Positions 1 to 64,000 of a stretch of 64,000 bases of DNA are shown in pieces. The translations under genes and the position numbers were made by a program. Position 1 is the first letter of the stretch. Every line of letters begins with the position of its first letter. The stretch is from Candidatus Binatia bacterium (GTDB lineage Bacteria; Desulfobacterota; Binatia; UBA9968; CAXXLF01). Where the stretch lies: assembly GCA_963664015.2 (NCBI GenBank), contig CAXXLF010000002.1, positions 960,001 through 1,024,000 of the forward strand, written 5' to 3'. Under the pieces are notes generated by a model. It was not told the origin of the DNA. It saw nothing but the letters and a program-made list of their open reading frames with translations, and did not search any database.

Positions 1-758
1 CTTCCTTCCAGCCGATCCTCGGGACCCACCTGAAGGATCTTGCCAATGAAAGTCTTGCGAGATGGACCCACCAGCAGAGGTTGCCCCAAAGTGCCTAAGG
101 TCGATAGAGAGCGCAGGAGCTCCAGATTGTGATCCAGATTTTTCCCGAATCCGATCCCCGGATCAATAATGATGTTCACGGGTTCCACCCCTACTGAATT
201 TGCGAATTCTATTTGGTTTCGCAAAAAATCGGCTACCTCTTGAACGACATTACTATAATTCGGCTGGGCCTGCATGGTCCGAGGCTCACCTTGCATATGC
301 ATGAGGATCACCGGCACCTTCTCTCGTGCCACTAGTGACGCCATGGCAGGGTCAAATTGCAAGGCACTAATGTCATTGACCAGATCCGCCCCTTCGTCCA
401 GAGCACGACGCGCCACGTGGGCCTTGGTGGTATCCACCGAGAGGGGAATGTTTACCGCCCGACGAAGCCCTTGAAGGACCGGGATCACCCTATCTAATTC
501 TTCGTCGTCAGAGACCGGCTCAGCCCCTGGGCGTGTGGATTCACCGCCGATGTCGATCACATCGGCCCCTTCGTCTGCCAGCTCAGTACCACGGGCAATT
601 GCCCTGTTGGGGTCCAGAAACCTCCCTCCATCAGAAAATGAATCCGGCGTAATATTGAGAACCCCCATGATAGCCGTTCGACGGCTCATGTCTATGTTTC
701 CATGACGAGTAGGAAGGACCCAGCCAAACTCGCCAGACTGGTTCCGGGAATGTTGCAT
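1..758 (-). CDS. folP: Dihydropteroate synthase (3' end runs off the window)
   Basis: Manual minus-strand translation from ATG at 758 gives IMGVLNITPDSFSDGG, DIGGESTRPGA, MHMQGEP and IDPGIGFGK; lies downstream of ftsH as is usual. Confidence 0.95.
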   Translation of the reverse strand, partial: MQHSRNQSGEFGWVLPTRHGNIDMSRRTAIMGVLNITPDSFSDGGRFLDPNRAIARGTELADEGADVIDIGGESTRPGAEPVSDDEELDRVIPVLQGLRRAVNIPLSVDTTKAHVARRALDEGADLVNDISALQFDPAMASLVAREKVPVILMHMQGEPRTMQAQPNYSNVVQEVADFLRNQIEFANSVGVEPVNIIIDPGIGFGKNLDHNLELLRSLSTLGTLGQPLLVGPSRKTFIGKILQVGPEDRLEG

Positions 759-916
759 GATGTCCAAGGAAAAATCCGATTGACCGGGCATTGATCTAAA
801 CGTGAGCCCCTCCCTCTCCTAGGATCCTGCCCCTCATCGTCGGGCAATCTGTCTTTGAACTGAAAATCGGAATTGAAGAGGGCTGGGTGATCCCTCGGCA
901 GGTCGATCTCGTTAAT

Positions 917-2755
917 TTAGACGTTGGCCGGCGCGGGTCCCATCGTTAGGGGTGATCCGTTGTTGCTGCCGAACTCCCGGACCAGGGTATCGATCTCGGA
1001 ACCGTCCAGGACCTCTTTTTCGAGAAGCCTCTGCGCCAATTTGTGGAGTAGCTCAAGGTTGGTGGTCAGGATATTCTTGGCCCGCTCATAGTTCTCCTGG
1101 ATGATACGCCGGACCTCGGCATCGATGGCAGCGGATGTACTTTCTGAAAAGTCCTGTTGCTGGGTGAAGTCCCTGCCAAGGAAGATCTGCTCCTCCTTTT
1201 TGCCAAAGGTCATGGGGCCCAATTTCTCACTCATCCCCCATTCACACACCATTCGACGGGCAAGGTCCGTAGCCCGTTCGATATCATTGCCTGCACCGGT
1301 GGTCATGCTATCGAGCACCAACTCCTCAGCCACCCGTCCCCCGAAAAGGATGGTAATGTTGTTGAGCAGGTAGTCCAAGGGATAGGTATGTTTTTCATCG
1401 ATCGGCAATTGTTGCGTTAAGCCAAGGGCCATTCCGCGAGGGATAATCGTAACCTTATGAATGGGGTCCGTACCCGGGATAAGGGTGGCCACGAGGGCAT
1501 GTCCGGCTTCATGATAGGCCGTATTACGCTTCTCTTCTTCACTGATGATCATGCTCTTGCGTTCGGAACCCATCATGACCTTGTCTTTCGCCAATTCAAA
1601 ATCGGCCATGTCGACCGTTTCTTTGTCGCTCTTGGCTGCCAGGAGCGCCGCTTCGTTCACCAGGTTTTCGAGATCGGCACCGGCAAACCCAGGGGTCCCA
1701 CGGGCCAGAACTTTGATGTCCACATCGTCGGCCAAGGGTACTTTGCGGATATGCACGGATAGGATCCCTTCTCTTCCCTTGATATCCGGGTGGGGGACGA
1801 CGACCCGGCGGTCGAAGCGACCCGGCCGAAGGAGGGCCGGGTCTAATACATCGGGACGATTGGTCGCGGCAATCAGGATGACCCCTTCATTGGTCTCAAA
1901 CCCGTCCATTTCAACCAGCAGCTGATTGAGGGTCTGCTCTCGCTCATCATGTCCTCCGCCCAAACCTGCACCTCGTTGCCGACCCACTGCGTCAATTTCG
2001 TCGATAAAAATAATACAAGGGGCGTTTTTCTTTCCTTGAACGAAGAGGTCTCTGACCCGAGAAGCCCCGACGCCCACAAACATTTCCACGAAATCAGACC
2101 CGCTGATGCTATAGAAAGGAACCCCCGCCTCTCCTGCGATAGCGCGAGCCAGCAAGGTCTTCCCGGTGCCCGGAGGGCCAACCAGAATGCACCCCTTAGG
2201 GATCCGACCTCCCAGCTTGGTAAACTTTTTAGGGTCTTTTAAGAATGCGATAATTTCCTCTAGGTCATCCTTTGCCTCTTCAACTCCAGCTACATCGTTG
2301 AAGGTTATCTTCGTCTGGTTTTCGTTGAGAAGCCGAGCCCGGCTCTTGCCGAAAGACATTGCCTTGCCACCACCAACCTGCATCTGCCGCATGAAGAAGA
2401 TCCATACGCCGATGAGCAGTAGCATGGGGAACCAGTTCACCAGGAGAACCACGTACCAGGGAGATTCGTCCTCCGGCTTCGCCGAGATTCTGATTTTTCT
2501 AGCCCTGAGTGTCTTGACCAGATCGGGATCGTAGGGAGCGAAGGTCTTAAATCGCTCTCCGTTCTGGTATTTGCCTAGGATATTCTGCCCTTGAATGGTT
2601 ACTTCCTGGATTTCGCCCTTATCGACTGCTATCCAGAAGTCGCTGAAAACCACTTCAGGGTCCTTGCGTTGCTGACGTGTAAAGACATTAAAGAGCAGGA
2701 GAAACATCAGCCCCAGGACCAGCCAGAGGGCTAAATTTTTAGATGTTTGGTTCAA
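917..2755 (-). CDS. ftsH: ATP-dependent zinc metalloprotease FtsH
   Basis: Two N-terminal TM segments, Walker A GPPGTGKT, Walker [14 protein letters not shown] zinc motif. Confidence 0.98.
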
Positions 2756-2944
2756 TCAATCGGTCCCAAATTAAAGACGTTCTATCTTTAAGGTTTACCA
2801 CAGGTACGGGTTTAGATCAATATCTTCACGCTATAAGAAAAGTTAGTATTTTCAAGGGGTAAGTACTGAACCACCCCGTGGCTGAGGCGTCAACTGCCGC
2901 TGCTTGTGCCTAGGACAAGAAAGAACAATGGAGACACCAAAAAG

Positions 2945-3042
2945 TATCCACCTCCGCAGAGGACCATGGGCAACTTACTCCCCGTAGGTGCCTACGGCTT
3001 CGAAGGCCGGAAAGGCTGGATAAACCCGTTGAGGCTTCATTT
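2945..3042 (-). repeat. Short copy of a dispersed palindromic (MITE/REP-like) element
   Basis: Reverse complement begins AAATGAAGCCTCAACGGGTTTA (20/22 identical to 20401-20422) and ends CCCATGGTCCTCTGCGGAGGTGGATA (23/26 identical to 20595-20620). Confidence 0.75.
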
Positions 3043-3079
3043 TAATTCTATCCTATGGATACAAAGCCTAGCACAAACA

Positions 3080-4522
3080 TTAAGCAGGTCCATCCATGGA
3101 GGATAGCCGTACTTTTAGGAGCTCACGGGTTCGGGGCCCGGTCTTAGCAAACTCACTCCTTCCGTAGGAGGGAATCCAAAGGATCCAATCTCCGGCCAGC
3201 ACGATAGGCAGGGTCCTTCGAATTGGGAAAGGGACCTTCTTCTCAATAAAGAGATCCTTGACCTTTTTATGCCCTTGCATCCCTAGGGGTTGGAACCGGT
3301 CCCCAGCGCGAAAATTGCGCACGGTCAGGGTCTCAGGCAGAACGGCGCTATCAAAGACTGCCTCCATCTCGCTCTGTGGCCGTGCAGCATCGGCTTCGTA
3401 TGAGACTCCCGAGCTCTGCAGTTCCACGCCAGCTTCGGGGATCAAGACCCTCCCCCCATGGGGAAGCAGGTAATGGTAATGAACCGTGTCCGGTCCTTTA
3501 CCACCGGTTTTCTCGATCCGCACGTGATCATACTCCCGGCAGAGCTGCCACCCTCCAGGGAGAGAAAGACGGCCCTGCACGGGTCCTTGACCGACGAATC
3601 TAAGGGCCCGCTCGATATCTTCAAAGCCTACTCCCAACAAGCTGCCCGTGCGTGCTTCAAGCCAAGAACGCATCACTCTTCGCTGCATGGCCGCACCTTG
3701 ACCTAGCAAGGCCCCACGCAAAAGATCGGGGCCGACAACGAGCTTCTCGAGAAGCGCCCCTCCTACCTCATCGAGAATCTTTTCCTCTTCCCGCCAGATA
3801 TCGGCCAGATGGGCCAATCGTTCAGTCAATCGGTTATCGACCCTCTCTTTGAGTTGCAAAAGTAAACGGTGGCGGATCCAGTTCCGTAGGTAACGACAGT
3901 CAAGATTGGTGGAGTCCTCTCTGAATTCCAAGCTCTCTGCTTTCAGATAGGTCATGATCTCTTGCCTGGAAACCTCAATGAGGGGTCGCACCAGCATCGA
4001 CACGTTTCCCCCCTCTGAGTCGTTGAAGATCCGCCGCTTTGGAGGCATACCACCCAGTCCTCTTCTGCCAGTACCGCGAATGAGCCACATGAGCATAGTT
4101 TCCGCTTGATCGTCCCTCGTGTGGCCTGTAGCAACCCGATTGTAGCCAAACTCCACAGCCACAGAGTTGAAGAATTGGTACCGTTCCCTTCGGCCCAGGG
4201 CCTCCAGGTTTGTCTGATCTCCAACAGACTTCAATTGGGGGAGATCGACCTCCTTCAAGAAAAACGGGACACCTTTTTCTTTGGCCAACTGAGCCACAGA
4301 AAGCGCATCCCGTCTGGCCTCCTCGCCACGAACCCCATGGCCCAGGTGAGCCACTGCCAGGCGCCAACCGTACTCGTCTTTGAGGCCAAACAAGATATGA
4401 AACAGGGCTACCGAATCCGGACCTCCCGACACACCCACCAAGACTCCGTCACCCCTCGTCAAGAGCTGGTGTTTTCCGATACAGTCGTTAACTTTTTTTG
4501 CCAGGTTCACGATCAGGTACAC
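3080..4522 (-). CDS. tilS: tRNA(Ile)-lysidine synthetase
   Basis: SGGPDS PP-loop, GHTRDDQAET, RPL, DSTN...RNWIRH, C-terminal GDRF..GM.GHKKVKDLFI domain. Confidence 0.96.
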   Translation of the reverse strand: MYLIVNLAKKVNDCIGKHQLLTRGDGVLVGVSGGPDSVALFHILFGLKDEYGWRLAVAHLGHGVRGEEARRDALSVAQLAKEKGVPFFLKEVDLPQLKSVGDQTNLEALGRRERYQFFNSVAVEFGYNRVATGHTRDDQAETMLMWLIRGTGRRGLGGMPPKRRIFNDSEGGNVSMLVRPLIEVSRQEIMTYLKAESLEFREDSTNLDCRYLRNWIRHRLLLQLKERVDNRLTERLAHLADIWREEEKILDEVGGALLEKLVVGPDLLRGALLGQGAAMQRRVMRSWLEARTGSLLGVGFEDIERALRFVGQGPVQGRLSLPGGWQLCREYDHVRIEKTGGKGPDTVHYHYLLPHGGRVLIPEAGVELQSSGVSYEADAARPQSEMEAVFDSAVLPETLTVRNFRAGDRFQPLGMQGHKKVKDLFIEKKVPFPIRRTLPIVLAGDWILWIPSYGRSEFAKTGPRTRELLKVRLSSMDGPA

Positions 4523-4603
4523 CCCTTAAAGTAAAATCCTGCGCGCTTTACCCCTCCAAAGCAAGGCCCGCAGCGGCCGATTCGTGTCGGATCGAGGTTG
4601 AAT

Positions 4604-5692
4604 TTAGAACCTCAATCCCTCCGCGTATCCTGTCAATTCCACATAGCCGAGGCCACGGACCTCTCCATCCCCCATCGTACCGCGGATACGGACGCTTCCC
4701 TCCCAGTAGGTGACTCGAGTGCTTTTACGGGCATTGATTTCCTGCTGGGCAAAGAACGGGAGGACTTCTAACTCGAGTTTTTCCGTTGGGATTCGGACCT
4801 TCCATCCCATAGGATAGGTCGCTCGACTTTGCGGGCTGGTCCATTGCTCCAGCACCCGAATGTTATAAGCGTCGAGAGATAATTTTCGCGTCGTCCCGTC
4901 CTTGTAGACCAGGGTGCCACTTGACACCGGGTCAACTGTGCCATCCCGTCGTCGCATGAGATAGAGCATCAGTTCCGTTTCGTTGTTGAGCTGAAGGCTG
5001 AACCAGTCCCATCCAATCTGATCCTTACCTAATTGGTCACTACCAAACTCATGGTCCATCCAAGACAGTCCCTGAACTTTTTCGGCTCGACGGTTGATTT
5101 GCACGACCCCCTCGGTCTTGATGCGGGTCAGCGAATAATAGTAGGAGGCTCGCCCGGCACCTTGCCCCTTGCGGCTCAGACCGTTATCACCATGCAGAAC
5201 TGGAGGCTTCGTCGGGGTCAAGCGCAATTGCAAAGAGTGCTTCCCGTCTTTGACCGTGATCACATGGGTTTTTCCCTCAAGCACGACCCTCCAGTCTTCG
5301 TTCCAGACCCGGTAATGTCCTACATTAGCGCCGGCCTTGCCTTCGTAACCCCGGTTGACCCTCTCCCGGAAGATAAAGGTCTCAGCATCCTTGTCGGAAA
5401 GTACGAAGTGGGCCATGTATAGATCGGTAAAAAGCGCGGCCGCACCCGTCTCCTGGCGATCTCTAAGGCCAATACGAAAAAAAGTCACCTGGTAGCCGTA
5501 CCGTTTTCCACTCTCTGTTTCTAAGTGCCCGGTATAGTACCACCACTCGGTGCTGTAGTCTGGATGAGCGGAATGATCGTTTGGGAAGAAAAACTCACGG
5601 CGATCCAAGGCCCGCTGGTAACGGAAGGACGTGGACAGCAACAAAACCGCCACTAACCCCAAGGCTATCCATTTTCGACTAAGCACAATCAC
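4604..5692 (-). CDS. AttH/CrtC-like secreted lipocalin-fold protein
   Basis: Signal peptide; FPNDH..HP...TEWWYYTG, SYYYS, SWMDHEF, GWDWFSLQL, YWEG and GYVELTGY motifs. Confidence 0.85.
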   Translation of the reverse strand: MIVLSRKWIALGLVAVLLLSTSFRYQRALDRREFFFPNDHSAHPDYSTEWWYYTGHLETESGKRYGYQVTFFRIGLRDRQETGAAALFTDLYMAHFVLSDKDAETFIFRERVNRGYEGKAGANVGHYRVWNEDWRVVLEGKTHVITVKDGKHSLQLRLTPTKPPVLHGDNGLSRKGQGAGRASYYYSLTRIKTEGVVQINRRAEKVQGLSWMDHEFGSDQLGKDQIGWDWFSLQLNNETELMLYLMRRRDGTVDPVSSGTLVYKDGTTRKLSLDAYNIRVLEQWTSPQSRATYPMGWKVRIPTEKLELEVLPFFAQQEINARKSTRVTYWEGSVRIRGTMGDGEVRGLGYVELTGYAEGLRF

Positions 5693-5801
5693 ACCTCCAT
5701 CATTAGAATAACAGATTCTGGAAGCGTACCCTACTGGCAGTTTTCATGGCTTCTGAAAAATGGTTTGAGACAGTTTCGAAGTAATGCTATAGGGGACACT
5801 T

Positions 5802-6635
5802 ATGAAACAGGGAGAATCCAATCGCCGTGATCTTTTGACGAGGCCAAAGGCGGTGGAGGAGCGATTGCACGATGGCTCTCTGTGCCTTGTCGACACCCGA
5901 CCTGCAGAGCAGTTCGCCCACCACCACATCCCTGGAGCCATTCATTTTGACCTGTTCGGCTTAAGCCTCAGTGACACCAGTCCCGCGCCACTGAAGGCTT
6001 TTCTCGTGATGATGCACCACCTTTTCGAACTCCGTGGCCTGACCCAAGAGACAAAGGTCATTTTTTACGAAGAGACCTCCGGAATGAGGGCCGCTCGGGG
6101 TTTATGGTTCATGGATTATTTTGGCCACCAGAACGCGCAGGTGCTGGACGGGGGCATGGGCGCGTGGCGGCGAGCAGACTACCCCGTCACAACCGATTGT
6201 ACCATCCCAAAACCTGGAAAATTGAAAATCACTATCAACAATGGGCTCCTGGCAACCGCCGACGATGTTCTCGGTTCCCTAAACGAAACAACTTGCATCG
6301 TCGATACCCGAAGTGACGATGAGTACCTGGGACGTCTCATCAGAGCAGCTCGTGGAGGCGCCGTGCCGGGCGCCATTCACCTCGAATGGACCCACAACCT
6401 GGACGCTGAGGGCAAGTACAAGACCCTCCCCGAACTGGAGACCCTGTATAGAAACGCGGGGATTACCCCCGACAAGGAGATCGTGGTCTACTGTCAGGGG
6501 GGATACCGTTCGGCTCACTCGTACGTGGCCCTCAAGCTTCTTGGCTATCCCAGAGTACGTAATTACTTAGGGTCGTGGAAAGAATGGGGTGACCGGTCGG
6601 ATCTACCGATCGAGAAACCCTGGGAGATGCAGTGA
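5802..6635 (+). CDS. Two-domain sulfurtransferase (rhodanese, SseA/TST-like)
   Basis: HIPGA, DTRS..EY, active-site loop YCQGGYRS, YLGSWKEW. Confidence 0.9.
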   Translation: MKQGESNRRDLLTRPKAVEERLHDGSLCLVDTRPAEQFAHHHIPGAIHFDLFGLSLSDTSPAPLKAFLVMMHHLFELRGLTQETKVIFYEETSGMRAARGLWFMDYFGHQNAQVLDGGMGAWRRADYPVTTDCTIPKPGKLKITINNGLLATADDVLGSLNETTCIVDTRSDDEYLGRLIRAARGGAVPGAIHLEWTHNLDAEGKYKTLPELETLYRNAGITPDKEIVVYCQGGYRSAHSYVALKLLGYPRVRNYLGSWKEWGDRSDLPIEKPWEMQ

Positions 6636-7825
6636 AGAATCCCTCACAACCGAAGCCGCGTCAAAGACCCGCAGCACCGAAAGAAATTGACATCAAGGGA
6701 CTAGGCCAAGGCCTGGTCTCCTCACTGAATCGGAAAAGCATCTTACAGGAACTGGCCAAGGGGCTCAAAAGCCCCATTCCCTACGATCGTCTAACGGTCT
6801 TCGATTACGGGGAACGGAAAGCGCCTCGACGTGTTTTTGTTACCCCATCCCACCAGGGCGAACCGACCACCCAGAGCCGCTTCAACGCAGCGGCGAAACG
6901 CATCAGCGCAAGACTGGCGCGAGAGAAGCGGACCTTCAATTGGCATGCAAAAGGCTCGCCAATGGGAGCTGAGGCAGAGTGCCTTTCAAGGGCGGGTTTC
7001 AACTCCTATCTGGCCCTACCCTTAATCCACCGACGTCGTGTCATTGGGAGCTTCCACCTTGCCCGCAAGGGAACCCAAGCCTACACCGCTGAGGAGCTCC
7101 GGGTGCTCGACTCTGTATCCCATTGGTTGACTATGGCTATGGGCAATGCCCTTCTCTATCAGACGGTTAAGAGCAAGAACGAAGCGCTACAAGAAGCGTC
7201 CGAGTACAAGTCCCAATTTCTCGCCAGGATGTCTGATGAGATTCGCACCCACCTGGGGGTTCTGGTCGGTTTTCTAGACATTTTACACGCCGGGACCCTG
7301 GGACCCGTTAACGAAGAACAAAGAAACGCATTGGATAAGATGCAGTCCCAGTCCCGAAAATTGCAAAAGATGATCAACGACGTCTTAAATCAGTCACGTA
7401 TCGAGGAAGGGAGCATTCCCCTCGAGGTGTCCACCTTTGCCATCGAACGGATCATCGAACCCCAACTTCCAACATTAACAACCGATGCCCCCAAGCGGGA
7501 AGAGATCCTTCAGAACCTGATCGTGAACGCATTCAAGTACACGCCCGAGGGAGAAGTGCGCATTCGGATCAAGAACAAACCCGAGTTTCGTCGTGTCGAG
7601 TTTGTTGTGGAAAATAGGGGACTGGGGATCTCGCAAAAAACGTAGCAAAGATTTTTGACGGCTTTCATCAAATCGACGCTACGGCCAGCAGCAAGGGGGT
7701 CGGTCTCGGCCTGACCATCGTCAAGAGATAGGTCGATCTATTGGACGGTGACATTCAGGTTCTAACCCACCCTGGCATAAGGATCGAGTTTTTACGTTAC
7801 GCTTCCGTACACCTTAGAAATCTGA
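6632..7825 (+). pseudogene. GAF-domain sensor histidine kinase, disrupted
   Basis: GAF, HisKA and HATPase N-box (NLIVNAFKYT). H-box reads MSDEIRTHL (His lost). Frameshift near 7640 gives a stop at 7643-7645; another frame continues KIFDGFHQ...GVGLGLTIVKR with TAG at 7729-7731; a further shift gives FYVTLPYTLEI* ending at 7825. Confidence 0.85.
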
Positions 7826-7881
7826 TCATCCATCCCGCCTAACATCACATGGGGGAGCCTAACCCCAGGGAGGATATGGGA

Positions 7882-8616
7882 ATGCAAATCAAGAACCAAG
7901 TAGCCATTATTACCGGTGGTGGGAGCGGGCTCGGACGGGCGATGGCCCTGGGGTTGGCCGCCGAAGGGGCCAGGGTGTTCATCGCCGACGTCAGGGAGCC
8001 CGAAGGCCGCAAGGTGGTTGACGAGATAAAGTCCCAAGGGGGCGAAGCGGATCTCTACGTCGGAGATATCAGTCAGGAAGAGACCGCCCAGCAACTGGTT
8101 GATAGCTGCATCCAACGAATGAAACGGATCGATATCCTGATCAACAACGCAGGTCTGAGGATGGAAGATCATGAGGACGGCGTCTTTGAAAACTGGAGGT
8201 GTTTGCGAAAGCAGCCAACCCACGAGCTCTCCATTGACCAATGGGATCTGGTCATCCGGGTTAACCTTAAGGCGGCCTTTCTCGGCACCCACTTTGCCCT
8301 GCCCCATTTGATCCGTCAAAGGCGCGGCACCATCATCAACACCTCTTCCGGGGCCGGAACCCGTGGCACTGCCGGCAAAAGCGCCTACTGTGCCTCCAAG
8401 CACGGTATCGAGGGTTTTACCAAGAGCGTTGCTGAAGAGGTCCGCGAGTACGGTATCAGCGTCAACGCGATCCATCCGGGACGCGGCCGGGCCAATGTGG
8501 ACGGCCGTGGGGGCGCGGACCCTGACGTCGTCGTCCCACCGGTCCTTTATCTTTGCCGACAGGACGAACCGAAAGTGACCGGCCAATCGATAACCGGACA
8601 AGATTGGCAAGATTAA
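7882..8616 (+). CDS. SDR family oxidoreductase
   Basis: TGGGSGLG, NNAG, YCASK; GGAGGA SD 7 nt before ATG 7882. Confidence 0.9.
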   Translation: MQIKNQVAIITGGGSGLGRAMALGLAAEGARVFIADVREPEGRKVVDEIKSQGGEADLYVGDISQEETAQQLVDSCIQRMKRIDILINNAGLRMEDHEDGVFENWRCLRKQPTHELSIDQWDLVIRVNLKAAFLGTHFALPHLIRQRRGTIINTSSGAGTRGTAGKSAYCASKHGIEGFTKSVAEEVREYGISVNAIHPGRGRANVDGRGGADPDVVVPPVLYLCRQDEPKVTGQSITGQDWQD

Positions 8617-8679
8617 CAAGATTGGAGAGAGGGACTAGATAGGGTAAGGGTCTCTAATCGTGGTTCCGAATCGGTCCGA

Positions 8680-9840
8680 TCAAGAACCGCCGGCCTGGAC
8701 TGGACGGGGCCCCTTGGTTTCGCCTAGGCTACGAATCTCCGGATAGACTTCTCGGGCAAAGAGCTCCATGCTCCGGCGGGTTTCCGCTGCATTCATAAAA
8801 CCGGCCTGATTCATCATCAGGAGGTGCCCCACGCCGCATCGCTCGTGCAAGTATTTTACTTTTCCAGTTACTGTCTTTGGGCTCCCGCAAATGACCACCC
8901 CCTGGGCCTTCAACTGCTCCCAGGACCGCGTGTAACGGGCATCGCCTTTCGGATCATAGAATTTGGCCAGGGCCTGAATGGGGGCAAATCCGTAGGGCGC
9001 GAAGAAGCCTGCCGGGCGTCTGCGGTTCAAGTACCAGAGAAGTTTTTTTCCTGTCTCCTCGGCCTGTTGATCGGTTTCCCCGGTGTAGCAAAGCCCCAGG
9101 TAGGCAAATTTCTCTGGGGCTGGTTCCGGGTACGCCATTTCCCGGCAGCGTTCCCGATACCTGTTAAACAGGGCATCGGTCTGGTCGTAGGACGTCAGAA
9201 AGGCACAAAAGGTATATTGGTGATCGGCGACCCAAGGAGCGCCGTCCGGGTTGCTGCCCGTGATCCAGATAGGTGGATGGGGCTGTTGATAGGGACGCGG
9301 CCAGGGGTTAACATAACGGTATTGAAAATGCTTCCCCTCCCAGTTGAACACCTCCTGGCAAGTCCACGCCTTTAAGATCAGATCGTGGGCCTCTTGCATC
9401 CTCTCCCGAGTGTGGGAGGGATTGGCATTGGCCGGGTGAATTTCGGTCCCTACCCCTCGTACAAAACCGATGATCATTCGCCCACCTGACAACACGTCCA
9501 ACATGGCGGCCTCTTCGGCCACCTGGACCGGATTGCGATGGACCACAGGGTAACCGACGATGGCTATCTTGGCCCGCTTGGTACGTCGGATCAGTGCGGC
9601 CGCACTGATAGAGACTTGGGCATCGAGGCACGTCGCGGTGGAGTGGTGTTCGTTGAGCATGATTTCCAGTCCCAGTTCGTCCGCGTACTCGAATTCGTCC
9701 AGATATCGGTTATACAGCTCGTGCCCCTTGTGAGGATCAAAGTATCGATTGAGAAGTGTCACGCGCATAGCGCCGAAACGATCCTCGACATCCTCCGGGA
9801 GGAAGGGATAAGGCATCTCGGAAAAATGATAGGCCAACAT
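8680..9840 (-). CDS. LLM-class (luciferase-like) flavin-dependent oxidoreductase
   Basis: NEHH, VAEEAAMLDVLSGGR, GFVRG, PRPYQQPHPPIW motifs; start at MLAYHF with SD. Confidence 0.9.
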   Translation of the reverse strand: MLAYHFSEMPYPFLPEDVEDRFGAMRVTLLNRYFDPHKGHELYNRYLDEFEYADELGLEIMLNEHHSTATCLDAQVSISAAALIRRTKRAKIAIVGYPVVHRNPVQVAEEAAMLDVLSGGRMIIGFVRGVGTEIHPANANPSHTRERMQEAHDLILKAWTCQEVFNWEGKHFQYRYVNPWPRPYQQPHPPIWITGSNPDGAPWVADHQYTFCAFLTSYDQTDALFNRYRERCREMAYPEPAPEKFAYLGLCYTGETDQQAEETGKKLLWYLNRRRPAGFFAPYGFAPIQALAKFYDPKGDARYTRSWEQLKAQGVVICGSPKTVTGKVKYLHERCGVGHLLMMNQAGFMNAAETRRSMELFAREVYPEIRSLGETKGPRPVQAGGS

Positions 9841-9856
9841 AGGAAGGTCCTCTCCG

Positions 9857-10651
9857 TTAGAGCAGGAATTCGGCCACTGCTCGCACAAACCCCCCAGGCT
9901 GCTCGAGATGGGGGTAATGGCCAGATTGAGAGATCAGTTGAAATTTAGAATCCGGGACCGCCTCGTGGTAGGCACGCCCATAGTCGGGCGAAACAACTCG
10001 GTCACTCTCCCCCCAGATGATCAGGGTTGGGATTCGGATCCGGGCTAACCGTCTTCGCAGCTTTGGGTTATGCATGAAGGGCTTCCATCCCAGGGCGAGC
10101 ACGGCTTGACGATTGAGCAGGCATTCGGTCAGCTCCGTTTCGCTCAAGTCCGCCATACCAGGGACCTTCATTTGGCCGGCCTTGGCCGGATCATGCCATG
10201 CCAGGCGGGCATGCTCCTCGGCAGGGATTACGAACAGATCCGCGATGTCACGCACCCAGGGTTCGGAGATCTTGATCCCAAAGGCATCGGCAAGGATTAG
10301 CCGCTTCAAATACACTTGGCATCGAACGGCCATCTCAGCGGCCACCCAATCCCCAAAGCCGATCCCCAGGAGGTGAACACCACTCGGGTGCAGCTTTTCC
10401 ATGAAGTCCAGCATTACATAGGCAAGATCGTCGACGCTGTCTACCCAAGAGGGGAGTTCGGAACGGCCCAGACCGGGTAGTGAAGGGACCAAGACCTGAA
10501 AGCGCTCGGCCAGTAAATTGTGGAACGGCAACATCTCCCGCCCGATCTCTTCCCCCTGAAGAATAACCAAGGCAGGCCCCTCCCCCTTGGTCCGCAGTTC
10601 CAGCGTGAATCCGTCAATCGCGACGGTTTGTTCTTGCCAAGAGGTTGCCAT
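9857..10651 (-). CDS. Alpha/beta-fold hydrolase homolog lacking the nucleophile Ser
   Basis: PGLGRS, IIWGESD, SGHYPHLEQP; nucleophile elbow reads GIGFG. Confidence 0.8.
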   Translation of the reverse strand: MATSWQEQTVAIDGFTLELRTKGEGPALVILQGEEIGREMLPFHNLLAERFQVLVPSLPGLGRSELPSWVDSVDDLAYVMLDFMEKLHPSGVHLLGIGFGDWVAAEMAVRCQVYLKRLILADAFGIKISEPWVRDIADLFVIPAEEHARLAWHDPAKAGQMKVPGMADLSETELTECLLNRQAVLALGWKPFMHNPKLRRRLARIRIPTLIIWGESDRVVSPDYGRAYHEAVPDSKFQLISQSGHYPHLEQPGGFVRAVAEFLL

Positions 10652-10665
10652 CGCATTCAAAGGAC

Positions 10666-11547
10666 TCAATACTTCTTATAGAAATCGATCGCCAGCTGAT
10701 TCAAACGATCCGGGTGTTCGATGTGAGAACAATGACGGGATCGGTCGAAGATCTGGACACTGGATCCCGTGATCTGTCTCTGCAATTCTTCCGTATAAGT
10801 CGGGGGCCGCAGCAAGTCCTCGGCTCCTGCAACGATCAAGACCGGACAATGAATCTTGTCATAGTCGGATCGCGACGGCCGGAAGCCCCGATCCTGCCCC
10901 TCCGGCGCTAGCCGAGGAACGGCACAGGCCTCCCATACGCCGGGCTCCCGGCTTGCCTGCCAGCGCTCCTCCAATATTTCATTGGACCACCAGTGCTCGT
11001 TGTAAAATAGCACCTGAAGGATCTCTCGCATTTCCTCGCGCGTGCCGTTGTACCGTGTCAGGACCTTACGGGCGTCATTATCCGGCGCGCTTCCTCCTCC
11101 ACTGACCACGACTACCGATCGAACAGGCACCCCGAGCGCCCCGGTAGCTGTTATTTGTAGTGCCAAGCCCCCGCCGTAGGAATTCCCCATCAGGTGGACC
11201 GGCCCAAGCCCCAGGGTCTCCACAAATCGTCGTAAATGTCCCCTCCGAAAGCCCGCGGGATCAGTGAAACTGTATACCAAATCTGTACGCCCAAATCCGA
11301 CCAAGTCCGGCGCCACGACTCGGAAGTGTTTTCCCAGCTCGGAAATATTGTAGCGCCAGCTAAACTCCGCCCGGGCACCAAACTCGCCGCTATGGATGAG
11401 CAAGACGGTAGCTGTATTCTCACTCACGTTGTCCGGCGCCGCCTCCAGGTAATGGGTCCAAACGTCTCCAACCTGGGCAAAAGCACTTCTGACTCCCTGA
11501 GGGAGATGGGTAGCGGGGCTGGGGCTTGTATTCACTGTCGCTTCCAC
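10666..11547 (-). CDS. Alpha/beta-fold hydrolase (meta-cleavage-product hydrolase-like)
   Basis: PDLVGFG, GNSYGG nucleophile elbow, GAED, HCSHIEHP. Confidence 0.85.
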   Translation of the reverse strand: MEATVNTSPSPATHLPQGVRSAFAQVGDVWTHYLEAAPDNVSENTATVLLIHSGEFGARAEFSWRYNISELGKHFRVVAPDLVGFGRTDLVYSFTDPAGFRRGHLRRFVETLGLGPVHLMGNSYGGGLALQITATGALGVPVRSVVVVSGGGSAPDNDARKVLTRYNGTREEMREILQVLFYNEHWWSNEILEERWQASREPGVWEACAVPRLAPEGQDRGFRPSRSDYDKIHCPVLIVAGAEDLLRPPTYTEELQRQITGSSVQIFDRSRHCSHIEHPDRLNQLAIDFYKKY

Positions 11548-11821
11548 GATGGGAAATTATCTTGATTGCGCTGGTGTGTCAACTCACATAGGGAGAGTGA
11601 TCCCTTGACGGTGCCTCGGGCAAACAATGGAACAAAGGGAAGAGCTACGGCTTCTCCCCTTTGGAAACCCCATCGGTCATGTGCCTGCGACAAACCGCGG
11701 GGTTCCCTCATAAAGTGGCCGCCTTAGCCCTTTATTCTCCCTAGAAAACGAGCCTAAGGAAAATATTTCACTTCCCGGTCCTTTTCATGCTACGGTTTGA
11801 CCCTAAAGGAGGTCACAAACC

Positions 11822-12625
11822 ATGAACTGGGGAATGCAAAACCGGCTCGCGAGAATCATTAAACCGGAAGACGGCCGTTCCGTCATGCTGGCGGTGGACC
11901 ATGGCTATTTTTTAGGACCTACGGGTGGGCTGGAAGAGCCACGTAAAACCATCGAACCCCTTCTACCATACGCAGACTCGATCATGCTGACCCGTGGGGT
12001 GCTGCGGACCTCCGTCGACGCCAATTCCTCGGCACCGGTGGTTCTCAGGGTCTCCGGTGGAACTAGCATATTGAAGGAGCTTTCCAACGAAGACATCACC
12101 GTCTCCATCGACGATGCCATTCGGTTGAACGTTTCCGCTATGGCCCTATCGATCTTTGTCGGATCTGAGTTCGAGAAGCAGACGCTCCTCAGCCTGACAC
12201 GACTCGTGGACGAGGGGGAAAAGTATGGCATACCTATTTTGGCAGTGACCGCCGTGGGCAAAGACATGGCGCGGGATGCCAGGTATCTGAGCCTCGCCTG
12301 CCGGATAGCAGCCGAATTAGGGGCCCACATTGTGAAGACCTACTTTTGTGATGACTTTGACAAGGTTATAGGGAGCTGTCCTATCCCCGTGATCATCGCT
12401 GGTGGGAAGAAGATCCCCGAGCGGGAAGCCCTCGAATTGGCCTACAATGCCGTCCAGGGAGGCGCCATCGGTGTCGATATGGGACGGAATATCTTTCAGT
12501 CGGACAGCCCCGTGGGGATGATCCAGGCCGTGCGCTCCATCGTTCATGAAAACACAACGGTAAACCAAGCCTATAAGATCTACGAGAGCTCCAAGGGGAC
12601 GAAGGCCAGTAGGGCCGCAGGTTAG
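11822..12625 (+). CDS. lsrF: LsrF-like thiolase / class I aldolase
   Basis: WGMQNRL, MLAVDHGYFLGPT, AELGAHIVKTY, AGGKK, GVDMGRNIFQS; strong SD AAGGAGG. Confidence 0.88.
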   Translation: MNWGMQNRLARIIKPEDGRSVMLAVDHGYFLGPTGGLEEPRKTIEPLLPYADSIMLTRGVLRTSVDANSSAPVVLRVSGGTSILKELSNEDITVSIDDAIRLNVSAMALSIFVGSEFEKQTLLSLTRLVDEGEKYGIPILAVTAVGKDMARDARYLSLACRIAAELGAHIVKTYFCDDFDKVIGSCPIPVIIAGGKKIPEREALELAYNAVQGGAIGVDMGRNIFQSDSPVGMIQAVRSIVHENTTVNQAYKIYESSKGTKASRAAG

Positions 12626-12689
12626 TGAGTTAGTCCAACTCGATTCGGTTCCGGGCTCTCACGCCAGGCAGGCAGACCAGAGACAACCC

Positions 12690-13718
12690 ATGCGAGTCGC
12701 CATGTATTACAACAACCGGGACGTCCGGATGGAAGAGGCACCGGTGCCCTCCATCGGTCCTGGCGAACTCTTGGTCCGCATCATGGCCAGTGGTATCTGC
12801 GGCACCGACGTAATGGAATGGTACCGGCTGAAAAAGGCACCTCTGGTCTTAGGCCACGAGATCGCCGGTGAGGTAGCTCATGTCGGCGACGGCGTTCAGG
12901 ATTACCATCCTGGAGACCGAGTCTTCGTCTCTCATCACGTTCCCTGTAACCGCTGCCGCTACTGTCAGAGTGGTCACCACTCGGTTTGCGACACCCTACG
13001 CACCACTCACTTCGACCCGGGGGGATTTGCCGAGTATATCCGGGTACCCAAGATCAATGTCGAAACCGGCACCTTCCGCTTGCCCGATAAGATGACCTAT
13101 GAAGAAGGCTCTTTCATCGAGCCCCTGGCCTGTGTGGTTCGAGGGCAGAGATTGGCGCACCTGGAAGCGCACCAAAACGTCCTCGTCATTGGGAGTGGCA
13201 TCTCAGGTCTGCTTCACGTTCAACTGGCCCGGGCTCGTAACGCCAAGCGTGTGGTGGCAACCGACATCAACGACTTTCGTTTGCGGTCAGCTAAGGCATT
13301 GGGTGCCCATGCGACTATTCGTGCCACAGAGGATGTACCGGCACGGCTTCGAGAGGTCAACGAGGGATACCTGGCCGACCTCGTCATCGTTTGCACGGGA
13401 GCTAAGGCGGCCGCCCAGCAGGCATTGGCATCGGTCGATCGAGGTGGGACCATTCTCTTTTTCGCACCCGCCGCCGAGAACGTCGATGTCCCAATTCCGC
13501 TCTATGAGCTATGGCGCAACGAGGTTACCTTGACCACAACCTACGCAGGGAGCCCTCAGGATCTTAAGGAATCCATAGAATTGATCCGTAGCCAACAGAT
13601 TAGGGTGCAGGAGATGATCACCCATCGGCTCAGCCTGGCCGAAGCGGGGTTGGGTTTTGAACTGGTTCAGAAGGCCGAGGACTCTATCAAGGTTATTATC
13701 GAACCCCATCGTACCTAA
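12690..13718 (+). CDS. Zinc-binding medium-chain (sugar/alcohol) dehydrogenase
   Basis: GICGTD, GHE, structural Zn CNRCRYC...C, EPLAC, GSGISG. Confidence 0.92.
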   Translation: MRVAMYYNNRDVRMEEAPVPSIGPGELLVRIMASGICGTDVMEWYRLKKAPLVLGHEIAGEVAHVGDGVQDYHPGDRVFVSHHVPCNRCRYCQSGHHSVCDTLRTTHFDPGGFAEYIRVPKINVETGTFRLPDKMTYEEGSFIEPLACVVRGQRLAHLEAHQNVLVIGSGISGLLHVQLARARNAKRVVATDINDFRLRSAKALGAHATIRATEDVPARLREVNEGYLADLVIVCTGAKAAAQQALASVDRGGTILFFAPAAENVDVPIPLYELWRNEVTLTTTYAGSPQDLKESIELIRSQQIRVQEMITHRLSLAEAGLGFELVQKAEDSIKVIIEPHRT

Positions 13719-13765
13719 GCGAGTATCCGAAAAACCGTCCTAAAAACTCCCCTCAGTAAAAACTT

Positions 13766-15136
13766 CTAAGTTGCCGGCGCCACCGCCGGATCCCGCTGGG
13801 GATTATTTTCCTTTAGCTCACCGTGCCACAGAGACCGGACAACGGTCGATGCCACCAAGACCACGAGAGCAATCACCACCGCCAGAAGCACCAATCCGCG
13901 AACCGCACCGACCTGGACCGCCACGGTGCCAAGAAAGACACCGCTCAGAACACGTGTCCCGCTTGAGGCCAGATTGTAAACCCCCATGACACGGCCACGA
14001 ACGGGCTGCGGGGCCCAAGACTGGATGATGCTCTGCGCCATGGAGGAAAACACGATCTGGGTCGTTCCGACCATGCAGAGTAAAAGGAAGGAAATCCAAT
14101 ACGTGGAAGACCAAGCGAAAAGTACCAAAAGGAGGGACCAGACCAGCGTTGCAGAAGTTACCACAACGGGCCGGAGCCTCGTACTACCGATCCAGCCGAG
14201 CAGAAACCCACCGGCTAGGGCGCCCAGCCCCCCCGCGAGCAAGAGGATCGAATAGCCTGTGGCCGATGCCCCCAAGCGTTCGGCAAAGGGAGGCATAAAG
14301 GCCTGAAAGGTATTGCCCACCAGGAACGATGTAGCCGCCACCACAACCAGCAGGGCGACAATAGTCGGATTTCGTCGCACCGTTGCCAGCCCTTGGAATA
14401 CGGAGCCTAACCCGGTTTGGTCGGATCGCCTTTCCCCCGCCCCTCGATATGGGAGGAAAACAACGAGAACCGACAATGGAAGATAGATCAACACGTTGGC
14501 GATAAGACCCCATCCGGGACCGACCCAGGACATGAGCCCACCGCCAATGAGCGGACCCACCATGTGTGCAATGGGCCTCAAGGAGGCGTTCAAACTGATA
14601 GCGCTCACCAATTTATCCTTCCCCACCATTTCATGAATGATCAGCATACTGCTCGGGGCGGAGATAAGACCGGCAACGCCATGGAAGACAAGTAGAATGG
14701 CGACGTGCCAAACCTCCAGCCGACCGGTGAGAAGGAGGACCCCCCAGCCAATAGAGGAGATAATGAACAGCACCTGAGAGGCCTGGATCAGCCGGCGGCA
14801 GTCGAACCGGTCGGCCAAAGATCCTGAATGGAGCGCAAACAATGTGAAGGGAAGCCAGTGGGCGACCAGGGCATACCCCAGCCAGAAGGTCGAGTGGGTA
14901 AGCTGCCATATCACCCAATAGCCGATAACGTGCTCCACATTATCGGCGACCATGGATAGCATCGTTGCTAGAGCGTAGTACCTGAAATGGGGGACGCTGA
15001 GGGCGGGAAACCGATTAGATTTGGACGGAACTTCCAACGGCCCCCCCCCCCCACCATTGGGATCCGGATCCCAATGGGCCTGTGGTTCTGTTACTCGGTC
15101 CGGCACGAGAGAAGGGACAATAAACGCGAGACCCAA
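13766..15136 (-). CDS. MFS transporter (start codon uncertain)
   Basis: About 12 hydrophobic segments; motif A GSLADRFDCRRL; VRGRVMG. Confidence 0.88.
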   Translation of the reverse strand: MGLAFIVPSLVPDRVTEPQAHWDPDPNGGGGGPLEVPSKSNRFPALSVPHFRYYALATMLSMVADNVEHVIGYWVIWQLTHSTFWLGYALVAHWLPFTLFALHSGSLADRFDCRRLIQASQVLFIISSIGWGVLLLTGRLEVWHVAILLVFHGVAGLISAPSSMLIIHEMVGKDKLVSAISLNASLRPIAHMVGPLIGGGLMSWVGPGWGLIANVLIYLPLSVLVVFLPYRGAGERRSDQTGLGSVFQGLATVRRNPTIVALLVVVAATSFLVGNTFQAFMPPFAERLGASATGYSILLLAGGLGALAGGFLLGWIGSTRLRPVVVTSATLVWSLLLVLFAWSSTYWISFLLLCMVGTTQIVFSSMAQSIIQSWAPQPVRGRVMGVYNLASSGTRVLSGVFLGTVAVQVGAVRGLVLLAVVIALVVLVASTVVRSLWHGELKENNPQRDPAVAPAT

Positions 15137-15157
15137 TGACGCTGAAAGGCGGGTGAG

Positions 15158-15361
15158 CTACGCTGGCACGATTTCTTTAATGACCATGCGCGCCTTTCCT
15201 TCGGCAATCTCTCTTAGAGCCACGACGATCTCTCTATTGTCTGACGCCACCATAGGCTTGGCACCCTTCAAGAGCTGTTTCGCCCTCTGGGCCGCGAGCA
15301 GAACCAAGGAAAAACGGTTAGGAACTTTCAGGAGGCAGTCCTCAAGAGTAATTCTGGCCAA
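15158..15361 (-). CDS. rpoZ: RNA polymerase omega subunit
   Basis: [28 protein letters not shown]...ALREIAEG. Confidence 0.96.
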
Positions 15362-15420
15362 TAGATTCTCCCTATCTAACTAGTTAAATGGATTCCTGTA
15401 TTAAATCAGATCCCCCGTCT

Positions 15421-16503
15421 TTATTCAATCGGTGTCAGTTGGCCCGCCAAAGCACCTGGAATCATTCGCCAAACTGTTCGCTGTTGCTGACTGGGACCCT
15501 CGTCGATCTCGAAACCAAGATCTTCAATCATCCGGTGCGCATCGGAGGCCCTCTGACCGGGAGTTGTTAAGTAACCGTTGACGAATATGGAATTGGCTGG
15601 GTAGAGGCTCAAGGGCTGGAGCGATCGCAGGTTGACCTCCCTCCCACCGGCAACCCGGATCTCCCTGTCCGGATTAACGAAGCGAAAGAGGCAAAGGGCT
15701 TTTAGACAATACTGGGGCGTAAGGTTACTGGCCCCTTCCAGAGGAGTCCCAGGAATCGCGTGAAGAAAGTTAACCGGGATCGATTCCGCCTCCAACTCCC
15801 TCAGCTCCAGCGCCAGATCCAAGACATCGTCTTCGCTTTCTCCCATACCCAAGATACCGCCGCAACAAGGAGAAAGCCCGACCGCCTTCACATGTCCCAA
15901 CGTCTCCAGGCGATCCTCATAGGTATGGGTCTCACAGATCTCGGCGTAGTGATGACGGCTGGTGTTCAAATTGTGATTGACTCGCTCCACACCGGCCTCT
16001 TTCAGCGCCGTGGCTTTGGCTTTGGTGAGCAGGCCCAGCGAACAACAAATACTGATCGGCACGCGGCGCTTGATCTCCCGCACCACCTCTGTCAGCTCTG
16101 CGATCTCTTTATCCGTGGGTCCTCTCCCGCTGTTGACCATGCAGAATCGGACCGCCCCCTCGGCTTTGGCCTTGAGTGCTCCTTCGACGAGCTTTTCACG
16201 GTCTAGGAGTGGATACTTATCGATGGAGGCTGAAGAGACCGAAGACTGAGAACAGTAATGACAGTCTTCGGGACACAGCCCGCTCTTGGCGTTCATCAGG
16301 ACATGGATCTGCACCCGTTTGCCAAAATAGTGATGACGTACACGAAAGGCTGCCTGCAGGAGCTCGGGAAGTCTCTCGTCCGGTGCGTGGAGCACCGACA
16401 TCATTTCCTCTCGAGAGAGAACTTTCCCCTGGAGTGATTTTTCCGCGAATGTATTATAATCCATGGTCGATGTCAGTTCCTCCTCTAGCTCAGTGTTTAC
16501 CAT
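15421..16503 (-). CDS. bioB: Biotin synthase
   Basis: Radical SAM motif CPEDCHYC, NHNLNT, SIPVNFL, NSIFVNGYLTT. Confidence 0.96.
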   Translation of the reverse strand: MVNTELEEELTSTMDYNTFAEKSLQGKVLSREEMMSVLHAPDERLPELLQAAFRVRHHYFGKRVQIHVLMNAKSGLCPEDCHYCSQSSVSSASIDKYPLLDREKLVEGALKAKAEGAVRFCMVNSGRGPTDKEIAELTEVVREIKRRVPISICCSLGLLTKAKATALKEAGVERVNHNLNTSRHHYAEICETHTYEDRLETLGHVKAVGLSPCCGGILGMGESEDDVLDLALELRELEAESIPVNFLHAIPGTPLEGASNLTPQYCLKALCLFRFVNPDREIRVAGGREVNLRSLQPLSLYPANSIFVNGYLTTPGQRASDAHRMIEDLGFEIDEGPSQQQRTVWRMIPGALAGQLTPIE

Positions 16504-19500
16504 TCACTCCCCCTTCGTTGCAAATGTCGTATGCCCCGCTCTTTCCAAAGCCATTTGCTTGATCTTGCCCAGGTCCAATTTTCCAGATCCCAGCAACGGG
16601 ATGGAATCAACGAGATAGATGTTTTCCTCCTTGGGAATCCACAACCGAGGGAGCTCCGTGCGACGCAATCGGTCCCAGAGGTCACGGGAGGACAAGTCCT
16701 TGCTCGTGTACAGAACAACCAGACGCTCGCCTTTCTGTTCGTCTGGAACGGCAGTGACCGCACAGCAACTCTCACCCAGAATCTTGTTGACCACTTCCTC
16801 CAATTTAATATGAGGAATCATCTCTCCGCCGATCTTGCTGAAACGGGACATTCTGCCGGTGATAGTAATAAAGCCGTCTTCATCCACTGAAGCCATATCA
16901 CCGGTCACGTACCAGCCGTCCCGCACAACTTGGTCGGTCTCCTTGGGACGCCCCAGATAACCCATCATCATTCCGGGACCTTTGACCAAGAGGAGTCCCT
17001 CCTGGTTGCGCGAAAGGGTTTGACCGCCCTCGGGATCTACGACCTTGACTGCAACAGCTGGTATCGAGTGTCCAACGGTGCCCGGTTTCAAACCAATCTG
17101 GCGTACGGGGCCTTCCATAAAGTCCGGGACATTGACCGCCACCACCGGCCCCATCTCGGTACAACCGTAACCTTCCAGCAAATCCAGTCCGTATTTTTCC
17201 TTAAAGGCCTTGGCCGTAGGCTGCGGAAGATTTTCCGCCCCCACGACGGCAAACCGGAGCGATGAGAACTCCTCGGTTGTGCATTTGCGAATATACATGG
17301 AAGAGAAGGTCGGAGTGGAAATCAATAGAGTCGCTTTAAACTTGGATACCATCTCGCCAATGATGCCAGCATCCATGGGATTGACGTGATAGACGACGCC
17401 CAGCCCGGAGAGGAGCGGGAGCCACAGGGTCACCGTAAATCCAAAGGAATGAAAAAGCGGAAGGATCCCCATGATGCGGTCATTTTGAGTTAACCCAAAA
17501 ACCTGTCCCATAGCCTCGACGTTGGAGAAAATGTTGTGGTGGGAAAGCATTATCCCCTTCGGCTGCCCCGTGCTTCCGCTGGAAAAGATCACGCCGGCAA
17601 GGTCATCGGCGGAAGATTTAGGGGCCGTGTAGAGGGATTGGAGGACGAAAGAGGGGAGCAGAAACGCCGTGGCGGCAGCGGTCAGTTTTTTCCATGCTCC
17701 GATCTCTCCCATAACATTCTCGAGGGAGACGGACCCCTCTAGCTCTTCGATCTTCGCCTTGGCAATGAATAGTCGGGAGGTCAAAATGGTGCTAATCTCG
17801 CATTGGGCCACAGATGCCTCCATGGATTCCCGTCCGGCGGTGAAGTTTAGATTGACCGGCACCTTTCCCGCTAATAGGACAGCCACGTTGGCCAGCGCCC
17901 CGGCCACCGAAGCGGGCAAAAGCAGACCTACCATGCGCTGACCCCGACAGTGCTGACGGATCCAACGGGCAAGCAACAGCCCCCCCACGAGCAGTCGTCC
18001 GTAGGTGAGACGCCTGCCGCTTGAATCGGCCATTGCCAGAGAAAACCATCGCCCCTTGGCCGCTTTGATGAAGCCCAGATGAAGCTGGTCCCTGGGGGGC
18101 CGCCGGTGGGCAGCCGCCGCACTGCCCAGTTCCATAACTGCCTGGCGAACCCCATCGGCACGTACCGACGAGGCCATAGGCTTTCCGAACGAGACCGTCA
18201 CCGGATAGGGGAGCCGCTCAGGCCACTTGCGAAAGAACCGGCCCCGTTTGAAGCTAAAGATGCTCCCCCTCAACCGGTCCAGGTAGACGGGAATCACGGG
18301 GACATCCAATCCCTCAACCACCTTTTCGAATCCCCGCTTGAACGGCAGCAGATTCCCTGTACGGCTGATGCTGCCCTCGGCGAAGATACAAACCACATGA
18401 CCTTGCCGTAACTCTTCACGGGCGCTGTCGAATGCATCGAAGATCTCCTTTCGGTTCTGTCCTGAAACAGGGATGGTCTTCATCAGGCGAAAAAACCAAC
18501 GGAGGCCTAAGAGATCGTAAAAGGAGCGTAAAATCATAAAGCGGACGAAACGTTGCACACTGGCACCGATGAGTAGCCCATCCAGATACGAGATGTGATT
18601 GGAAACCAGCAATGCGGGGCCGCGGAATGGGACGTGTTCTTGTCCCAGAATACGGATACGGTACAGCGAATGGGTCAGCATCCAGAGGACAAAGCGGATC
18701 AGTAAATCGGGCAGGATACTGAGCACGAAAGCCGTTGCCGCCAGTGTGATCAGACCCAAGAATAGGATGATCCGGTCCACCGGGACTTGCAACAGGTCTC
18801 TTAACCCCCAGAGCGTACCGGAGGCTAGCAGTATCCCCACAGTTCCGAGAAAGTTAGCCGTGGCGATCAACTGACCCTTCTGTTCCCTGGGGCTTCGCTG
18901 CTGAACCAGTGCGTAGAGGGGGACAATGAACAGCCCGGTAAAAAACCCGAGCAAGACCAGAGACGATGCAACCCAGCCATAGTCGGGTACCGACCACAGG
19001 AGAAATAGAGAGAAAATCCCCATGCCGATGGATCCCACAGGAACGAGGCCCATCTCGACCTTGTCACCGGAGAGGTAACCCGCCGCTAGACTGCCCAACC
19101 CGATTCCAATGGCGAGGAAAGTCGCCAGTAACCCCACGTGCAGGTTATCCAATCCCATGAGCTCTTTGCTCATAAAAATAATGACAAGATGCAACAAGGC
19201 ACCGAAAAACCAGAAGTAGGCGATACCCAGAACCGCATACCAGAGCGTCTTATCCTTGATGAGTTGCTTGATGCCGCTCCCGATTGGCGCCCAGGGATTT
19301 ATTTGAAATGATTTTCGTGCCCCTGACGGAGAGACCTTGGCGATCCAAAAACTGGCTAGGGTCCCGGCCACGGCCAGGCTGACGGCAACGATTCCAATCC
19401 AAACAAGGTGTCCCTTCCAGGCTGCCAACATAACACTGCCGATAGAGGTCCCCAGGATAATCGCAAAAAAGGTGCTCATCTCCATAAGACCGTTGGCCCG

Positions 19501-19929
19501 GGAGAGATCCCGGTCCGGAAGCATTTCAGGAAGAATCCCGTACTTGGCAGGACTGAAAAAGGTCGACTGAAGGGCCATTAGGAAGACCACACCGATCATC
19601 GGTTCGATATGGCCGTAAACAAAGGCCAGCAAGCCCAAGCCCATGGCAAGGACCTCGAAGGCCTTGGTAACAACGAGCACGTCCCGTTTACTGTAGGCAT
19701 CGGCCACATAGCCCGCATAGCCTGAGAAAAGGACAAAGGGCAGGATAAACACGGCTGCGACCATTGATAGGTAACCGCTCCCGCCGCCATTGGTGATGGC
19801 CAGGTTTACCACCAACAGCGAAACGACCATTTTGTAAATGTTGTCGTTCAAGGCCCCAAGGAATTGGGCCAGAAGAAACGGCTTGAGCCCGCGGTGCTTG
19901 AGCGTTTCGGTATAGGTGCCTATGGGCAT
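16504..19929 (-). CDS. aas: Aas-type fusion: LplT-like MFS + acyltransferase + acyl-ACP synthetase
   Basis: QFLGALNDN and PAKYGILPE (MFS), NHISYLD and FAEG (PlsC), FSSGSTGQPKG, EGYGCTE and SRFSKIGGE (AMP-binding). Confidence 0.9.
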   Translation of the reverse strand: MPIGTYTETLKHRGLKPFLLAQFLGALNDNIYKMVVSLLVVNLAITNGGGSGYLSMVAAVFILPFVLFSGYAGYVADAYSKRDVLVVTKAFEVLAMGLGLLAFVYGHIEPMIGVVFLMALQSTFFSPAKYGILPEMLPDRDLSRANGLMEMSTFFAIILGTSIGSVMLAAWKGHLVWIGIVAVSLAVAGTLASFWIAKVSPSGARKSFQINPWAPIGSGIKQLIKDKTLWYAVLGIAYFWFFGALLHLVIIFMSKELMGLDNLHVGLLATFLAIGIGLGSLAAGYLSGDKVEMGLVPVGSIGMGIFSLFLLWSVPDYGWVASSLVLLGFFTGLFIVPLYALVQQRSPREQKGQLIATANFLGTVGILLASGTLWGLRDLLQVPVDRIILFLGLITLAATAFVLSILPDLLIRFVLWMLTHSLYRIRILGQEHVPFRGPALLVSNHISYLDGLLIGASVQRFVRFMILRSFYDLLGLRWFFRLMKTIPVSGQNRKEIFDAFDSAREELRQGHVVCIFAEGSISRTGNLLPFKRGFEKVVEGLDVPVIPVYLDRLRGSIFSFKRGRFFRKWPERLPYPVTVSFGKPMASSVRADGVRQAVMELGSAAAAHRRPPRDQLHLGFIKAAKGRWFSLAMADSSGRRLTYGRLLVGGLLLARWIRQHCRGQRMVGLLLPASVAGALANVAVLLAGKVPVNLNFTAGRESMEASVAQCEISTILTSRLFIAKAKIEELEGSVSLENVMGEIGAWKKLTAAATAFLLPSFVLQSLYTAPKSSADDLAGVIFSSGSTGQPKGIMLSHHNIFSNVEAMGQVFGLTQNDRIMGILPLFHSFGFTVTLWLPLLSGLGVVYHVNPMDAGIIGEMVSKFKATLLISTPTFSSMYIRKCTTEEFSSLRFAVVGAENLPQPTAKAFKEKYGLDLLEGYGCTEMGPVVAVNVPDFMEGPVRQIGLKPGTVGHSIPAVAVKVVDPEGGQTLSRNQEGLLLVKGPGMMMGYLGRPKETDQVVRDGWYVTGDMASVDEDGFITITGRMSRFSKIGGEMIPHIKLEEVVNKILGESCCAVTAVPDEQKGERLVVLYTSKDLSSRDLWDRLRRTELPRLWIPKEENIYLVDSIPLLGSGKLDLGKIKQMALERAGHTTFATKGE

Positions 19930-20400
19930 AATAATAACCTGGGGCACCCCATTTTGGCACTTTTTGTGATGGATTCCGAGGCGTACAGGGGGGAGCAAAC
20001 AAAATCCCTAAACATGGGTTATTTTGCCTGATGTTCGAAACAACGTAAAAAAATAATTGTCCATAAGGAATTGCGTGTCTTCCAATAGCAGGAATCTCAA
20101 GCTAAGCGCTGCAACGGAGAACGCAAAAAAGACATGCTTTTAACGTATTCGCATAGTCCCCGCAACATTAACATTTGTTTGGGCCAGAGTCTCACTCTCA
20201 ATTCTCGAAATGGTTTCGGGAATTCCCAGCCTGGGAACCTATTCCGGTAGCTTATTCTCCTCGCAATGACCAAGGGTTGTCAAGTCTCCAGTTAAGGCCT
20301 TGGATTGCACAATTCGTTGCAAAACACTTGCCTTTTCGCTACTATCCCAGCAGACAATCGGATTCGGTTGTACTTTGTACGCCGCGAGTCGATTCTCCCT

Positions 20401-20620
20401 AAATGAAGCCTCTACGGGCTTAGACCCGTGGTATCCTTCATTTCTTCGGCGGAATCCGCAGACGCACCCTCCATTCCTACTCCGCCGAAGCGGCTGCCTC
20501 GGCTACGAAGTCCGGGCGCACTTGGAACTGCGGCCCGTCGCCTGAAGGCTTTGGGGCGGAGGGTCCGACCAACGCATTCTTCCATGGGCATTAACCCATG
20601 GTCTTCTGCGAAGGCGGATA
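20401..20620 (+). repeat. Long copy of a dispersed palindromic (MITE/REP-like) element
   Basis: Stems AAATGAAG/CTTCATTT (20401-20443), CTTCGGCGGA/TCCGCCGAAG (20444-20490) and CCATGGG/CCCATGG (20582-20601); both ends shared with 2945-3042. Confidence 0.75.
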
Positions 20621-20672
20621 AGGATGTAACTCAATACTATAGAAGGTTTTCCAGAATCCTCAAGGCAATAGC

Positions 20673-21392
20673 ATGAAAAGATTGCGAGTAGAAATTTGTT
20701 TGTTACGACTGCTGCAATTTAAATCGATTTGCCGTCTTGTATTCAAGATTAGATATATATATTTCACCAAGATAAAACGCTCACTGCGATTCCATCCAGA
20801 TGAACGGGAAGTCATGGCCAAGGATTACAGCATCCGACGCGTCCTCCTTGCCAGCCCGAACAATCGGATATTGCACTTGATCCGGCCCCTGGTATCTATC
20901 GACAAGATCAACGGCAGCTCTAGAATCATTTCCATTGGATGCCGGTATGAAACCGATCTCTTGTATCTGTGCGCCTACGGGTGCGATCCGAGAAAAGTGC
21001 GCGGGATGGACATGATCTCCTACTTCAATTGGGTTGATCTGGGCAACATGCACCATATGGATTATCCCGACAACTACTGGGACTCAGTGGTCCTCGGGTG
21101 GGTATTGTCTTACAGCAACGACCCACGGCAGGCGACGAAAGAGATCTTGCGTGTGACTAAAGATGGTGGGATTATCGCAATCGGTGTGTCGTATAATTCG
21201 CCGGAAAGGTTCAAAGAATTAGAGAAAGAAGGCAGGCTTATCGGCAGCACTCAAGAGGGGGGAAGAATACAAACCGTTGCGGGAATCAAGAGCTTATTTG
21301 AGCCGTATGTTCGGCATGTTTATTTTGACCATGATGTGACTGACCCGACCCGGTCGGGACGGTGCCTGGTCATTTTCTCAATCAAAAAATGA
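20673..21392 (+). CDS. Class I SAM-dependent methyltransferase
   Basis: ISIGCR, GMD, GNMHHMDYPDNYWD, EILRVTKDGG. Confidence 0.8.
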   Translation: MKRLRVEICLLRLLQFKSICRLVFKIRYIYFTKIKRSLRFHPDEREVMAKDYSIRRVLLASPNNRILHLIRPLVSIDKINGSSRIISIGCRYETDLLYLCAYGCDPRKVRGMDMISYFNWVDLGNMHHMDYPDNYWDSVVLGWVLSYSNDPRQATKEILRVTKDGGIIAIGVSYNSPERFKELEKEGRLIGSTQEGGRIQTVAGIKSLFEPYVRHVYFDHDVTDPTRSGRCLVIFSIKK

Positions 21393-21396
21393 GCCT

Positions 21397-22269
21397 ATGG
21401 AAGACACAACCAACTCAACCACCATCGATCATTACAGACGTTACGGCTACACCATCTTCCGAAACGTGTTCGACTCGCAGGAAATAGCTTCCATGCGCAA
21501 AGAGTGTATAGGCAAAGGGCTGAACTCGTACGCCTACATAGGACCGCGCGATTTTGGAGGGCTCCTAATCTCGAATGAGATCGTCAATCCCTTGCGTCGG
21601 TTGTTAGGCCCGTGTATCGTCCTTTTTGGCGACTCGAGCTGCCAATCGGGGATCATCGCAGCCAGTGGATCCCCGCGTCATTTCCATGTGGATGCGAAGA
21701 GTGACGATTTCGATTACTCGCGACCCTATCCGATCTTGCGAATAGGCATCTACTTGCAGGACCACGACGTGTACAGCGGGGGACTCAAGCTGCGGCCTGG
21801 TTCCTGGACCCGGTTTTGCATCGACCAGTACGGAATTCGACGTTTCATCAAATTCTTGATCCGGGAACGAAGCCTGGGACAGCTGCGGCCGCCACCGGGC
21901 TCGATCAACCCTGTTATCCGTGCCAGGGATCTGGTCGTGTGGAACCTCCGCATGCATCATTCGGGCTTTGCGGCGCGCCTCAGACAAGCCCCACAACGCT
22001 CCTTCCACCCGCTAATCGAAGATTTTATTCCACGGTCCATTCTATGTCCCGAACAGCATCTTCGTTGTGTCATCTTCGCAACCTACGGAGCACTTTCCAT
22101 CTACCTGGACCGTTACACGGAAAATCGTTGGCGCACCCCAGAATTAGTCGATAGCTGGCAACGAAACGGCGCTTGTGACGCTGAATACCAGCAGCTGGCA
22201 AGTTCTCGTGGTCTTGAGTTACGCGTACCCCAGTCCAGGAGAGACCACGACAAATCATCTTCTCAGTGA
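21397..22269 (+). CDS. PhyH-like Fe(II)/2-oxoglutarate dioxygenase
   Basis: YRRYGY..FRNVF, HxD (FHVD), GGLKLRPGS, DLVVWNLRMHHSG (distal His). Confidence 0.78.
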   Translation: MEDTTNSTTIDHYRRYGYTIFRNVFDSQEIASMRKECIGKGLNSYAYIGPRDFGGLLISNEIVNPLRRLLGPCIVLFGDSSCQSGIIAASGSPRHFHVDAKSDDFDYSRPYPILRIGIYLQDHDVYSGGLKLRPGSWTRFCIDQYGIRRFIKFLIRERSLGQLRPPPGSINPVIRARDLVVWNLRMHHSGFAARLRQAPQRSFHPLIEDFIPRSILCPEQHLRCVIFATYGALSIYLDRYTENRWRTPELVDSWQRNGACDAEYQQLASSRGLELRVPQSRRDHDKSSSQ

Positions 22270-22343
22270 CATTAACCGTCAATCTATGGGTTGCCTGGGG
22301 GTTGCCTGGGGAGGCATGGCAAACGACCGCTGAAAAAATAGCA

Positions 22344-23141
22344 TTAGAGTTTTGGAGTCCCAACGAGGGTCAAGGCGGAGGTACGCACCCAACCGGTCCG
22401 GCCGTCGGCCAGACGGATATGGGCCCATGGATTGCGGCGCTCCAAGATCTGGACCTCGGTACCGCCGGGCAACGGTTCGGAAAAGCGTGGGGGAGCGCCG
22501 CCCGAGTCAGCAGACTGGGCGGTCACTTCGCTGGCGGTAACCACTGCCTCTCCACTGTCATCAGACGACCAGAAGGGCAAACCACCCAGCCCCAGCCAGA
22601 TCAAAATCGGCAAGATAGCGCTGTTTCGCGCCCACGGCCAGCGCCAGCGAACCGCCAGGGCGATCAGTATCCCAGCTAAAGCGAAGCTCAGTGCGGCTGC
22701 TAAAGATCGGGCGCTACGCGAAAATGTGCCCTGCCAGAAAAAGAAGGTATCGAACAAGCTCTGCCCTTTGGGCCGGGGCACCCAATCGGGCAACAGTTCC
22801 CGAGCATGGTCGAGGTTTTGTCGCGCCCGCTTATGACCCGGTTGGACGGCCAATGCCCGCTTATACGCCAGGATAGCATTGCCGATATCTCTTGCCTGGA
22901 TTGCCGCATTACTAAAATTGACGTAGAGATCGGCATTTTCAATCTTCTGTCCTTCTATGACTTGGGCAAAGAGCCGTTGAGCCCTCTTGAAACGCTCGAG
23001 ACGTAGATCAGCCCTTGTCGTGTTCAACGCCTCCTGGTACTCACGCACTGCGCTTTCCAGCATGACCTTTGGATCGGCGGCCCAGACCGGCAGGTTCCCA
23101 AGTATCAAGGCAACCCCTATCCCGAACAGTAATCGTTTCAT
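22344..23141 (-). CDS. BatE-like TPR + SH3-domain protein
   Basis: Signal peptide, TPR (AILAYKRAL...ARQNL), two TM segments, C-terminal LPGGTEV..LE...W..IRLADGRTGWV. Confidence 0.8.
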   Translation of the reverse strand: MKRLLFGIGVALILGNLPVWAADPKVMLESAVREYQEALNTTRADLRLERFKRAQRLFAQVIEGQKIENADLYVNFSNAAIQARDIGNAILAYKRALAVQPGHKRARQNLDHARELLPDWVPRPKGQSLFDTFFFWQGTFSRSARSLAAALSFALAGILIALAVRWRWPWARNSAILPILIWLGLGGLPFWSSDDSGEAVVTASEVTAQSADSGGAPPRFSEPLPGGTEVQILERRNPWAHIRLADGRTGWVRTSALTLVGTPKL

Positions 23142-24949
23142 GATTCGTCCTTCGCCATCGCTTGGGCCACCTGGAGGGCGCGGCGATGGAGCTCCCCATC
23201 GATGGGCTCGGCGCCACCGCCAACGGGTGCATAGGCGAGGTTATCGCATTGGGTCAGCAGATTATCGACTTCGCCACGTACAGCACCGTTAGCGTGCGCC
23301 GCCACTTTGCGAAGTGCCGCCGAAATCTGACCGGCGGCCTCCTGACGGGGAAGCCCCGCTGCCTGTCTGACCTGTTCGACCTGTTCTCTCACGACCTTGC
23401 GACGCCGATGGATCTCGGGATCAACCTCCGCCCTACGTCGCCAAAACCAGGCAAAAACAACCAGCAGAGGAGCGGCAGCATATATCCCAGCTCGCACCAA
23501 GCCTCCGCCATACCGTTGGGACTCGTTAATCAGGAGTTTATCCGTACTGGACTCGATGGCCAAGTCGGCCCCCGTCAGGTCGTAGCGCCTCGTTGAACCC
23601 ACAGCCGCCCACCCCCCGCTTGTCGCTCCCCGCTCCTGTTCGGCCAACGCCTGTTCTTGTTCCTTGGGCGCACCGCTCACGACATCCTGGGCACGGACCA
23701 TTTGGGCCGATTGGACGCGCAACGCGATGGGATCCGATCGTGCTGTCTGAAATTGCCCCAACTGGGGATCGAACCAGGAATAGGCCAAGGGAGGTATCTC
23801 TGCCACCGACTCATCGAGCACGCGAACCGTCACGGAAAAGGACTTAACCTCCCCCGATACGATTCCGGGGATCTCGCCCTCGGGCCAGCGAAAACGCTTC
23901 GAATCCAGATTGTAGTCGGCGGACATCGACGGCAGGGCGGCGCTCTTCAGGCTGCCGTCACCGCGAAGATGAATCTTGAGGGTAATGGGATCACCCACCC
24001 GAACGACCGTCCTATCGGCTTCCACTCTGATATTAAAGCCGCGGCCGATGGCACCGGCGAAGCTAGCTGGGGCCTGATCCAGAGGTAGGGGTCGGATCAC
24101 CAGTCGACGTGCCTCATCGACCGCCCGTAAACGCACCTTGGCAGTGGGCTGCTTACGGCCGAAAACGTCGCGCCCCCAGCGAGTGACCCGGTTCATCGTG
24201 ACTGTTATGGGTGCCAAATCATATTCTCCCGACTGGGTGGCCACCAGGAGGGGACTGGCGGTCACGACGAGAAACTCCCGCCCATTGAGTTTGCGCTTTT
24301 CCCTCCTCGCCTTGAGCTTAATTGTACCCTTCTTGGTGGCGATGAGTAGAAACGTATCATTCCATGCCACAGGCTCCGTGATAAAACTAAACTGTTCGAA
24401 AAGTGGCGCGCGAAAGATACGCTCCCGCACATCGTTCGGATCGCCTGCGTACCACCATTCGATCTTTATGGGCACCCGCTGGCCCGTATAGACCGGTGCG
24501 CTGGGTAGGACCAGGGAGGCACGCATATTGTTGTCGTTGCCAATTTTCTGAACCTGGAGGTTCAGCGGCTGGGTTACCACGGCCCGTTGTTTTTGTTTGA
24601 CCGTAAAAGGTGGGAGGGTGTAGTTTCCAGGCTTCTCCGCCACCAGATGAAAATCGTAGGTGTAAACAACCTTCCGATAACTCGTCACCTCGCCGTTGAT
24701 AACCTGGGTCATACTGGAAATGCTCGGGCGGACACCCACCGATTGGAGGGTTAAGCCAAGCGGTAACTTTCCGGGCTCGCAGGTGGGCTGGGGGTCTTCA
24801 TCAAAACCCTTGGTGGTCACACGAACGAGAATAGGATCACCCGAATAGAGGGGATCTTGCTGCCGCGCAACGCTGGCCTGCTGTGCGCTACTCGAGCCCG
24901 CCACTCCGACTATCAGGGCAATCAAAAACAGAAGAAACCGGATCCCCAT
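23138..24949 (-). CDS. BatD-family protein
   Basis: Signal peptide, repeated beta-rich domains (YTLPPFTV, PASFAGAIG, VGDPITL, YSWFDP), C-terminal TM segment. Confidence 0.82.
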   Translation of the reverse strand: MGIRFLLFLIALIVGVAGSSSAQQASVARQQDPLYSGDPILVRVTTKGFDEDPQPTCEPGKLPLGLTLQSVGVRPSISSMTQVINGEVTSYRKVVYTYDFHLVAEKPGNYTLPPFTVKQKQRAVVTQPLNLQVQKIGNDNNMRASLVLPSAPVYTGQRVPIKIEWWYAGDPNDVRERIFRAPLFEQFSFITEPVAWNDTFLLIATKKGTIKLKARREKRKLNGREFLVVTASPLLVATQSGEYDLAPITVTMNRVTRWGRDVFGRKQPTAKVRLRAVDEARRLVIRPLPLDQAPASFAGAIGRGFNIRVEADRTVVRVGDPITLKIHLRGDGSLKSAALPSMSADYNLDSKRFRWPEGEIPGIVSGEVKSFSVTVRVLDESVAEIPPLAYSWFDPQLGQFQTARSDPIALRVQSAQMVRAQDVVSGAPKEQEQALAEQERGATSGGWAAVGSTRRYDLTGADLAIESSTDKLLINESQRYGGGLVRAGIYAAAPLLVVFAWFWRRRAEVDPEIHRRRKVVREQVEQVRQAAGLPRQEAAGQISAALRKVAAHANGAVRGEVDNLLTQCDNLAYAPVGGGAEPIDGELHRRALQVAQAMAKDES

Positions 24950-27900
24950 TACCAGTCCTTTTCCACCGGGGCATACCCCATCGAACCCCTTTGTCGTTTC
25001 TCTCGCTGGCGCTGTGCTTCGCGATCACGGACCGACTGGAGCAGTTGGCGCATATCGGTCTGCCGGGCCTGTTCCTTTTGCTGCTCCTTGGCCGCTGCCT
25101 GGGCTTGTTGCTGGGTTTGCTGACTTTCTTCCTCTTGTTTCTGTTGCTGATCCTTGGGGTGCGGCTTGAGCAGCTGAATGGCTTCAACCAGCTCTTGAAC
25201 CGCAGTGGCTTGACTCTCCTGTATTACCTTCAACTCTTTTGTTTCAGCCTTCATCTTCTGTGTCGCCTTATCCATTGCCTCTCGCGCCGCGTCTACATGT
25301 TCCGCCGCCTGTCCCAACCGGTGGGAGACATCCTGAGATTTCTGCTTGGGAGATTGACTGCCCTTAGCCTGTCCGCCCATGGATACGGGACTCTGCTCCG
25401 ATTGTTTTTTTAAAGAGCCGGTAATCTCCCGGGAAATCTTAGAGAGCTCCTGCTGCCGGGGAACGAGGGGGGCGACTCTACTCTCTATTTTACTCTCATC
25501 GGTCAAGGTTGCCACATCGCGTGTGTCATCGGCCAAGACGGCTTGCCGCAGCGCCGTTTCCTTCAGATGCTCAAGAATGGAAAAGAACAGCCGGCGCAGC
25601 GCCTCGACTTGCCTAATACCACGGTCTACCGAACCGCCAAGTTTTTGAATCTCATCCTTGTTCGGATCGGTTTTCTTGGAGCGCTGAATCGTGCCGTTAA
25701 TGTCGGTAAAGGACTTCATCACCTGATCCAAGAGCGTCTTGGCCAGCTGAAGCTGCTGCCGCCGCTTGTCCAGATCATCGCCTGACTCGCCTTCAGAATT
25801 CATGGCAGACGGATCTCCCTCGCCTGATTTCACGTCCTCGAGCTCTCGATCGAGCATGCCCCCCAGCCGTTTGCCGCGATCCAGATTGGTAGGCTGCAGC
25901 TGGCCGAGCAACGACAGGTTCTCCTTGAACTCGACCCTCCTGTTCTTATCCTCGAGAGTTAGCAGAGACTTCATAGCCTTCTCATCCCCATAGATGACTT
26001 CGATCAGACCGCGAATATCGAGAAACAACTCTCGGGCCTTGAGCAGGAGCACTGTAGCGCGCCCTTCCGCCTCATAGGCTTTAGGATAGAGTTGGGACGA
26101 CAAGGCCTCATCGGCACTCTTAAAGGCATCACGCGACTCTTGCATCACCGGCAGGCCCTCTTTCAAGGCAAACAAAAGGGCCTTTCTTTGGCGCTTCTCC
26201 CCCTCTGACGGAAGGTTCTTTTTTTCCGAATCCAGTGACGGCAAGTCCTCTCCTGCCTTTAACCCCACTTCCATACGCAGAGCGATCTCTTCCGTTCGAT
26301 CCATAACATGGGTCAAAAAATCCTGCAGATAATCTACCGTGAGCCATTTGGGGGCCGTCCTTGAGCCCGGCGAAGCACCGGGGGCCTGCTGGGAGGCGTC
26401 GCTCAGCTGTCCGGTTTGCCGGGTAAGGAGCATGGCGTCGTCAATGACCATTCGAAGCAACTGAATCAGGCTCCGCAGCTGGTCCCGGGCCCGTTTGAGT
26501 TCGCCAAGCCCGGCCGACGCGCGCCGGTAGGCACGTTCTGCCTGGCGCTCACGAAGCTGACGCCGGGCCTGAGCGATTCGCTGCCCCCCACGGTTCAAAT
26601 AGGCCATGACATTTCGAAGCTGGGCCAGACGCATATTTTGCTCGGCATCACGCTCTTCGTCTTTCAGTGCCTCCAGTCGTTCGGTTTCCTCCCGCAGGTT
26701 CAGCGCCAACTCCTCCGAACGGGACAGGAGCATTCCCTGTTCCACCTTGAGACTGCGAAATTCGTTTTTCAAGGATTCGGGCAGGGTCGGCTGCTCCAGA
26801 GCAACGACGCGCTCAACCGTGCCTTGAAGTAACCGTGTTATCTCTCGCTGGCTCCGAATCAATTCGTCCAATTGCTTTTCCACGTCGGTGTCGTCGTGCT
26901 TATCCAAAGCATCAGCCAGCACCAGAATTCGGCGGGTAACCATTTCCAAATTTTCCCGTGCCGCTGCTTCGTCGGGTTCAAGCCTGACGGCCTCACGGAA
27001 CCAGTCGGCGGCAGCCTTGAGGTGGACAAGCGCCTGTTCCGGTTGCTGGCCAATGAGTTTGTCGGCCCGCTTGACCTCCACCCACCCCAGATTGTAGGTC
27101 GCGCGGTAACGGGTAGAACCGTCAGCTCCGGCTTTCTGCCGAGCCACGGAAAGCCGTCGCTCCGCACCGTCCCATTGCTCGGTCTCGATCAGGACCACGG
27201 CTTGGTTGTAGAGTTCCCGAGCACCGATATCCTTCAAATCTTCCTCATTGACTTTAGTGGCGTCCGTCACTTCAGGTTGGGCCGCCGCGTCCGGCGGTTC
27301 CTCCCCTCTGGCTGGAAATACGGTAAACCCCACGACTAAGAAGAGTAACGCAACTCGAGTGGCGTCCAATGGGCCCCAACGAACAAACCCCACGCCCATA
27401 GAACCAATGGACGTCACCACCGCAGCGATCAAAAAGAGCATTGCAAGGAGAACCGCCCATTGAAAGCCCTCCTGTCGGACCAAACGTCCCGGGTCTTCCA
27501 ATCGTCCCTTGATCAAGGGTGCGATATGAGACTCATAGATGGACTTGAGATCCAGGGCCCCAGTAGCGCCTGGAATATAGACACCGCCGGTTTCCAGAGC
27601 TATCTTTTTGAGAAGCTCACCATCCAGCCGGGTGACTACCGGCTTGCCGCTCTTGTCGAGCAACAGTGTTCGGGCACCGGTTTTTGGATCGGTTACGTAT
27701 ACCTGGCTGCCCGCGTCAGCGCCGAGTCCGATGGTAATGATATGGATTCCGCGTTCGGCGGCGGCTTTGGCAGCCTCTAGGGCAAAGGATTCGTGGTCTT
27801 CTCCATCGGTGATCATCAAGAGGACTCGTGACAAATCGGATTCGCCCTTGAATCCGGCCAGCGCTTTTCGAATGGGAGCTTCCAGGTCGGTCCCTCCTCG

Positions 27901-28404
27901 AGTCACGCTGTTGGGCCCCAATGACTCCAGAACCATTCGTAAGAATCCAAAGTCCGGTGTGAGGGGACAGAGGACCGTCGCCCGGCCCGCAAAGGCGATG
28001 AGACCTACATGATCCCTGCCCATATAGACGAGAAGGTCTCGGATCTCAGCTTTGGCCCGTTCCAGCCGATTGGGCGCTACATCCTCGGCCAGCATGGAAC
28101 GGGAGACATCCACGGCAATCATCAATTGGGCACCCACCCGTGGCATACGCTCGTAATGAAAACCCCACTGGGGACGCATCAGTCCCAGAACCAGGAAAAT
28201 GGCTGAGAGACCCAGAAACCCAAAGACACAGAACCGCCGCGAGCGACTTGGCTTCATAACCAACCGCATTTGCATCAGCGGAGAGATCAATCGGTCCAGA
28301 CTTGCCATGCCTCTCTGATCGAGCCAAATAAGCATGCCAATGAACACAATCACCAACCAGACCAGATGGATCCAATGGGGCTCGGCAAAGCGAAAATCGC
28401 TCAC
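24949..28404 (-). CDS. BatB-type vWA domain fused to TPR and long coiled-coil (BatC-like) region
   Basis: MIDAS DVSRSM, PNRLERAK, LITDGED-like motif (MITDGED); TPR YNLG; Gln-rich tail ending PVEKDW. Confidence 0.85.
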   Translation of the reverse strand: MSDFRFAEPHWIHLVWLVIVFIGMLIWLDQRGMASLDRLISPLMQMRLVMKPSRSRRFCVFGFLGLSAIFLVLGLMRPQWGFHYERMPRVGAQLMIAVDVSRSMLAEDVAPNRLERAKAEIRDLLVYMGRDHVGLIAFAGRATVLCPLTPDFGFLRMVLESLGPNSVTRGGTDLEAPIRKALAGFKGESDLSRVLLMITDGEDHESFALEAAKAAAERGIHIITIGLGADAGSQVYVTDPKTGARTLLLDKSGKPVVTRLDGELLKKIALETGGVYIPGATGALDLKSIYESHIAPLIKGRLEDPGRLVRQEGFQWAVLLAMLFLIAAVVTSIGSMGVGFVRWGPLDATRVALLFLVVGFTVFPARGEEPPDAAAQPEVTDATKVNEEDLKDIGARELYNQAVVLIETEQWDGAERRLSVARQKAGADGSTRYRATYNLGWVEVKRADKLIGQQPEQALVHLKAAADWFREAVRLEPDEAAARENLEMVTRRILVLADALDKHDDTDVEKQLDELIRSQREITRLLQGTVERVVALEQPTLPESLKNEFRSLKVEQGMLLSRSEELALNLREETERLEALKDEERDAEQNMRLAQLRNVMAYLNRGGQRIAQARRQLRERQAERAYRRASAGLGELKRARDQLRSLIQLLRMVIDDAMLLTRQTGQLSDASQQAPGASPGSRTAPKWLTVDYLQDFLTHVMDRTEEIALRMEVGLKAGEDLPSLDSEKKNLPSEGEKRQRKALLFALKEGLPVMQESRDAFKSADEALSSQLYPKAYEAEGRATVLLLKARELFLDIRGLIEVIYGDEKAMKSLLTLEDKNRRVEFKENLSLLGQLQPTNLDRGKRLGGMLDRELEDVKSGEGDPSAMNSEGESGDDLDKRRQQLQLAKTLLDQVMKSFTDINGTIQRSKKTDPNKDEIQKLGGSVDRGIRQVEALRRLFFSILEHLKETALRQAVLADDTRDVATLTDESKIESRVAPLVPRQQELSKISREITGSLKKQSEQSPVSMGGQAKGSQSPKQKSQDVSHRLGQAAEHVDAAREAMDKATQKMKAETKELKVIQESQATAVQELVEAIQLLKPHPKDQQQKQEEESQQTQQQAQAAAKEQQKEQARQTDMRQLLQSVRDREAQRQREKRQRGSMGYAPVEKDW

Positions 28405-29453
28405 GGGAGCCTCCTAAAGATAGAACCTGCCAGGAGACCGCTGCCACCCATCATCATCAGGGCCATCCAAACAAGGAATCCATAACGTTCCTGGTACTGG
28501 AGGTAACGCACCTCGGAGATCTCGGTGCGTTCCAATCGATCGATTTCCTTGTAAATTTCGGCTAGCCCCTCCGCATTGGTCGCACGAAAATAACGACCAC
28601 CGGTTTTTTGGGCAATCTCCTTGAGGGTTGCCTCGTCGATCTCCACACGAGCCGGCTGGAGAAACACCCTTCCCGTAAAGCGGTCGGTAACCGGCACCGG
28701 GGCAAGACCCCGGGTCCCTGTACCCACCGCGTAGACTTTAACGCCATGGGTCAGGGCTAGCTCCGCAGATTGACTCGGTGTAATAGTTCCCGCATTGTTC
28801 ACGCCATCGGTCAACAGGATGGCAACCTTGGATTTAGCCGTGTGTTGGCGCAGACGCTCGACCGCCAGGGCCAACCCCTCACCTAAAGCGGTTCCGTCTT
28901 CATTACGATCTTTTACAATCTCGAGATCGTTTACAATATTGAGGAGGTTGCCATGGTCCAATGTCAGCGGGCACAGACCGTCGGCGTAGCGCGCGAATGC
29001 CACCAGGCCGATTACATCGTCGGTCCGGCCATTACCAAAGCCGCGGGACCAATGGCTCTCTTCCCGATCCCCGACCACAAACTGTCTGAATATCTTTTTA
29101 ACCACCTCAAGGCGATTGAGACTGGTGTCGTCTTTGACCAAATCCCGTGCTCGCATGGAACCCGAGCGATCGACAACCATGACGATAGCGATCCCCTCGC
29201 GCCTGACTCGGGTCTCGTCGTTGGGCATACGGGGTCCGGCCAAAGCGACCGCCATGGCTGCAATGGCCAGGGCGAGCAGGAATGAAGGGAGATTTACCAG
29301 GCGAGCTCGAAGCGAGCTTGGTGAGTGCTCCAACAGGGTGAGGGTCGAGTATTGCACTGCGGCCTGGCGGCTCCTGGTTAAAAGGAGATAGACCAACGGA
29401 GCCAACAAGACGAGCCAGAGCAACCACGGATCACGAAATTCCCAATCAAACAC
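28401..29453 (-). CDS. BatA-type vWA domain protein
   Basis: GTG start at 29453; DRSGSM, GTALGEGL, ILLTDGVNN, IDEATLKEIA.KTGGRYFRA. Confidence 0.9.
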   Translation of the reverse strand: MFDWEFRDPWLLWLVLLAPLVYLLLTRSRQAAVQYSTLTLLEHSPSSLRARLVNLPSFLLALAIAAMAVALAGPRMPNDETRVRREGIAIVMVVDRSGSMRARDLVKDDTSLNRLEVVKKIFRQFVVGDREESHWSRGFGNGRTDDVIGLVAFARYADGLCPLTLDHGNLLNIVNDLEIVKDRNEDGTALGEGLALAVERLRQHTAKSKVAILLTDGVNNAGTITPSQSAELALTHGVKVYAVGTGTRGLAPVPVTDRFTGRVFLQPARVEIDEATLKEIAQKTGGRYFRATNAEGLAEIYKEIDRLERTEISEVRYLQYQERYGFLVWMALMMMGGSGLLAGSIFRRLP

Positions 29454-30540
29454 GGGCGGTCTCCCCCAAAGTTTCAACATCAGGAAACGCTTCAGGTTCC
29501 CCCTCCTGCTGTCTCGTCTCGTCAAGGAAGCGTCGTGCCGCCGCGACCGATTCATCCGTATCCTGTTCGGAAGGAACGAAGTTGGCAAATTTGACAAGGT
29601 CGGCCCGGTGCAAAAAATCTCGCAGCATTGCCTGGTGTTCCCCGGACAGATCTGGCGACCGGCTCATGGACTCGAGAAACTCCTCCGTAGTAAGCTCCGG
29701 CGCGCGCAGGTCAAATCGGTTCTCCAGATACCACCGGACAATGGCCGAGAGCTCGACGAAGAAGGTATCGATCTCGGCCTGCTCTTTCCGGGGGCGACTC
29801 AGGAGTTCCATAAGACGACCCATGGCCACCTCATAGGCGGTGCGCCGCCGGGCCTGTTGCTTGGACAGCCACCAGACACGTAAGCCCCAGAACGTCCCGA
29901 ACGCCACCAACAGCCCGCCCACAACCCAGGCCCAAAGGCTGATCCGCGACAGCGCGCGCCGCTTCAATTTGCCGAGCGGCGGGTTCAGTTCCTGCCCAGT
30001 CTCAGCCGGTAGAACCGACTGGACTTCAAAGGGAAGCCGCTCAGTCAAAAGCTCGTACGAGTCTAGTCCCTCGGGAGCCGGTTGCGCACCGTTACGACGA
30101 TCGACAAACTCAATCACGATGGGCGGGATGCTTTGTTTTCCGGACCGGGGCGCCTGCAGTTCATACCGTTGTGTCGCCACCGTGCGCCCCTTATCGTCAA
30201 CCCTCTCGTTACTCACAAAATCCACTATGGTAAGCCGTTCCATGACTTGACCGAATGTGGGCATGATCAGCTCGACCTTTTCTTCGGCCACCACACTCAA
30301 CGTGAGGTGAACCGGATCACCAACTCGCGGCTGCTCTGGCTCCAATTGGACTGTAGCCTCGACGGGTCCCTTACGCACAGTCTTTTTTAGAGCGTCATCG
30401 GACCAAGCGGAACCACCGGGATTACCCCATAGGGCGACGAAGAAGAAGGCAAAAACCCATAGCTGGACACAATATCGATTTTCTCGCCATGGTTTGACCG
30501 TTCCCTGCCAAGCGAGTCCAATTCGGAACTTTCGTTTCAT
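29446..30540 (-). CDS. Bat-operon membrane-anchored protein (DUF4381-like)
   Basis: Signal peptide, beta domain, TM segment, ELTTEEFL and ADLVKFA motifs. Confidence 0.75.
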   Translation of the reverse strand: MKRKFRIGLAWQGTVKPWRENRYCVQLWVFAFFFVALWGNPGGSAWSDDALKKTVRKGPVEATVQLEPEQPRVGDPVHLTLSVVAEEKVELIMPTFGQVMERLTIVDFVSNERVDDKGRTVATQRYELQAPRSGKQSIPPIVIEFVDRRNGAQPAPEGLDSYELLTERLPFEVQSVLPAETGQELNPPLGKLKRRALSRISLWAWVVGGLLVAFGTFWGLRVWWLSKQQARRRTAYEVAMGRLMELLSRPRKEQAEIDTFFVELSAIVRWYLENRFDLRAPELTTEEFLESMSRSPDLSGEHQAMLRDFLHRADLVKFANFVPSEQDTDESVAAARRFLDETRQQEGEPEAFPDVETLGETARV

Positions 30541-31496
30541 CGTCGCATTCTGCGCTCACGTTGCCGGAAAAATCTAATCAGCGGGTCGACCACTGAAGCT
30601 GACGAATCGATAGTGACGAAATCGATACCGCTGCTTTGAAAGATCTTTCCCAATTCAACGGTCCGCTGGCGCGCCGTGCGCTCGAAGACACTACGAAACG
30701 CAGTAGAGCCCGTATCATAGAGTCCGGACAAGCCCGTCTCGGGATCCGTCAAAGTCACAAGTCCAACATTGGGGATCACCCGTTCTCTCGGATCCGTCAC
30801 ATGTACGGCGATCACATCATGTTTCCGATTAGCCGACCGCATGGCCCGTTCATAGCCCTCGTCAAAGAAATCACTGACAACGAAACAAACGGTTTTCCTT
30901 TTAGCGCTTCGGAGTAAAAACTCCATAGCACCAGCAATATGAGTTCCCCGCGGCTTCGGCGGCCGCGACAGCCATTGGGACCACCGCGAAAGGCGACCCA
31001 AACTCGACCCACCGTTGACGGACCCGAATCCGTCCTGTCCGTGGGCCAGGATCTCCCGGATTACCCGCAATACATGCTTTTGGCCCCTGCGTGGCGGAAT
31101 AAACTGTTCGACTCCCGAATGAAAGAGCGTCAAACCGACCTTGTCATCGTTGCGGATAGCGGAAAAGGCCAGTAGCGCCCCCAGCTCAGCCGTGGCTTCC
31201 CGTTTCGAACGATGGGCGGACCCGAAGTTCTGGGAGGCCGAGATATCGATCATCAACATGATGGTGAGTTGGCGCTCCTCCACGTAGCGTTTCACATAGG
31301 GAACACCCGTTCGGGCCGTCACGTTCCAATCGATGGAGCGGACATCGTCGCCCGGTACATAGGGACGGACCTCGTCGAACTCGACGCCGGCCCCCTTGAA
31401 TACGGATACGTACTCGCCGGCCAGGACGTCTGCGACCTGGCGGCCGGTACGTATCTGTATCTGACGTACCCGCTGGATAATTTCGCGAGGCAGCAT
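30537..31496 (-). CDS. DUF58 protein
   Basis: EFDEVRPYVPGDDVRSIDWNVTAR, EERQL, DISAS, VSDF. Confidence 0.92.
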   Translation of the reverse strand: MLPREIIQRVRQIQIRTGRQVADVLAGEYVSVFKGAGVEFDEVRPYVPGDDVRSIDWNVTARTGVPYVKRYVEERQLTIMLMIDISASQNFGSAHRSKREATAELGALLAFSAIRNDDKVGLTLFHSGVEQFIPPRRGQKHVLRVIREILAHGQDGFGSVNGGSSLGRLSRWSQWLSRPPKPRGTHIAGAMEFLLRSAKRKTVCFVVSDFFDEGYERAMRSANRKHDVIAVHVTDPRERVIPNVGLVTLTDPETGLSGLYDTGSTAFRSVFERTARQRTVELGKIFQSSGIDFVTIDSSASVVDPLIRFFRQRERRMRR

Positions 31497-31500
31497 AAGT

Positions 31501-32490
31501 TCAAGGCACCAAAACGGTGTCCAACACCATTTTGATGATATCGTCGGAACTTTTACCTTCTGCTTCCGCCTCGTAAGAAAGTACCACACGGTGGCGTAGA
31601 ACGTCCGGCGCCATGGTCTTGACATCGTGGGGCGTGACGTAATTGCGGCCCTGGAGAAGGGCATGGGCTTTGGCGGCCTTCATGAGGTTGATGGATCCAC
31701 GGGGACTGGCGCCGACTTCCACCAATCCCTGCAGACCGTCGATCTTCTCTGTAGATGAGTTTCGGGTTGCACGAACTAGATCGACGATATAATCACGAAC
31801 CTTATTATCCGTGAATACCGCATCGACGACACCCCGCATCTCCAATATCTGCTCGGGCTTGGCAACCTTTCTAACTCCCTCAACGAACCTTCCACCAGCC
31901 ATCCGATCCACGATTTTCCGCTCTTCATCACGGCTGGGATAGTCCACCTTGAGCTTGAGCATAAAGCGATCCAACTGGGCTTCGGGCAAAGGGTAGGTCC
32001 CCTCCTGCTCGATGGGGTTCTGGGTGGCAAGCACCAGAAAGGGTTCATGCAGCGGATAGGTCTGCCCCCCGATAGTCGCCTGGCGCTCCTGCATTGATTC
32101 CAGCAGCGCCGCCTGTACTTTGGCAGGGGCCCGGTTGATCTCGTCGGCAAGAATCAAGTTGGAAAAGATTGGCCCCTTCTTAATACTATAGGTACCTTCC
32201 CGTGGGTTGAAGATCTCTGTACCGGTTACGTCCGCAGGCAGCATATCGGGGGTAAACTGAATGCGGGAGAATCCCGTATCGATGGCCTCGGCCAGGGAGT
32301 GTACGGCCAACGTTTTAGCCAGACCCGGCACGCCTTCTAGCAGGACATGCCCTCCAGTGAGCAGTCCTATCAACAGCCGTGACAGCATGGGCTCCTGCCC
32401 CACCAGCACTCGACCGACTTCATCGATGAGACTGTTGACTAAATGAGAAAATTCGGCAATCCGATCATCATTAGGTGAGGTCGAACTCAT
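31501..32490 (-). CDS. moxR: MoxR-family AAA+ ATPase
   Basis: GVPGLAKT, RIQFTPD, DEINRAPAKVQ, ATQNPIEQEGTYPLPEAQLDRF. Confidence 0.95.
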   Translation of the reverse strand: MSSTSPNDDRIAEFSHLVNSLIDEVGRVLVGQEPMLSRLLIGLLTGGHVLLEGVPGLAKTLAVHSLAEAIDTGFSRIQFTPDMLPADVTGTEIFNPREGTYSIKKGPIFSNLILADEINRAPAKVQAALLESMQERQATIGGQTYPLHEPFLVLATQNPIEQEGTYPLPEAQLDRFMLKLKVDYPSRDEERKIVDRMAGGRFVEGVRKVAKPEQILEMRGVVDAVFTDNKVRDYIVDLVRATRNSSTEKIDGLQGLVEVGASPRGSINLMKAAKAHALLQGRNYVTPHDVKTMAPDVLRHRVVLSYEAEAEGKSSDDIIKMVLDTVLVP

Positions 32491-32716
32491 CTTTCCTCCT
32501 CAAGGTAAAATCTGTTTCAACAATATGGGCGCAACTCAGAACGAGCACGCAATCTATCACAAAGTTGTTTTAATAATACCTAAAATAAAAACCAGAGATA
32601 ACACTTTTGCTCCATCCCCCGAGTCCAAGGGCGATTGCTAGGGTTGAGCCGTCCTCCATATCATTGGGTCCGGTCACATTCGGTCGTTAGCTAGCATGGG
32701 ATCGGCCCCCCATGGT

Positions 32717-32745
32717 TTGCACCCGCGCACAGAAAGCACCATAAT
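32717..32745 (+). promoter_or_regulatory. Putative sigma70 promoter for a near-leaderless pgeF mRNA
   Basis: TTGCAC-17 nt-CATAAT ending 9 nt before the ATG; no SD. Confidence 0.5.
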
Positions 32746-32754
32746 ATTTTTCCA

Positions 32755-33534
32755 ATGGACATCGTATGGTTAAAGGTTCCCGCCTGGGAAAATCTCGATG
32801 GCATGATCCACGGCTTCCTGGGTCGCAAGGGAGGGAAGAGCCTCGGGCACTACTCGAGTCTAAATCTATCTGTCAGCGTGGGGGATAATCTCCAGACCGT
32901 AAAGGACAACCTCTGCGATCTCAAGAAGGTCGTGGGCGCTCATGACCTCAGAATCGTGACCATGACCCAAAGGCATCAGGACCACATCGCCGAGGTCACG
33001 GACCATCGCGCAAAGAACGCCGGCGAGGCAGACGGGATGATAACCAAGGAACGAGAAATATTTCTTGGCGTGCTCACCGCCGATTGCGTCCCCATCCTGT
33101 TCGCCGCACGGTCTCAGAAGGTAACGGCGGTGGTTCACGCCGGATGGCGCGGTACCATGGCGGGACTGCCTGGCAAAATGATTCGCCACCTCGGGGAACG
33201 TTACCAGGTGAAGCCCGAGGATCTGGAAGTTGCATTGGGACCGGCTATCGGCCCGTGCTGCTATGAAATCAAAGAAGACGTTTCGAAACTTTTATTGGCC
33301 CGGTGGAAAGAAATCACTGAACAGAGCCTGCAGGAGAGGAACGGCAAACTGTTCCTTGATTTGAGAAAGCTCAGCATACTCCAATTGGACAATGTCGGTA
33401 TCCCTCACTCCAAGATTTTTACCATAGGCCCCTGTACCTCATGTGCATCCGATGATTTTTTCTCCTACCGCTGCGATTCGGATAATGGCGATCACGAGAC
33501 CGGCCGCCAGCTGAGCTTCATCGGCTGGCGGTAA
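32755..33534 (+). CDS. pgeF: Peptidoglycan editing factor PgeF/YfiH (laccase-domain family)
   Basis: SLNL, QRH, TADCVPIL, HAGWRG, GPAIGPCCYE, FFSYR, GRQ. Confidence 0.92.
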   Translation: MDIVWLKVPAWENLDGMIHGFLGRKGGKSLGHYSSLNLSVSVGDNLQTVKDNLCDLKKVVGAHDLRIVTMTQRHQDHIAEVTDHRAKNAGEADGMITKEREIFLGVLTADCVPILFAARSQKVTAVVHAGWRGTMAGLPGKMIRHLGERYQVKPEDLEVALGPAIGPCCYEIKEDVSKLLLARWKEITEQSLQERNGKLFLDLRKLSILQLDNVGIPHSKIFTIGPCTSCASDDFFSYRCDSDNGDHETGRQLSFIGWR

Positions 33535-33598
33535 ATTCATACCAATTCACAGCGAAAGCTTGCGCCGTTCGGCTAATCCCCCTTCGATCCGAGCCTCA

Positions 33599-33639
33599 TG
33601 GTTCGAGTTTCCTCACCACCCTGAGCCTGTCGATGGGTC
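33599..33639 (+). repeat. REP-like dispersed repeat, copy 1
   Basis: 39/41 identical to 42100-42140 (TGGTTCGAG.T.CCTCACCACCCTGAGCCTGTCGATGGGTC). Confidence 0.85.
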
Positions 33640-33790
33640 AAAGGGTCAGGGTCGAAGACATGACGTAGCCTCGACGGCCGCTTAACGCTTGGCTAGCAGT
33701 AAACCAGGACTAATTGCTGAGAAATGAGGCCTGAACCTGTCAGCCGAGCCCAAGGCCTGAGTTGAGCTTTTTCAATAAGTTGAAAAAAAG

Positions 33791-33819
33791 TTGACAACGG
33801 AAACCCCCTTTTGTAAACT
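33791..33819 (+). promoter_or_regulatory. Sigma70 promoter
   Basis: TTGACA (33791-33796), 17-nt spacer, TAAACT (33814-33819); A-tract upstream. Confidence 0.8.
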
Positions 33820-33825
33820 GCCCGC

Positions 33826-34006
33826 AGCAGAGAAAGGAGGTGGTCTAGTGATATATAACATAGAATTTGACTGCGAGGTGGCTGAGACTTAGGCTTCTAA
33901 GCCAGTAATCCTTGTCAGGAGCTTTTTGGGATTGTGGCGTAGGAGCCTAGAATTCCAATCAGCACACCTAGTCCTGGCCGAATATTTATTCGGCCAGGAC
34001 TTTTTT
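33826..34006 (+). ncRNA. Candidate ~180-nt small RNA / sORF-bearing RNA of unknown family
   Basis: Bounded by a consensus promoter and a perfect terminator; contains an anti-16S-tail segment, a 14-codon ORF and a 60-nt hairpin; no downstream gene on this strand. Confidence 0.65.
33848..33892 (+). CDS. 14-aa small ORF MIYNIEFDCEVAET
   Basis: GTG 7 nt after GGAGG of AGAAAGGAGGTG; TAG at 33890-33892. Confidence 0.5.
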   Translation: MIYNIEFDCEVAET

Positions 34007-34010
34007 ATTT
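33970..34010 (+). terminator. Rho-independent terminator
   Basis: Perfect 14-bp stem AGTCCTGGCCGAAT/ATTCGGCCAGGACT, 4-nt loop, followed by TTTTTATTT. Confidence 0.9.
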
Positions 34011-34047
34011 TATTTAACCAAGAGGTGGTTGAAATTATCCGATGGGC

Positions 34048-34653
34048 TCATTTCGCAAGGCGCTGCAGCGCGAATTCAGCCGCCCGGCGAACTTTCTCAT
34101 CGGCGTCCTGCAATAAGATGTAACGCAAAATCGTCACGGTTTCCTTACTGGCCGGTGGCTGCTCCCCGAGGGTATTGACCACGGCTACGCGAACCATGGG
34201 ATCTGCATCTTGAAGGGTCTGATGCAGCAACTGGTGGGCCACCTCCCGCTTATGATCCAAATACCGCAGGCAATAAACGCCCATCCTCTTCTGTAACGAG
34301 CTGCCGGTCAATAAGAGGTCAGTGAGTCTAGTAAATATACGATCATCGGTCTTCCCCAGGCGGCTCAATGCGACGACGGTTGCCCATCGGACATCGGCAT
34401 CTTCGCTCCCAAGGGCATCCACCAGGACTTCAAGGCCCGGCATGGACAAGACGCTGAGTTGGGCAAGGGTGTAGGCCACGGGCCAACGCCTTCCACGCTC
34501 CAGGCCTCGGAAAAGACCATTCAGAGCATTCTGGACCTCCGTCGTTTCCGCTCCCAACCTGACCAACGCATCGACCGCGGCACGCACTACCGCCTTATCC
34601 GAATGGGTAAGGGATTGCACCAGAGCGTCAATATTTTCGCTCGCTGCTTTCAT
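34048..34653 (-). CDS. HEAT-repeat protein
   Basis: Repeated D..VR.A...AL..L units. Confidence 0.8.
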   Translation of the reverse strand: MKAASENIDALVQSLTHSDKAVVRAAVDALVRLGAETTEVQNALNGLFRGLERGRRWPVAYTLAQLSVLSMPGLEVLVDALGSEDADVRWATVVALSRLGKTDDRIFTRLTDLLLTGSSLQKRMGVYCLRYLDHKREVAHQLLHQTLQDADPMVRVAVVNTLGEQPPASKETVTILRYILLQDADEKVRRAAEFALQRLAK

Positions 34654-34664
34654 ACGACAGTGGC

Positions 34665-35883
34665 TTATTCCTCAAGGGGGAGATTGACGGAATAAGGTTG
34701 AACCCCACCCTTCCTCACTATCGGCTCGCACGGTACCATGGTGCGCTTCGACAATTGTTTTGACGATAAACAGGCCCAACCCGGTTCCCTCGATGCGTTC
34801 AGAGCCCTTCAAACGACGGAATTGAGAAAAGAGGAGTGGGAGTTCTTCCTCTGCGATTCCGACACCCGTGTCTTTCACTGCGACGCACACATGATCATCT
34901 TCCAATTTGGAACTGACCGTGACCTTGCCGCCAGTGCGCGTGAACTTGATGGCATTGCCAATAAGATTCCAAACCACGCGATCCAGTTGAACCTCATCTC
35001 CCGGGACTTCGGGAAGCTCTTCATCCAGGTTCAGCTCCATCGTGAGCTTCTTACGCTGTGCTTCTGGCTCCTGAGCCCGGGCTGCCTACTGCAGCAGTCG
35101 GTTCACCTGCACCGGTCGGTGCTCCACTTGCATGTTTCGCGCTTCGGCGCGGCTTGCCTCGAGAAAACCCGTAACCAAGTTAACAATCCTGCGGGCGCCG
35201 TCTCGCATGCGCCGCCAAACTTCTTTTTCCGAGTCCCCCTCAACAGACTCCTCCAATTTGAGTTCCGCTTACCCCATGATGATTCCAAGGGGGGTTTTAA
35301 TATCGTGAACTAGTGCTGTCACCAGACCCATCTTCAACTGTCCTCGCTCCTTCGCAACTTCCGCCCGTCGCCTTTCTCGATTGGCGTTTTCCGTGAGATA
35401 CCCATAGAGGATGGAGACCCCGAACAGAAAGGTAATCCGGATAAAGACCTCACTGCCGAGGTTGGCTATGGCTGCTTTCTGGGAGAGAAGAAGCATCACG
35501 TAGACCGCGCTGATCAGGATTGAGCCGAGAACAATGCGCATCATGCTTTGCCCCAGGGCCGCAAGAAACATGGCAAATAAGTAAATCAGGAAGAAATCCC
35601 ATGAGAGGTCTTTGTTAAGATGAATCACGCTGGAGAGCAGCAAAGTGTCGCACAGCATCAGCACGGTGCCGAAATAAGGGTGATAGAAAATACGTTCGGG
35701 GATCCGGTAGAGCACCAGGACGCTAACCAGGAAGATAACCACCAGCCCGTGAACCCAGGGATCGTCGGAGACCTGCTCTCCCTTGGGAAAGAGGATGAGA
35801 AAAGAGGTTGCTATGGCAATCATCCACTGGAGGATGATTGCCGTGTATTGTTTATCGGCCATGTTGCTTTCGCCAGCCATCAA
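34665..35883 (-). pseudogene. Membrane sensor histidine kinase, disrupted
   Basis: TM region and H-box HDIKTPL, then in-frame TAA (35269-35271) and in-frame TAG (35086-35088), then HATPase (NAIKFT, DTGVGI, GTGLGL) and a terminal frameshift (restored end SVNLPLEE* at 34665). Confidence 0.88.
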
Positions 35884-35909
35884 TAGTGAAGGATGCCCTC
35901 AACTCTTTC

Positions 35910-36761
35910 TCATGTGGAAAGCGAGTGCGTCATCCCTTTTCCTCCCTCAGAACCCATCTTTGCCATCAGGTCCTTGAGCCGTGCCGGGTAATCGGTAACG
36001 ATTCCCCCGACACCCATACGAATCAGCTGGTCCATTTCGTGGGTATCGTTGATAGTCCATGCATGGACTTCAACTCCAAGGTCACGGGCCGCGTCCAGTG
36101 TTTCTGGTTGGATCAGTTTCATCTCGTTGTACACGCGGGGAACCTGAAGCGCGTGGCCCTGAGGCACAAATGTTTCTTTTCGCCCGCCCCATACCCACTG
36201 CATGAAGGCCTCGGCTTCACCGTAAGAGAAGCCGGTCGCAATGATCGTATTTTGGTCGCGGATCTGGCGGCGTATCTTGCCCATCACCGCATCGTTCTCG
36301 GCGCCCAGTAAAACTTGGTCGGCCTTATTCCACCGCTTGATGCAGGCAATTACATTATGAATGAAGGGGATTCGGCCCTCTTTCACATCCAAAGTCACCT
36401 TGGCCTGGGGAAAGCTCGTAAAGAACTCCTCGAGCGTTGGGATTTCTATCCTTTGACCGCGATAGGGGAAACTCATCCCCCCGTCGGAACTGAACCCATA
36501 ACCGGCGTCAAGACCCTTCAACTCGTTGAGCGGTCGGTGCCTGACCTCACCCTTCCCGTTAGTGGTTCGATCCAAGGTCTCATCATGAAAAATCAGGATC
36601 TCCCCATCCTGGGATTCCCGCAAATCGGTCTCAACAAAATCAGCGCCCTCGGCAAAAGCCCTCTCCATGGAGACCAGGGTATTCTCCGGGGTTGATCCGG
36701 AAGCCCCACGGTGCCCACCGAGCATGATTTTGTCGGTCTCAAAAAAGGAGAGCTTTACCAT
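35910..36761 (-). CDS. Glycerophosphodiester phosphodiesterase
   Basis: GHRGA...PENT, ETD, HD.TLDRTTNG, IPTLEE, WTIND, TDYP. Confidence 0.92.
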   Translation of the reverse strand: MVKLSFFETDKIMLGGHRGASGSTPENTLVSMERAFAEGADFVETDLRESQDGEILIFHDETLDRTTNGKGEVRHRPLNELKGLDAGYGFSSDGGMSFPYRGQRIEIPTLEEFFTSFPQAKVTLDVKEGRIPFIHNVIACIKRWNKADQVLLGAENDAVMGKIRRQIRDQNTIIATGFSYGEAEAFMQWVWGGRKETFVPQGHALQVPRVYNEMKLIQPETLDAARDLGVEVHAWTINDTHEMDQLIRMGVGGIVTDYPARLKDLMAKMGSEGGKGMTHSLST

Positions 36762-36771
36762 CCTAAGTAGC

Positions 36772-37926
36772 TTAAATCTCAAGAAATTTTGGGGCTCTGG
36801 TCAGGTTCCGGTTACCTCCACGGGTAACCAGGACCACGTCCTCCAGCCGAACCCCGCCCATACCCATATAGTATAACCCAGGTTCGACCGTCACGACATG
36901 CCCTTTGTGAAGTATCGACGGAACGCCTCCGATTCGCGGTGGCTCGTGGATATCCAACCCTAAGCCATGACCGGTTCCATGGAAAAAGCCCTGCATCCTG
37001 CCACCCATGTGACCGGTGGGGAAGCCCCTTTCCTTAAACAACTGAAGTATCTTCTGATGCACCTCGTAACCGTCGACTCCGTCCCGAATATGACGGAAGC
37101 CAAGCTCCTGTCCCTGGCGCACCGATTCATAGGCTTCCTTCAAGCGTTCCGAAGCTCTTCCTCGCACCACGGTACGGCTCAAATCCCCGAAATAACCGGT
37201 CTGTTCTGAACGAGGAAAGATATCAAATACGATAGAGGTATGGGCCCGGATGAGTCCATGACCTTCGTTGTGGGGATCACAGCACTGATTGCCCGAGGAG
37301 ATGATGGTATGGCTAGGCACCCAGCCTTGGGCCATGATCGCTGTATTGACGACCGTTTTGAGATCCTCGGAAGTCATCCGCCGGCGGTTGAAGTACAGGT
37401 AACGGTCTCTTCCGATCTTAGTTTTTCTCAAGGCATCGATTCCGGCCTCCAATCCCAACTCAGCGATTCGAATCGAGTCGCGGATTTTGGCTACCTCATG
37501 GGGGGCCTTTGTCTCCCTGTCTTCAAAGTAGGGGTCGTTTTGGATGACCACGCTGAAGCCGGCGGACCTTAACTCATCGGCAAGGAAGATAGGGAAGTTC
37601 GTGGGAACCAAGAGCGCGCGGATTCGCTTTTCCTTGAAGATCAACGTCAGGATGTCGCTAGTTGTGACCTCCCCCCCCCCCCCATGGCGGAGACGTCGCA
37701 CGTATCCAGAAAGCGATTGAACGAAATGGACCTTTGCCTCTCTTTTTGCCCGATCTACTTCAAGGTCGTTCATCACCAGATATTTCTTCCCCAGGTGCTG
37801 AAAAAATATGAATGGATCTGGCGCAAAGAAACTGGTAGCATATAGAAGGTTGGCGTCGGATTCGCTTGCCGCGAAGATCAACCTGGCCGAGGTTTTGTTC
37901 AAAATTTTTCGTGTTTGAATCATCAT
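36772..37926 (-). CDS. Xaa-Pro aminopeptidase (M24B)
   Basis: PH, DIFPR...YFGDLSRT, HGTGHGLGLDIHE, TVEPGLY, GVRLED. Confidence 0.92.
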   Translation of the reverse strand: MMIQTRKILNKTSARLIFAASESDANLLYATSFFAPDPFIFFQHLGKKYLVMNDLEVDRAKREAKVHFVQSLSGYVRRLRHGGGGEVTTSDILTLIFKEKRIRALLVPTNFPIFLADELRSAGFSVVIQNDPYFEDRETKAPHEVAKIRDSIRIAELGLEAGIDALRKTKIGRDRYLYFNRRRMTSEDLKTVVNTAIMAQGWVPSHTIISSGNQCCDPHNEGHGLIRAHTSIVFDIFPRSEQTGYFGDLSRTVVRGRASERLKEAYESVRQGQELGFRHIRDGVDGYEVHQKILQLFKERGFPTGHMGGRMQGFFHGTGHGLGLDIHEPPRIGGVPSILHKGHVVTVEPGLYYMGMGGVRLEDVVLVTRGGNRNLTRAPKFLEI

Positions 37927-38082
37927 CTTAATCGAACCTTTTATTTCGGATCCACAAGAGCGGTATTGAGCGGTGACGGGGAATTATTAGCGAATAGTGC
38001 ATGATCGGCACGAACAACTCCAAGATACCAATTTCACTGTCAATTCTCAAGGAATAAGTGCTAACCATCCATCCCTTTTTTA

Positions 38083-38110
38083 TTGACAGCGGCTCTCCTT
38101 TCGTTAATAT
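38083..38110 (+). promoter_or_regulatory. Putative sigma70 promoter of the acyl-CoA carboxylase operon
   Basis: TTGACA-16 nt-TAATAT. Confidence 0.5.
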
Positions 38111-38241
38111 TGATCCCCAAAGCAGGCAATTGGAATATATCTCGAATAGACTAGTGTCGTTACGGACATCTCGGGTCGTTTTTCTAGGGCCCCCTATCCA
38201 ACTTAACACAACCAAAACCATACAATAGAGGCATCAAGCAG

Positions 38242-39792
38242 ATGGGTTTAAAAGAGAACTTAGAAAAGCTGAAAGAGCTCAACAAAAACTCCGAGTTAGG
38301 TGGCGGAGAAGACAAGATTCGCCGTCAGCGAGACCAAGGTAAGCTTCTGGCGCGCGAGCGTATTGACATTTTGTTGGACCACGGGAGCTTTATAGAATTG
38401 GATCGCTTCCGCACCCACAACTGTCACGACTTCGACATGGATGCTCAGCGAATACCCGGAGACGCCGTGGTCACCGGTTACGGCACCATCGAAGGCAGGA
38501 CCGTCTACGTCTATTCCCAGGATTTTACCGTTTTTGGAGGGAGCCTAAGTGGAGTCGTAGCAGAGAAGATTTGCAAAGTAATGGATCTCGCCATCGCAAA
38601 TGGTGCTCCAATATTGGGCATCAACGATTCCGGTGGTGCGCGGATACAAGAAGGAGTGGTCAGCCTTGCCGGATACGCCGACATTTTCCTCAAAAATGTG
38701 TTGGCCTCAGGTGTCGTTCCACAGATTTCGGCTATCATGGGACCATGTGCGGGAGGCGCCGTTTATTCGCCCGCGATCACCGACTTTATCTTTATGACCA
38801 AATCAAGCAGCTACATGTTCATCACGGGACCGGACGTGATCAAGACCGTTACCCATGAAGAAGTCACCAAGGAGGAGTTGGGAGGCGCTGAAACCCACAA
38901 TACGAAGAGCGGCGTAGCCCATTTTTCCGCCGAGAGCGAGAAGGAGTGTCTTCTCATGATGCGGGAACTCATGGGGTTCCTACCCAGCAATAATCTGGAA
39001 GATCCTCCGTTCCATCCGACCGACGATGATCTGCTTCGACGCGAGGCGAAACTCAAGGATTTAATTCCAGACAATCCTAACCGTCCATACGACATGAAAG
39101 AACTGATTCAGGCCGTAATGGACGAAGGGTATTTTTACGAGGTACAACGGGACTTTGCTGCCAACATCATTGTGGGGTTTGCCCGCCTTGGCGGATGGCC
39201 GGTTGGGATAGTTGCCAACCAACCCGCCAACTTGGCCGGATGCCTGGATATTGACGCGTCGACCAAGGCGGCCCGTTTTATTCGATTCTGCGACTGTTTT
39301 AACATTCCGGTGGTGACTTTCGTCGACGTCCCAGGGTTTCTGCCTGGCACGGCACAGGAGTACGGTGGCATCATCCGCCACGGCGCGAAACTCTTGTACG
39401 CCTATGCGGAAGCAACGGTTCCTAAAATTACCGTAATCACCCGCAAGGCCTATGGCGGAGGCTATATCGTAATGTCCAGCAAACACTTACGCGGCGATAT
39501 CAACTTCGCCTATCCAACTGGCGAAATTGCGGTCATGGGGCCGGAGGGCGCCATCAACATTGTCTTCCGCGATGCTCTTCAAAAGACTGAAAATCCAGAA
39601 AAGACACGAGAGGAACTGGCGGAAAATTATCGCCAAACGTTTGCCAATCCTTTCAAGGCCGCCGAACTGGGTTATGTGGACGCGGTCATCCCTCCTGAGG
39701 ATACCCGTCCTTCCCTTATTCGCTCCCTGGAAATGCTCAAGAAGAAGCGGGCCAGCAACCCGCCCAAAAAACATGGCAACATACCGTTATAA
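38242..39792 (+). CDS. pccB: Acyl-CoA (propionyl/methylmalonyl-CoA-type) carboxyltransferase beta subunit
   Basis: [47 protein letters not shown]. Confidence 0.9.
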
Positions 39793-39947
39793 GATAGAGA
39801 CAGGGACAGCGACAGAGAAAAGAGGGCAGCCCCATTTATTTCCTGCTTCTCTGTCTTCACCTTGTTCTATCCATGTCCTAATTTCTTCGTCTTACTCTGT
39901 CTCAAATCTCTGTCTCTGTCTGTTGCCCCCTGTCTTTGTCTATTCAA

Positions 39948-41486
39948 ATGTTTAAACGCATCCTAATTGCCAACCGGGGAGAGATTGCCGTTCGAATCAT
40001 CCGAGCTTGCAAGGAGTTGGATATTGAAACCGTTGCGGTTTATTCGGAGGCCGATCGCGATGCTCTCCATGTCAAATACGCCGACTACGCCTACCTGATA
40101 GGTCCGCCACCTTCCCTTCAGAGCTACCTTGCCGTCGAACGGATTCTCGAGGTTGCCAAAGAAAGTGGAACGGAGGCCATTCACCCGGGGTACGGCTTCC
40201 TAGCAGAGAATGCGAACTTTGCCCGCAGATGTACGGAAGAGGGTTTCGTTTTCATCGGCCCGTCTCCCGAAGTCATCGACCAGATGGGAGACAAGGTCAA
40301 GGCTGGTGAGATCATGAAGGCCGCCGGGGTCCCCGTGATCCCCGGTTCAGGCAAAGTGCTTGAATCCGAGGAGGAGGTCCTGCAGACCGCCGAGTCCATT
40401 GGTTACCCTATCATGCTCAAAGCAGTCGCCGGCGGCGGCGGTAAGGGATTGCGGCTAGTCCGTTCCTCGCAGGATATGACTTCAGCCTATCGCGCGGTGC
40501 GATCTGAGGCCTCGTCCTCCTTTGCCGACGCCCGGCTATATGTAGAGAAATACTTGGAACGCTGCCACCACGTTGAGGTTCAGATCATAGGCGATCAATA
40601 CGGTCGGGTGATTCACCTCTTTGATAGAGAATGCTCCATCCAGCGACGCCATCAGAAAATAATCGAGGAGTGTCCAGCTCCCGCCTTGGACAATCGAACC
40701 CGGCGCAATATCGGCCGCGTGGCTGTCCAGGGGGGCAAGGCTGTTAAGTACGTGGGCCTTGGGACTATGGAATTTCTCCTTGATTCGGACAACAACTTTT
40801 ATTTCCTCGAGATGAATACCCGTATTCAAGTTGAGCATGCGGTTACCGAAAGGGTCGTTGGCATCGACCTGGTAAAGGCCCAGATTGAGGTCGCAGCAGG
40901 AACCCCTCTTCCCTGGCGACAGCGCCACATTCGGCTGACTGGCCACGCCATTGAGAGCAGGATCTATGCGGAAGATCCAGAAAATGACTTCATGCCTTGT
41001 CCTGGAAAGATCGAAGGGCTCAGGCTACCGGAAGGACTCGGTGTAAGAAACGACTGTGGGGTCTATGAAGGGGCAGAAATCCCCATTTACTATGACCCAA
41101 TGATCGCCAAGCTCATCGTATGGGGAGAGAACCGTGTTGATGCCCTTCTGAGAATGCGCCGCGCCCTGCGCGAATACCAGGTACGTGGGATCAAGACTAA
41201 CATTGCCTTCCACCAATGGGTCCTCCGCCATCCCCGTTTTATGGCCGGGGATATCAACACGGCCTTTGTCGATGATGAGCTACGCTTCGTCGCCAAGGAA
41301 GAACTCTACCCACACCGACACATCGCCCTGGCGTCGGCGGCCATTGCAGCTTTGCATCGGGAACAGGATCAGGCAATGCGGACTTTGACCCAGGGGGCCC
41401 AGGAAAAGTCCCAGTGGAAGGAGACAGGACGGAAGGAGGCCTTGAGAGACGCCTCCGGCCCATTGCATCACGAGAGAAAATGGTAG
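39948..41486 (+). CDS. accC: Biotin carboxylase subunit
   Basis: ILIANRGEIA, HPGYGFLAEN, GGGGKG, RECSIQRRHQK, EMNTRIQVEH, YDPMIAK. Confidence 0.9.
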   Translation: MFKRILIANRGEIAVRIIRACKELDIETVAVYSEADRDALHVKYADYAYLIGPPPSLQSYLAVERILEVAKESGTEAIHPGYGFLAENANFARRCTEEGFVFIGPSPEVIDQMGDKVKAGEIMKAAGVPVIPGSGKVLESEEEVLQTAESIGYPIMLKAVAGGGGKGLRLVRSSQDMTSAYRAVRSEASSSFADARLYVEKYLERCHHVEVQIIGDQYGRVIHLFDRECSIQRRHQKIIEECPAPALDNRTRRNIGRVAVQGGKAVKYVGLGTMEFLLDSDNNFYFLEMNTRIQVEHAVTERVVGIDLVKAQIEVAAGTPLPWRQRHIRLTGHAIESRIYAEDPENDFMPCPGKIEGLRLPEGLGVRNDCGVYEGAEIPIYYDPMIAKLIVWGENRVDALLRMRRALREYQVRGIKTNIAFHQWVLRHPRFMAGDINTAFVDDELRFVAKEELYPHRHIALASAAIAALHREQDQAMRTLTQGAQEKSQWKETGRKEALRDASGPLHHERKW

Positions 41487-41505
41487 GGGGAACATTTTTC
41501 CAGCT

Positions 41506-42009
41506 ATGGCTTTCATAGGAAAACTGGGCGATCAGAACTACACAGTGGAGATCGAGGAAGTCAGCAAGGCGCTGTACCGGGTTGCCATCGACGGCAATGA
41601 GTTTCTCATTGACGGCAGGAAAACAGGGCGGACAAACTACTCACTCATCATCAACCACCGCTCGTTCGAAGTCGACGTGGACGTAACCGATTCCGAATAT
41701 CGTGTCCTGGTTGACGGTAGAAGTTACCACATCGACCTGGTCGATGAACGACACATGCGTCTGGGTGGATCTCAATCGGGTATCCAACTACAGGGAAGGC
41801 AAAACGTAGCAGTCCCCATGGCGGGCAAGGTCATTGCCGTCCTGGTCAACGAAGGTGACCGGATCGAAAAGGGTCAGGGATTGGTCATTGTAGAAGCGAT
41901 GAAGATGGAAAACGAGGTGCGCTCTCCCCTCCAGGCGGAAGTCAAAGAAGTTCGGGTTGAACCGGGCCAAGCGGTAGACGCCGGCGAGACACTCGTCGTC
42001 GTCGAATAG
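41506..42009 (+). CDS. Biotin carboxyl carrier protein
   Basis: EAMKM biotinylation motif. Confidence 0.92.
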   Translation: MAFIGKLGDQNYTVEIEEVSKALYRVAIDGNEFLIDGRKTGRTNYSLIINHRSFEVDVDVTDSEYRVLVDGRSYHIDLVDERHMRLGGSQSGIQLQGRQNVAVPMAGKVIAVLVNEGDRIEKGQGLVIVEAMKMENEVRSPLQAEVKEVRVEPGQAVDAGETLVVVE

Positions 42010-42099
42010 ATATCCCAAATATAATTTTTCCTAGCACCCAAGAATTCGAACATTTCATCGCAGAGACGTCCCTCGACTGGGCTCGGGACCCTGAGCCTG

Positions 42100-42140
42100 T
42101 GGTTCGAGATACCTCACCACCCTGAGCCTGTCGATGGGTC
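42100..42140 (+). repeat. REP-like dispersed repeat, copy 2 (nested within other palindromes)
   Basis: 39/41 identical to 33599-33639. Confidence 0.85.
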
Positions 42141-42227
42141 GAACGGCGGAGTACGCTGAGGAAATCCCTTTTGCCCTATCGGGAGACAACCATTGGGCAA
42201 AACCTTAATAGCTCTAATTTGAATACT

Positions 42228-42261
42228 TTATTGTTTGTCGTCGTCTTTCGACAAACAATAA
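42228..42261. terminator. Hairpin between convergent genes (possible bidirectional terminator)
   Basis: Perfect 13-bp IR TTATTGTTTGTCG/CGACAAACAATAA with 8-nt loop. Confidence 0.5.
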
Positions 42262-42327
42262 TCTAATTCTCTACGCCCTCTACGCCTTTCCGGTAAATTT
42301 TTTTTAGGGATATCTTGCTATGACCAT

Positions 42328-43089
42328 CTAATCCTCATCCTTGCCATTTCGTCGCGCGAAATAGGCTACTCCGATACTCAAGCCGTAAAGAAGCAACAGT
42401 GGGAAGGCCATGAGGACCTGGGAGACGACGTCCGGTGGTGTCAGGATAGCGGCTAGAATGAAGATCATCAGGAGTGCATAGCGAGAATATCGGATGAGGA
42501 ATAGGTGATCAATTAAGCCTACGCGGGCAAGAAAAAAAGCCAGCACGGGGAGTTCAAAGACAACCCCAAAGGCTAACAACAACTTTGAGGCAAAAGAAAG
42601 ATACTCTCCGATTCGAAGCGTAGGTTTCACCTGCATGCTCTCGTAAGTGTCAAGAAGAAAGGAAAAACCCACCTGAAAGATTACTTCGTAGCAAAACCAA
42701 GCCCCAAAGAGAAAGAATAAGGTTCCGAAGAAAACAAATCCACGGGCGTAACGGACCTCGTACTCGTAGAGACCCGGTGCCACAAACTGCCACAACTGCC
42801 AGAGAATGATCGGCAGGGAAACAAAGATAGAGGCAACAAAGGAGACTTTGATCTTTACGAAAAAGGCCTCTGCCACGCCCGTACCAATGAGGCTGAGATC
42901 CGGGGTTTTTAACTGCAGCAATGGAAAGGTCAGAAAGGTAAAGATTAACTCAGCAAACGCATAAGCAGCCAGGAAGGCCACGAGGACGGCAAGAAAACAC
43001 TTGATCAGACGTGACCGCAACTCTTCCAAGTGGCCCAGAAAAGGCATCCTGGCCTCGCCCGTGGCCTCTCTACTCGGTTGGCTTTCCAC
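42328..43089 (-). CDS. tatC: Twin-arginine translocase TatC
   Basis: HLEELRSRL, FVAPGLY..E, FELP, AAILTPPD. Confidence 0.96.
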   Translation of the reverse strand: MESQPSREATGEARMPFLGHLEELRSRLIKCFLAVLVAFLAAYAFAELIFTFLTFPLLQLKTPDLSLIGTGVAEAFFVKIKVSFVASIFVSLPIILWQLWQFVAPGLYEYEVRYARGFVFFGTLFFLFGAWFCYEVIFQVGFSFLLDTYESMQVKPTLRIGEYLSFASKLLLAFGVVFELPVLAFFLARVGLIDHLFLIRYSRYALLMIFILAAILTPPDVVSQVLMAFPLLLLYGLSIGVAYFARRNGKDED

Positions 43090-43366
43090 TCTTCTGCGAA
43101 GGGGGGTTGGTAGCAGGTGATGGATCTTCGGTTGGGTTAGTCTCTTCGTTCAGTATGGAATTCTCAGCGACGTTAACCGAGCCCGAAGCGTCCTCTAACT
43201 CATCTTCGACCTGACGAAGTTCTTCCTTAAGATCTTGTGTGGTGCGGCGAAATTCGAAAATCCCCTTTCCCAACGCCCGAGCGATCTCCGGCAGCCGTTT
43301 AGGACCCAAGACAATGAGAGCCACGGCGAAGATCAAAATTAACTCGGGCATGCCTATTCCGAACAC
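43070..43366 (-). CDS. TatA/TatB translocase subunit
   Basis: MFGIGMPEL...ALIVLGPKRLPEIARALGK. Confidence 0.92.
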   Translation of the reverse strand: MFGIGMPELILIFAVALIVLGPKRLPEIARALGKGIFEFRRTTQDLKEELRQVEDELEDASGSVNVAENSILNEETNPTEDPSPATNPPSQKSGKPTE

Positions 43367-43473
43367 TGACCCCCTCCAGACCTTCTACCTAGTTCATTTC
43401 CCGGCGCTTCGCAACCTACCCAATTCCAAAGACTTTGCATCCACCCCGAGGGAATGTTAGAGAGACAAGCATC

Positions 43474-44499
43474 ATGGCTCCATCGGCAGCGGTAATTACG
43501 CCGAAATTTTTAAAGCACGACCCCGGAGAATTTCATCCTGAAAGTCCCGATCGCCTCAAGGTTCTCATTGATCTTACCCGGGAACTTGAGGGAAAAGAAT
43601 TGCGGATACTCCACCCGAGAGCTGCCACCCGAGAAGAGATCGAGGCCTGTCATAGCAGTCGACTCATTGACCTAATTCGTTCTACGACCGAGACAAATCG
43701 CACGGCCCTCGACGGGGACACGGTCACCTGCTCGGACTCCTACGAAACCGCACTGTTGGCCGCTGGTGGATATTTGAAACTTCTCGACTCCATCGCCGCC
43801 GGCGAGTTCCAAAACGGCTTTGCTCTGGTACGCCCTCCCGGACACCACGCCATGCGGGATCGGGCAATGGGGTTTTGTCTTTTCAACTCGGTAGCTATCG
43901 GCGCCGAACACCTGAAGCGTCGCTACGGAGCGAAACGAATCCTCATCATGGATTGGGACGTGCACCACGGGAATGGGACTCAAGACGCTTTCTATCAGGA
44001 CCCGTCGGTCCTGTATATCTCCACGCACCAGTATCCCTTTTACCCTGGCACCGGGGCTATGGGCGAGACGGGGGAAGGGAAAGGCGAAGGGACTACCGTG
44101 AATATCCCCCTCCCCGCCGGATGCGGCGATGCAGAGTACCTTCAGGTTTTCAAAGAAATCGTTGTTCCCGTCGCAGAAAAATACGAACCCGATTGGATTT
44201 TGGTTTCCGCCGGCTTCGATTCGCATCTCCGTGACCCCCTAGGAAGCATGCGTGTCACGGTGCAGGGTTTTGAGTTCATGGCCTCCGCACTACTCAAGCT
44301 TGCCCAAAATTCTGCCGCTGGAAGGATCGCTTTTCTGCTCGAAGGAGGATATAATCTATATGCTCTCAAAGAATCCGTCGCGGTCGTGCTCAAGACCATG
44401 ACCGGGGCACAGCAAAGCCAGCTGCCAGCTTCCACAGCTGGGGTAAAGGTTGAAACCCTAATTCGCGAGATCCTCAGTATTCAGGGAAAATACCATTAA
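43474..44499 (+). CDS. Histone-deacetylase-family zinc deacylase
   Basis: HPESPDRL, RPPGHHA, GFC, DWDVHHGNGTQ, SAGFD, LEGGY. Confidence 0.94.
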   Translation: MAPSAAVITPKFLKHDPGEFHPESPDRLKVLIDLTRELEGKELRILHPRAATREEIEACHSSRLIDLIRSTTETNRTALDGDTVTCSDSYETALLAAGGYLKLLDSIAAGEFQNGFALVRPPGHHAMRDRAMGFCLFNSVAIGAEHLKRRYGAKRILIMDWDVHHGNGTQDAFYQDPSVLYISTHQYPFYPGTGAMGETGEGKGEGTTVNIPLPAGCGDAEYLQVFKEIVVPVAEKYEPDWILVSAGFDSHLRDPLGSMRVTVQGFEFMASALLKLAQNSAAGRIAFLLEGGYNLYALKESVAVVLKTMTGAQQSQLPASTAGVKVETLIREILSIQGKYH

Positions 44500-44527
44500 G
44501 AGGCCACCCTTCCTAATTGTTAAAGTG

Positions 44528-44556
44528 TTGACGCTTAGGAAAGGCTGGCTTATCCT
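44528..44556 (+). promoter_or_regulatory. Putative sigma70 promoter of fabF-fabH
   Basis: TTGACG-17 nt-TATCCT. Confidence 0.55.
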
Positions 44557-44580
44557 TGGAGTTTCAAAAGGATTACAAGT

Positions 44581-45834
44581 ATGAGCGAGGGTAATCAACG
44601 CAGAGTCGTCGTCACGGGCCTGGGGCTTGTCACTCCCTTGGGTACGGGAGTGAAAAAAAACTGGCAATCCATCAGTGCCGGCCGTTCGGGGATCGGACCC
44701 ATCACACGCTTCCCCAAAGCCGACGCCTTGGCCTCCCGCATCGCCGGGCAGGTCACTGACTTTAATGCAGAGGACTTCATCGAACCCAAAGAGATAAAAA
44801 AGATGGACCTCTTCATCCAGTACAGTATTGCCGCCTCTGAGATGGCCGTCCAGGATAGCGGTTTTAAAATCGATCCCGCTGAAGCGCACCGCGTCGCCGT
44901 GATCATTGGCGTAGGGCTGTGCGGCATTGAAACCCTCGAGTATTACCACCGGGCCTATTTGGAAGGGGGACCGCGCAAGATTTCCCCGTTTTTTATACCT
45001 CGAGTCATTTCCAATCTGGCACCCGGGCAAGTGGCCATTCGTTATGGTGCCAAGGGCGTTAACTGGACCCCCACATCCGCGTGCGCTTCAGGAACCCATG
45101 CCATCGGCGAGGCCTTTCGCATGATTCAAAGCGGTATCCAAGACGCGGCCATCGCCGGAGGTGCCGAAGCGGCCATTACCCCTCTTGCGGTAGGGGGATT
45201 TGTAGCCATGAGGGCCCTTTCCACCCGTAACGACGAACCCGAGCGGGCCAGCCGGCCTTTTGATAAGGATCGGGACGGTTTTGTGATTGCCGAAGGCTCG
45301 GGCATTCTCATTCTGGAGGAACGTGAAAGGGCTATCAAACGAGGCGCCAAGATCTATGCAGAGATGATCGGTTACGGTGCCAACGGAGACGCCTATCACA
45401 TTACAGCACCGGCCCCCAACGGAGAAGGAGCTGCCCGATGCATGGCCTTGGCCCTCGAGAATGCGGCCATTCAGCCCGATGCGATCGATTATATTAACGC
45501 CCATGGAACTTCCACCGAATACAACGATCTCAATGAGACCCAGGCTATAAAGAAGATCTTCGGTGAACGAGCCTATAAAATCCCCATCAGTTCGACCAAG
45601 TCAATGACCGGCCACCTGCTCGGTGCGGCAGGAGCCATTGAAGGAGTGTACTCAGTGCTGGCCCTCCATCGCGGGCTGATACCACCGACCATCAATTACG
45701 AAAACCCGGATCCCATTTGCGATTTGGATTACGTTCCCAACAAAGCGCGTAAAGCCGACATCCAAGTGGCCATATCCAATTCATTCGGATTTGGGGGGAC
45801 CAATGCCTGCGTGGTCTTCAGGAGGGCCGAATGA
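44581..45834 (+). CDS. fabF: Beta-ketoacyl-ACP synthase II
   Basis: [40 protein letters not shown]. Confidence 0.96.
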
Positions 45835-46826
45835 GATCGTCATCGTTGAGATCGGTTGTCCTTGGCAGTGGCTCGAAGCTTCCCTCCAAGGTCATGACCA
45901 ACCATGATCTGGAGAGTCTCATCGATACCAGCGACGAGTGGATTACAACGCGAACCGGGATCAAGGAACGCAGGATACAAGAGGATGGCAAAGGCAGCGC
46001 GGACCTGGCTTACCACGCGTCCGTCAAGGCCCTGCAAGCGGCCGGGCTGGAAGCCAAGGATTTGGACGCGATCATCGTGGGAACGGTTACACCGGACTAC
46101 CCCTTTCCAAGTTCGGCGTGTGTTCTCGAACACATGCTGGGAGCTCAAAAAGTTTTCTCCTTTGATGTCAACGCCGCGTGCTCCGGATTCTTGAATGCCC
46201 TAACCGTAGCAGACTCATTCATTCGCACCGGCATGATCCGTAAGGCTTTGGTGGTCGGTTCTGACGTTCTCAGTCGGATGCTTAACTGGCAGGATCGAAC
46301 CACATGCGTCCTATTCGGCGACGGAGCCGGCGCCATTGTCATTGGCGCTTCCGAAAACGGGGACAGCGGGATACTGAGCACTCGGCTTCGCACCGATGGC
46401 TCTTATGCAAAGACACTCTACGTTCCAGCCGGAGGTTCCCTTAAACCGGCCTCTGCGGAGACCGTCGAGGCCAACCAGCACACAATCACCATGAATGGCA
46501 AGGAGGTTTTCAAAATTGCCGTTCGGGCCATGGAAGAAATCAGCCGTGAAGTGCTCCGGGAAGCGGGAGTGGATATCAACGAGGTCTCCCTGGTCATTCC
46601 CCACCAGGCCAATCGTAGGATCTTATCCGCCCTGGCCGCCCGCCTGGAGGTCCCCATGGAGAAGGTCGTGGTGAATCTTGACAAGTACGGCAACACGTCG
46701 GCTGCCTCCGTACCGGTGGCTCTGGATGAGGCCTGGAGGGCGGGCCGTATCTCACCTGGGGATGTAGTGCTTCTCAACGCCTTTGGCGCCGGCTTTGCCT
46801 GGGGGGCAGCGGTGATAAGGTTTTAA
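45831..46826 (+). CDS. fabH: Beta-ketoacyl-ACP synthase III
   Basis: DTSDEWI..RTGI, AACSGF, PHQAN, GNTSAAS. Confidence 0.96.
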
Positions 46827-46938
46827 CAGCCAGCTAAAGATGTCTCATCTGGTTGGTTGCACTCCATCGCCTTGCCTCTGAGATCCTTTTGAGCGGCCTG
46901 CAATCATAGTCTACTAGCCACCTGTTAGGCCATCTTGT

Positions 46939-47607
46939 TCACTTAAACCCCATCTTTCGGCCCCAATCGTCGGGTGCAGCAAGAAAATCCTGGATCTGCT
47001 GACTCATCTCGGCCGTGAAGTAATTTTTATCGATTCCCGTTGCCAACACATCGTCCCAGGTAACCAAGCTATGGAGCTCGATATCGTGTTCGGCCAGATT
47101 TCTTCTTCCCTCCGATGGACCCAAGCGCTGCAGACCGTACTCAAAGACACAGAGGCAATGGGTGATCATGGCTCCTTCCGCGCGAATGCCGTCGTTGAAG
47201 CGCAGCTTACTCATACCGTCGGTGATCAGGTCCTCCACCAGTAGGACCCTTTGATTGGCTTTGAGAACCCCTTCGATCTGCTTGCTTTGACCGTAACCCT
47301 TGGGCGCCTTGCGCACGTAGATCATCGGCTTTCTCAGAACATGAGCGACAAACGCGGCGTAGGGGATCCCGGCGGTCTCACCGCCGGCAACTACGTCAAG
47401 AAGGTCCACGCTGATCTCCCTCTTTGTCGTTTCCGCGAGCTGCTCGACGATGTCTTCCCGCGCGCTGGTAAAGGAAAGCACCCTGCGGCAATCCATATAC
47501 ACGGGCGAAACCCTTCCCGAAACAAAAACAAAGGGCCGGTCTTTATATACCTGGACCGACTCGGTCTTGAGCAACCACTCAGCAATGCTTGATTGTGCCT
47601 CTCCCAT
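46939..47607 (-). CDS. pyrE: Orotate phosphoribosyltransferase
   Basis: SGR.SPVYMDCR, GGETAGIP, YVRK.PK.YG, LVEDLITDG.SK. Confidence 0.92.
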   Translation of the reverse strand: MGEAQSSIAEWLLKTESVQVYKDRPFVFVSGRVSPVYMDCRRVLSFTSAREDIVEQLAETTKREISVDLLDVVAGGETAGIPYAAFVAHVLRKPMIYVRKAPKGYGQSKQIEGVLKANQRVLLVEDLITDGMSKLRFNDGIRAEGAMITHCLCVFEYGLQRLGPSEGRRNLAEHDIELHSLVTWDDVLATGIDKNYFTAEMSQQIQDFLAAPDDWGRKMGFK

Positions 47608-47678
47608 GATCCCCCCCTTGGCGTTGAATGCTAGTCCGTCCCTATCGCCGAATTGAGGTACTAGAGACCATTCCCCGG

Positions 47679-49052
47679 TTATTCCTCACTCAATTCGGTC
47701 TTCGACACCTGTTCCTCGATCTTTTCTTTCAAACTCTTTAATTGGGTGGTGAGCTCGACGGGGAATTGGCCCGGCTCATGAATCGTTTTGAGAGATTCAT
47801 CCAGAACCCCAAATTCCTTGAGGAAGCGCTCCCTAATCTCGCTTAAAGCCGGTGAGGCCGCAGTCCGTTTCCCTCTGTCCATCACCTTTTCGAGCAAAGA
47901 CTCGGCCTCAGGATAACTCTCCTCTCGAAGGCCAAGGAGGTCTTTTTTTAACCTACCGTTTTCATAGGGCATACGAAAAATCTGCTTGCGCGCGGGCAAC
48001 GAGACCTTACCCATACTTAGTTTTAAGACCGGGCGACGGTCGTACTCAACCAGCTTGTAGGCCATATCGAGCCACGGCGCGTCTGCGGAAACCCCCATGC
48101 GCGTCCCTACACCGTAGGAGTCGTAAGGAGCTTCGGCCTCCGAAAGCGCTACCAGATCGTACTCGTCCAATCCTCCACTTCCAATGATCTTGACCTCCCT
48201 CAGGCCCGCTTCATCGAAAATGCGCCGCACTTCCCGAGCCAGGGAAAGCAGATCCCCACTATCAATCCGCACCCCTCGCAGACGATGCCCCCGGGCGGCC
48301 ATCTCCCTCGCCACTTGTACCGCCTTACGTGCCCCCGCCACGGTGTCATAGGTGTCGATGAGCAGGACAGAGTTTGCGGGAAAACTCTTAACGAAGCTAC
48401 GAAAGGCATCGATCTCTCGCTCGAAACTCGACACGAAGGAGTGAGCCATGGTGCCCGAAATGGGGATCCCGTATCGCTTACCGGCGAGAACGTTGCTCGT
48501 AGAGGTGCATCCGGCGATGTAACTGGCCCGTGCCACCTTCATCCCCGCGTCGATCCCCTGGGTGCGCCTGAGAGAAAAGTCAATGACAGCCCGCCCCGCA
48601 GCCGCATGGACACATCGAGACGCCTTGGTCGCGATCAAGGTTTGCAAATTGACTTGATTGATGATGAAGGTCTCCACTAGCTGGGCTTCGATGATCGGTG
48701 CGCTAACCTCAAGGACGGGTTCGTCCTTGAAGAACAGGCGGCCCTCTGGAACCGCCCAGACCTCCCCGGTAAAGCGAAAGCCCTTCAAAAAATCCAGAAA
48801 ATTGTTGGCGAAGAGACGTGTCGAGTGAAGGTAGTCGATGTCATCCGGCTGAAATGCAATTCCTTCCAGGAAATCAAGTACGTCTTCCAACCCAGCGGCT
48901 ACATAGTAGCTACGGTTGGTCGGATACTTACGAATAAACAGGCTAAAAGTCGCCGGCTCGAGTTTGTGACTCTGGAAGTAGCCCTGGGCCATGGTCAGCT
49001 GGTAGAGATCGGTGAGCAGGGCAAGATGGCCGGGTCTGTCCATGGGGATCAT
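47679..49052 (-). CDS. pncB: Nicotinate phosphoribosyltransferase
   Basis: LLTDLYQLTM, GTMAHS, LIDTYD, VRIDSGD, GVGT, YKLV. Confidence 0.94.
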   Translation of the reverse strand: MIPMDRPGHLALLTDLYQLTMAQGYFQSHKLEPATFSLFIRKYPTNRSYYVAAGLEDVLDFLEGIAFQPDDIDYLHSTRLFANNFLDFLKGFRFTGEVWAVPEGRLFFKDEPVLEVSAPIIEAQLVETFIINQVNLQTLIATKASRCVHAAAGRAVIDFSLRRTQGIDAGMKVARASYIAGCTSTSNVLAGKRYGIPISGTMAHSFVSSFEREIDAFRSFVKSFPANSVLLIDTYDTVAGARKAVQVAREMAARGHRLRGVRIDSGDLLSLAREVRRIFDEAGLREVKIIGSGGLDEYDLVALSEAEAPYDSYGVGTRMGVSADAPWLDMAYKLVEYDRRPVLKLSMGKVSLPARKQIFRMPYENGRLKKDLLGLREESYPEAESLLEKVMDRGKRTAASPALSEIRERFLKEFGVLDESLKTIHEPGQFPVELTTQLKSLKEKIEEQVSKTELSEE

Positions 49053-49304
49053 TGTCGCCTCCGAAAACCCGGCTAGTTTAGTGGAGACGCAGACTTAAGT
49101 AAACCCCGTGCTACGAGTCAACGACTCTATTCCGCATTGAACTTCCATTGATTCTCACCCGCAGGAGCCTCCGGGCACGGCTCGATTCACCCCCTGACAG
49201 TTGTTGATTTCTGAAAGCCCATTTGCTATCCATCACAGAAGGAACTGAAGGACAACGTTTCTTCCAAACCAAAAGTACCATGATTTCTATGCAGGGAGGC
49301 TGAT

Positions 49305-50021
49305 ATGTTTACGGACAAGGTCGAGCTAACGGATTTCGAAAAAATGGATCCCGAATACCGGGATCTCCTGGGACGAGTACTGGCGATCCAGGCCGATTGC
49401 GAGATTGGGGGACCTCACCTCTATTTGGAGCAGATTCTGCCCAATGCCCCAACCAAACTAGACCAACTCATCGTGGCCCGAACTGCAGCCGAGGAGATCG
49501 ATCACTATCGAAAGATCGCTCGCATTGCCGGCGATATCGGCGTGGATGTCTCCTTCGTACTCAGCCGTTCAAATCAAGAGCGATTTGTGGAAAGCTTTCG
49601 GGGCCAAATCACCACTTGGGAAGACTTTGCCGTATTCGGCTTTCTCATCGATCGTGTCGGCCGTTACCAGTTAGAGGAGTTCCTCGATTGCAGCTATACT
49701 CCCCTCGAAAAAATCCTGCCCGACGTCCACAAGGAAGAAGCCGGGCACATCGATTTTGGAACCAACATGACCTCGGAGCTTGCCGCCAAGGGAGGCGAGT
49801 CCAAGGAAAAAGCCCAGAAGGCGGTTGATTTCTGGTACGTCAAAGGCCTCGACATGTTCGGAAAATCTGAATCGTATCGATCGGAACGATATCGTCATTG
49901 GGGTCTCAAGCGCCGAGCCAATGCCGATGCAAGACAAGACTATACCAATGAGGTGAACCCCCTCATCGAGCAGATGGGTCTCCAGATCCCGGACCCCAAT
50001 AAAAACCGTCTTTACATATAG
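49305..50021 (+). CDS. PaaA/BoxB-like ferritin-fold di-iron protein (aryl-CoA epoxidase catalytic-subunit homolog)
   Basis: ADCE, APT, EEIDH, LIDRVG, SY.PL, EEAGH, AVDFWY...LDMFG. Confidence 0.8.
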   Translation: MFTDKVELTDFEKMDPEYRDLLGRVLAIQADCEIGGPHLYLEQILPNAPTKLDQLIVARTAAEEIDHYRKIARIAGDIGVDVSFVLSRSNQERFVESFRGQITTWEDFAVFGFLIDRVGRYQLEEFLDCSYTPLEKILPDVHKEEAGHIDFGTNMTSELAAKGGESKEKAQKAVDFWYVKGLDMFGKSESYRSERYRHWGLKRRANADARQDYTNEVNPLIEQMGLQIPDPNKNRLYI

Positions 50022-50036
50022 ATTGGAATAGAGATC

Positions 50037-50228
50037 ATGGCACCACAGGCCCCGAATACGGAAGTGCTGGATGAACACCTCAAAGAGGTCGTCACTGCGC
50101 TCACAAGCGCCGTCAATTGGGCGATGCCCCATCTCAAAGAACCCAAGATTGTCGACAAGGCAATTCATGACTGTCAGGAGATCTTGGACGTCGTAATGGA
50201 AGGCAAAGTATCCGAGTGGTTGGATTAG
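50037..50228 (+). CDS. Small acidic helical hypothetical protein
   Basis: 63-aa ORF 15 nt downstream of the di-iron gene on the same strand. Confidence 0.6.
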   Translation: MAPQAPNTEVLDEHLKEVVTALTSAVNWAMPHLKEPKIVDKAIHDCQEILDVVMEGKVSEWLD

Positions 50229-50365
50229 GCCGACTTCGCTCCAAGCCGGTAGCGGACAAAGTTTCCCACGGGTCGAGCGCACATGGATAACGCCTGCCGA
50301 TTGCAGGTTGCCCACAACCGGCCCTCTTTTAACTAACAGGTCCCAGGCTGCCAGGGAATAAACCA

Positions 50366-51145
50366 TTGGACATAATCGTTTGCGCGAAAGTTATCCCCGC
50401 TGCTTCCGTTATCGTTGAGATCGATCCCAACACGAAATGCATGGTTCGAAGCGGAGTGGCTCACGAGTTAGACCCTGCGGCGGCTAGCGCCCTTGAGGAG
50501 GGGCTGCGCCTAACCGAAGAGCAGGGCGGAAGCGTGACCATCGTGACCATGGGAACCAACGACGCGACCATCGGAATCCGCTCGGCTCTGGCTATGGGAG
50601 CCACTGCAGCCGTCCATATTCTCGATGATGCCCTGGCCGGGTCCGACACACTGGCAACGGCCAAGGTCCTGGCTGCCGCAATAAAAAAACAATCGTTTGA
50701 CCTCGTCCTCTGTGCAACAGAAAGCAGCGATAGCTATTCGGGGATTGTCCCCGGCCAACTGGCTTATTTTTTGGGTATTACCCCGCTCACATTTGCTAGA
50801 GAGATTGAAATCACGGACCGGACAATTACCGTTAAAAGACAGAGCGAATCCGGGTACGACGTCGTCGAAGCGGAACTGCCTGCCCTTATTACCACGACAA
50901 GCGGAATTAACGAGCCTCGCTATCCTCAACTCAAGGGGATCATGGCGGCTAAGAAAAAAGAAATCAAGAAGTATACGGTCGCCGATCTAGGCCTCGGCGC
51001 CGATCAAGTGGGATCCGCTGCCGCCCGGGAGAAAGTCTTGACCGTTGGCCGACCTCCCGAACGCAAGGGGGGAAGGGTTTTAACAGACGAGGGAGAAGGC
51101 GGAAAGCAGATCGCCGACTACCTTGCCGAGCTAAAGGTGATTTGA
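50366..51145 (+). CDS. etfB: Electron transfer flavoprotein beta subunit
   Basis: ALAMGA, GSDTLATA, INEPRYP.LKGIMAAKKK. Confidence 0.93.
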   Translation: MDIIVCAKVIPAASVIVEIDPNTKCMVRSGVAHELDPAAASALEEGLRLTEEQGGSVTIVTMGTNDATIGIRSALAMGATAAVHILDDALAGSDTLATAKVLAAAIKKQSFDLVLCATESSDSYSGIVPGQLAYFLGITPLTFAREIEITDRTITVKRQSESGYDVVEAELPALITTTSGINEPRYPQLKGIMAAKKKEIKKYTVADLGLGADQVGSAAAREKVLTVGRPPERKGGRVLTDEGEGGKQIADYLAELKVI

Positions 51146-52113
51146 TGGCCGATCTTGTTTGGGTATACGCTGAGATGGTCGACAACAAGATTACTCCGAC
51201 CACCCTGGAAATGCTGGCCAAAGCATCCGAGGTGGGAACGGCGGAAGCCGTCCTCTTGGGACCAGCCCCCGATGACGCAATTGAAGTCCTCTCCCAGCAT
51301 GGGGCCAGTAAGATTCTTCGCTCCGCCGACTCAGTCTTTCATGACTACCTGACGCTCCCGGCGGTGGGAGCGGTGGCCGCCTTGATCCAAAAGTATCAGC
51401 CTGCAGTCATGTTGTTCGCTTCGAGCTATGCGGGTCGCGATGTGGCCAGTACCCTCAGCGCCGTGCTGGACTGCGGTGCCATCACCGATGTCGCAGACTT
51501 CGCCTTGAAAGACGGTTCCGTCGAGGCCACTATCCCCGCCTTGGGCGGCAGTTACCAGAACACATCCACACTTCTCAACACGGGAACTAAGCTTTTGCTG
51601 GTTCGACCAAAATCTTTTGAGCCCAAGTCTAGGGATAATACGGCCCAGGTGGAAGAGGTCCCCCCTCCTTCCGACCCGACCCATCAAAAGGCTCATGTGA
51701 CCGAGCGCGTAACGATTAAGCAGGAAGGCCCCCAGTTAGAGGGAGCCCATGCGGTTATCTCCGGAGGCCGTGGCCTCAAGGGAGAAGAGAATTTTACCAT
51801 GCTACGCGAACTCGCGGAATTACTCGATGGCGCGGTTGGAGCTTCCCGGGCCGCGGTGGATGCCGGCTGGGTCCCCTATTCTGCTCAGGTTGGACAGACT
51901 GGAAAGACCGTAAAACCATACCTTTACCTGGCGTGTGGGATATCCGGCGCGATTCAGCATCTGGCCGGCATGAAGGAATCCAAGACTATTATCGCGATCA
52001 ACACAGACCCCGAAGCCCCCATATTCCAAATCGCCGATCTGGGTATGGTCGGAGATGTTTTTCAAGTGCTCCCCCAGCTCATCGAAGAGATCAAACAACG
52101 CAAGGGTTCCTAG
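51145..52113 (+). CDS. etfA: Electron transfer flavoprotein alpha subunit
   Basis: SGGRG, GASRAAVDAGW, QVGQTGK, GISGAIQHLAGM; TGATG overlap with etfB. Confidence 0.94.
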   Translation: MADLVWVYAEMVDNKITPTTLEMLAKASEVGTAEAVLLGPAPDDAIEVLSQHGASKILRSADSVFHDYLTLPAVGAVAALIQKYQPAVMLFASSYAGRDVASTLSAVLDCGAITDVADFALKDGSVEATIPALGGSYQNTSTLLNTGTKLLLVRPKSFEPKSRDNTAQVEEVPPPSDPTHQKAHVTERVTIKQEGPQLEGAHAVISGGRGLKGEENFTMLRELAELLDGAVGASRAAVDAGWVPYSAQVGQTGKTVKPYLYLACGISGAIQHLAGMKESKTIIAINTDPEAPIFQIADLGMVGDVFQVLPQLIEEIKQRKGS

Positions 52114-52321
52114 GCCCTATCGTCCGAATTCCTTTTCTCTCAAGAACCATCGCCGGTAAGAACCGGGCACTCCTTTAATCAACCACGACTGCCCTTGTTT
52201 CGTACCCGGGTCTTATCATAGGCCCCCGTTGAGCTCTATGGACGGGTGCAAAAAATCGTGGTAAGCAACTTGAAACTCGTGCAGAGAAGGCAACTCGACC
52301 AATCAGAAGGAGGGAAACCGA

Positions 52322-53455
52322 ATGCCCGTCATCGATGTCGATGGACACATCCACGAACCTGAGGAAATGTTCGCCAATCTTCCAGAGGAGTTCTACCCAA
52401 GAAGGCCCATTCGGGTTCTGTTACCGAGAGATACCGTCAGGGAAGACTTCAATGGCTGCTGGATTATTGAAGGGAAAACTCAACCTAACATGGGAGGCCG
52501 CGGGCGTACCACTTTCCTGGTCCCCGGTGACGAACGTTCAAAGAATAAAAATGTCACCATGGGATCGTTGACTTTATCCGATATCGACGCTCGAGTTGCG
52601 GACCTTGATCGGCTTGGCATTGATATACAAGTAATCTTTCCGACCATGTTCCTCGTCTCCGTTGCGGAGGAAGTGAAGCTAGAGGGAGCAATTTTTCAGG
52701 CCTACAATACCTATCTAGGTGAAGCCTGCGCCAAGTCTAAGGGACGGGTCAAGTGGGTAGCACTGATCCCATTCCGAGATCCAGAGGTTGCAGTGCCGGA
52801 AATCCGACGGGTCAAGGAGCTGGGGGCCACTGGGATTTTCACCATGGGGATGGTATGGGATCAAACGTTGGCGGATCCCGCTTTTTTCCCCATTTATCAG
52901 CAGGCGGCGGAGATGGATTTACCCATATGCGTTCACCTGGGGTGGGCATCTCCACAGGTTACCAACCTTTTTTCTGATGCTCAGTCCTTTTTTGTTTCCG
53001 CAACCATACCCGTTATTTGGGGTTTTACCTACGTCATGGGATACGGTCTGGTAAACCGCTTTAATGGGCTCCGCTTTGGATTTTTCGAGAGCGGTTCTGA
53101 GTGGGTCCCTTTTACAATCAAGCAGCTGCGTCGTCGTGCTAGACCGCTCACCCTTGCACGCCCCTTGGCCAATCGGCCAGGTTTCGGAACCGGGTTCGAT
53201 CAGCAGTACTACCAGGACCCAGAGGAGCTCTTGCGATCGGGGAAGGTTTTTGTAAACTGCGAGGGAGACGAAAACTTCAACTATCTCATTGAAAGCATAG
53301 GTGAAGATTCCCTGATGTGTTCTTCGGACTTCCCCCACGCCGACCCTTCAGCGGAGGAGAATTTTGTCGATCACTGGCGCAAACGGACAGACATTCCTGA
53401 CCATGTAAAGGCGAAAATCATGGGGAAAAACGCCGCAAGGTTTTTCAAAATCTAG
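52322..53455 (+). CDS. Amidohydrolase-2 family protein
   Basis: IDVDGHIHEP, FPT, PICVH, FESG, SDFPHAD. Confidence 0.88.
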   Translation: MPVIDVDGHIHEPEEMFANLPEEFYPRRPIRVLLPRDTVREDFNGCWIIEGKTQPNMGGRGRTTFLVPGDERSKNKNVTMGSLTLSDIDARVADLDRLGIDIQVIFPTMFLVSVAEEVKLEGAIFQAYNTYLGEACAKSKGRVKWVALIPFRDPEVAVPEIRRVKELGATGIFTMGMVWDQTLADPAFFPIYQQAAEMDLPICVHLGWASPQVTNLFSDAQSFFVSATIPVIWGFTYVMGYGLVNRFNGLRFGFFESGSEWVPFTIKQLRRRARPLTLARPLANRPGFGTGFDQQYYQDPEELLRSGKVFVNCEGDENFNYLIESIGEDSLMCSSDFPHADPSAEENFVDHWRKRTDIPDHVKAKIMGKNAARFFKI

Positions 53456-53575
53456 CTGTTCCTGACGCCAGTCCTTTTGAGCGATTGCCGGTTGGACAAA
53501 TCGGAGGGTTAATGTTGCTGGGCAGTCCAAGAGCACTATATCCCAACGACCGGCAAGAGCTAGGGGATCATCCCT

Positions 53576-54862
53576 ATGACGAAAGAAGAGAATGAGCTTT
53601 TAACTCAAACCGAGCCTGGTACCCCGTGTGGTGAACTCATGAGGCGGTACTGGCAACCGGTTGCGCTCTCCCGAGAACTGCCTTCCGACAGTTCACCCCT
53701 CAGTGTTAAGATTTTTGGCGAGGAACTCGTTCTGTTCCGGAACAAAGAGGGGCAACCTGGATTGTTGGGGCTTCATTGTTCCCACAGAGGCGCCGATCTC
53801 AGCTATGGACGGGTGGAAGATGGGGGTATCCGGTGCATTTACCACGGTTGGCTCTATGATCTATCGGGGCGCTGCCTCGATCAACCGGGGGAACCTCAAG
53901 GCGGGCCGCAGAAGCAATCCATTCGCCACCCAGCTTATCCATGCCATGAAAAGGCTGGTGCGATCTTTGCTTACCTGGGACCGGGGCAGCCGCCGCTTTT
54001 CACTAACTACGAGTTTCTCGCGGCACCAGATAACCATACCTACGTGGAAAAGCGTTACCAATCGTGTAATTACCTCCAGGCTAACGAAGGCAATTTCGAC
54101 CTCGCCCACCTTGGCTTCCTGCACTACAATTTTAAAAATGGTGGCATCGGCGGCGTAGGGTACAAAGGCCTGCCATCCACTGATATATCCGGACGGGGTG
54201 CAGCCCCAGAGGTTGAACATATCGAAGCCGAACTTAAGCGTTTCGGCGTTCGCTGCTACAAGATTCGCCCGGAGGTTGAGCCGGGCAAGTATTATTTTCT
54301 TGTGCACGATTTTGTTCTACCCAATCTGACATGTTTTCCTGGATATTCGTGGGGGGGAGACGGATACATGTGTAACTGGCATGTACCCATAGATAACACG
54401 GCCCATTGGAAGTACACATTCCTCCTCTCGCGCAACAGACCGGTTGACCCTGAACTCCTCCAGCGACGGGCCGATCAGCTAACGGTAGATTACAAGCCGG
54501 TGCGGAACAAAGAAAACCGATATCTTCAGGATCGAACTCTCATGGATAAAACCAGCTATAGCGGTATCTGGAGCCCCGATGGGGGGGTGGTCTTTCAGAC
54601 GGAGGATTTGGTGGTCGTTGAGGGGCAAGGGACAGTTCAAGACAGGACTCAGGAGCACCTGATGCCCTCGGATATCGTGCTCGTGTTAGCGAGGAAAGCC
54701 ATGGTCAAGGCCATAAGGGACCTGCAAGAAGGCCGGGAGCCAGACAATGTAGTTCGCGATGCAAAGTTCAATGGTTTTCACGTCGGCGGCATGCAGGACC
54801 TCTTTGCTAACTCGGTGAACTGGAAGGAATGCGCAAAACGGTTGGATGCTGATCGGGTGTAG
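53576..54862 (+). CDS. Rieske non-heme iron oxygenase (phthalate 4,5-dioxygenase/LigX-like alpha subunit)
   Basis: LMRRYWQP, Rieske CSH...CIYH, mononuclear Fe site EGNFDLAHLGFLH. Confidence 0.9.
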   Translation: MTKEENELLTQTEPGTPCGELMRRYWQPVALSRELPSDSSPLSVKIFGEELVLFRNKEGQPGLLGLHCSHRGADLSYGRVEDGGIRCIYHGWLYDLSGRCLDQPGEPQGGPQKQSIRHPAYPCHEKAGAIFAYLGPGQPPLFTNYEFLAAPDNHTYVEKRYQSCNYLQANEGNFDLAHLGFLHYNFKNGGIGGVGYKGLPSTDISGRGAAPEVEHIEAELKRFGVRCYKIRPEVEPGKYYFLVHDFVLPNLTCFPGYSWGGDGYMCNWHVPIDNTAHWKYTFLLSRNRPVDPELLQRRADQLTVDYKPVRNKENRYLQDRTLMDKTSYSGIWSPDGGVVFQTEDLVVVEGQGTVQDRTQEHLMPSDIVLVLARKAMVKAIRDLQEGREPDNVVRDAKFNGFHVGGMQDLFANSVNWKECAKRLDADRV

Positions 54863-54980
54863 GCAACCAATCTATCTTAATGGGGATCGTCTACGATTGG
54901 CTCCGATAGGAATGCGATCTGGGGAATGTCGGCTCATATAATTCAATAACTTTTCAGAAGGATACTTAGGGTTACTCCAA

Positions 54981-57193
54981 ATGAAGCTTTTTTTAAAAAA
55001 GAGTCTTTATTGACCTATGTGGCACTCTTACTAGGATGTTGCTCTGCTCTATTGGCTGGATGTGGCGGTGGCGGTGGCGGTGGCGGTGGTAGCACAACTA
55101 CCCTTTGCGGTGCCTACGGCACCGAGTATGCAGGGCAAGCTGGGCTGGCATCAATCGGTGCGGCTAGCATAAACAACGCCGGGTATACCGGGTCCGGAAT
55201 AAAAGTAGCGGTAGTCGATACCGGAATTGATTCAGCACACGCGGAATTTAGTGGGAAAACAATTTCCGGAACGAATTTTGGTGCTGAATCAGATGGCTAT
55301 GGGAAAGACGCCGATGGTCACGGTACTCATGTCGCATCAATTATAGCAGGCACACGTGACGGCGCAGGAATGCGTGGGGTCGCTTATGATTCAACCCTCT
55401 ATGATTATAAAATAGGTGGTAATGAAAAAGAAGAACTCCCGGGCGCAGGAACAGATACTCTGGACGCTGCGGTATATAATCAGCATGTAACTGACAACAT
55501 TCAGGTTTCTAATAATAGTTGGGGCTATTCCACCTTAGCTAATGGTTACACCGAATCAAAACTTCGTGATTTGAGGCCCGAAACCATTGCGGCAATGCGA
55601 GCTGCTCAGCAAAATGGAACCGTGTTTGTTTTCGCAGCGGGTAATGACAATGAAGATCAGGTCATTCTACTTGGTGGATTTCCTTATACAATAACTGAAT
55701 TAGCCAATGAATGGCTAACCGTCGTTGCCGTCGGGCCGGACCTTAAAAAACCTTTATACTCCAACAAGTGCGGAGTGGCCAAAGACTTCTGCGTAACCGC
55801 CCCGGGCGGCGGAAATGATGAATCGGCAGATGGAATTTATGCTGCTCAGGCCGACGACACAGCCAACGACACATATGTTAGGTATAGTGGCACCTCAATG
55901 GCGGCGCCACATGTCACGGGCCTCGTAGCAACTGTCATGCAAAGGTTTCCGAGCCTAACGGCCGCACAGATTGTCACTCGTGTAAAAGATACAGCCTCAT
56001 ATGATAGCTTAACCGGTTATTTTGGATGCACCACTTCGAGTTGTACCACCGCCAAAATGGAGGCGATATTCGGACACGGCTTGGTCAACGCTGCTGCGGC
56101 AACAAGTGCAATTAGTTCATTAACCTATTCAACTGACGGAAAGGTTTATTCAACTGGATCGGTCGACCTCTCGCAGAGAAAATTGTCAGTGCCCTACGGG
56201 TTGTCGTCAACAGCTATTAAAGTCCTAGCCAACAAACAATTCGCAGTTTTTGACGCGTTTGACGGGGCTACGTTTCATATTTCTGGTTCAGAAATTTTTG
56301 ATCTGAAGAAAAGCCAATCTTCACCAGCCCTGGGTTATTCCTCTCCCAATAACACCGAGAATACTGCGACTGGCGTTCTTTCCTTCAGTTCTACTAAAGA
56401 CGTATCCAGTGTCGGAACTCCTATTCATTTCAGCCGGTCTTCTGACCCCGTGGCACTCTCTAGCGGACATGCATGGGGGGAGAAAATGGGGTTTATGCCT
56501 TCCCCCAGTTTCATTGCCAAAAGCGAACGTAACCAATTGGAAGTAACGGCCTTTGAAGGTGAGGGATTTTCAATCCGACCATTTTTCCAGTTCGGCAATA
56601 ACTCAAGTGATCCATCCGGCGGTGTAGGGATAAATCTATCTTTCAATCCAATAAAGGGCTTGGCCCTCCATTCAGGTTTATCTCAAACAACCGCTGATGT
56701 GCAACTTGGCATGTTGGGTGGAAGCCTGCCAACTGCCGGCGACATACGTACCCTGGAAGTAGGGTTTGAACAAAAATTATCTGATCAGGTTAATGTATTC
56801 GGACGCTCCTCTTTTAACCAAATTAGTGATAGACAGCCCGGCATAACTCAATTTGGTTTGAAAGACGGCTCGTATGCTCAGCTAACGCTGGGGGCGGAGT
56901 ACAAGAGAGCCGCAACTAAAGTAACTTTTGGCGTATATGATCCGGGTCATTTGTACCAAGGAAATTATCCCCTTATGATCCCCACTGCCCGTAACAGGCA
57001 GGGGGAGATCAGTTATTCGAAACAAGATTTTTCTGCAAAGTCAGAATTTAGTTTGGGAGCATTCGTCGCAATTCGGCACCACCTAAGTTTAAGCGGTAAA
57101 AAATATGGAACTATCAACTTTAATATTCAACAATCCGCTTACAATTCATCAGAATTAGGTAACGTATCATTCGCTTATCAATTGCCATTTTAA
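54981..57193 (+). CDS. S8 subtilase lipoprotein with C-terminal beta-rich (barrel-like) domain; ATG at 54981 is out of frame with the main ORF 55010-57193
   Basis: Lipobox LAGC, poly-Gly linker, triad VVDTG / HGTHVA / GTSMAAPHV, FAAGN, terminal Phe. Confidence 0.85.
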
Positions 57194-57246
57194 TCTTCCT
57201 AGCGTTCCCTGGCTGCGCGCGGGTAGCCGGAATCAATGCGTCATGC

Positions 57247-57594
57247 ATGCCCATTTATGAATTTTATGGTCGTTTTAACGGTCAAGTTTCAAAAAAAATC
57301 CTTTTGACCGGGGACGAAGTAAAAAAAATCATAACACTTCGGAATAACAACCGGCCTAGGGAGGTGAAGCGACTTCTTTCATACCCCTCAGCAACTAAAC
57401 TTATACTAATCCTAGGGCCGTATAGCGGCAGTACCGCCACGGCACTTAATGTTGAACAAACTGCCAACCAAAAACAATTGATTTTGACTAGAAAATTTAT
57501 GACCAGAGAGATAGGTCTTTTTGTGATGAACCAACCATTTTGGTTGGCCAGGGTGCCGGAGAAATGTGAAGTTATCATGAAAAACAACTCGTAA
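57247..57594 (+). CDS. Hypothetical protein resembling the PrcB C-terminal domain
   Basis: Pattern ILGPYSGSTATALNV...LFVMNQPFWLARVPE; in-frame upstream signal-like segment; directly follows the subtilase. Confidence 0.45.
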   Translation: MPIYEFYGRFNGQVSKKILLTGDEVKKIITLRNNNRPREVKRLLSYPSATKLILILGPYSGSTATALNVEQTANQKQLILTRKFMTREIGLFVMNQPFWLARVPEKCEVIMKNNS

Positions 57595-57688
57595 CCGGAA
57601 GGTCTCAGGTTGAAATTTTTTCAACCTATCCAAACATCTCATTAAATCCATCGCTTATGAAAAACCTTTGATAAGCCTATGCTTGCCC

Positions 57689-58066
57689 TAGACCATTTTC
57701 GAGATTGATTGATTCAAGTTTTGCGTTAGGGGATTCCCTTTTGTTTGCGACCCTGATTCACTCCCTGCTCTGGCTGGTGAGGGGGATCACATGGCGAGGG
57801 TCTATTCACAGGATTTGCGTGAGCGTTTGATAGGAGCTGTGAAGGCTTGGCATTCCGCCAGCGCGGCGAGCCGCGTCTTCGGGGTCAGCCGATCGATTGC
57901 GATCAAATGGATGCAATCCTGGCGTCGTACTGGCGACGTTCCTCGGGCGACGCCGCGCAAGCGTTATCGCTGGCGGTTGGATGTTCATGAGGCCTGGTTG
58001 TTGTCGCTTGTGGCGCAAGAGCCGGACCTGACGCTGGAGGAGATCCGGGATAACATCTATGTTTGA
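57689..58066 (+). mobile_element. IS630-family remnant (left end plus HTH part of the transposase)
   Basis: ORF 57791-58066 YSQDLRERL...FGVSRS.AIKW...PDLTLEEI; DDE domain missing; probable left end at CTAG 57688-57691 (approximate). Confidence 0.8.
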
Positions 58067-58155
58067 GGCGTATCCATACAATCCATCTCCTCCCCGTCGT
58101 CACCAACGCACAGGCAATCGGAGACATGGGTAAAATCACCGTCGGGTAGTCACCT

Positions 58156-58746
58156 TTATGCAGCTCGTAGAACTTTGTAGATGGTTTGCGTACCCACAGA
58201 ACATTCCGACGCAATCTTGCGTATGGTTACTCCACCCGATTTCATATCGAGGATTTTCTGTTGTGTGGAAAGGGTTAGGTTGGTTTTGCGACCAAGTATT
58301 TTACCTTTTGCCTTCGCATTTGCTAATCCACTCATAACGCGCTCCCTAATTATAGAACGCTCAAATTCAGCAAATGCGGAAATCATGGAAAACATCAATT
58401 TTCCACTTGGTGGCGTGGTGTCGATAGATTGCTTCAGCATAAACAATTCGATCGACTTTGACTGCAAATCATTAAGGATTTAAATAAGTTGCTGTAAGGA
58501 ACGACCCAGGCGGTCTATGCTGGAAACCATGACGACATCAAATTTCTTTTTGACACTATCTTTCATCATTCTGTCGAGGTCAGGTCTGCCGTCTCTATTC
58601 TTTGCTCCACTTATTCCCAAGTCGATGTAGGTTTCGACAATTTCCCAATTATTCCTCACGGCTACTACCGTGAGTTCCCTTACCTGTCGTTCCACAGATT
58701 GTGATGATTTCGAGATCCGGCAATACAAGTTTAATTGCTTAATCAC
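58156..58746 (-). pseudogene. Serine recombinase (resolvase) with in-frame nonsense codon
   Basis: YCRIS...Q, DRLGRS, then TAA at 58480-58482, continuing in frame ILNDLQ...AFAEFERSIIRERV and a C-terminal HTH. Confidence 0.9.
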
Positions 58747-58887
58747 TCAATCGCACCGGATCGGGTAAACAGATGATTCCCCAGCGCACCCAAGAAATCA
58801 AAAAAGGCAAAGGCGCCTGACCCCCTTTTCCCAGCTTGAGCCGGGCAGGAGAATTCCCCAACCCGGCCCAACTCTAGAATTATTCAA

Positions 58888-59985
58888 TTAACGCCCGTAC
58901 ACCTCTGTCAGCAACGGCATTAGCACTTTCTTTTTGGCCAACTGATCCTCCGTAAAGGTTCCAATGTAATCCGCTGGAGGAATTCGCCACTCCCGTACAT
59001 GGTCCGTGGATACATCCAACCTTTGACTGACATAATTCATATTCTTGGAATAAGCCGTCTGGGCTTTCTTGGAAAGTAACCAATTGATAAACACCTTGGC
59101 AGCGTTGGGGTGAGGGGCCCGATTCATTAGTGCAACGGCACCATTGCTGGTTCCTGCATCAGACCCTTCTTTGACTGTCCTCGGATCCACGATATTGATT
59201 GGTACTCCTTGACTGATCTTGTACTCGGCGGTGGCATCGGAGCTGCCGATAAGTATGGGATAGCGACCGCGGGCCAAACCGTTGAGTTCCTGCTGATAGT
59301 CTCTCAAGATGGTAACTTTCTGTTTTCCGAAGGCCCGTATGAATTCAGGACCAAGGTCCGGGTGCAGGTAGAAAAAGAGAAAAGATGCCTGTCCCGGTCC
59401 CGACTTGCGGGGATCGTCTATGACAATCTTCCCGCTCCACTTGGGGTCGAGAAGATCCTTGTGGGAGCGGATTTCGCCCGTCTTGACCATCTTGGGGTTG
59501 GTCATAATGATGCTTCTCCGGGTCAAGGAAAATCCCATCTGGAGACGGCCAGCACGATCGGCAAACAAATGGCGCCCGCCCCGCCAGTTCTTGGGATCCT
59601 TGACCGCGGGCAGGATGAAGGTCGGAGCCAATGGATCGAGGGCCCCGGCGGGGGCCAAAGCCGTCAACCCCGTGGTGGTGCCACCAACGTAAACATCCCA
59701 AAGGTAATGCTTAGCCCGCCGTTCGGACAGAACTCTGGGCGATATCGTTCTTCCCGATCCCCCCAGATAATCCACCTTGATACCGAACGCCTTTTCAAAC
59801 TCCAGGATAACATCACGTGCCTGAACCTGTCTGGGGCCAAGGACAGCTACCCGACCCTCTTTCTTCGCAGCCGCAAGGGTTTTCTCCCACTCCTGCTGCC
59901 AGCCCTGCTGGGCCGAGGCTGTGGGCGCCAGAATCCACAGAAACAGGCCTAAAAGGGTAAAAAAGAACACTTTCATGAATCTCAT
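58888..59985 (-). CDS. Orphan ABC-type extracellular solute-binding protein (AfuA/Fe3+-like class)
   Basis: Signal peptide, AAAKKEG, DLLDPKWSGKI, APHPNAAKVFINWLLS; no permease or ATPase nearby. Confidence 0.88.
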   Translation of the reverse strand: MRFMKVFFFTLLGLFLWILAPTASAQQGWQQEWEKTLAAAKKEGRVAVLGPRQVQARDVILEFEKAFGIKVDYLGGSGRTISPRVLSERRAKHYLWDVYVGGTTTGLTALAPAGALDPLAPTFILPAVKDPKNWRGGRHLFADRAGRLQMGFSLTRRSIIMTNPKMVKTGEIRSHKDLLDPKWSGKIVIDDPRKSGPGQASFLFFYLHPDLGPEFIRAFGKQKVTILRDYQQELNGLARGRYPILIGSSDATAEYKISQGVPINIVDPRTVKEGSDAGTSNGAVALMNRAPHPNAAKVFINWLLSKKAQTAYSKNMNYVSQRLDVSTDHVREWRIPPADYIGTFTEDQLAKKKVLMPLLTEVYGR

Positions 59986-60277
59986 ATCCTCACCTTTCTT
60001 AACTTTGTGGGTCGCCTACCCACGCGAGCCGAATTCGGCCCAAGTCCACTCTGAAATTTCATCGAATACGCGCATTATAAAACACATCTCCAATGCCATG
60101 TCAATTCTTTCACCGACGGTTAAAGACAGGTAAATTTCAAGACAATCACGGCGTGAACGGGAACCTGTGGATTAGAACCTGATTCAATCGGGCCTGGGCC
60201 GTCACGAATGCACAACCAGCACAACCCCTAGCAGAGCGTGAAAGACTAATGGTGAAGCATCAACTCAAATACGATCA

Positions 60278-62104
60278 TTAGTTTTTAATGGGGCCCCCTT
60301 CCGGCGTCCGCTTCCCCAAAACCTCGATGTTGCCTTGCGCGTCAAATCGAATTCGGGTCATCGCCGTATTCTTCCGGTAGTCTTTCTCAGCGAAAACCGT
60401 GCTCGCCACAACGACGACTCAATATTCTCCAGGAGCAACTCCCGCCAGCGATATGGATTGACCGAACAAGTTTGCAGCATAGGTATCGCTCAACCCGACC
60501 GAGATCCCTTGAACATGGCTGTCGCAGCCGTACCACTGCTCGCCCCCATCGTCGCTGAGTTGACGCTGCTCCCTCAAACACCAAGAGACCTTGGTTGTCT
60601 GGCTCACAATTGGACCGACGCTTTGACTGGGACCCACCGTCCGAAGCTGGTAGTGGGTCACTGCCGCCAGATGATAGTGATCGTGGTCATGGTGACCATG
60701 AAAAAAGAATTCGCCCACAGGATTCTGGCGAACAATCGCTGCCCCGTGATAAAGCATCTGAATTGCATTCTTATGACCCGTATTGGGGTCGGGCTGGGTC
60801 TCAATCTCCATCCGGCCGTCTCCCAGGTTCGCAAGGGTGACCTCGAGCGTCAGCTCACGGACCTCGCCCTCCTTTTTGATCTTGAAAAGGGTGGGTGGAA
60901 ACGCGACCAGGTCCGGAAGGTTTATGGATTCGCGGGAAAAACCGCTGGCCGCCAGTGAAACAATGTGATTTTCGGTGGCGAGCCACTTGGAGCCGGTTGT
61001 CTTGTCCACCGTAACGGCCTGCCACATTCCACCTACTCCCGGTAAAGCCGCCACAGTCCATTGGCCGAACCTCTGAGAATCCCGAGGGCATCTCCCACAG
61101 GGCACCCGAGTCCTCCTCTATTGCCATACCTTTGGTCACCAGCGACTTCCTGCGATCCGTGTAAATTCGATCCACCCCCCCCTCGTGGCCATTGCCCAAC
61201 CCCTTGGTCTTACTAGCGAGCCAGATCCTGCGCCGCACCAACACATCAGGGAGTAGTTGCTCGACCGATTCCCCTTGCATAGTTCCCGCACCGCCCATCG
61301 GATCCCAGCGATATCCGTCGAAACGATAAACCCCCTGATTCTTGGTGCCTACCCAGACGTCACCGTCCCTGGCCGCTAAAACGGTTGCAGGTAACGGATA
61401 CAGATGGGTGTTCCAGGAATGCCCGTCCCGCGAGGCCACGCCCGCTGGGGTTACCATCCAGAGCAGGGATTTTATCGAATCCACCGCCAGGACCCGAACA
61501 TCATCACTGGGCAATCCGTTGTGGACCGTATAGAATTTCCAGGCGGTTCCGTCATAACGACCGACCCCGGCTGCGGTCCCGATCCAGACCTCTCCCCCAT
61601 GAAGATTCACGTCCCGCACCTCATCGGTGGGAAGGTCCCCGGTCGATTGGGAAAAGCGTTTTGCCATACCCCATCATCCACTCTGAATACGCCTTCTCCG
61701 GGAACGGCCAACCATGTCACTTTGCGCAGCCCGTCACGAGCCATGGCTCTTACCACCGCTTTATGAGGCGCCGGTATCGCTTTTCAGGAAATGACCTGGA
61801 CGTCAACTGTGTCCTTGACGGTCTTCTCGTTGACTGTCAACTCGGCCACCACATGATGCCATCCGATGGAAAGGTTTGCCGTCGCAAAGGATTCACCGGT
61901 CGCCACCGTGGAGCCGTCGACAATCCACTGAACCTGGCTTCTTCGGGCCTCTTCGGTCCGTGCTTGAAACAGGATTCGCTCCCCGGCAACGAACTCGTCA
62001 CCGCTGCGTGTCCCAATAATTTCCAGCTTAACGCAACTGCTTGCCAGCATCAGGATGGCAGGAATAAGGATTCCAATGATTCGGTTGGTTGACTTGGTAC
62101 GCAT
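60278..62104 (-). pseudogene. Lipoprotein with Ig-like, beta-propeller and lysyl-oxidase-like domains, fragmented
   Basis: Lipobox LASSC; TGA at 61784; frameshift near 61665; propeller repeats (LPTDEV, NGLPSDDV, VWVGT..GVYRFDG); frameshift near 61085; LOX motifs HDHYH, KVSWCL, QGISVG.SDTY; TGA at 60419; final TAA at 60278. Confidence 0.78.
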
Positions 62105-62256
62105 AGACACGAGCCAAGGCACAGTATGCAAGAATCTAGCATCGTAATTTCTACTCTACAACCTGGAACCGAGTGGGCCAATAAACAGCATCAATAGGGA
62201 GAGGTTGTCCGTTTCGCGAGCGGGCGACAAACCAGGAGACGACTGACACGAAAGTT

Positions 62257-62997
62257 CTACAAAAATTCGCCACCGTCAATAGGTAAGACCACTCCGGTCA
62301 GGAAATCCTGGCACAGCAGGTGCAAGACGTTTTCCGCGATGATCTCCGCACTACCATGTCGCTTGAGGGGTACGCGGGATTTGGCGATCCTTTGCAAGTC
62401 CGCAACCTCCTTGCCAGAGGGCGGAAGGATCGCGCCCAGGGCTACCCCGTTAACGGTGATGCGAGGAGCGAGTTCGAGGGCCATCATCTCAGTCATTTGC
62501 CACAAGCCGCCCTTGGTTAAGCGATAGGCAAAGTGGTCCGGGCCCGCATGGCGCACACGACTGTCGGTGACGTGGATGATTTTACCCTGACGATGATCTG
62601 GGATTTGAGCCGCGAAGGCACGGCTCAGGAGAAACGGGGCTCGAAGATTGACGCTAAACAGTTCCTCCCAGAGCGCCTCATCGGTGCTCATGAAGGAATC
62701 CGACTCCCGAAAGACCGCTGCATTATTAATAAGGATATCAATATCTTGAAATCGCTTGCGGGCTGCCGGAATGACACCTTCGGTCGCCTCGAATTCCGCC
62801 AGATCTGCGGCATAAATTTCGGCCTCCACGCCGAGTGCTGCCGCATCGGCTTGGGTCTCCCGTGCCTCCCCAACTGAGCGCCTGTAATGGATAAAGACAT
62901 GGCAGCCGGCCCGAGCCAACGCTAACGTGATAGCTCGACCCAGACGGGTTGCCCCACCGCTGATAACAGCCACCTTACCGTGAAGTTCCATTACCAC
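62257..62997 (-). CDS. SDR oxidoreductase, pteridine reductase/FolM-like
   Basis: SGGATRLG, IHY.RS, NNAAVF, VNLRAPF, YRLTK, LAPRITVNG. Confidence 0.85.
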   Translation of the reverse strand: MVMELHGKVAVISGGATRLGRAITLALARAGCHVFIHYRRSVGEARETQADAAALGVEAEIYAADLAEFEATEGVIPAARKRFQDIDILINNAAVFRESDSFMSTDEALWEELFSVNLRAPFLLSRAFAAQIPDHRQGKIIHVTDSRVRHAGPDHFAYRLTKGGLWQMTEMMALELAPRITVNGVALGAILPPSGKEVADLQRIAKSRVPLKRHGSAEIIAENVLHLLCQDFLTGVVLPIDGGEFL

Positions 62998-63264
62998 CCC
63001 ATCTTAGGAATATTTCGTTATGAATTCAAGGGCATATGGGATCCCTCAAGGATGGAATCAGAAGCCTGGAGCTAAATTTTATTAAGACTCTTTTCGCATG
63101 AAACATAAAATAAAACTGAGTTCTAATAATATCAGTGTTTTTCCTCTTTACGGTTGGACAAAGCCGCCGTTCGTGGTAGCCTAACCAGCCTTCTCCGTTC
63201 CACCGGATGGGACCCTTTGCCACGGGATTTTCAGCTAAGAGCTAAGAGAAGGTTTTGTGCGATT

Positions 63265-64000
63265 ATGTGTGGAATAGCGGCATATGTAGGTACGCAGTCA
63301 GACCGGGTCTCTGAAAAGATCAAGGGGATAGCGAACCAGCTCCGTCACCGTGGCCCCGATGACTCAGGTTACCTGCACAGGGGCTCCACGGTACTTGCCC
63401 ACCGGCGATTGTCGATCATCGACCTTGCCGGTGGAAAGCAGCCTATTTACAACGAGACCGGTGATTTGGCGGTCATCTCCAATGGCGAGATCTACAATCA
63501 TGAGTTGCTGCGTCGCGAGTTGCAGGAGCGCCACCGGTTTCGGACGAATTCGGATTTCGAGGTCCTCCTTCATCTTTATGAAGATTTGGGGGAATCATGC
63601 GTATCCAAACTGGATGGCATGTTTGCCTTCGTTATCAGTGATGGTGAACAAGTCTTCGCCGCACGCGATCCCCTAGGCATCAAGCCTCTTTACGTGGGCA
63701 GGGATCATAACGGCGGACTTTGGTTCGCCTCCGAGCTCAAGGCACTGATTGACGTTTGCACCAGCATCGATGAAGTCCCGCCGGGATTTACCTACTCTCA
63801 GGGAAAGTTGAAGCGTTGGTTTGAACCCGTATGGCGGGAGCCACAGGATCCGCCAACGGCCCTTGAACCCGGTGCCATTAGAGCCAGTCTGGAATCTGCC
63901 GTGGTCAAACGGTTGATGAGCGACGTTCCGGTGGGCGTCTTTCTCTCCGGTGGGCTCGATTCAAGCGTGATCGCTGCGCTGGTGCGCCGACACGTTGACG
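63265..64000 (+). CDS. asnB: Glutamine-hydrolysing asparagine synthase family protein (runs off the window)
   Basis: Manual translation: MCGI, HRGPD, AHRRLSIIDL, NGEIYNH, ARDPLGIKPL, FASELKAL, SDVPVGVFLSGGLDSS. Confidence 0.93.
   Translation, partial: MCGIAAYVGTQSDRVSEKIKGIANQLRHRGPDDSGYLHRGSTVLAHRRLSIIDLAGGKQPIYNETGDLAVISNGEIYNHELLRRELQERHRFRTNSDFEVLLHLYEDLGESCVSKLDGMFAFVISDGEQVFAARDPLGIKPLYVGRDHNGGLWFASELKALIDVCTSIDEVPPGFTYSQGKLKRWFEPVWREPQDPPTALEPGAIRASLESAVVKRLMSDVPVGVFLSGGLDSSVIAALVRRHVD

Follow-up and report, generated by a model that had tools for sequence, protein, structure and literature searches.

A divergent Ms_IGR-5 small RNA gene in a Candidatus Binatia bacterium combines an extended complement to the 16S rRNA 3' tail with a conserved micro-ORF

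Introduction

What is the role of a short intergenic transcription unit whose 5' end is complementary to the 3' tail of 16S rRNA? This question is raised by positions 33791-34010 of a 64,000-nt stretch of the genome of a Candidatus Binatia bacterium (the window). In an original prediction, made from the letters of this stretch, the unit was described as an RNA gene carrying a 19-nt antisense to the 16S rRNA tail, and two functions were put forward for its product, i.e. capture of 30S subunits through the anti-Shine-Dalgarno sequence (as a ribosome sponge, for hibernation or to protect the 16S end) or service as an extremely strongly loaded micro-mRNA. The boundaries, family membership, distribution, rRNA complementarity, coding potential and fold of the unit were examined computationally and used to weigh the competing explanations of its function.

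Results

A free-standing transcription unit at 33791-34010

Scans for promoters and terminators, together with the covariance-model matches described below, defined the following elements.

33791-33819 (+): sigma-70-type promoter (consensus scan; hexamers kept in relatives)
33826-34010 (+): predicted transcript of ~183 nt (RF02471 alignment over 33826-34008; model R1 match over 33826-33972)
33970-34010 (+): intrinsic terminator, with a 14-bp stem, a 4-nt loop and a T-run (terminators equally placed in relatives)

The promoter consists of TTGACA (33791-33796), a 17-nt spacer and TAAACT (33814-33819), and matched 10 of 12 consensus positions at the coordinates originally predicted. Two promoter-like sites were present in 33600-34100 as compared to the 0.5 expected from shuffles, and both hexamers were conserved across 30 aligned relatives. 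The 14-bp terminator that had been proposed at 33970-34001 was likewise recovered by the terminator scan, with 14 pairs followed by a T-run. Transcription is inferred to start at the A at 33826 and to end within the T-run past the terminator. The RNA had a predicted fold energy of -77.3 kcal/mol (z = -7.28).

The upstream gene (32755-33534, +) encodes a Cu-oxidase_4/YfiH-type protein and the next ORF (34048-34653, -) is convergent and encodes a HEAT-repeat protein. As this downstream ORF is on the minus strand, there is no co-directional gene for the unit to lead into, in agreement with the original description of a stand-alone gene of ~180 nt that is not a leader. A riboswitch or leader of a downstream gene was rejected on the strand of this ORF and on the lack of conservation of the neighbours across phyla. 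The unit was single-copy in the genome of the window and in all five of the other genomes checked. On this sequence evidence, 33791-34010 is a real, free-standing, single-copy small RNA gene whose extent, from promoter to terminator, is predicted.

Membership of the Ms_IGR-5 family

A scan of the window with Rfam in gathering mode produced 0 matches; RF02471 (i.e. Ms_IGR-5) was found only in E-value mode. Positions 1-184 of the RF02471 model aligned full-length to 33826-34008 in a 551-nt search (25.1 bits, E = 8.8e-4), and a search of the whole genome returned the window hit (E = 1.3e-3) as the sole credible one, the next having E = 8.4. The window copy falls below the RF02471 gathering score (25.1 versus 45 bits). 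This cut-off was passed by 11 of 20 loci scanned, including two from Ignavibacteriales and two from Ca. Eisenbacteria, with scores of 56.3 bits for a locus of the window's own order (L008) and of 179 and 176 bits for two Mycobacterium loci (L036 and L033, respectively).

A covariance model (R1) was built from 10 same-order relatives, leaving out both the window and L008. This model matched the window over 33826-33972 with 74.4 bits (E ~1e-15), L008 with 114.2 bits and mycobacterial copies with 27-37 bits, and aligned actinobacterial and Ignavibacteriales copies end to end. Identity of the window unit to its relatives by BLAST was 72-83%. The RF02471 and R1 matches therefore indicate, at the level of sequence, that the unit is a divergent member of a family already catalogued in Rfam. 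The unit had been said not to be recognisable as 6S, SRP, tmRNA or a riboswitch; ARAGORN agreed on tmRNA, and the Rfam family itself had been overlooked. As RF02471 has no described function, the match does not speak against a ribosome-directed role. A tmRNA was rejected because ARAGORN identified 0 tRNA/tmRNA genes in the window and Rfam gave no tmRNA match.

The window copy resembles Ms_IGR-5 in its 5' ACACA/AGCAG start, its AAGGAGGUGGUC stretch, its mini-ORF, its AAUUCC motif and its terminator, in a GAGGUGGCUG ... CAGnnCACC helix and in being a stand-alone, single-copy unit. It differs in scoring below the cut-off, in lying outside Actinomycetota and in having another set of central hairpins.

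According to the publications cited here, Ms_IGR-5 was first isolated in M. smegmatis by pull-down with heterologous Hfq (Li et al. 2013, via PMC4109619). The M. smegmatis RNA lies between MSMEG_5794 and MSMEG_5795, starts with a 5' A that is NAD-capped and was termed 'validated but yet uncharacterized' (bioRxiv 10.1101/2021.12.14.472595); it has since been re-annotated as ncMSMEG15794c (PMC10454040). Transcripts with mapped ends are reported for Streptomyces (PMC8079986, PMC8780764), and expression has also been shown in mycobacteria; ribosome footprints on Ms_IGR-5 are reported in M. abscessus and M. smegmatis (PMC4974804). The literature searched, supplements aside, yielded no description of a mini-ORF, 16S complement or function of Ms_IGR-5, and the papers found under its names list it as uncharacterised. 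Searches of the literature for the micropeptide strings found nothing, and nothing relevant was present among the best 15 of 74 matches on an anti-Shine-Dalgarno small RNA, sponge or 30S subunit.

Distribution across phyla

BLAST detected the unit in 38 of 41 genomes of the window's order (its own genome included) and did not find it in the remaining G011, G025 and G029, which are 97, 87 and 92% complete, respectively. A species-level genome collection was then scanned using a pattern of the two most conserved blocks, giving at least 120 stretches. Among the stretches listed, Actinomycetota were represented by Mycobacterium, Mycolicibacterium, Saccharopolyspora, Streptosporangiaceae, Actinomadura, Nakamurella and Propionibacteriales. 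Others listed came from Candidatus Binatia and from MAGs labelled Deltaproteobacteria or Syntrophobacter, several of these being contigs of the window's relatives; from Ignavibacteriales, Zixiibacteriota and Ca. Eisenbacteria; and from one Blastocatellia, one Nitrospiria and one Leptospira weilii.

Samples of genomes were searched with a second covariance model made from 58 diverse copies. Positives amounted to at least 75 of 151 genomes for Actinomycetota (69 of 145 when the unpublished-flagged positives G213, G315, G243, G196, G277 and G283 were removed), at least 54 of 151 for the phylum holding Ignavibacteriales and at least 4 of 151 for the window's phylum, all of the latter in the window's class; these counts are lower bounds because the searches ran Infernal's stricter filters. 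The E. coli and B. subtilis genomes used as controls yielded no family member. Taken from locus labels and genome searches, the family appears to span at least eight phylum-level lineages.

A protein neighbour conserved across phyla was looked for and none was found, and orientation relative to the neighbours varied among loci. The M. colombiense copy, for example, is flanked by an Aminotran_4 gene and, convergent to it, a THAP4_heme-bd gene, a neighbourhood that fits that of MSMEG_5795/Rv0812 (PMC8105722).

Complementarity to the 16S rRNA 3' tail

33831-33849 (+): extended Shine-Dalgarno site, antisense to the 16S tail (19 pairs; 33831-33843 form a 13-nt bulge between P0 and H1 in the model)

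The original prediction of 19 pairs was based on the common bacterial 16S end. The single 16S gene of this genome, which is outside the window, ends ...GCGGCTGGATCACCTCCTTTCT, and is indeed complementary to the anti-16S segment AGAAAGGAGGTGGTCTAGT at 33831-33849 (+), with 19 consecutive pairs (16 Watson-Crick and 3 G-U) for the mature 3' end assumed here or 17 for the end of the Rfam model, which stops 2 nt earlier. The significance of this match was assessed by a pairing scan against the 21-nt 16S tail at every position on both strands of the 3.51 Mb genome. The window site had the longest consecutive run outside rDNA (19 as compared to 21 for the rDNA's own antisense) and, with a predicted duplex of -32.5 kcal/mol, ranked second in energy among non-rDNA sites, the best being -32.7 kcal/mol at C2:1785536. 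The 19-nt complementarity to the 16S tail exceeds chance. Pairing had also been expected to enter helix 45; we take this helix to be touched by the last pair of the segment at most, such that only a possible contact by that pair survives of this expectation.

Positions 33832-33845 were invariant in 30/30 BLAST-found relatives, as was the G-U wobble within GGUGGUC. The last 2-4 pairs (33846-33849) were not conserved, with one genus (18 genomes) being mismatched there and pairing over 15 nt. Across the family, 72 distinct 22-nt segments formed 14-22 consecutive pairs (mode 17) with the tail of the window's genome, which served as a proxy for all genomes. Pairing reached the last tail nucleotide in 65/72 distinct segments, where chance is ~1 in 16 and the three positions behind the count lay outside the search pattern, and extended at least 2 positions past GGTC in 58/72. 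Loci L032-L151 were picked by a pattern fixing 12 nt of the Shine-Dalgarno site and TGYGAGGTGNCTG; the invariance of these bases in those loci is circular because the pattern required them, and the independent evidence for it comes only from the 30 BLAST-found relatives. Since pairing is kept over 14-22 nt, and to the last tail nucleotide in 65/72 segments, conservation is not restricted to GGAGG, the outcome that would have counted against the original proposal.

A micro-ORF conserved in position and frame

33848-33892 (+): micro-ORF of 14 codons, opened by GTG and closed by TAG at 33890-33892 (start frame and stop position conserved)

With the start read as Met, the micro-ORF of the window copy encodes MIYNIEFDCEVAET. 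In 123/126 distinct family sequences, a start codon 7-13 nt past GGAGG shared its frame with the conserved stop, as compared to 1/126 for frame +1 and 0/126 for frame +2. The search pattern contained neither the start nor the stop codon; sequences of one lineage are related, and the 123/126 count for this reason overstates the number of independent events. The distance between the Shine-Dalgarno site and the conserved block took all three residues modulo 3 (62, 45 and 19 sequences), and indels inside the ORF of the BLAST-found relatives were of 3 or 6 nt. ORF length in the family was 11-16 codons. Stops were TAG (118) or TAA (5), with TGA absent (0), and the 123 starts comprised 69 TTG, 40 ATG and 14 GTG. 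In many copies the weak TTG start comes with a long 12-nt spacing, an arrangement that would suit 30S binding without efficient translation. Three sequences (L056, L119 and L141) were devoid of a canonical in-frame start. Reading by hand found an in-frame ATT at the right spacing in two of these and, in the Eisenbacteria copy L119, an ORF of comparable length that begins with TTG and is read in a different frame.

Conservation of the encoded peptide was examined in 51 distinct 12-codon actinobacterial ORFs. Codons 2-4 were no less variable at position 2 (entropy 1.49-1.72) than at position 3 (1.02-1.64), and purifying selection at the amino-acid level (i.e. an excess of synonymous over non-synonymous change) was not found at these codons. 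Cys-Glu-Val was kept in 30/30 BLAST-found relatives; the GAG and GTG codons for Glu and Val were themselves invariant in 30/30, and this absence of synonymous variation points to a constraint at the nucleotide level. A second Cys recurs in relatives from the window's order, in Streptosporangiaceae and in Leptospira; the window copy has a single Cys. By these sequence comparisons, it is the position and frame of the ORF that is conserved and not the peptide, residues of the first half appearing to vary freely.

Overlap of the micro-ORF with a covarying RNA structure

The following helices were modelled for the window copy.

33827-33830 (+): P0 5' strand (GCAG), pairing with 33871-33874 (97% of cells paired; RNAalifold agrees)
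33871-33874 (+): P0 3' strand (CTGC), including the Cys codon
33844-33845 (+): H1 5' strand (TC), pairing with 33869-33870 (GA); weakly supported, with 2 pairs modelled and 88.5% of cells paired
33876-33885 (+): P1 5' strand AGGTGGCTGA, ORF codons 10-13 (93% of cells paired, 3 pairs changed on both sides)
33959-33969 (+): P1 3' strand TCAGCACACCT (covariance-model and MAFFT pair counts)
33888-33897 (+): P2 5' strand, holding the TAG stop (92% of cells paired, 9/11 pairs changed on both sides)
33942-33950 (+): P2 3' strand GGAGCCTAG (covariance-model and MAFFT pair counts)
33926-33933 (+): 5' strand of a tentative pseudoknot, P3 (-6.7 kcal/mol, p = 0.075 in the window copy; 84% of cells paired)
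33951-33958 (+): AATTCC-type motif, tentative P3 3' strand (conserved motif)

RNAalifold recovered only P0 and a small hairpin from a plain MAFFT alignment (A1), in which the 3' strands of different subgroups were one column out of register; the helices were therefore set by hand on a 10-sequence subset and then tested via a covariance model. When 58 diverse sequences were placed on the model, 93% of cells paired and 17/27 pairs had changed on both sides. The covariation score was 0.302 as compared to 0.125 for shuffles (0/500 as high) and 0.02-0.075 for slid controls, in an alignment (A5) that was fitted to the model's structure and so favours pairing. When 16 relatives were aligned by MAFFT without regard to structure, 90% of cells still paired, versus 29-53% for slid controls. 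P3 was significant in 17/53 sequences (5 of the 58 being dropped as their segments were too short), reaching -14.5 kcal/mol with p <= 0.01 in sister lineages of the order, and was not significant in the window copy. The modelled 3' domain is compact and probably pseudoknotted. An AAUUCC or AAAUCCC motif between P2 and P1 was kept from Actinomycetota to Ignavibacteriales (alignment A4).

The micro-ORF is embedded in this structure. The start codon is located in the loop of H1 in the model and the P1 5' strand is a second, shorter Shine-Dalgarno-like copy. One P0 pair was GC in 25 sequences, AU in 22, GU in 8 and CG in 1, and hence the TGY (Cys) codon varies at a single base, which covaries with the RNA 5' end.

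Discussion

In Rfam, Ms_IGR-5 is entered as an sRNA of Actinobacteria to which no function is assigned. The same single-copy gene is here shown to occur far beyond Actinomycetota, and the RF02471 threshold misses many true members when used for annotation. Evolution has kept the 16S complement, the start, the frame and stop and the helices that a ribosome would open, and has not kept the peptide. Taken together, this pattern suggests that the RNA exerts its function through contact with the ribosome.

A mechanism can be proposed from these features. The RNA 5' end and the region around the Cys codon would close the short helix P0 and, with H1, leave the 13-nt purine-rich stretch at 33831-33843 bulged out. 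This bulge and the next few bases could pair with the whole free 16S 3' tail, making the anti-16S stretch an exceptionally strong Shine-Dalgarno site for the 14-codon ORF. The final six codons, with the stop, provide the 5' strands of P0, P1 and P2 in the compact 3' domain; because these codons form 5' strands of helices, a loading and translating ribosome would have to unfold that domain. The RNA might then alternate between a folded and a ribosome-engaged state, and so read out or consume free 30S subunits or translation capacity, or hold ribosomes. Possible outputs are the stability of the RNA itself, exposure of the AAUUCC motif or the holding of ribosomes. We judge it reasonably probable that the RNA acts by capturing ribosomes and being itself translated, and not through the peptide, with both translation and unfolding inferred from sequence.

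Several other explanations compete with this reading. One alternative is a non-translated sponge or 16S-tail binder that uses 17-19 pairs to hold or protect free 30S subunits, the ORF having no role or being needed just for seating the subunit. The site is the longest complementarity in the genome outside rDNA, the conserved pairing of 14-22 nt, to the last tail nucleotide in 65/72, goes far beyond the needs of initiation, the Shine-Dalgarno stretch protrudes as a bulge flanked by covarying helices, and weak TTG starts at long spacing are common. The mycobacterial footprints (PMC4974804) fit binding as well as translation. Such a sponge has no need of a start confined to one frame (123, 1 and 0 sequences), a fixed distance to the stop or indels in multiples of three, and the gene is single-copy; we regard a sponge as unlikely. 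Of the two functions originally suggested, the strongly loaded micro-mRNA fits better than the untranslated sponge, given the in-frame starts in 123/126 sequences. The same starts, along with the Cys-Glu-Val kept in all 30 BLAST-found relatives and the second Cys recurring in several lineages (as CxxC, CxC or CC), could be taken to mean that the product is a micropeptide of 11-16 residues ending in C-E-V-x-x-x, with the RNA structure only stabilising or regulating its mRNA. This is distinctly improbable, as the conserved codons lack synonymous variation (GAG and GTG being invariant in 30 relatives), changes in the Cys codon are confined to one base that covaries with the RNA 5' end (GC 25, AU 22, GU 8) and residues 2-4 show no third-position bias. 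Moreover, the window copy has only one Cys, L119 reads in another frame and no maturation or partner gene is conserved nearby.

Two further alternatives concern base pairing in trans and control in cis. C-rich seeds are usual in the sRNAs of Hfq-less Gram-positive bacteria, and the AAUUCC/AAAUCCC motif of the 3' domain, kept between P2 and P1 from Actinomycetota to Ignavibacteriales, could be the seed by which a conventional trans-acting sRNA pairs with target mRNAs at their ribosome-binding sites, with the translated 5' portion having no more than a gating or stabilising role. Isolation of the first member with heterologous Hfq is compatible with such a role (PMC4109619). This motif is paired within pseudoknot P3 in the window's order, and the explanation leaves both the 17-19-nt 16S complement and the conserved frame unaccounted for, making it quite unlikely. 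A short ORF lying over alternative helices and followed by a terminator also resembles a leader-peptide attenuator, i.e. a cis-acting leader of a neighbouring gene. The convergent next gene, the change of neighbours from phylum to phylum (from Cu-oxidase_4 and HEAT in the window to Aminotran_4 and THAP4_heme-bd in M. colombiense) and the variable orientation relative to them render this scarcely credible; anti-terminator pairing was looked for by eye at the unit and none was seen.

Ribosome capture and translation of the RNA itself, our preferred reading, leads to a broader and more speculative proposal, i.e. that Ms_IGR-5-type RNAs are widespread riboregulators that target the ribosome and sense, hold or park ribosomes via pairing with the full free 16S tail and a mini-ORF running into a pseudoknotted domain. 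This generalisation is tentative and, at present, doubtful. If true, these RNAs would be a counterpart of hibernation or translation-capacity factors, and such a class could have been missed because the family is not detected in the E. coli and B. subtilis control genomes. The family offers testable biology in tractable hosts, i.e. M. smegmatis and Streptomyces.

Elements of the proposed mechanism are found in several known systems. In the trp and his leader-peptide attenuators, translation of a short ORF, and not its peptide, remodels overlapping helices. The window RNA similarly has a short ORF overlapping RNA helices, for which translation rather than the peptide is proposed to matter, but it lacks a regulated downstream gene and its terminator ends a discrete RNA. 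Like tmRNA, it is a stand-alone structured RNA with a mini-ORF and one or more predicted pseudoknots that may act through the ribosome; it differs in having no tRNA-like domain and in that the ORF has its own Shine-Dalgarno site and start. SgrS/SgrT, RNAIII/hld and SR1/SR1P are dual-function sRNAs with conserved, active peptides. These resemble the window RNA as sRNA-sized transcripts that are also translated, as is proposed for the latter, whereas in the present family the first half of the peptide drifts and the Shine-Dalgarno site extends over the entire 16S tail. An extended Shine-Dalgarno site that senses free anti-Shine-Dalgarno sequence is known from rpsU (bS21) of Bacteroidia. The unusual length of the site is common to both and that of rpsU reads the availability of the 16S tail; the rpsU site, however, is in the leader of a real ribosomal-protein gene, whereas that of the Ms_IGR-5 family precedes an 11-16-codon ORF alone.

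Further features of the window and its genome

A promoter scan of 33600-34100 also picked out TTGGGA-16-TAGAAT at 33926-33953, within the 3' domain of the RNA; this second promoter-like site agrees with the consensus at 9 of 12 positions and is probably a chance occurrence. Elsewhere in the window, a histidine-kinase gene on the minus strand (34672-35883) is apparently divided into three ORFs in differing frames:

35269-35883, minus strand: membrane and HisKA part
35086-35256, minus strand: ORF of 56 aa
34672-35040, minus strand: HATPase_c part

This arrangement may stem from a frameshift in the gene or from a misassembly.

Both strands of the 3.51-Mb genome were scanned with the 3' tail of its single 16S gene, and another anti-16S site was observed outside the window (G000:C2:1785536-1786000), with 16 nt of perfect complementarity and a predicted duplex energy of -32.7 kcal/mol. 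This site is followed by a frame of just 5 codons; a strong Shine-Dalgarno site preceding a 17-codon, Lys-rich micro-ORF (MAAKKKAKAKKKAKKKR) lies ~400 nt downstream.

Unusual copies of the Ms_IGR-5-type RNA

One Ca. Eisenbacteria copy (L119:1028-1159) retains the mini-ORF but in a frame unlike that of the rest of the family, with a TTG start, 13 codons and a second TAG as stop. Despite this altered frame, the RNA scored 54.9 bits against the Rfam model, above the 45-bit cut-off. L150, from a Nitrospiria MAG, carries its copy ~1.5 kb downstream of 23S and 5S rRNA genes (L150:1-631 and 2083-2181). Mycobacterial in type, with the peptide LVDLWTCEVAAS and a GC of 0.65, the copy in L063 (a record titled as a Gammaproteobacteria MAG) suggests that L063 is a mis-binned actinobacterial contig.
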